Part shown: positions 1-7,114 of the stretch, piece after piece | How positions within the stretch are numbered: position 1 is the first letter of the stretch | Layout of the letters: every line of letters begins with the position of its first letter | From: a virus | Lineage: Duplodnaviria > Heunggongvirae > Uroviricota > Caudoviricetes | Strand: one strand, 5' to 3' | IMG/VR virus record: IMGVR_UViG_2698536533_000001 | Length of the DNA stretch: 7,114 bases | Notes under the pieces: model-generated | The model's input: only the letters and a program-made list of their open reading frames with translations | The model's database searches: none | Told to the model about the DNA's origin: nothing | Translations under genes and position numbers: made by a program

Positions 1-1
1 G

Positions 2-415
2 CAGCGCGACAAAAACGCAAGAGAACTGAAGCTGGCGAACGCAACCATTACTGACATGCAGCAGCGCCAGCGTGATGCTGATGCACTCGATGCTAAATAC
101 ACGAAGGAGTTAGCTGATGCGAAAGCTGAAAATGATGCTCTTCGGCGCAAGCTTGATAATGGTGGTCGGGTGCTCGTCAAAGGAAAATGCCCTGTGCCAT
201 CCTCAGCCGAAACCTCCAGCGCCTCCGGCATGGGCAATGATGCCACCGTCNNNNNNNNNNNNNNNNNNNNNNNNNNNNNNNNNNNNNNNNNNNNNNNNNN
301 NNNNNNNNNNNNNNNNNNNNNNNNNNNNNNNNNNNNNNNNNNNNNNNNNNNNNNNNNNNNNNNNNNNNNNNNNNNNNNNNNNNNNNNNNNNNAACATAAA
401 GTGCTGACCAGCTAG
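2..415 (+). CDS. Rz: Rz-like i-spanin (inner-membrane spanin subunit), 5'-partial; interrupted by the N-run, true stop probably hidden inside 251-392
   Basis: Frame 2 translation from the window edge ([48 protein letters not shown]...) closely matches my recollection of phage lambda Rz. The ORF runs off the 5' end of the window. The end at 415 is the ORF-track maximum; a lambda-length Rz would stop near 355-360, inside the N-run. Confidence 0.8.
117..300 (+). CDS. Rz1: Rz1-like o-spanin (outer-membrane lipoprotein), embedded in the +1 frame of Rz; 3' end approximate (inside N-run)
   Basis: ATG at 117 is preceded by AAGGAG (102-107, 9-nt spacer). Product [44 protein letters not shown] has a signal peptide with lipobox (VVGC) followed by a proline-rich stretch, the classic Rz1 architecture nested out of frame inside Rz. 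End is estimated from the ~60-aa lambda Rz1 length. Confidence 0.75.
251..392. other. Run of 142 N (assembly gap or masked sequence)
   Basis: Directly visible in the sequence. It hides the 3' ends of Rz, Rz1 and the convergent minus-strand gene, so ORF-track ends across it (e.g. 177 for the minus ORF) are artefacts of N being translated as X. Confidence 0.99.
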
Positions 416-866
416 CAGCTGAAATCAGACTCACTGTATACACTTTCACTGGATGAAGTTGCAACATTCCTGCCACCAAAGGAGCAATATAACGCAGCAC
501 GGCGATAAAGCGCGAAGTGAAAAGTATTGACACAGAGTTATTTTGCAACTGAAGGCGAACCCGTTCTATTGTATTGGAACGGCTTGATATTATACATGCA
601 AGTTGAGGGATATGCCCAATTATTATACCAAGATGGTAATTAACGATAGTACCGCACCATGCGCCACTCATGACCGTGATTCCAGCTTCCCATGGTGAAA
701 GAGTCGTCTTGCTGACTGTAATTACAGTGGCCATCATAATTGATGCTGGTGGCAATATCGCCGAAATGAGTAAAGTGGATTTTGTGAACGCTATTATAAA
801 AAGAAGCCCCCATAGGCGATATGGATGAAGTACAAAATAGTTCATCAAAGCATTTATCCACTCCAT
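393..866 (-). CDS. YqaA/DedA (SNARE-associated)-like small inner-membrane protein; phage moron; 3' end lies in the N-run
   Basis: Minus-strand ORF with ATG at 866-864 (TTG alternative at 869-867) preceded by AGGAAAG RBS. Product MMEWINALMNYFVLHPYRLWGLLFIIAFTKSTLLISAILPPASIMMATVITVSKTTLSPWEAGITVMSGAWCGTIVNYHLGIIIG...LRYIAPLVAGMLQLHP... is strongly hydrophobic with several predicted TM segments. Motif spacing (AFxxSTLL, S-PW, GxxxGxxxNxxLG, PLVAG) resembles my recollection of E. coli YqaA. The region is about 38-40% GC versus roughly 50-60% in the late genes. Confidence 0.5.
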
Positions 867-919
867 CAATGTCTTTCCTTCTGTGAATTTTTCTTTGCTA
901 TTTAACCGTGATACGACTT

Positions 920-949
920 AATTTAGGCTTAAACACCTTACATTTACAA
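920..949 (-). promoter_or_regulatory. Candidate sigma70-type promoter for the minus-strand membrane-protein gene
   Basis: On the minus strand: TTGTAA (plus 944-949), 18-nt spacer, TAAATT (plus 920-925), about 50 nt upstream of the start at 866. Weak match to consensus; sequence inspection only. Confidence 0.2.
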
Positions 950-1063
950 GGTACTCCTGTGGGGGGCCCTGCCACGGAGCGTCGCAGGAGTGAGTGATGA
1001 GGAAGAATTAAAGCAACCTATTGTGACAGGCAGCGATAACAGTAAATCACAGGAAGCATAATC

Positions 1064-1828
1064 ATGGCAAAACCGGACTGGGAGGCCATCGAATCGGCAT
1101 ACCGGGCCGGAGTCCTTAGCCTCCGTGATATAGGCGAGAAATACGGCGTTACAGAAGGGGCTATCAGGAAGAGGGCCAAAAAGCTTGGTTGGGCACGCAG
1201 TGGCGGTACGCAGGTTTGCAAAAATGGTACGCAAAAAAGGAAAGTGCGTACCAGCAGAAAGCCTGCCATTACTGGCCTTACACAAAAAAGTACGCAACTA
1301 AAAACAGAATCTACACCGGATACGAAACCGATACGCGGAATGCGTACCGATCCCCCGACTAACCCATTCCAACCCGGTAACCAGCAGGCATTAAAACACG
1401 GTGGTTATGCCCGTCGCCTTCTGCTCAAAGATGAGGTGATAGAGGACGCTAAAGCGTTGACGCTCGAGGACGAATTATTTCGCCTTCGTGCTAACAACCT
1501 TGTCGCTGCAGAGAATATTGGTCGGTGGTTGGTGTCGCTGGAAGATGCTAATGGGGACCAGGAAAGGAAGATGCTGATTGAAAATATCAGCGCCGCCGAG
1601 AAAGCAATGATGCGCAATACAGTTCGTATTGAGTCCATCGTTGGCACGCTTGCGACGGTAGGAAAAATATTTGCTGATACAGCCTACCGCAAGGCCGCCA
1701 CTGATAAGGTGTCTCTGGAGGCTGATCGTCTTCGCCGTGATGCAGGTATTGATGATGGCAATGGAGAGCGTGACCTCAATGACTTCTACTCTGACATCCA
1801 AACCGACGCTGAATCCGGCTTTACGTAG
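1064..1828 (+). CDS. Terminase small subunit (N-terminal HTH DNA-binding domain)
   Basis: ATG at 1064 with AGGAAG RBS (1049-1054). N-terminus AIESAYRAGVLSLRDIGEKYGVTEGAIRKRAKKLGW is HTH-like. A basic low-complexity linker and a NPFQPGNQQALKHGGYA motif are typical of phage small terminases as I recall them. It sits immediately upstream of the large terminase. Stop is TAG at 1826-1828. Confidence 0.85.
   Translation: MAKPDWEAIESAYRAGVLSLRDIGEKYGVTEGAIRKRAKKLGWARSGGTQVCKNGTQKRKVRTSRKPAITGLTQKSTQLKTESTPDTKPIRGMRTDPPTNPFQPGNQQALKHGGYARRLLLKDEVIEDAKALTLEDELFRLRANNLVAAENIGRWLVSLEDANGDQERKMLIENISAAEKAMMRNTVRIESIVGTLATVGKIFADTAYRKAATDKVSLEADRLRRDAGIDDGNGERDLNDFYSDIQTDAESGFT
1205..1348. repeat. Cluster of 5 GTACGC-core motifs (3 direct GGTACGCA-like, 2 inverted TGCGTACC) inside terS; candidate pac or TerS recognition site
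   Basis: GGTACGCA at 1205-1212 and 1226-1233; GTACGCA at 1290-1296; TGCGTACC at 1245-1252 and 1341-1348. A 6-mer in either orientation is expected about 0.07 times in 144 bp; the rest of the window carries only about 3 copies (near 2646, 3908, 5098), which is roughly background. Confidence 0.35.
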
Positions 1829-3182
1829 TTTCTGGACTATGCGGGCACGTAACAAAGTGCTTTATGGTGGTCGGTCATCGTCAAAATCATGGGATGCCGC
1901 TGGCATTGCCATATTTCTGTCGAATAAATACACCCTGCGTTTTTGTTGTGCCCGTCAGATCCAGAATAAAATCGAAGAGTCGGTGTATACCCTGCTCAAA
2001 ATTCAGATAGACAGGTTTGGTCTGCGGCACCGTTTCCGTATTCTGAACAACAAAATCATTAACCGGGTTACTGGCTCGGAATTTGTTTTTTATGGATTAT
2101 GGCGCAACATCGAAGAAATTAAGTCACTGGAGGGGATCGATGTGTTGTGGCTGGAAGAAGCCCACGCACTGACGGAATACCAGTGGAAAATTCTGGAGCC
2201 AACGATCCGTAAAGAGGGTTCGGAATGCTGGTTCATATTCAACCCCGGACTTGTTACTGATTTCGTCTGGCGCAACTTCGTTGTTGATCCGCCCGAAGGC
2301 ACTCTCATCCGCAAAATTAACTATGACGAAAATCCGTTTCTGTCTGACACCATGCTTAAGGTTATCGACGCGGCGCGACGCCGTGATCCGGATGGTTTTA
2401 AACATGTGTATGAGGGCGTTCCGGAGTCTGATGATGATGCGGCAATCATCAAACTGTCTTGGATAGAAGCCGCAGTGGATGCGCACAAAACGTTAAATTT
2501 CGAACCCAGTGGAAGAAAGCGTATTGGCTTTGACGTGGCTGACAGTGGTACAGATAAGTGCGCTAACGTTTACCGTCACGGATCCGTTGTTTTCTGGGCC
2601 GACGAATGGAAGGCCAAAGAAGATGAATTACTGAAGAGCTGCCAGCGTACTTATCAGGCGGCGCTGGAGCGTGAAGCAGATATTGTTTACGACTCTATCG
2701 GTGTTGGTGCGTCTGCCGGTGCTAAATTCTCTGAAATTAACGCTGACCGGAAGAGCGAGAACGCATACGCGCGACGTGTGAATTACCAGAGGTTTAACGC
2801 CGGTGCTGGTGTGCATGAGCCAGATGACGAGTACAACGGCATCCCCAACAAAGACTTTTTCGCAAATCTTAAGGCTCAGGCATGGTGGCTGGTGGCTGAC
2901 CGTTTCAGAAATACGTTTAACGCCATTAACAACGGAGAACAGTATCCTGTGGATGAGCTGATCAGCATAGATTCTCGTTGTCCGTTGCTTGAAAAGCTGA
3001 AACTGGAACTGACAACACCTCATCGTGATTTCGACCGTAACGGACGTGTGATGGTCGAAAGTAAAAAAGACCTCGCAAAACGCGAGATACCGTCACCAAA
3101 CGTTGCTGATGCATTCATTATGGCCTTCGCGCCAATCGATACATCGCTGGATATCTGGGAACAGCTGGGGAGACAGGCCTGA
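1779..3182 (+). CDS. Terminase large subunit (PBSX/Terminase_6-like ATPase-nuclease); start uncertain
   Basis: Walker A-like KVLYGGRSSSKSWD preceded by LNPALRSFW, typical of PBSX-family large terminases. ORF-track start 1671 overlaps terS by 158 nt; ATG 1779 (GGAGAG RBS about 10 nt upstream, 50-nt overlap) keeps the conserved LNPAL segment. ATG 1839 is also possible but would drop that motif. Stop TGA 3180-3182 overlaps the next ATG (ATGA). Confidence 0.85.
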   Translation: MTSTLTSKPTLNPALRSFWTMRARNKVLYGGRSSSKSWDAAGIAIFLSNKYTLRFCCARQIQNKIEESVYTLLKIQIDRFGLRHRFRILNNKIINRVTGSEFVFYGLWRNIEEIKSLEGIDVLWLEEAHALTEYQWKILEPTIRKEGSECWFIFNPGLVTDFVWRNFVVDPPEGTLIRKINYDENPFLSDTMLKVIDAARRRDPDGFKHVYEGVPESDDDAAIIKLSWIEAAVDAHKTLNFEPSGRKRIGFDVADSGTDKCANVYRHGSVVFWADEWKAKEDELLKSCQRTYQAALEREADIVYDSIGVGASAGAKFSEINADRKSENAYARRVNYQRFNAGAGVHEPDDEYNGIPNKDFFANLKAQAWWLVADRFRNTFNAINNGEQYPVDELISIDSRCPLLEKLKLELTTPHRDFDRNGRVMVESKKDLAKREIPSPNVADAFIMAFAPIDTSLDIWEQLGRQA

Positions 3183-3565
3183 TGGCACGAAACAAACAAG
3201 CCCTGCGGCGAACTGTGCAGGCCACAGCTGATGGTTATGAGAATTTTATTGCCCGCGTAGGGATGCAGACACCTAACCAGCACTCAGCATCCACCTACCG
3301 GGCTAATTTCACCAGTCGTAACCGCATGCTGGTGGAATGGTCCTATCGTTCATCCTAGATCATCGGCGAAGCAGTCGATGCTATCCCGGATGATATGACC
3401 CGCAAAGGCATTCGCATCACTTCGGAAATTGATGCAAAAGATCGTGGCATTCTCGAATCACAACTGGATGAGTTGCAAATCTGGGATGCGCTGAATGACG
3501 TGCTGAAATGGTCGCGCCTCTACGGCGGCGCGGTGGGTTTCATCATGATTGAGGGGTAGGCACCA
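3182..3565 (+). pseudogene. Portal N-terminal region, same frame as the downstream portal ORF, interrupted by two in-frame amber codons (TAG 3356-3358 and 3557-3559)
   Basis: ATG 3182 overlaps the terL stop (ATGA) and has a GGGGAGA RBS. Hand translation: MARNKQALRRTVQATADGYENFIARVGMQTPNQHSASTYRANFTSRNRMLVEWSYRSS*IIGEAVDAIPDDMTRKGIRITSEIDAKDRGILESQLDELQIWDALNDVLKWSRLYGGAVGFIMIEG*APMTPL..., running in frame into the ATG at 3566. There is no frameshift, only the two TAG codons. Confidence 0.6.
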
Positions 3566-4648
3566 ATGACCCCGCTGCGACCCGAAACCATCGGTAAGGG
3601 CAAGTTTAAGGGGATTCTCCCGCTCGACCGCTGGATGGTCGACCCGGCACTGACCCGCCGCATTAAAGATATGGGGCCGGACCTGGGTAAACCTGAGTTT
3701 TACGATGTGGTGACCACAGCAACGGGAATTCCTGCCTGGCGCATTCATCACAGTCGCCTGATTCGCTTTGATGGCGTCACGTTGCCATTTCAGCAGAAGA
3801 TGACCGAGAACGAATGGGGAATGTCGGTTGTAGAGCGTATCTGGGATCGTCTTACCGCGTTCGACAGCGCTACTGTCGGCGCGGCGCAGCTGGTCTACAA
3901 GGCGCATTTGCGTACCTACAGCGTGGAGAAGCTACGCGAGCTTATCGCACTTGGTGGTCCTGCGTATGAAGCGTTGCTGAAGAATATCGACCTGATTCGA
4001 CAGTTCCAGAGTAATGAAGGCATGACGCTCATGGACTCGCGGGATAAGTTTGAAACCCATCAGTACAGCTTCAGTGGTCTGGATGACATCCTTTCGCAGT
4101 TTGTAGAACAGATTAGTGGCGCTGTTGGTATCCCACTGGTGCGGTTGTTCGGACAGTCCCCGAAAGGATTTTCTACCGGTGATGCAGACCTTGCCAACTA
4201 TTACGATCGCATCAGTTCGTTGCAGGAGAGGCGTTTACGTCTTCCGGTGCGGCGGATACTGGACATCATGCATCGTTCGGAACTTGGCAAGCCGCTGCCG
4301 GACGATTTCACGTTTGAGTTTAACCCGCTCTGGCAAATGTCTGATGTCGATCGCTCAACGGTGGCGTTAAACACCACCAACGCAATCAGTACGGCGCTGG
4401 GTGATGGTCTGATGACACTGAAAGCCGCTATGACTGATTTGCGAGAAAATTCTGACGTAACCGGCATCGGGGCATCCATTACCGACGAGGACATCGAGAA
4501 TGCCGAAGATGAAGCGCCGCCCGGCATCGGCGAACCTGATGACGAACCGCAGGAGCCGTCAGGCGGAAATCCGGTATCGAACCAGCCTACGCAGGATAGC
4601 GAGGGCGGTCGGAGACATCGTAAATGGTCGCTACGATGGTTCAAATGA
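3566..4648 (+). CDS. Phage portal protein (longest uninterrupted segment; the full frame begins at 3182)
   Basis: 360-aa ORF directly after terL in the canonical portal position, with an acidic C-terminal tail (EDEAPPGIGEPDDEPQEP...). GAGGGG RBS lies 9 nt upstream of ATG 3566. Stop TGA 4646-4648. Confidence 0.8.
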   Translation: MTPLRPETIGKGKFKGILPLDRWMVDPALTRRIKDMGPDLGKPEFYDVVTTATGIPAWRIHHSRLIRFDGVTLPFQQKMTENEWGMSVVERIWDRLTAFDSATVGAAQLVYKAHLRTYSVEKLRELIALGGPAYEALLKNIDLIRQFQSNEGMTLMDSRDKFETHQYSFSGLDDILSQFVEQISGAVGIPLVRLFGQSPKGFSTGDADLANYYDRISSLQERRLRLPVRRILDIMHRSELGKPLPDDFTFEFNPLWQMSDVDRSTVALNTTNAISTALGDGLMTLKAAMTDLRENSDVTGIGASITDEDIENAEDEAPPGIGEPDDEPQEPSGGNPVSNQPTQDSEGGRRHRKWSLRWFK

Positions 4649-5282
4649 CAGTATCACGGAAATTATTGCGGCGCTGGAGCGTTACAGTGAAATCATCACC
4701 CCCTGGGCGACAAAGGTCGCGGAAAACTTTACTGCGGACCTAACCCGGCAGAACGAGAAAGTTTGGCGGCAACACAGCAAGAACATCAGTCGCGAGCTCC
4801 GCAATCTTGTGGAAAGCGCTCCTGTGGGCCAGGTGATGCAATCCATCATCGCCGAACAGGTCAAGTACATCAAATCTCTGCCTCTCGAGGCCGCAGACAG
4901 GGTGTACGACATCCAGAACAAAGCGATAGAGGCTGTTGTCACCGGTGGTCGGGCGGAGCAGTTTGCTAAAGAGATTGCATCTACCGGCGATGTTGCTAAG
5001 TCTAGGGCCGATCTGATTGCCCGAACGGAACTGGGAAGAGCAACGGGCGCGCTGGATATGGCCCGAGCGATAGCTATTGGCTCGGATGGTTATATTTGGC
5101 GTACAGCCGATGATGGCGATGTCCGAGATTCCCACGATCACATGAAAGGTAAATTCGTCCGCTGGGATTCACCTCCAACTTTGGACGGCATGACCGGCCA
5201 CGCGGGCGAGCTGCCAAACTGCCGCTGCTATAAAGAGATCGTGTTTGTTCGCGTTCCATTCGCAATGAAAAGGGCAGCATAA
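4500..5282 (+). CDS. Head morphogenesis protein, Mu F / SPP1 gp7 family
   Basis: C-terminal region IWRTADDGDVRDSHDHMKGKFVRWDSPPTLDGMTGHAGELPNCRCYKEIV carries the D-x-R-x-x-H ... NCRC signature I associate with Mu F-like domains. GAGGA RBS 8 nt upstream of ATG 4500; alternative start at ATG 4539. It overlaps the portal 3' end by 149 nt in another frame. Confidence 0.8.
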   Translation: MPKMKRRPASANLMTNRRSRQAEIRYRTSLRRIARAVGDIVNGRYDGSNDSITEIIAALERYSEIITPWATKVAENFTADLTRQNEKVWRQHSKNISRELRNLVESAPVGQVMQSIIAEQVKYIKSLPLEAADRVYDIQNKAIEAVVTGGRAEQFAKEIASTGDVAKSRADLIARTELGRATGALDMARAIAIGSDGYIWRTADDGDVRDSHDHMKGKFVRWDSPPTLDGMTGHAGELPNCRCYKEIVFVRVPFAMKRAA

Positions 5283-5285
5283 CCC

Positions 5286-6506
5286 ATGAAATACTTTTTT
5301 GAGACCAGGCTCGGGGAAACCCGATACCGCCTGGCTGACGGCTCGTTGCTGTGCAAAGACGTGCCGATAGGACGAACAGGTAAGCAGCTCTATGGTGCTG
5401 ATGACCTGCCAAAACTGAAACCCGATAAGTTCGGTGAAATAGTCGTCACGCGTTCTCCTGAGCAGGTATTCCATCCGGCCACGCTTGCCTCATTCGAAGG
5501 GATGAGCATCACGATCCTGCATCCTGAAGATGAAAACGGGAATGTGCGGCTGGTAAATCCCGAGAACTGGAAAGAGCTTGCTGTCGGGCACCTCCAGAAT
5601 GTCCGGCGCGGGACGGGTGAGCAGTCTGATTTGATGCTGGCTGACCTTATCGTCAAAGACGAAAGCGCCATTCAGCTTATCGAAGATGGCCTGCGCGAAG
5701 TGTCGTGCGGCTATGACGCGGAGTACGAGCAGACCGAGCCAGGTAAAGCCGAGCAGGTCGATATTACCGGAAACCATGTGGCTCTTGTCCCTAAAGGCAG
5801 AGCCGGAAATCGTTGTGCAATTGGAGACAGAGACACAATGGCAAATCAAAAGAAAAACTGGTGGAACCGCATGCGTGCGGCCATCAAGACAGGAGATGCC
5901 GACACCATGAACGAACTGGTGGAGTCGGCTCCCGCATCGGTTACAGGAGATGAGGGGGATTTGCCGCAGGGCGTTAATCTCAACATCAACCTGTCCCCGC
6001 AGCAACCACTACCGGACAAAGCACCAGAGATGGGCGGAGATCCAACCGGCGACAGTGATGATGACCTCAAAACATTACTGAAAGCCCTGCTGGCTAAGCT
6101 GGAAAGAAATGCCACGGGCGATAACGATAATAAGCCTGACGATAATCCGACCGGTGACGGCGAGGACGATGAAGAGGAAACCACGATTACTGGTGACTCA
6201 GCCTGGCGTGCCGAAGTTATCGTTCCGGGTATCGATCTGAGCCGTAAGATGAAACCGACCGCGTTCAAACGCGAGGTTCTGGCTTCTGCTGACAAAACGC
6301 TGGTTCGCCAGATAGTCGGTGATGCGGATATCCGCAAATTACCGAAACAATCGGTCGACATGGCGTTTAATGCCGTGTCTGAGGTTGCCAAAGGGCGAAA
6401 CACCCGCGCCACCACCGGCGATGCACAGCGCCTAAACATGGGCATGACCAGTATCGCTTCCCTGAACAAACAAAACGCTGAATTCTGGGCAAACCGTAAA
6501 GGGTAA
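5286..6506 (+). CDS. Putative scaffolding (or protease/scaffold) protein with acidic low-complexity central region
   Basis: 406-aa ORF 4 nt after the previous stop. The central region is rich in D/E with recurring TGD tripeptides (VTGDEGD, PTGDSDDD, ATGDNDN, PTGDGEDDEEE, ITGDSAW, TTGDAQ). Its position between the Mu F-like gene and downstream head genes fits a scaffold. Function is inferred from position and composition only. Confidence 0.5.
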   Translation: MKYFFETRLGETRYRLADGSLLCKDVPIGRTGKQLYGADDLPKLKPDKFGEIVVTRSPEQVFHPATLASFEGMSITILHPEDENGNVRLVNPENWKELAVGHLQNVRRGTGEQSDLMLADLIVKDESAIQLIEDGLREVSCGYDAEYEQTEPGKAEQVDITGNHVALVPKGRAGNRCAIGDRDTMANQKKNWWNRMRAAIKTGDADTMNELVESAPASVTGDEGDLPQGVNLNINLSPQQPLPDKAPEMGGDPTGDSDDDLKTLLKALLAKLERNATGDNDNKPDDNPTGDGEDDEEETTITGDSAWRAEVIVPGIDLSRKMKPTAFKREVLASADKTLVRQIVGDADIRKLPKQSVDMAFNAVSEVAKGRNTRATTGDAQRLNMGMTSIASLNKQNAEFWANRKG

Positions 6507-6509
6507 AAA

Positions 6510-7016
6510 ATGAATAATGTATTTCTGTACCGGATGCCTGTTGGCATTGCCGGGGCTGTCTCTCGCCCGCAGGACTTAACCGTCGAACCGGTGGTCCTTA
6601 AATCCGATAACGCCTTCGCTGCCTATGGCCTGGCTGGTAAATACGATGATGACGGTTTTTTCGTGCCGCTGGCAGATGGTGATACCGCAGACAAGGTGAA
6701 GGGGATCTACGTGCGCCCTTATCCGACCACGTCGCAGCCGGACATGGTTCGCCAGGTGGGAACAGGCAAGAACTTCCCGGGCGACGCCATGAAGCGTGGC
6801 TACGTGACCGTTAATCTCGGTTCTGATTTTGATGCCAGCACTATCAAAAAAGGCGATCCGGTATACGTTGTCGTCTCCACTGATGAATCCATCAAAGTGC
6901 CGCTGGGTGGATTCATGTCCACGTCAGTCAGTGGCAAAAACGTGGTGCTGACCAACGCTGAATTCACAGGTGCCGGTGATGCTGACGGCAATGCAGAAAT
7001 TTCCTGGAAGATTTAA
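6510..7016 (+). CDS. Hypothetical head-associated structural protein (168 aa)
   Basis: ATG 6510 with AAAGGG RBS (6498-6503, 6-nt spacer), tightly coupled to the upstream gene and in the head-module position. No family confidently recognised from sequence alone. Confidence 0.6.
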   Translation: MNNVFLYRMPVGIAGAVSRPQDLTVEPVVLKSDNAFAAYGLAGKYDDDGFFVPLADGDTADKVKGIYVRPYPTTSQPDMVRQVGTGKNFPGDAMKRGYVTVNLGSDFDASTIKKGDPVYVVVSTDESIKVPLGGFMSTSVSGKNVVLTNAEFTGAGDADGNAEISWKI

Positions 7017-7114
7017 GGAACAGACGAATGAGGTGATGCTGCCAACTTACTGATTTAGTGTATGATGGTGTTTTTGAGGTGCTCCAGTGGCTTCTGTTTC
7101 TATCAGCTGTCCCT

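Follow-up and report, generated by a model that had tools for sequence, protein, structure and literature searches.

The 7,114-nt window analyzed here (the whole stretch of IMG/VR record IMGVR_UViG_2698536533_000001 under study) carries a single opposite-strand gene between the lysis and packaging modules of a now-defective lambdoid prophage, and the cassette holding it, which occupies the slot of bor, is a probable lysogenic-conversion moron. The predicted product is a ‘minimal’ inner-membrane protein of the DedA superfamily, of an unusual subtype that belongs to a narrow Enterobacterales subfamily. As judged from related loci, the gene was shown to be under purifying selection and to be kept while the surrounding prophage decays. 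That DedA proteins translocate undecaprenyl-phosphate and phospholipids was recognized only recently, and several pathogens require them for polymyxin resistance. The protein is likely to act on a membrane lipid of the lysogen; most probably it is expressed there and handles a lipid phosphate (carrier lipid) in connection with envelope stress, a role for which we infer both the mechanism and the regulation. The complete reading, namely a bor-position moron whose minimal DedA protein would handle an anionic lipid, be driven by a response-regulator-dependent promoter and act in envelope stress, is in our judgement evenly balanced between right and wrong.

The gene is read on the minus strand (visible part 393–866) from TTG 869 or ATG 866 into a run of N. 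PGAP places its start at TTG 869, which yields 170 aa; ATG 866, yielding a full product of 169 aa, is the likely start because the orthologues all begin with MEW or MAW. A Shine-Dalgarno sequence, AAGGAAAG (873–880, minus strand), lies 6 nt 5′ of this ATG, in agreement with the gene-specific ribosome binding site named in the initial annotation. The plus-strand ORFs upstream of the gene match the Pfam profiles Phage_lysis (Rz, E = 2.5e-13) and Rz1 (E = 3.7e-9): they are the 3′ part of the Rz i-spanin gene (1–250) and the embedded ORF of the Rz1 lipoprotein, which begins at 117, and both continue under the mask. This Rz is 99.6% identical to the ‘lysis protein’ of a related locus (L001) and is a relative of rzpD. 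The right-hand neighbor is a terS-like gene with an N-terminal HTH (1064–1828, plus strand); it is the first gene of the packaging module and is followed by a PBSX-type terL. The proposed layout of one opposite-strand gene between Rz/Rz1 and terS is therefore correct.

The 142-nt N-mask (251–392, no strand) stands in for an interval that measures 241 nt in every related locus, those identical to the window included. This interval comprises the final 117 nt of Rz, 88 nt of spacer and, from the end of the DedA gene, 36 nt that hold 11 codons and the stop. Either the number of Ns is not true to the length of the masked sequence or, less probably, the window copy carries a 99-nt deletion. The stop codon, hidden from the initial annotation by the N-run, was recovered from two loci (L092 and L099) whose sequence flanking the mask on either side matches that of the window at 100% identity, and from 18 further copies. 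In these related loci the DedA ORF ends 36 nt to the left of 393, inside the mask, and Rz ends 117 nt to the right of 250, so the ORF is undisrupted and Rz lies outside the DedA gene. Both an Rz extending through the region and a DedA ORF truncated under the mask were rejected because of the identical unmasked loci.

The visible 159 aa match the Pfam VTT_dom profile (PF09335) over profile positions 3–118 of 123 with E = 2.2e-13 and 51.2 bits against a cut-off of 33.9, and the same domain is present in all 19 homologues. An AF2 model built from 56 sequences (pLDDT 88.9, pTM 0.83; an earlier run with 16 sequences reached pLDDT 57 and was discarded) contains two helix-break-helix hairpins, at residues 33–53 and 112–135, and three long helices, at 16–31, 59–85 and 140–165, with which the hydropathy profile is consistent. 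In the predicted topology, re-entrant hairpin 1 lies between TM1 and TM2, and two cytoplasmic helices followed by re-entrant hairpin 2 lie between TM2 and TM3. Profile score and predicted topology together support the polytopic DedA-like membrane protein proposed earlier from the DNA. A Foldseek search against the PDB, where no solved DedA structure is available for comparison, returned noise only.

[quoted passage not shown] However, identity is only 17–23%, the E. coli genes are core genes whereas this one is phage-borne, and an N-terminal insert of ~11 aa and a C-terminal helix of ~45 aa are missing. NCBIfam scores fall far below their cut-offs (30.7 vs. 236 bits for NF008102; 19.5 vs. 250 and 16 vs. 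300 for the UptA models NF052604 and NF052605). With these scores, without the length of ~220 aa that includes a C-terminal helix, and without D51, the protein is an equivalog neither of the YqjA/YghB/DedA type nor of UptA. The short E. coli paralogue YqaA (142 aa) resembles it in having no C-terminal helix, but the two are 21% identical in the multiple alignment and differ in their hairpin motifs, that of hairpin 1 included; YqaA has LLPGNSE and no first Arg. YqaA was absent from the matches of the subfamily-profile search, and no YqaA-type model occurred among the NCBIfam matches of the window protein. The protein is orthologous neither to YqaA, to which the initial annotation likened it, nor to any other named E. 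coli DedA paralogue.

The subfamily has its own pattern of charged residues. R120 and R126 are invariant within it, and Arg occupies both positions in 154 of 175 aligned relatives. At the position of YqjA E39 (UptA E32), in contrast, the near-universal family Glu is absent and is replaced by K30, an invariant Lys of the subfamily. Among the 175 aligned domains, which comprise the subfamily and its closest relatives, Lys occurs in this column in 37, all 37 of them subfamily members; the remainder have Glu, apart from a single Asp, a single Gln and eight incomplete sequences in which the column is not covered. The equivalent of YqjA D51 is A42, and no acidic residue is invariant across the subfamily, which accordingly has no conserved membrane carboxylate.

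In UptA of B. subtilis, R112, R118 and E32 mediate C55-P binding (PMC11474028), and in YqjA the residues E39, D51, R130 and R136 are located at the predicted lipid head-group site; YqjA D51A is reported to be non-functional, and the double mutant E39A/D51A is treated as expected to be so (bioRxiv 10.64898/2026.09.20.752871). The window protein belongs to the same family as UptA and the YghB-type C55-P flippases and has their Arg pair, but carries Lys in place of E32. Because E39 and D51 are missing and YqjA D51A is reported to be non-functional, a YqjA/UptA-like mechanism is not simply transferable to it. The same substitutions bear on the idea that the protein is a normal DedA transporter, coupled to protons, which duplicates YqjA/YghB and adds an extra dose of host membrane homeostasis (alkaline pH, temperature, drug tolerance). 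This idea accommodates the shared Pfam domain, the Arg pair and two further conserved residues, the Trp and the Ser that follows the tip of hairpin 1, but the changes of E39 to K30 and D51 to A42, the confinement of Lys to the subfamily, the missing invariant acidic residue, the low identity to the E. coli paralogues and the NF008102 score all speak against it, and we consider it unlikely.

Outside the subfamily, the closest relatives among 1.84 billion representatives are fusion proteins that join a DedA domain to a PAP2 lipid-phosphate phosphatase domain, which fits with a carrier-lipid role. The preferred reading is that the protein would bind an anionic, phosphate-headed lipid or translocate it across the inner membrane of the lysogen; the undecaprenyl-phosphate carrier would be the likeliest substrate, with a phospholipid as the alternative. 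It would do so without the canonical Glu-Arg proton-coupling device, and the product could thereby support carrier-lipid-dependent modification or repair of the envelope. A literature search on prophage-borne DedA proteins and on the Enterobacter ‘DedA’ colistin determinant found no paper treating this subfamily.

A different use of the same residues is conceivable, in which the Lys-bearing, C-terminally short protomer heterodimerizes with YqjA, YghB or DedA of the host and alters or inhibits them, so that carrier-lipid or membrane homeostasis would be rewired in the lysogen. YqjA and UptA are in equilibrium between monomer and dimer, and their dimer interface includes the hairpins as well as the acidic and Arg residues (bioRxiv 10.64898/2026.09.20.752871; PMC11474028); K30 is a charge reversal exactly there. 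Such a modulator is purely inferential, however, and since the chromosomal orthologues coexist with normal paralogues in many genera, independent activity fits equally well; we regard it as very improbable.

The gene resides in a mobile cassette of ~595 bp (window ~347–941, minus strand; visible part 393–941) that extends from 10 nt beyond the stop to 75 nt 5′ of the ATG. Its nucleotide identity is 82.5% to a copy in a Citrobacter youngae prophage and 77% to one in a Citrobacter chromosome. The C. youngae copy occupies the same lysis-terminase junction in a different lambdoid prophage, with a GpA-type terminase; in E. coli RMDEC465 the cassette lies beside yet another terminase module, and prophages that share the same Rz diverge into other sequence ~44 nt past the Rz stop. 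The slot therefore holds other cargo in relatives, and the cassette is found in different phage backbones, as expected of a moron. Base composition also sets it apart from the flanking phage genes, with a GC content of 41.9% in the CDS and 41.0% in the cassette compared with 52.7% in Rz, 51.4% in terS and 52.2% in the rest of the window, and a GC3 of 39% in the CDS versus 51%. The value of 38–40% given in the initial annotation was slightly low, but the marked drop below the flanking genes is real, and the horizontal acquisition deduced from it is demonstrated directly by the presence of the cassette in another lambdoid prophage as well as on Citrobacter chromosomes.

The slot also corresponds to the bor position. 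In DLP12 of E. coli K-12 the order is essD-rrrD-rzpD/rzoD, followed by borD on the opposite strand, and the window Rz is a relative of rzpD. The bor genes of lambda and DLP12 thus share the slot of the DedA gene, directly after Rz/Rz1, on the opposite strand and before the packaging genes. They differ from it in their product, a small lipoprotein of the outer membrane that is related neither by sequence nor by location to the polytopic inner-membrane protein predicted here. Chromosomal orthologues of the DedA gene with host-like GC occur in ~60 species, including members of Citrobacter, Kosakonia, Enterobacter, Arsenophonus and Morganella, and the subfamily was probably captured by a phage from a Citrobacter/Kosakonia-like chromosome. 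The host prophage of the cassette occurs widely in Shigella flexneri and only rarely in E. coli. Megablast with the cassette as query gave no match in a set of 50,697 phage records and tblastn against phage records gave matches of at most 30% identity, mostly to prophage-derived records, so no deposited phage is usable as a reference. One viral contig (L105, 72% identity) was left out of the phage contexts, because its gene adjoins the end of a Mu-like prophage and is probably part of the host flank.

The chromosomal orthologues also bear on superinfection exclusion, one of the roles put forward in the initial annotation, by which a DedA fold would have been repurposed as an inner-membrane block to DNA injection by competing phages, as in other prophage morons. 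The prophage location, the orientation opposite to the late genes, the plausible expression in the lysogen and the retention of the gene despite prophage decay are compatible with this role, and the loss of the conserved family Glu could mean a non-transport function. The Lys-for-Glu signature and the whole architecture are nevertheless identical in the orthologues with host-like GC that Enterobacter, Kosakonia, Morganella and Arsenophonus carry as an ordinary chromosomal gene, and the protein type therefore evolved for a cellular rather than an anti-phage task. No PADLOC defense model matched at E ≤ 1, the only PHROG match (E = 4e-7) was to an uncharacterized family, and a fold search of BFVD returned no phage protein, only weak matches to giant-virus ‘SNARE-associated’ proteins. 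Exclusion was left without specific support, and we rate it as having little chance of being correct.

Upstream of the gene, a −10-like hexamer, TTAAAT (900–905, minus strand), lies in a block of conserved alignment columns and appears as TCTAAT or TTAAAT in the orthologues; a direct repeat (917–935, minus strand) occupies the −35 position, 11–12 nt 5′ of the hexamer. The block, GTTkA-N6-ATTkA followed after 12 nt by T(T/C)(A/T)AAT, is conserved in Escherichia, Citrobacter, Enterobacter, Huaxiibacter and Lelliottia, with the repeat spacing of the window 1 nt longer than in Citrobacter and Enterobacter. The candidate promoter of the initial annotation is thus not a good sigma-70 consensus: a sigma-70 scan of the upstream region found no promoter, and the −10-like hexamer does not have the consensus A at position 2. 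Terminator scanning and RNA folding 3′ of the stop found no terminator and nothing exceeding shuffled controls, and a hairpin at 952–992 did not rise above them in RNA folding.

Read as TGTTTA-AGCCT-AAATTA, the repeat resembles a PhoP box with three mismatches; read as TTTAAG-CCTAA-ATTAAG, it resembles a PmrA/BasR box with one. The PmrA/BasR consensus used in the latter comparison was checked only against two K-12 promoters (eptA, no mismatch; arnB, one mismatch). Chance alone would yield 0.26 PmrA-type sites per window, which makes such a match just moderately improbable. In the C. youngae phage copy, the repeat departs from the PhoP box at two positions. Architecture-I PhoP promoters have the same spacing between repeat and −10 as the conserved block (PMC3335776). 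PhoP promoters of architectures I and II (mgtA, phoP, yrbL and slyB; ybjX and virK) have a direct repeat with an 11-bp period, in direct orientation, 12 nt before the −10; the window copy departs from them by its three mismatches, one extra spacer base and its better fit to PmrA/BasR. A perfect PhoP box upstream of borD in DLP12 parallels the response-regulator-type repeat of the DedA gene.

In 22 of 28 Enterobacter-type species, a perfect PhoP box with a variable spacer faces the gene from ~100 nt upstream; in the single such locus tested it was the sole perfect match in 16.5 kb (0.01 expected). The DedA gene and mgtE diverge from the intergenic region in which this box lies, and it might act on mgtE rather than on the DedA gene. 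A search of the published tables for S. flexneri 301, covering its phoPQ microarray and its PhoP boxes and made without the locus tag of the gene, gave no recognizable DedA gene.

In the preferred reading, transcription would run antisense to the late operon from the candidate promoter of the gene itself, in which a response-regulator site of the OmpR/PhoB type, resembling that of PhoP or of PmrA/BasR, would stand in for the −35 region. Because such a site would take the place of the −35, the gene may be induced together with the envelope-remodeling regulon that responds to low Mg2+ and antimicrobial peptides. A bolder version appears unlikely to us: the Glu-to-Lys, carboxylate-free minimal DedA protein would be a PhoP/PmrA-controlled handler of C55-P/C55-PP and a phage-spread conversion gene for envelope stress. 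It would support modification of lipid A or the envelope under antimicrobial-peptide or low-Mg2+ stress, for example in polymyxin tolerance, and would have been picked up and spread by lambdoid phages until close to ubiquitous in Shigella flexneri.

A distinct DedA subtype without the Glu regarded as central to the mechanism is carried by phages and remains intact in decaying prophages, and in its chromosomal homes the gene is predicted to lie behind PhoP-type sites. If active, it would offer a natural ‘E39K/D51A’ variant for probing the DedA mechanism and would show phages spreading a function in envelope stress; if not active in this way, it would be an ordinary single-gene moron, whose product, WP_011069285.1, already bears the RefSeq name ‘DedA family protein’. 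It is a modest addition to the known phage cargo genes.

The overall dN/dS of the gene is 0.15–0.25, with 0.24 between the two phage-borne copies and 0.15–0.19 against chromosomal copies, and the reading frame is intact in 21 of 21 E. coli/Shigella loci, while the same loci often show disrupted terL, terS, Rz or portal genes. That the gene is a silent fragment carried along by recombination and functionless in the lysogen, for which one might cite the lack of a good sigma-70 promoter or terminator in our scans, the defective host prophage and, in one strain, an IS911 inserted between the repeat and the −10-like hexamer, is most unlikely in view of these dN/dS values, the intact frame among frequently interrupted neighbors and the conserved upstream block and ribosome binding site. 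Identical copies of the protein are encoded on at least 1000 contigs, the majority of them from Shigella flexneri.

The window opens inside the gene of an Rz spanin with an embedded Rz1 (Pfam Phage_lysis and Rz1). It is followed by a run of N at 251–392 (142 nt), a minus-strand DedA-family ORF reading from TTG 869 or ATG 866 into the mask, and a terS-like HTH gene (1064–1828). PBSX-type terL, DUF1073 portal, head-morphogenesis, DUF2213 and Gp24-like cement protein genes come next, in that order. The 159 visible residues of the ORF matched the Pfam VTT_dom profile (DedA, 'SNARE-associated') with 51.2 bits against a gathering score of 33.9, confirming the DedA-type gene that the initial annotation had placed on the minus strand between Rz/Rz1 and terS. 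To the right of the mask, the window shares 99.3–99.9% identity with six complete E. coli chromosomes; the gene is listed there by RefSeq as a 170-aa 'DedA family protein' (WP_011069285.1). Each flank of the mask is matched at 100% identity by two IMG/VR contigs (L092 and L099); in these and 18 further copies the masked interval measures 241 nt, not 142, and comprises the final 117 nt of Rz, then 88 nt of spacer, then the final 36 nt of the DedA gene. Because of this content, the stop hidden under the N-run could be recovered: the DedA ORF is complete, and Rz ends 117 nt into the interval rather than extending through it. The mask seems not to preserve length, which shifts the coordinates to its left and right by 99 nt against real genomes; a 99-nt deletion in the window copy is less likely. 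ATG 866, which gives 169 aa, is the probable start because all orthologues begin with MEW/MAW, and AAGGAAAG lies 6 nt upstream of it. The GC content of the gene is 41.9% (GC3 39%) versus 51–53% in Rz, terS and the rest of the window, in agreement with the low GC noticed at first.

The gene is carried on a 595-bp cassette that reaches from 10 nt past the stop as far as 75 nt before the ATG (window ~347–941). Identity is 82.5% to part of a Citrobacter youngae prophage and 77% to a C. meridianamericanus chromosomal locus, and homology with both ends at the cassette borders, which bears out the proposed horizontal acquisition. The C. youngae phage has lysis genes different from those of the window (GH19 endolysin, holin_8), and its terminase is of the lambda GpA type, accompanied by portal_2; here too the DedA gene separates lysis from packaging and is read from the opposite strand. 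E. coli RMDEC465 has the window's Rz–DedA segment fused to yet another terminase module. Relatives of the window's Rz occur in about 5,100 of 5,426 E. coli genomes; at one such locus (L106), homology stops about 44 nt past the Rz stop and other sequence follows. The comparison with the bor position holds, since in K-12 DLP12 the order essD–rrrD–rzpD/rzoD is followed by borD on the opposite strand. The moron label is justified by where the gene sits, by its composition and by its occurrence in several backbones. As to the candidate promoter, a sigma-70 scan found none upstream of the DedA gene, and no terminator. At locus L102, about 1.4 kb of extra sequence separates Rz from the DedA gene, with the coding frame intact. 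Just beyond the cassette border, upstream of terS, a GC-rich inverted repeat (952–992) with an 11-bp stem (ACTCCTGTG...CGCAGGAGT) has a T-run on neither strand, and the surrounding region (940–1064) has a folding energy no better than that of shuffled sequences.

The product is firmly established as a DedA-superfamily inner-membrane protein of a distinct minimal subtype. Of the earlier YqaA/DedA-like assignment the superfamily was upheld, whereas alignment gave only 17–23% identity to E. coli YqjA, YghB, DedA, YohD and YqaA; scores against the NCBIfam equivalog models for DedA and UptA fell far under their cut-offs. An AlphaFold2 model from a 56-sequence alignment (pLDDT 88.9, pTM 0.83) predicts an N-terminal helix, TM1 (residues 16–31), a helix-break-helix (33–53), TM2 (59–85), two short helices (88–110), a second helix-break-helix (112–135) and TM3 (140–165), in line with the membrane protein first envisaged. 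This predicted core of three TM helices and two hairpins is the one described for YqjA (bioRxiv 10.64898/2026.09.20.752871), without the ~45-residue C-terminal helix and the ~11-residue N-terminal insert of YqjA. The Arg pair of YqjA (R130/R136) and UptA (R112/R118) is kept as R120/R126, the functionally important Ser52 of YqjA as S43, and the conserved Trp as W154. In contrast, E39 and D51 of YqjA are replaced by Lys30 and Ala42, both invariant across a subfamily of phage-borne and chromosomal orthologues with the signature K-S-T...S...P-P-A-S and F-T-S-R-F-I/L-A-V-L-R. From a HMMER search against 1.84 billion representatives, the 150 best relatives were taken and aligned with the subfamily, for a total of 175 domains. 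Lys at the E39 position occurred in 37 domains, all 37 belonging to the subfamily, and the remainder carried Glu, bar one Asp, one Gln and eight partial sequences without the column. Outside YqjA-type proteins the D51 position varies, and no invariant acidic residue was found anywhere in the subfamily alignment. The corresponding Glu of UptA, E32, forms a hydrogen bond with R118, and the two residues take part in C55-P binding (PMC11474028); YqjA D51A is reported as non-functional, and E39A/D51A was treated as expected non-functional (bioRxiv 10.64898/2026.09.20.752871). Set against the UptA E32–R118 pairing, the subfamily retains the head-group-binding arginines and lacks a carboxylate partner for them. 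The nearest relatives outside the subfamily are N-terminal DedA domains of 450–700-aa library proteins (P0041, P0042, P0044, P0065) fused to a PAP2 lipid-phosphate phosphatase, LssY_C, or both; the DedA–PAP2 fusion ties the clade to lipid-phosphate or pyrophosphate chemistry.

The subfamily is narrow in distribution, with 19 matches in a word-indexed search of 5.8 billion clusters and 70 loci in a scan of 185,579 species genomes. The latter matched at 99% in Shigella/E. coli, 78% in C. youngae, 57–74% in Citrobacter and Kosakonia, 46–53% in about 28 Enterobacter-type species, and 34–43% in Huaxiibacter, Lelliottia, Arsenophonus, Morganella and Proteus myxofaciens. Phage markers adjoin the DedA gene only in E. 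coli/Shigella and C. youngae; the other loci are conserved chromosomal neighbourhoods, where the gene is divergent from mgtE with an SDR gene next (Enterobacter) or lies between EF-G-like and L,D-transpeptidase genes (Kosakonia), and the GC content of these orthologues follows the host genome. On an IMG/VR contig encoding a 72% identical protein (L105), the gene is found about 900 bp past the repressor end of a Mu-like transposable prophage, and is followed by an SRAP-type gene and a pair of large uncharacterised genes, one of which has a macro-like N-terminus; this context is probably host flank or island, not phage cargo.

Across all comparisons dN/dS was 0.15–0.25, with 0.24 between the two phage-borne copies. 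The DedA frame is intact in 21 of 21 E. coli/Shigella loci, most of which have terL, terS, Rz or portal truncated, IS-interrupted or stop-bearing. That the gene is a single-gene cargo at the Rz/terS junction, real, under selection and moved horizontally, is firmly established. In the window itself the prophage is defective: its DUF1073 portal gene (3182–4648) is split into three ORFs (3182–3358, 3395–3559, 3566–4648), and an internal stop is present in the window-identical loci L092, L093 and L099; the gene is intact (488 aa) in strain VL40. An IS1 end occupies 7032–7114, these last 83 nt being 100% identical to positions 8793–8875 of locus L001, and the insertion lies directly past the Gp24-like gene, at the expected start of the DUF2184 major capsid gene. 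The exact DedA protein occurs on at least 1000 contigs, mostly of S. flexneri; among 5,426 complete E. coli genomes, only 6 carry it. Upstream of the window, related prophages have a four-tRNA cluster (Ile, Arg, Thr, then Gly or Val; L001 9707–10017, and 5098–5404 in the VL40 locus, L016) that separates the Q-like antiterminator region from the holin gene.

We tentatively hypothesize, at somewhat less than even likelihood, that a phosphate-headed lipid, for which the undecaprenyl-phosphate carrier is the most plausible candidate, is bound or translocated by the DedA protein, and that this would proceed via the Arg pair without carboxylate-based proton coupling. A modulator that heterodimerises with host DedA proteins is possible. 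Superinfection exclusion finds no specific support, and elsewhere proteins of this type are encoded by normal chromosomal genes. K30/A42 contradict a plain YqjA-like proton-coupled transporter; a silent passenger is contradicted by dN/dS and the retention of the gene.

Alignment of the 160 nt before the start in 27 orthologues revealed one conserved block, GTT(G/T)A-N6-ATT(G/T)A, 12 nt, T(T/C)(A/T)AAT, about 30 nt before the RBS. It is common to the E. coli phage copy, Citrobacter, Enterobacter, Huaxiibacter, Lelliottia and Entomohabitans, and the sequence around it is unalignable between genera. At -35, a direct repeat with an 11-bp period typifies OmpR/PhoB-family activators. The box of architecture-I PhoP promoters stands in direct orientation 12 nt upstream of the -10 hexamer (PMC3335776). 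Scored against the PhoP-box consensus (T/G)GTTTA-N5-(T/G)GTTTA, the C. youngae phage copy differs at 2 positions and the window copy (935–919, minus strand) at 3, the latter also having one extra spacer base. The window site also reads TTTAAG-CCTAA-ATTAAG, one mismatch from YTTAAK-N5-YTTAAK, which we take to be the PmrA/BasR box; it is the sole site of this type in the window (0.26 expected), and the K-12 controls eptA and arnB gave a perfect match and one mismatch, respectively. In 22 of 28 Enterobacter-type species (L028–L054), a perfect PhoP box oriented towards the DedA gene lies about 100 nt upstream, with conserved half-sites and variable spacers (e.g., L034 7897–7913); within 16.5 kb of E. 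hormaechei sequence there is no second perfect match (0.01 matches expected). This distal box is outside the phage-carried segment, in an intergenic region shared with the divergent mgtE, and suggests that the Enterobacter orthologue is an undescribed member of the PhoP regulon. DLP12 offers a parallel, with a perfect PhoP box, TGTTTAGGGTTTGTTTA, 53–69 nt upstream of the borD start (L109 3947–3963, minus strand), the only one within the 7 kb of DLP12 examined. The S. flexneri 301 phoPQ microarray and PhoP-box tables hold no entry assignable to the DedA gene. Given these upstream sites and tables, PhoP/PmrA-type regulation is a hypothesis with support in the case of the chromosomal orthologues; for the phage copy it is no more than a lead. 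At somewhat less than even likelihood, we also hypothesize that such a regulator switches the DedA gene on as part of envelope remodelling.

Morons at the Rz/terS (bor) position are textbook knowledge, and the RefSeq name already identifies the family. No close relative of the gene was found among INPHARED phages, and BFVD contained no phage protein with a DedA-type fold. As far as the literature was searched, neither a phage-borne DedA gene, nor a minimal, carboxylate-free DedA subfamily with Lys for Glu, nor its association with PhoP-type sites has been described. E. coli VL7S7 carries an IS911 (L019 7522–8700) that splits the direct repeat from the -10-like hexamer at the position matching window 913/914; the DedA coding frame of this strain is intact.

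Follow-up and report, generated by a model that had tools for sequence, protein, structure and literature searches.

The analyzed DNA is a 7,114-nucleotide stretch of an E. coli prophage (hereafter, the window), in which terS, encoding the small terminase subunit, lies directly upstream of terL, encoding the large subunit, with a short overlap (Table 1). Both its profile match and its position place TerS in phrog_370, while searches against Pfam and NCBIfam assigned no family, a sequence search of solved structures found no relative, and a 34-residue match to Cif was dismissed as chance. An AlphaFold2 model of moderate quality (mean pLDDT 63, shallow alignment) contains helices at residues 6-15, 20-27, and 31-41 with pLDDT values of 81-90, and weak Pfam matches to Sigma70_r4 and HTH_AsnC cover residues 17-41. 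The recognition helix, EGAIRKRAKKL, is encoded by nucleotides 1154-1186. Inside the gene, a cluster of short repeats (boxes) with the core GTACGC spans positions 1205-1348. All five intact boxes fall within codons 48-95 and thus inside 1064-1828, and based on the model they are predicted to occupy the linker-coding part of terS, right after the N-terminal helix-turn-helix.

Table 1. Genes, predicted TerS segments, and boxes in the window, with what each box reads in the terS frame
Feature	Positions	Strand	Description
terS, small terminase subunit, 254 aa	1064..1828	+	PHROG phrog_370 'terminase small subunit', E 7.5e-95, residues 1-252
Helix-turn-helix segment	1121..1186	+	helix 2, residues 20-27; recognition helix, residues 31-41
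Degenerate box	1192-1199	+	GGCACGCA (T to C); nearly all relatives have intact GGTACGCA, read W-V-R
Predicted disordered linker hosting the box array, residues 48-98	1205..1357	+	AlphaFold2 pLDDT below 50, without secondary structure
Box 1	1205-1212	+	GGTACGCA, read G-T-Q; GGT in 51/51 and ACG in 68/68 sequences
Degenerate box	1213-1220	+	GGTTTGCA; most relatives have GGTACGCA, read V-R
Box 2	1226-1233	+	GGTACGCA, read G-T-Q; GGT in 68/69 and ACG in 70/70 sequences
Box 3, inverted	1245-1252	-	TGCGTACC on the + strand, read V-R-T; Arg is CGT in 66/68 sequences
Degenerate box	1277-1284	+	CTTACACA; many Klebsiella-phage relatives have CGTACGCA, read R-T-Q
Box 4	1289-1296	+	AGTACGCA (7/8 match), read S-T-Q
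Box 5, inverted	1341-1348	-	TGCGTACC on the + strand, read M-R-T within the conserved TKPIRGxRT segment
terL, large terminase subunit	1779..3182	+	Pfam Terminase_3, E 4.5e-38

The type of large terminase serves to predict packaging strategy, and Sf6 is a headful packager. In the window, the terL product passed the TIGR01547 model of the PBSX family (142.5 bits; cut-off 105) and aligned at full length (residues 10-449) with the Sf6 gp2 chains in the PDB (4IDH; E 9.4e-79), so that the PBSX-type large terminase guessed in an earlier, sequence-only reading of this DNA holds. Its start at 1779 is the one used in the RefSeq annotation of a near-identical prophage. From this large-terminase homology, we infer that the phage in the window packages by headful.

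The cluster consists of four exact copies of GGTACGCA or TGCGTACC and one AGTACGCA, as stated in the sequence-only reading, which is thereby confirmed. GTACGC occurs eight times in the 7,114 nt when both strands are counted; five of these copies lie inside 144 bp, and the remaining three are spread over about 6,800 nt. One of the latter, a conserved single copy in terL (2645-2650), was set aside as a member of the array because it is an isolated copy in conserved coding sequence. Three degenerate boxes, which had been overlooked earlier, lie at 1192-1199, 1213-1220, and 1277-1284. Among relatives, the column of the first reads GTA in 66/67 and CGC in 68/69 sequences, and that of the second reads GTA CGC in 60/68, the lineage of the window having GTT TGC. 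Box 3 lies where the layout conserved in relatives, direct boxes followed by an inverted one, would place it. Box 5 is the least certain member of the array: it is missing in Chronis and pAEv1818, and at locus L076, which has another type of DNA-binding domain, it moves together with the downstream segment.

To place these boxes in a broader context, we compared them with the corresponding region of related terS genes. In homologous genes, three or more direct boxes lie 12-15 bp apart, with a single inverted box another 19-28 bp along, '+++-' being the commonest pattern. At least three copies of a locus's own word were present in 227/230 loci versus 31/1245 control windows, and the own word occurred 5.1 times per 300 nt in the array versus 0.15 elsewhere. 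The concentration is equally clear within single genes: 72 distinct terS genes with the window-type helix-turn-helix contained on average 7.1 GTACGC in nucleotides 91-330 and 0.08 in the remaining gene. In contrast, 64 homologues with the same body and a different DNA-binding domain averaged 0.02 GTACGC and, at the same place, 5.8 TGCGAA. Conversely, HK639, SEN34, GF-2, and Klebsiella phage 2b, which have only the N-terminal domain in common with the window TerS and an unrelated body, carry GTACGC in three direct and one inverted copy, encoded as VRK.

The box word was found to follow the recognition helix. Across 230 distinct terS loci representing several body families, the two track each other one-to-one, although the loci are phylogenetically related and the counts therefore overstate the number of independent events. 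Helices of the form [ST][ED]GA[IV]RK pair with GTACGC, SDTAIRK with GTTCGC, THGAINK with GTATCC, and SHTAINK with GTTTCC; with the further pairs, there are about seven word classes over at least three body families. The residues that co-vary with the word correspond to TerS residues 30-36 (TEGAIRK) in the window. The correspondence is modular, since G or T at helix position 3 goes with A or T at box base 3 in Arg and Asn backgrounds alike, and R or N at helix position 6 goes with CG or TC in the box. It also persists when the helix changes on the same body: PSTCR7lys has THQAISK with GGTTGCCA, BHUENT3 has NHATILK with GGTAACCA, USP_18 and AP1 have THGAINK or THGAVNK with GGTATCCA, and PseuP_222 and Shamal have SDTAIRK with GGTTCGCA, the peptide in these two still being VR, written with a different codon. 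Across the compared loci, the central box bases thus change one-for-one with the recognition-helix residues. Since a different helix in a relative comes with a box altered to match, it is most likely TerS's own DNA-binding domain that grips the boxes. Part of the co-occurrence of helix and array is nevertheless simple linkage within a swapped cassette, because the two are only about 50-150 bp apart.

Taken further, this correspondence suggests, with somewhat more for it than against it, a general code. An N-terminal helix-turn-helix common to a large group of Proteobacterial phage small terminases would read an 8-bp box (nGGTNNNCA), with helix position 3 (G or T) setting base 3 (A or T) and position 6 (R, N, S, Q, and others) setting the next two bases, and the array would be written into the terminase's own linker. 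Terminases sharing this domain belong to at least three body families and occur in Enterobacterales, Pseudomonas, Acinetobacter, Comamonadaceae, and others. With so simple a modular code, packaging specificity would be predictable from the protein sequence.

These comparisons lead us to regard the GGTACGCA boxes as probably the DNA array that the small terminase of this phage itself recognizes, in other words the recognition portion of the pac site. A candidate pac site had been proposed here from the letters alone, and the helix-word co-variation in 230 loci, the frozen synonymous sites described below, and Pantoea phage PdC23 lend that proposal comparative support. TerS would be expected to bind the boxes physically, with the first packaging cut made nearby. 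In such a mechanism, TerS oligomers could engage consecutive boxes of the concatemer with several of their helix-turn-helix domains, and the distances between boxes are compatible with DNA running around a ring of such domains. Through its C-terminal part, TerS would recruit the Sf6-type large terminase, which would make a first, probably imprecise, cut close by, and headful packaging would continue from there. A literature search on this TerS family found no virion end mapping, coverage step, or gel shift for any relative, and the Mulock genome paper (PMC6856289) contains no packaging or terminus data.

Co-variation reveals the specificity of binding and not its purpose, and the boxes may serve as operators, for TerS or for another protein, instead of or besides initiating packaging. 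The exclusive form of this explanation, in which TerS or another helix-turn-helix protein regulates late genes through the boxes, for example by terS/terL autoregulation, and packaging does not start from them, gains from the fact that arrays of direct and inverted boxes are typical of operators too. However, the array lies within coding sequence, at 130-290 nt from the start codon, and not at a promoter, and a single arrangement is retained across different types of downstream large terminase. The matching helix, moreover, belongs to a terminase small subunit (phrog_370 or phrog_1206), and the established role of TerS is the recognition of packaging sites. We therefore consider a purely regulatory role unlikely.

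We assign a similarly low likelihood to a cosB-like function, in which TerS bound to the boxes of a cos phage would hold the large terminase in place to make a precise, staggered cut at a cosN close by. Several boxes, one of them inverted, together with a link between helix and box specificity, have been described for the cosB R sites of lambda, 21, and N15 (PMC4669245), and both the '+++-' layout and the helix-word co-variation reproduce this combination. In addition, the domain-and-box cassette is attached to several types of large terminase, some of which are possibly cos enzymes. In the window, however, the large terminase is of the Sf6/PBSX type and not of the lambda type, as its full-length alignment with Sf6 gp2 and its match to the PBSX family model indicate, and we continue to favor a pac recognition array.

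The same DNA word is written in more than one way at the level of codons. The three direct copies in the window are all xGT ACG CAx and encode [G/S]-T-Q, the two inverted copies are xxG CGT ACC and encode x-R-T, and additional direct copies in relatives are GTA CGC and encode V-R; one DNA word is therefore used in three codon registers. Across 70 sequences, codon diversity was 0.039 in box codons, whereas 80 other columns gave 0.262 (Mann-Whitney P = 4e-4). Threonine was encoded by ACG in 254/265 xTQ cases, compared with about 27% of the Thr codons elsewhere in the same genes. The residue preceding TQ is G, S, R, or C, with a codon of the form NGT in 244/265 cases, and the residue before the Arg of box 3 may be A, V, M, S, T, P, L, or K, with G nearly always as the 3' base of its codon. 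In PdC23, three boxes lie between annotated genes, 48-68 nt upstream of terS; a search of viral contigs for relatives of the PdC23 TerS found none. Conservation of the motifs apart from the peptide, which the sequence-only reading had named as a check, is thus borne out by the frozen synonymous sites, the NGT codons, the use of three registers and both orientations, and PdC23. On this comparative evidence, the boxes are kept by selection acting on DNA and not on protein. Given the tolerance of the linker that contains the boxes, the peptide (GTQ, VR, RT) appears to be dictated by the DNA signal, not the reverse.

These observations bear directly on whether the repeats are a by-product of a repeated peptide, in which the linker would need basic T-Q/V-R motifs, perhaps to stay flexible or to touch DNA non-specifically, and a 12-nt slippage duplication would have produced the DNA repetition. 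The caveat raised at the outset, that repeated T-Q peptides could contribute, applies to the three direct copies in the window and not to the inverted ones, with their x-R-T. The linker is also rich in K, R, T, and Q, and 12-nt insertions or deletions among relatives add or remove one box unit. A tandem peptide repeat would be expected to keep one reading frame and free synonymous sites; instead, the registers and orientations of one word give unrelated peptides (VR, TQ, RT), synonymous sites in the boxes are frozen, and a flanking residue is free to change if its codon keeps the box base. Furthermore, all copies in homologous genes switch together from VR to VA, VS, or VT, residues that are chemically unlike, and the switch matches the recognition helix. 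PseuP_222 retains the VR peptide, yet GTT replaces GTA in every copy, and the PdC23 boxes lie outside annotated genes altogether. A peptide-driven origin is therefore already disfavoured by the comparison, and we regard it as very improbable.

Taken alone, the window gives the cluster moderate significance (look-elsewhere P about 0.03), because clusters of at least five copies of any complex 6-mer in 144 bp arose somewhere in 2.75% of 2000 simulated sequences; comparison with relatives makes the significance decisive. That the cluster is a chance or compositional artefact of the window, for which this 2.75% is the one supporting figure, is hardly conceivable and already refuted by the comparative data, as five GTACGC copies in 144 bp appeared in 0/5000 first-order Markov simulations of the window (the expectation of about 0.07 per 144 bp given earlier is correct under a uniform model), the array occupies the corresponding position in virtually all relatives, down to a protein identity of 54%, and recurs in other body families, and the excess of loci over control windows is as described above.

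In the window itself, the proposed pac recognition array is reduced, with five intact boxes in the pattern '++-+-' compared with up to 9-10 boxes in relatives. Because the portal gene of this prophage contains two nonsense codons, the site may no longer be used here. By comparison, the portal gene is intact in the FDAARGOS_944 prophage, which matches the window at 99.9% identity over 1000-3200, and Klebsiella phages GZ7 and Mulock are further relatives whose genes are intact. We counted the two mutated ancestral boxes and the broken portal gene against reading the cluster as a TerS recognition array.

An array was also found apart from an intact terS. In E. coli 47-1826, a satellite-like int-primase-PerC island of about 12 kb beside tRNA-Ile carries the array alone, with five boxes. 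A second island copy, 95.8% identical and in a different neighbourhood, has 2/5 boxes mutated. This raised the idea of a satellite borrowing the packaging site. However, changes between the island copies fall at 2/30 box positions versus 9/254 flank positions; because the island boxes are no better conserved than their flanks, we leave the idea as an unproven lead and do not count it as support. We list this result among the points against the recognition-array reading.

Of the packaging recognition sites of headful phages, few have been defined, and there is ongoing debate about how DNA is read by rings of the small terminase. In this TerS family, the 8-bp box is sharply defined, the layout is constant, and at least seven pairs of helix and box specificity occur naturally; tests of binding, specificity swaps, and packaging in cis are therefore straightforward to design. 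If the modular code holds, the family would be a ready-made experimental system for DNA recognition by TerS rings and, as far as our searches show, the first example, among pac and cosB-type systems, of a readable code with variants of specificity found in nature. The box word could predict which prophages are able to package each other's DNA or are open to exploitation by satellites, indicate where generalized or lateral transduction is likely to start in prophages of E. coli, Klebsiella, and Pseudomonas, and serve in the design of packageable vectors. The array is also a clear example of how a signal in DNA can mould the residues of a disordered stretch of protein.

Among known packaging systems, lambda-type cosB contains the boxes R3, R2, and R1, bound by the winged helix-turn-helix of gpNu1, and lambda, 21, and N15 form specificity classes (PMC4669245). 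As proposed for the window, several short boxes, one inverted, are read by the N-terminal helix-turn-helix of a small terminase, and differences in the recognition helix match differences in the boxes, setting packaging specificity in lambda, 21, and N15. N15 even has an accessory box within its terS gene (PMC4669245). On the other hand, cosB occupies mostly the interval from cosN to the beginning of the TerS gene, whereas the window array lies wholly in the coding region, in the segment for the disordered linker. The boxes of cosB are about 16 bp long compared with 8 bp here, lambda uses a cos-cutting large terminase and an IHF bend whereas the large terminase in the window is of the Sf6 type, and no solved structure showed a sequence match to the window TerS.

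In P1, the pac site is made up of two clusters, lying in the pacA gene, with seven TGATCA/G hexamers in all. The likeness to the window is a group of short repeated words, about 150 bp across, in the gene of the subunit that recognizes DNA for a headful enzyme, a role predicted for TerS in the window. Methylation regulates the P1 boxes, which contain Dam sites, whereas the GTACGC boxes contain no GATC, and PacA is unrelated to the window TerS. The homologous array of the Stx-phage TerS has four copies of CGATCATGA, which includes GATC.

The pac sites of P22 and Sf6, reportedly treated by Wu and colleagues in 2002 and by Leavitt and colleagues in 2013, lie within the small terminase gene. The window shares this placement inside terS for its putative recognition sequence, and Sf6 gp2 is closely related to its terL product. 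The pac site of P22 is a single asymmetric site of about 22 bp without a reiterated box array, and the TerS proteins of P22 and Sf6 belong to a different family. In P22-like phages, DNA-binding segments of TerS are exchanged horizontally as modules (PMC4669245), and modular exchange is likewise seen for the window-type cassette of domain and array. A coverage step has located the pac site of Gally, a P22-like prophage of LF82, within its terS (PMC9928086). Since the Gally TerS, a P22-like protein of 140 aa, is not related to the one in the window, we take Gally as an analogy only and not as direct evidence.

In SPP1, pacL and pacR are bound by G1P, and the boxes lie partly upstream of gene 1. 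The likeness to the window lies in the reiterated boxes and, as proposed for the window, in an oligomeric TerS that binds them. PMC4737164 describes reiterated SPP1 boxes bound by an oligomeric TerS with helix-turn-helix motifs arranged in a ring, and attributes recognition to multiple sequence-independent interactions. In contrast, the window box is a sharply defined 8-mer with a readable correspondence between helix and bases.

All five copies of the 8-bp box with a GTACGC core that the sequence-only reading had placed in terS at 1205-1348 were recovered at those positions, in direct (+) and inverted (-) orientation. The 7114 nt contain eight GTACGC cores, five of which lie inside 144 bp, and none of 5000 Markov simulations of the window gave five copies of this word within 144 bp. 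After a look-elsewhere correction for any complex 6-mer anywhere in the window, the probability was ~0.03; the GTACGC cluster is real, but only moderately compelling on the window sequence alone. Most relatives with the same type of large terminase also have, at an unchanged position (listed as 1582- or 1594- from the terS start), the lone GTACGC of terL (2645-2650, minus strand), which may be just conserved coding sequence.

Features of the window: boxes and gene order
Feature	Position	Strand	Sequence or remark
Box 1	1205-1212	+	GGTACGCA, read G-T-Q
Box 2	1226-1233	+	GGTACGCA, read G-T-Q
Box 3	1245-1252	-	TGCGTACC on + strand, read V-R-T
Box 4	1289-1296	+	AGTACGCA, read S-T-Q
Box 5	1341-1348	-	TGCGTACC on + strand, read M-R-T
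Lysis genes			upstream end of gene order
DedA-family gene	about 357-869	minus	membrane protein; between lysis genes and terS
terS	1064-1828
terL	1779-3182
Portal	3182-4648		DUF1073
Mu F-like head morphogenesis protein	about 4540-5282		start as annotated in near-identical prophage
DUF2213 gene	5286-6506
Cement protein	6510-7016

The window belongs to an E. coli prophage and, over 1000-3200, matches a prophage in strain FDAARGOS_944 at 99.9% identity and a group of temperate Klebsiella phages (GZ7, Mulock, ST16-OXA48phi5.2, Wanchaivirus) at ~84%. The terS product matched no family in Pfam or NCBIfam, and matches the PHROG family phrog_370 ‘terminase small subunit’ (E 7.5e-95). The DedA-family gene, which lies on the strand opposite to its neighbours and is annotated as a moron in the near-identical prophage, looks like a moron insertion; upstream of it, 142 masked or unknown bases (N) at 251-392 make ORFs listed across that run unreliable. 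Over the last ~80 nt (7032-7114) the sequence departs strongly from that of the FDAARGOS_944 prophage, near-identical elsewhere; this suggests a mosaic boundary directly after the cement-protein gene. The first 40 nt of terS alone, presumably a prophage remnant, are found at 95% identity in many E. coli genomes, such as the B, BL21 and REL606 chromosomes (e.g. NC_012967 790812-790851), without an annotated gene there.

Direct boxes are read as xGT ACG CAx ([G/S]-T-Q), inverted boxes as xxG CGT ACC (x-R-T), and extra direct boxes in relatives as GTA CGC (V-R); two V-R boxes persist in mutated form in the window, GGCACGCA at 1192 and GGTTTGCA at 1213. Aligned by codon, 70 distinct terS 5' halves showed near-invariant box codons (GTA 66/67, CGC 68/69, GGT 51/51, ACG 68/68, CGT 66/68), with four-fold sites a few codons away varying freely. 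Box columns had a synonymous codon diversity of 0.039, versus 0.262 for 80 columns outside the boxes (Mann-Whitney P = 4e-4), indicating that the DNA motif is conserved apart from the peptide. In xTQ, Thr was encoded by ACG in 254 of 265 cases; for the other Thr residues of these genes the share of ACG was ~27%. Before TQ stood Gly, Ser, Arg or Cys, encoded by NGT in 244 of 265 cases; the R-T of inverted boxes was preceded by any of A, V, M, S, T, P, L and K, whose codon nearly always ended in G. Because the word is kept in three codon registers, with frozen synonymous sites, constrained codon choice and matching flanking-residue codons, the DNA word dictates the peptide repeats; on this comparative sequence evidence the repeats are selected as DNA, and the peptide repetition is a consequence rather than the contributing cause that the sequence-only reading had feared.

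A search with the N-terminal 45 residues of TerS alone recovered small terminases of another PHROG family, phrog_1206 (HK639, SEN34, GF-2, Klebsiella phage 2b), and Erwinia EhrS_59, which share this domain on unrelated bodies and whose genes carry GTACGC at nt 175-230, in three direct boxes plus an inverted one, coded as V-R-K. Where the recognition helix (the second helix of the N-terminal helix-turn-helix; TEGAIRK, residues 30-36, in the window) was altered on the same bodies, a different word stood at the same positions. A wider comparison covered 230 distinct loci in viral contigs and in the genomes of bacteria (Enterobacterales, Pseudomonas, Acinetobacter, Comamonadaceae, Burkholderiales and others), gathered with two peptide patterns, one constraining the helix and the other not, the latter recovering unconstrained variants. 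The helix-to-word map was one-to-one, although the loci are related by descent and independent helix-and-box switches are therefore fewer than the locus counts.

Recognition helices and the box words that accompany them
Helix	Word	Loci	Examples
[ST][ED]GA[IV]RK	GTACGC	179	window, GZ7, HK639, SEN34
THGA[IV]NK, THSAINK	GTATCC	27	USP_18, AP1
[ST]HQAISK, SHTAIQK	GTTGCC	8	PSTCR7lys
SDTAIRK	GTTCGC	4	PseuP_222, Shamal
SHVAI[NAM]K	GTTACC	4
SHTAINK	GTTTCC	3
NHATILK, SHPAITK	GTAACC	2	BHUENT3

The map is modular: Gly versus Thr at helix position 3 corresponds to A versus T at box base 3, in Arg and Asn backgrounds alike, and Arg versus Asn at helix position 6 to CG versus TC in the box. In PseuP_222 and Shamal the V-R peptide is unchanged, yet GTT replaces GTA in every copy. 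At least three copies of one GTNNNC word were present in the 300 nt past the domain at 227 of 230 loci, versus 31 of 1245 control windows taken from these loci, and a locus's own word averaged 5.1 copies per 300 nt in the array versus 0.15 elsewhere. The commonest layout was '+++-', with direct-box spacings of 12, 13 and 15 bp and 19 or 28 bp to the inverted box; the extended consensus was nG-GTNNNC-A(A/G/C).

The N-terminal domain and array have been swapped as a single unit onto different bodies, with a junction near a conserved TKPIRG segment (as in Chronis and the compared locus L076), and such cassette linkage accounts for the co-occurrence of helix and boxes. However, linkage fails on the concerted change of all copies, the modular correspondence, and the occurrence of one word across unrelated bodies and registers. 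It also fails on Pantoea phage PdC23, which keeps the TEGAIRK helix with a different linker lacking boxes and carries three GTACGCA boxes 48-68 nt upstream of terS, in a stretch outside the annotated genes on either side, and one more at nt 51. Binding of the boxes by the helix-turn-helix is the simplest explanation.

Other DNA-binding domains are also followed by arrays. Of the 143 distinct terS genes collected from viral contigs and phage records, 72 encode the helix G[VI][TS]EGAIRK and have a mean of 7.1 GTACGC in nt 91-330 versus 0.08 in the remaining gene; one member, in an Aeromonas phage, has a protein identity of 54%. Another 64 genes, with a homologous C-terminal body and another N-terminal domain (…NYSSAKRYIK), essentially lack GTACGC and carry 5.8 TGCGAA(T) copies where that array would be. 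Loci combining the phrog_370 body with this domain (L009 455-1195, L004 1737-2477 and 62 more) show TGCGAAT/ATTCGCA boxes, some as TGCGAATTCGCA palindromes. The phrog_370 TerS of Stx phages has four CGATCATGA copies at the corresponding place; in vB_EcoP_phi296 (L013), terS nt 137-190 hold four (C/T)GATCAT(G/A)A repeats that recur every 12 bp and are translated as I-D-H-E repeats. A GATC Dam site lies in each copy, recalling the P1 pac hexamers, and these repeats are a possible pac array of Stx phages. A satellite-like island of ~12 kb adjoining tRNA-Ile in E. coli 47-1826 (L003 1990-2165; L347, NZ_CP184839 4779753-4791666) encodes an integrase, antirepressor, Icd-like protein, primase, ProQ/FinO, PerC and peptidase M41, and ends in just a box array (5 GTACGC boxes) without an intact terS. 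This array may be a borrowed packaging signal, but in a second island copy (L348; 95.8% identical, in a different neighbourhood) 2 boxes are mutated.

An AlphaFold2 model of TerS, of moderate quality (16 sequences, mean pLDDT 63), has a confident N-terminal domain of three helices (6-15, 20-27, 31-41; pLDDT 81-90), to which residues 17-41 add weak Pfam helix-turn-helix matches, and long helices at 114-161 and 165-199. Residues 48-98 are without structure (pLDDT <50). The intact boxes occupy codons 48-95, coinciding with this predicted disordered linker, which should tolerate almost any sequence.

Packaging strategy is predicted from large-terminase type, and Sf6 is a headful packager. The large terminase fits the PBSX family model, as had been guessed from the sequence, and aligns full-length with Sf6 gp2 (PDB 4IDH, E 9.4e-79). 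Given a small terminase protein with an Sf6 gp2-like partner, the array is best read as the recognition part of a putative pac site, in line with the earlier proposal. A TerS oligomer would set several helix-turn-helix domains on successive boxes and the large terminase would be recruited, making an imprecise first cut nearby, after which headful packaging would follow. Where a relative has another type of large terminase, the same array might act as a cosB-like anchor.

The fullest arrays, of GZ7 type, have 8-10 boxes ('+++++-++-'), whereas the window keeps five ('++-+-'), with three positions mutated and one 12-nt unit absent; relatives ~98% identical to the window retain a sixth box. The portal reading frame is interrupted by two nonsense codons (TGG->TGA at 3357, CAG->TAG at 3557). 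The near-identical prophage of FDAARGOS_944 has neither of them, so the copy in the window is probably a defective prophage, and its pac array may be in decay.

The literature that could be searched, a part of the whole, yielded no description of the box array, nor any terminus mapping, coverage or binding results on a member of the group; function is deduced solely from sequence. In P22 and Sf6, pac lies within terS, as here, and among solved large terminases Sf6 gp2 comes closest; the pac of P22, though, consists of one site, and P22 TerS is unrelated to that of the window. P1 pac, with reiterated hexamers within pacA, is closest in placement, its repeats lying inside the recognition-subunit gene. 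The closest mechanistic analogue is the lambda-type cosB, in which the gpNu1 helix-turn-helix recognises boxes R3, R2 and R1, one of them in inverted orientation, and in which helix and box differences set the specificities that lambda, 21 and N15 show in packaging (PMC4669245). Unlike these known systems, the window array lies wholly in a linker-coding segment, has a sharp 8-mer box and a readable code, and serves several TerS body families.

Follow-up and report, generated by a model that had tools for sequence, protein, structure and literature searches.

How does the portal gene of a tailed phage come to carry two in-frame amber codons, and what do these codons say about the element in which they lie? 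The question is raised by a 7,114-nucleotide stretch of viral DNA (the whole of which is referred to here as the window), where the stops could belong to a phage that depends on a suppressor host, to a gene in which TAG is read as an amino acid, to a faulty sequence or assembly, to a gene whose loss was favored, or to a gene that is decaying. Our analysis indicates that this is very probably a portal pseudogene lying in a remnant of a prophage, riddled with IS elements, non-inducible and fixed in the Shigella sonnei clone. Two independent single-base G:C>A:T transitions interrupt a gene of 488 codons that is otherwise intact.

Translation of positions 3182–4648 on the plus strand gives 489 codons, including the terminal TGA at 4646–4648, with internal stops at codons 59 and 126 only; the frame from ATG 3182 to the TGA ending at 4648 thus corresponds to a 488-codon gene. 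This agrees with the initial annotation, in which the frame was described as broken by TAG 3356–3358 and TAG 3557–3559 alone. The gene and its parts are as follows.

3182–4648, plus strand: portal pseudogene (Phage_portal_3/DUF1073) with two ambers, collinear with intact 488-aa portals.
3182–3358, plus strand: ORF for a 58-aa N-terminal portal fragment, the sole product expected from the native start.
3356–3358, plus strand: first amber, TGG (Trp59) to TAG by a G>A transition at 3357; TGG in every intact relative.
3395–3559, plus strand: ORF for a 54-aa internal portal fragment, covering profile positions 24–76.
3557–3559, plus strand: second amber, CAG (Gln126) to TAG by a C>T transition at 3557; CAG in every intact relative.
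3566–4648, plus strand: ORF for a 360-aa C-terminal portal fragment without the first 128 residues, covering profile positions 84–355.
4104, plus strand: C>T causing Ala308Val, the third portal change that is specific to S. sonnei, found by sequence comparison with relatives.

Upstream of ATG 3182, at a distance of 9 nt, lies a Shine-Dalgarno-like GGGGAG (3167–3172), which bears out the good ribosome-binding site noted earlier. The junction with terL had been described as ATGA coupling; the actual sequence is TGATG, in which the terL stop (3180–3182) and the portal start (3182–3184) have one base in common. ATG 3566, which is in frame with ATG 3182 and starts the 360-aa ORF, has GAGGGG 9 nt upstream.

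The identity of the gene can be established from its intact sister allele, which matches the Pfam profile PF06381 (Phage_portal_3, formerly DUF1073) with E = 3e-106 and 355 bits over residues 55–402. Because the profile covers these residues of the intact protein, both TAGs lie inside the portal domain. Against the curated cut-off of 33.8 bits for this profile, the 54-aa ORF of the window scores 40 bits and the 360-aa ORF 274.5 bits. Experimentally solved portal dodecamers are matched by sequence as well, namely those of Pam3 (8hds, E = 2.2e-37), E217 gp19 (8fvh, E = 1.1e-14) and a further gp19 portal (9b41, E = 9e-15); the alignment with the Pam3 portal begins at residue 15, with Trp and Gln aligned at the two TAG positions. 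The profile score, the homology to solved portals and the position after terL and before the MuF, scaffold and capsid genes all place the gene in PF06381, and what the window copy lacks is an uninterrupted full-length frame, which is broken by the two in-frame TAGs. The window gene is therefore a pseudogene of this family, that is, a non-functional member.

Comparison with relatives reveals what the two codons once were. The nearest copy, in E. coli FDAARGOS_943, is 99.8% identical, and its portal differs from that of the window at three bases only (3357, 3557 and 4104). The portals of E. coli PEC178 and of two isolated phages, Escherichia phage vB_EcoM-689R2 and Salmonella phage SEN34, share a length of 488 aa, align with the window without gaps, and have TGG and CAG at the two positions; amino acid identity to the window portal is 99.4% and 98.2% for the E. 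coli prophages, 98.2% for vB_EcoM-689R2 and 90.6% for SEN34. Because the intact relatives have TGG and CAG there, each TAG is a single G:C>A:T transition. The alignment that had been proposed as a check of the initial annotation hence returns Trp (TGG) at codon 59 and Gln (CAG) at codon 126, and the stops are, as was suspected, genuine amber point mutations in a gene whose native start is ATG 3182, from which point the intact homologues are collinear. That homologous portals might natively start at 3566, a result that would have told against this view, is contradicted by homologues that span the full 488 aa. The portal region is carried by 382 of 5,426 complete E. coli genomes, where it is annotated as a single DUF1073 protein beginning at the terL stop.

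As to the consequence, translation from ATG 3182 would end after 58 residues and no functional portal would be made. The internal starts at 3395 and 3566 could yield fragments of 54 and 360 aa, both of which would be without the conserved N-terminal part.

It is necessary to consider this lesion in light of the genes that surround it, which in the window are the following.

1064–1828, plus strand: terS, 254 aa, intact, ending in TAG (ORF list and relatives' annotation).
1779–3182, plus strand: terL, 467 aa, Terminase_3, intact in the window (Pfam and relatives).
4539–5282, plus strand: Mu F-like head morphogenesis gene, intact in the window (Pfam and relatives).
5286–6506, plus strand: gene for a DUF2213 head protein, called the scaffold gene in the initial annotation, intact (Pfam).
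6510–7016, plus strand: cement/minor capsid protein gene, intact in the window (Pfam and relatives).
7028–7031, plus strand: start of the major capsid gene (DUF2184), with its ATG at 7028–7030, of which only ATGA is left before IS1 (junction comparison).
7032–7114, plus strand: left end of an IS1 that cuts the prophage short (junction comparison and S. sonnei loci).

The terL, MuF, DUF2213 and cement genes contain no internal TAG, TAA or TGA, and terS ends in TAG; the earlier statement that terL, MuF and the DUF2213 gene are free of internal TAG is in agreement with the sequence. At the right-hand edge the picture is a different one. Where three relatives read ATGATTACTTTTGATCAG... and on into the capsid gene, the window passes into IS1 a single base beyond the capsid ATG, and neither the remainder of that gene nor any prophage gene further downstream survives. 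Past this junction, the S. sonnei loci have the IS1 genes insA/InsA and insB (DDE transposase), followed by a lactonase gene (pgl), a LysR-type regulator and an aconitase-family gene. The 3′ end of the holin gene is interrupted by a 1,331-bp IS2, and more IS copies lie upstream. Several essential modules are thus lost or disrupted and the breakpoints lie against IS elements and host DNA, which is what defines a cryptic prophage, and the truncated capsid gene and split holin give substance to the earlier suggestion of a defective or cryptic prophage. The further claim that frameshifts and deletions are absent holds inside the portal gene and fails for the prophage as a whole, which has undergone large IS-associated losses. 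Likewise, the phage had been called non-viable without amber suppression, but its viability does not depend on the ambers: with the capsid gene and the structural genes beyond it removed by IS1, and the holin gene interrupted by IS2, translation of the portal is irrelevant to it. From such an element no portal ring, capsid or tail would be expected. With its capsid and tail genes lost at IS1 and its holin split by IS2, the element probably either lay beyond rescue already or had been released from selection, and the TAG mutations were probably neutral and fixed by drift.

The lesion can be followed through public genomes. Positions 393–7114 of the window are 100% identical to several S. sonnei chromosomes, including HE616528.1, an accession used for S. 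sonnei in papers and belonging to strain 53G. An apparent 197 mismatches between the window and S. sonnei loci were set aside, as they come from a run of N that is shorter than the real sequence and do not represent divergence. All of the S. sonnei places read, 16 in number and spread over about a dozen different assemblies, some of them complete chromosomes, have both TAGs. These places comprise eight loci fetched through the 360-aa ORF, all with both TAGs, and eight places fetched through the 58-aa ORF, seven of which have the 360-aa ORF downstream, with a 337-aa portal fragment in the eighth, a noisier assembly; the 54-aa ORF is called in five of the latter eight. In an index of public assemblies, the exact 360-aa ORF occurs in 2,576 blocks and the exact 58-aa ORF in 2,737. 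Among the 5,426 complete E. coli genomes, the best match across both TAG sites was only 279/281. A scan of one-genome-per-species contigs for either allele of codon 59 gave just two hits, S. flexneri SFBU1023 and E. coli ECMA0423; TGG is the allele in each, and no single-TAG intermediate was found among these contigs. The two TAGs are thus real, fixed in the S. sonnei clone and, as far as the sequences surveyed extend, private to it.

The sister copies have decayed too, each in its own way. In FDAARGOS_943 the portal is kept; terL carries an IS2 and codon 209 of MuF has changed from TGG to TGA. S. flexneri SFBU1023 has retained both sense codons, TGG and CAG, within an open portal frame, but its terL bears an IS together with a 7-bp frameshift deletion, and a 17-bp frameshift deletion lies in its cement gene; the substitutions assigned to the S. 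flexneri lineage are three synonymous and three missense, with no nonsense. E. coli ECMA0423, for which the retrieved stretch runs from window position 2911 on, also keeps TGG and CAG and has the 17-bp deletion in common with SFBU1023. Different lesions in different genes in each lineage are the signature of unconstrained decay. Such decay is in keeping with Shigella, every reference genome of which has been reported to contain at least 199 pseudogenes (Hawkey et al. 2020, PMC7373316), arising through IS insertion, nonsense mutation and indels.

Are two stops of the same type within one gene surprising under such decay? With PEC178 as outgroup, five derived substitutions in 1062–7031 are assigned to the S. 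sonnei lineage (at 1871, 2459, 3357, 3557 and 4104), and all are G:C>A:T transitions, the dominant class of spontaneous mutation in bacteria (Hershberg & Petrov 2010, PMC2936535). The ancestral portal offers 49 routes to a nonsense codon by such a transition, of which 28 lead to TAG, 17 to TGA and four to TAA, giving a probability of TAG of 0.57 per G:C>A:T nonsense change and of 0.33 that both are TAG. Because of the latter value, the identical stop type is uninformative, and the initial annotation's contention that the pattern fits amber mutation rather than random decay does not survive: it is what decay by G:C>A:T transitions is expected to leave (p = 0.33 for the same stop type). Strand-specific clustered deamination was considered and finds no support, given that the three portal changes involve both strands (one G>A and two C>T, as read on the plus strand).

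With these observations in hand, the other readings can be weighed. A suppressor-dependent (sus/amber) phage, viable where an amber-suppressor tRNA reads both TAGs, would account for lesions that are both amber and for the intactness of the remaining head genes of the window, and a supE-type suppressor would be predicted to put Gln back at codon 126. However, IS1 leaves only the start of the major capsid gene, host DNA has taken the place of all structural genes downstream of it, and the holin is split by IS2. Moreover, far from being confined to a phage stock in a laboratory, the alleles occur in S. sonnei assemblies by the thousand, and the terminator of terS is itself TAG. We consider this reading, which the initial annotation had entertained, very unlikely; with the capsid truncated, the tail module absent and the holin split, the essential gene set is incomplete. 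Scans for tRNAs in the window and in seven loci of 21 kb identified no tRNA-CUA; the window has no tRNA gene at all, and the only one elsewhere is a tRNA-Met upstream of the lysis genes. Harder still to credit is programmed read-through or recoding, in which TAG would specify an amino acid in the manner of recoded phages. The two in-frame stops are indeed the same codon, but relatives that include viable phages (90–98% aa identity) use sense codons, TGG and CAG, at these sites, no suppressor tRNA was detected in the vicinity, and TAG would have to stand for two amino acids, Trp in one place and Gln in the other. In a TAG-recoded genome, TAG is expected across many genes, conserved in relatives, and not to serve as a terminator. 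Here in-frame TAG is confined to the portal among the genes of the window and terS terminates with it, so neither expectation is borne out, and genome-wide recoding, against which the initial annotation had argued, is excluded. The least credible reading of all is an artefact of sequencing or assembly. A run of 142 N in the window does betray a draft or scaffolded assembly, but the recurrence of both TAGs in every one of the 16 places read, complete chromosomes among them, and of the fragment ORFs in more than 2,500 indexed blocks disposes of the concern that the TAGs are errors.

There remains the idea that knockout of the portal was driven by selection, the host benefiting, for example, from escape from a toxic portal expressed by the prophage or from a portal-sensing defence system, with pure drift as the alternative. 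An excess of nonsense changes could hint at selection for inactivation. In 2442–7031, comparison with four relatives gives three substitutions private to S. sonnei, all of them in the portal and two of them nonsense, a nominal enrichment of p about 0.01–0.03; counted otherwise, nonsense accounts for two of the five S. sonnei-lineage substitutions (nominal p = 0.02, post hoc, the window having been flagged for these stops) and for two of the three portal substitutions (nominal p = 0.011, also post hoc). A third nonsense change, the TGA in MuF, arose independently in FDAARGOS_943. These p-values lose force, however, since it was on account of these stops that the window was picked out, and with the two TAGs set aside there is one nonsense change among the 10 remaining lineage-assigned substitutions in three lineages. 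Furthermore, a second nonsense change adds no benefit after the first, loss of the portal prevents neither lysis nor killing upon induction, and the S. flexneri lineage, dead by other lesions, nonetheless has an open portal frame with no nonsense. We therefore regard selection as improbable, although less so than suppression, recoding or artefact, and favor the decay of a portal gene in a defunct prophage.

The practical meaning of this is mainly one of annotation, beyond which the locus has little significance: 3182–3358, 3395–3559 and 3566–4648 are to be described as one portal pseudogene and not as three genes. In the young S. sonnei clone, the locus is also a clear case of prophage decay that lends itself to dating, and it illustrates that two stops that are both TAG are the default under G:C>A:T pressure on coding sequence rich in CAG and TGG, and no sign of suppression or recoding.

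It is informative to place the locus among known systems. The portals of vB_EcoM-689R2 and SEN34 have the same length of 488 codons, the read-through translation of the window gene is 90–98% identical to them, and the gene order terS-terL-portal-MuF-DUF2213-cement-capsid is common to these phages and the window. In contrast to members of the Phage_portal_3/DUF1073 family such as SEN34 gp3 and the portals of vB_EcoM-689R2 and of the Pseudomonas phages Pam3 (8hds) and E217 (8fvh), the window copy cannot make the full protein. Transitions of TGG and CAG to TAG are the classic lesions of laboratory amber (sus) mutants of phages such as lambda, P22 or T4, which are grown in supE or supF hosts, and the window portal has the same type of lesion in an essential morphogenesis gene. 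Unlike those mutants, the window belongs to a remnant that occurs naturally in the chromosome of clinical S. sonnei and is devoid of capsid, tail and intact holin genes; no suppressor tRNA was detected in the window or in the 21-kb flanking loci. The closest likeness is to the nonsense pseudogenes of Shigella and E. coli cryptic prophages (PMC7373316), where a defective lambdoid prophage has likewise lost a structural gene to point nonsense mutation, with IS1 and IS2 insertions and an IS-associated deletion alongside, and the dead gene has become fixed in a clonal lineage restricted to its host. Compared with these, the sole and mild oddity is that two nonsense changes fall in one gene with few other substitutions; the portal lesion is an ordinary, already understood kind of pseudogene in a cryptic prophage remnant.

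Two copies of this prophage have each been entered by IS2: in Shigella sonnei the element lies in a holin gene, and in the E. coli FDAARGOS_943 copy the same element (99.3% identical) is present but is placed in terL. These are independent insertions within the same prophage lineage. The S. sonnei element and the other inserted or accessory features discussed here are as follows, L006 being the S. sonnei locus that reaches beyond the window.

L006 4386-5716, upstream of the window: IS2, 1,331 bp, within the 3′-terminal part of the class II holin gene
Window 357-869, minus strand: gene for a DedA/VTT-domain membrane protein, ~170 aa, flanked by the lysis cassette and terS
Window 7028-7114 and L006 13463-14300: IS1, inserted one base past the major capsid gene's ATG

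Point lesions and deletions are also found in the related copies. The MuF gene (Mu F-like head morphogenesis) of FDAARGOS_943, at L001 7440-8183 (window 4539-5282), carries its own nonsense mutation at codon 209 (TGG>TGA, site 5165), and this, too, is a G>A transition. In the S. flexneri SFBU1023 copy (L011), terL has a 7-bp deletion at window-equivalent 2883-2889, and an IS-sized insertion of ~1.3 kb lies close to window-equivalent 2442-2446. L011 and the E. coli ECMA0423 copy (L012), the latter compared from window-equivalent 2911 onwards, have both lost the same 17 bp of the cement gene (window-equivalent 6857-6873). The portal frame is open in both. Among E. coli B/BL21 genomes (hits H36-H39), only about the first half of the portal gene is present, 97–98% identical over query positions 30-835. 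The RefSeq label for this piece, “anti-CBASS protein Acb1 family protein”, seems to be a misleading family name given to a truncated portal.

At the right end of the window, pgl and a LysR regulator gene come after the IS1 element in the S. sonnei chromosomes, and there is a second IS1 copy ~3 kb beyond. This arrangement suggests that the rest of the prophage was lost through IS1-mediated deletion or rearrangement. Near the left end, window 251-392 is a run of 142 N, which corresponds to 241 real bases in S. sonnei 53G; these comprise the 3′ ends of the Rz-like lysis gene and the DedA gene together with the intergenic spacer. Given this difference in length, the run is more likely a gap whose size was estimated during scaffolding of a draft assembly than length-preserving masking. 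The DedA gene itself, kept in the FDAARGOS_943 copy and absent at that spot in the PEC178 prophage, looks like prophage cargo (a moron).

Long gene overlaps occur at two places: terS and terL share 50 nt (window 1779-1828), and portal and MuF share 110 nt (window 4539-4648) if the PGAP start of MuF is taken. That start is uncertain, since other gene callers place it at 4824 (152 aa) rather than 4539. A Pfam search with the terS protein (254 aa, window 1064-1828) gave zero matches at E ≤ 0.001; the gene nonetheless occupies the canonical position, and in Salmonella phage SEN34 the gene in the equivalent position is annotated as the small terminase subunit.
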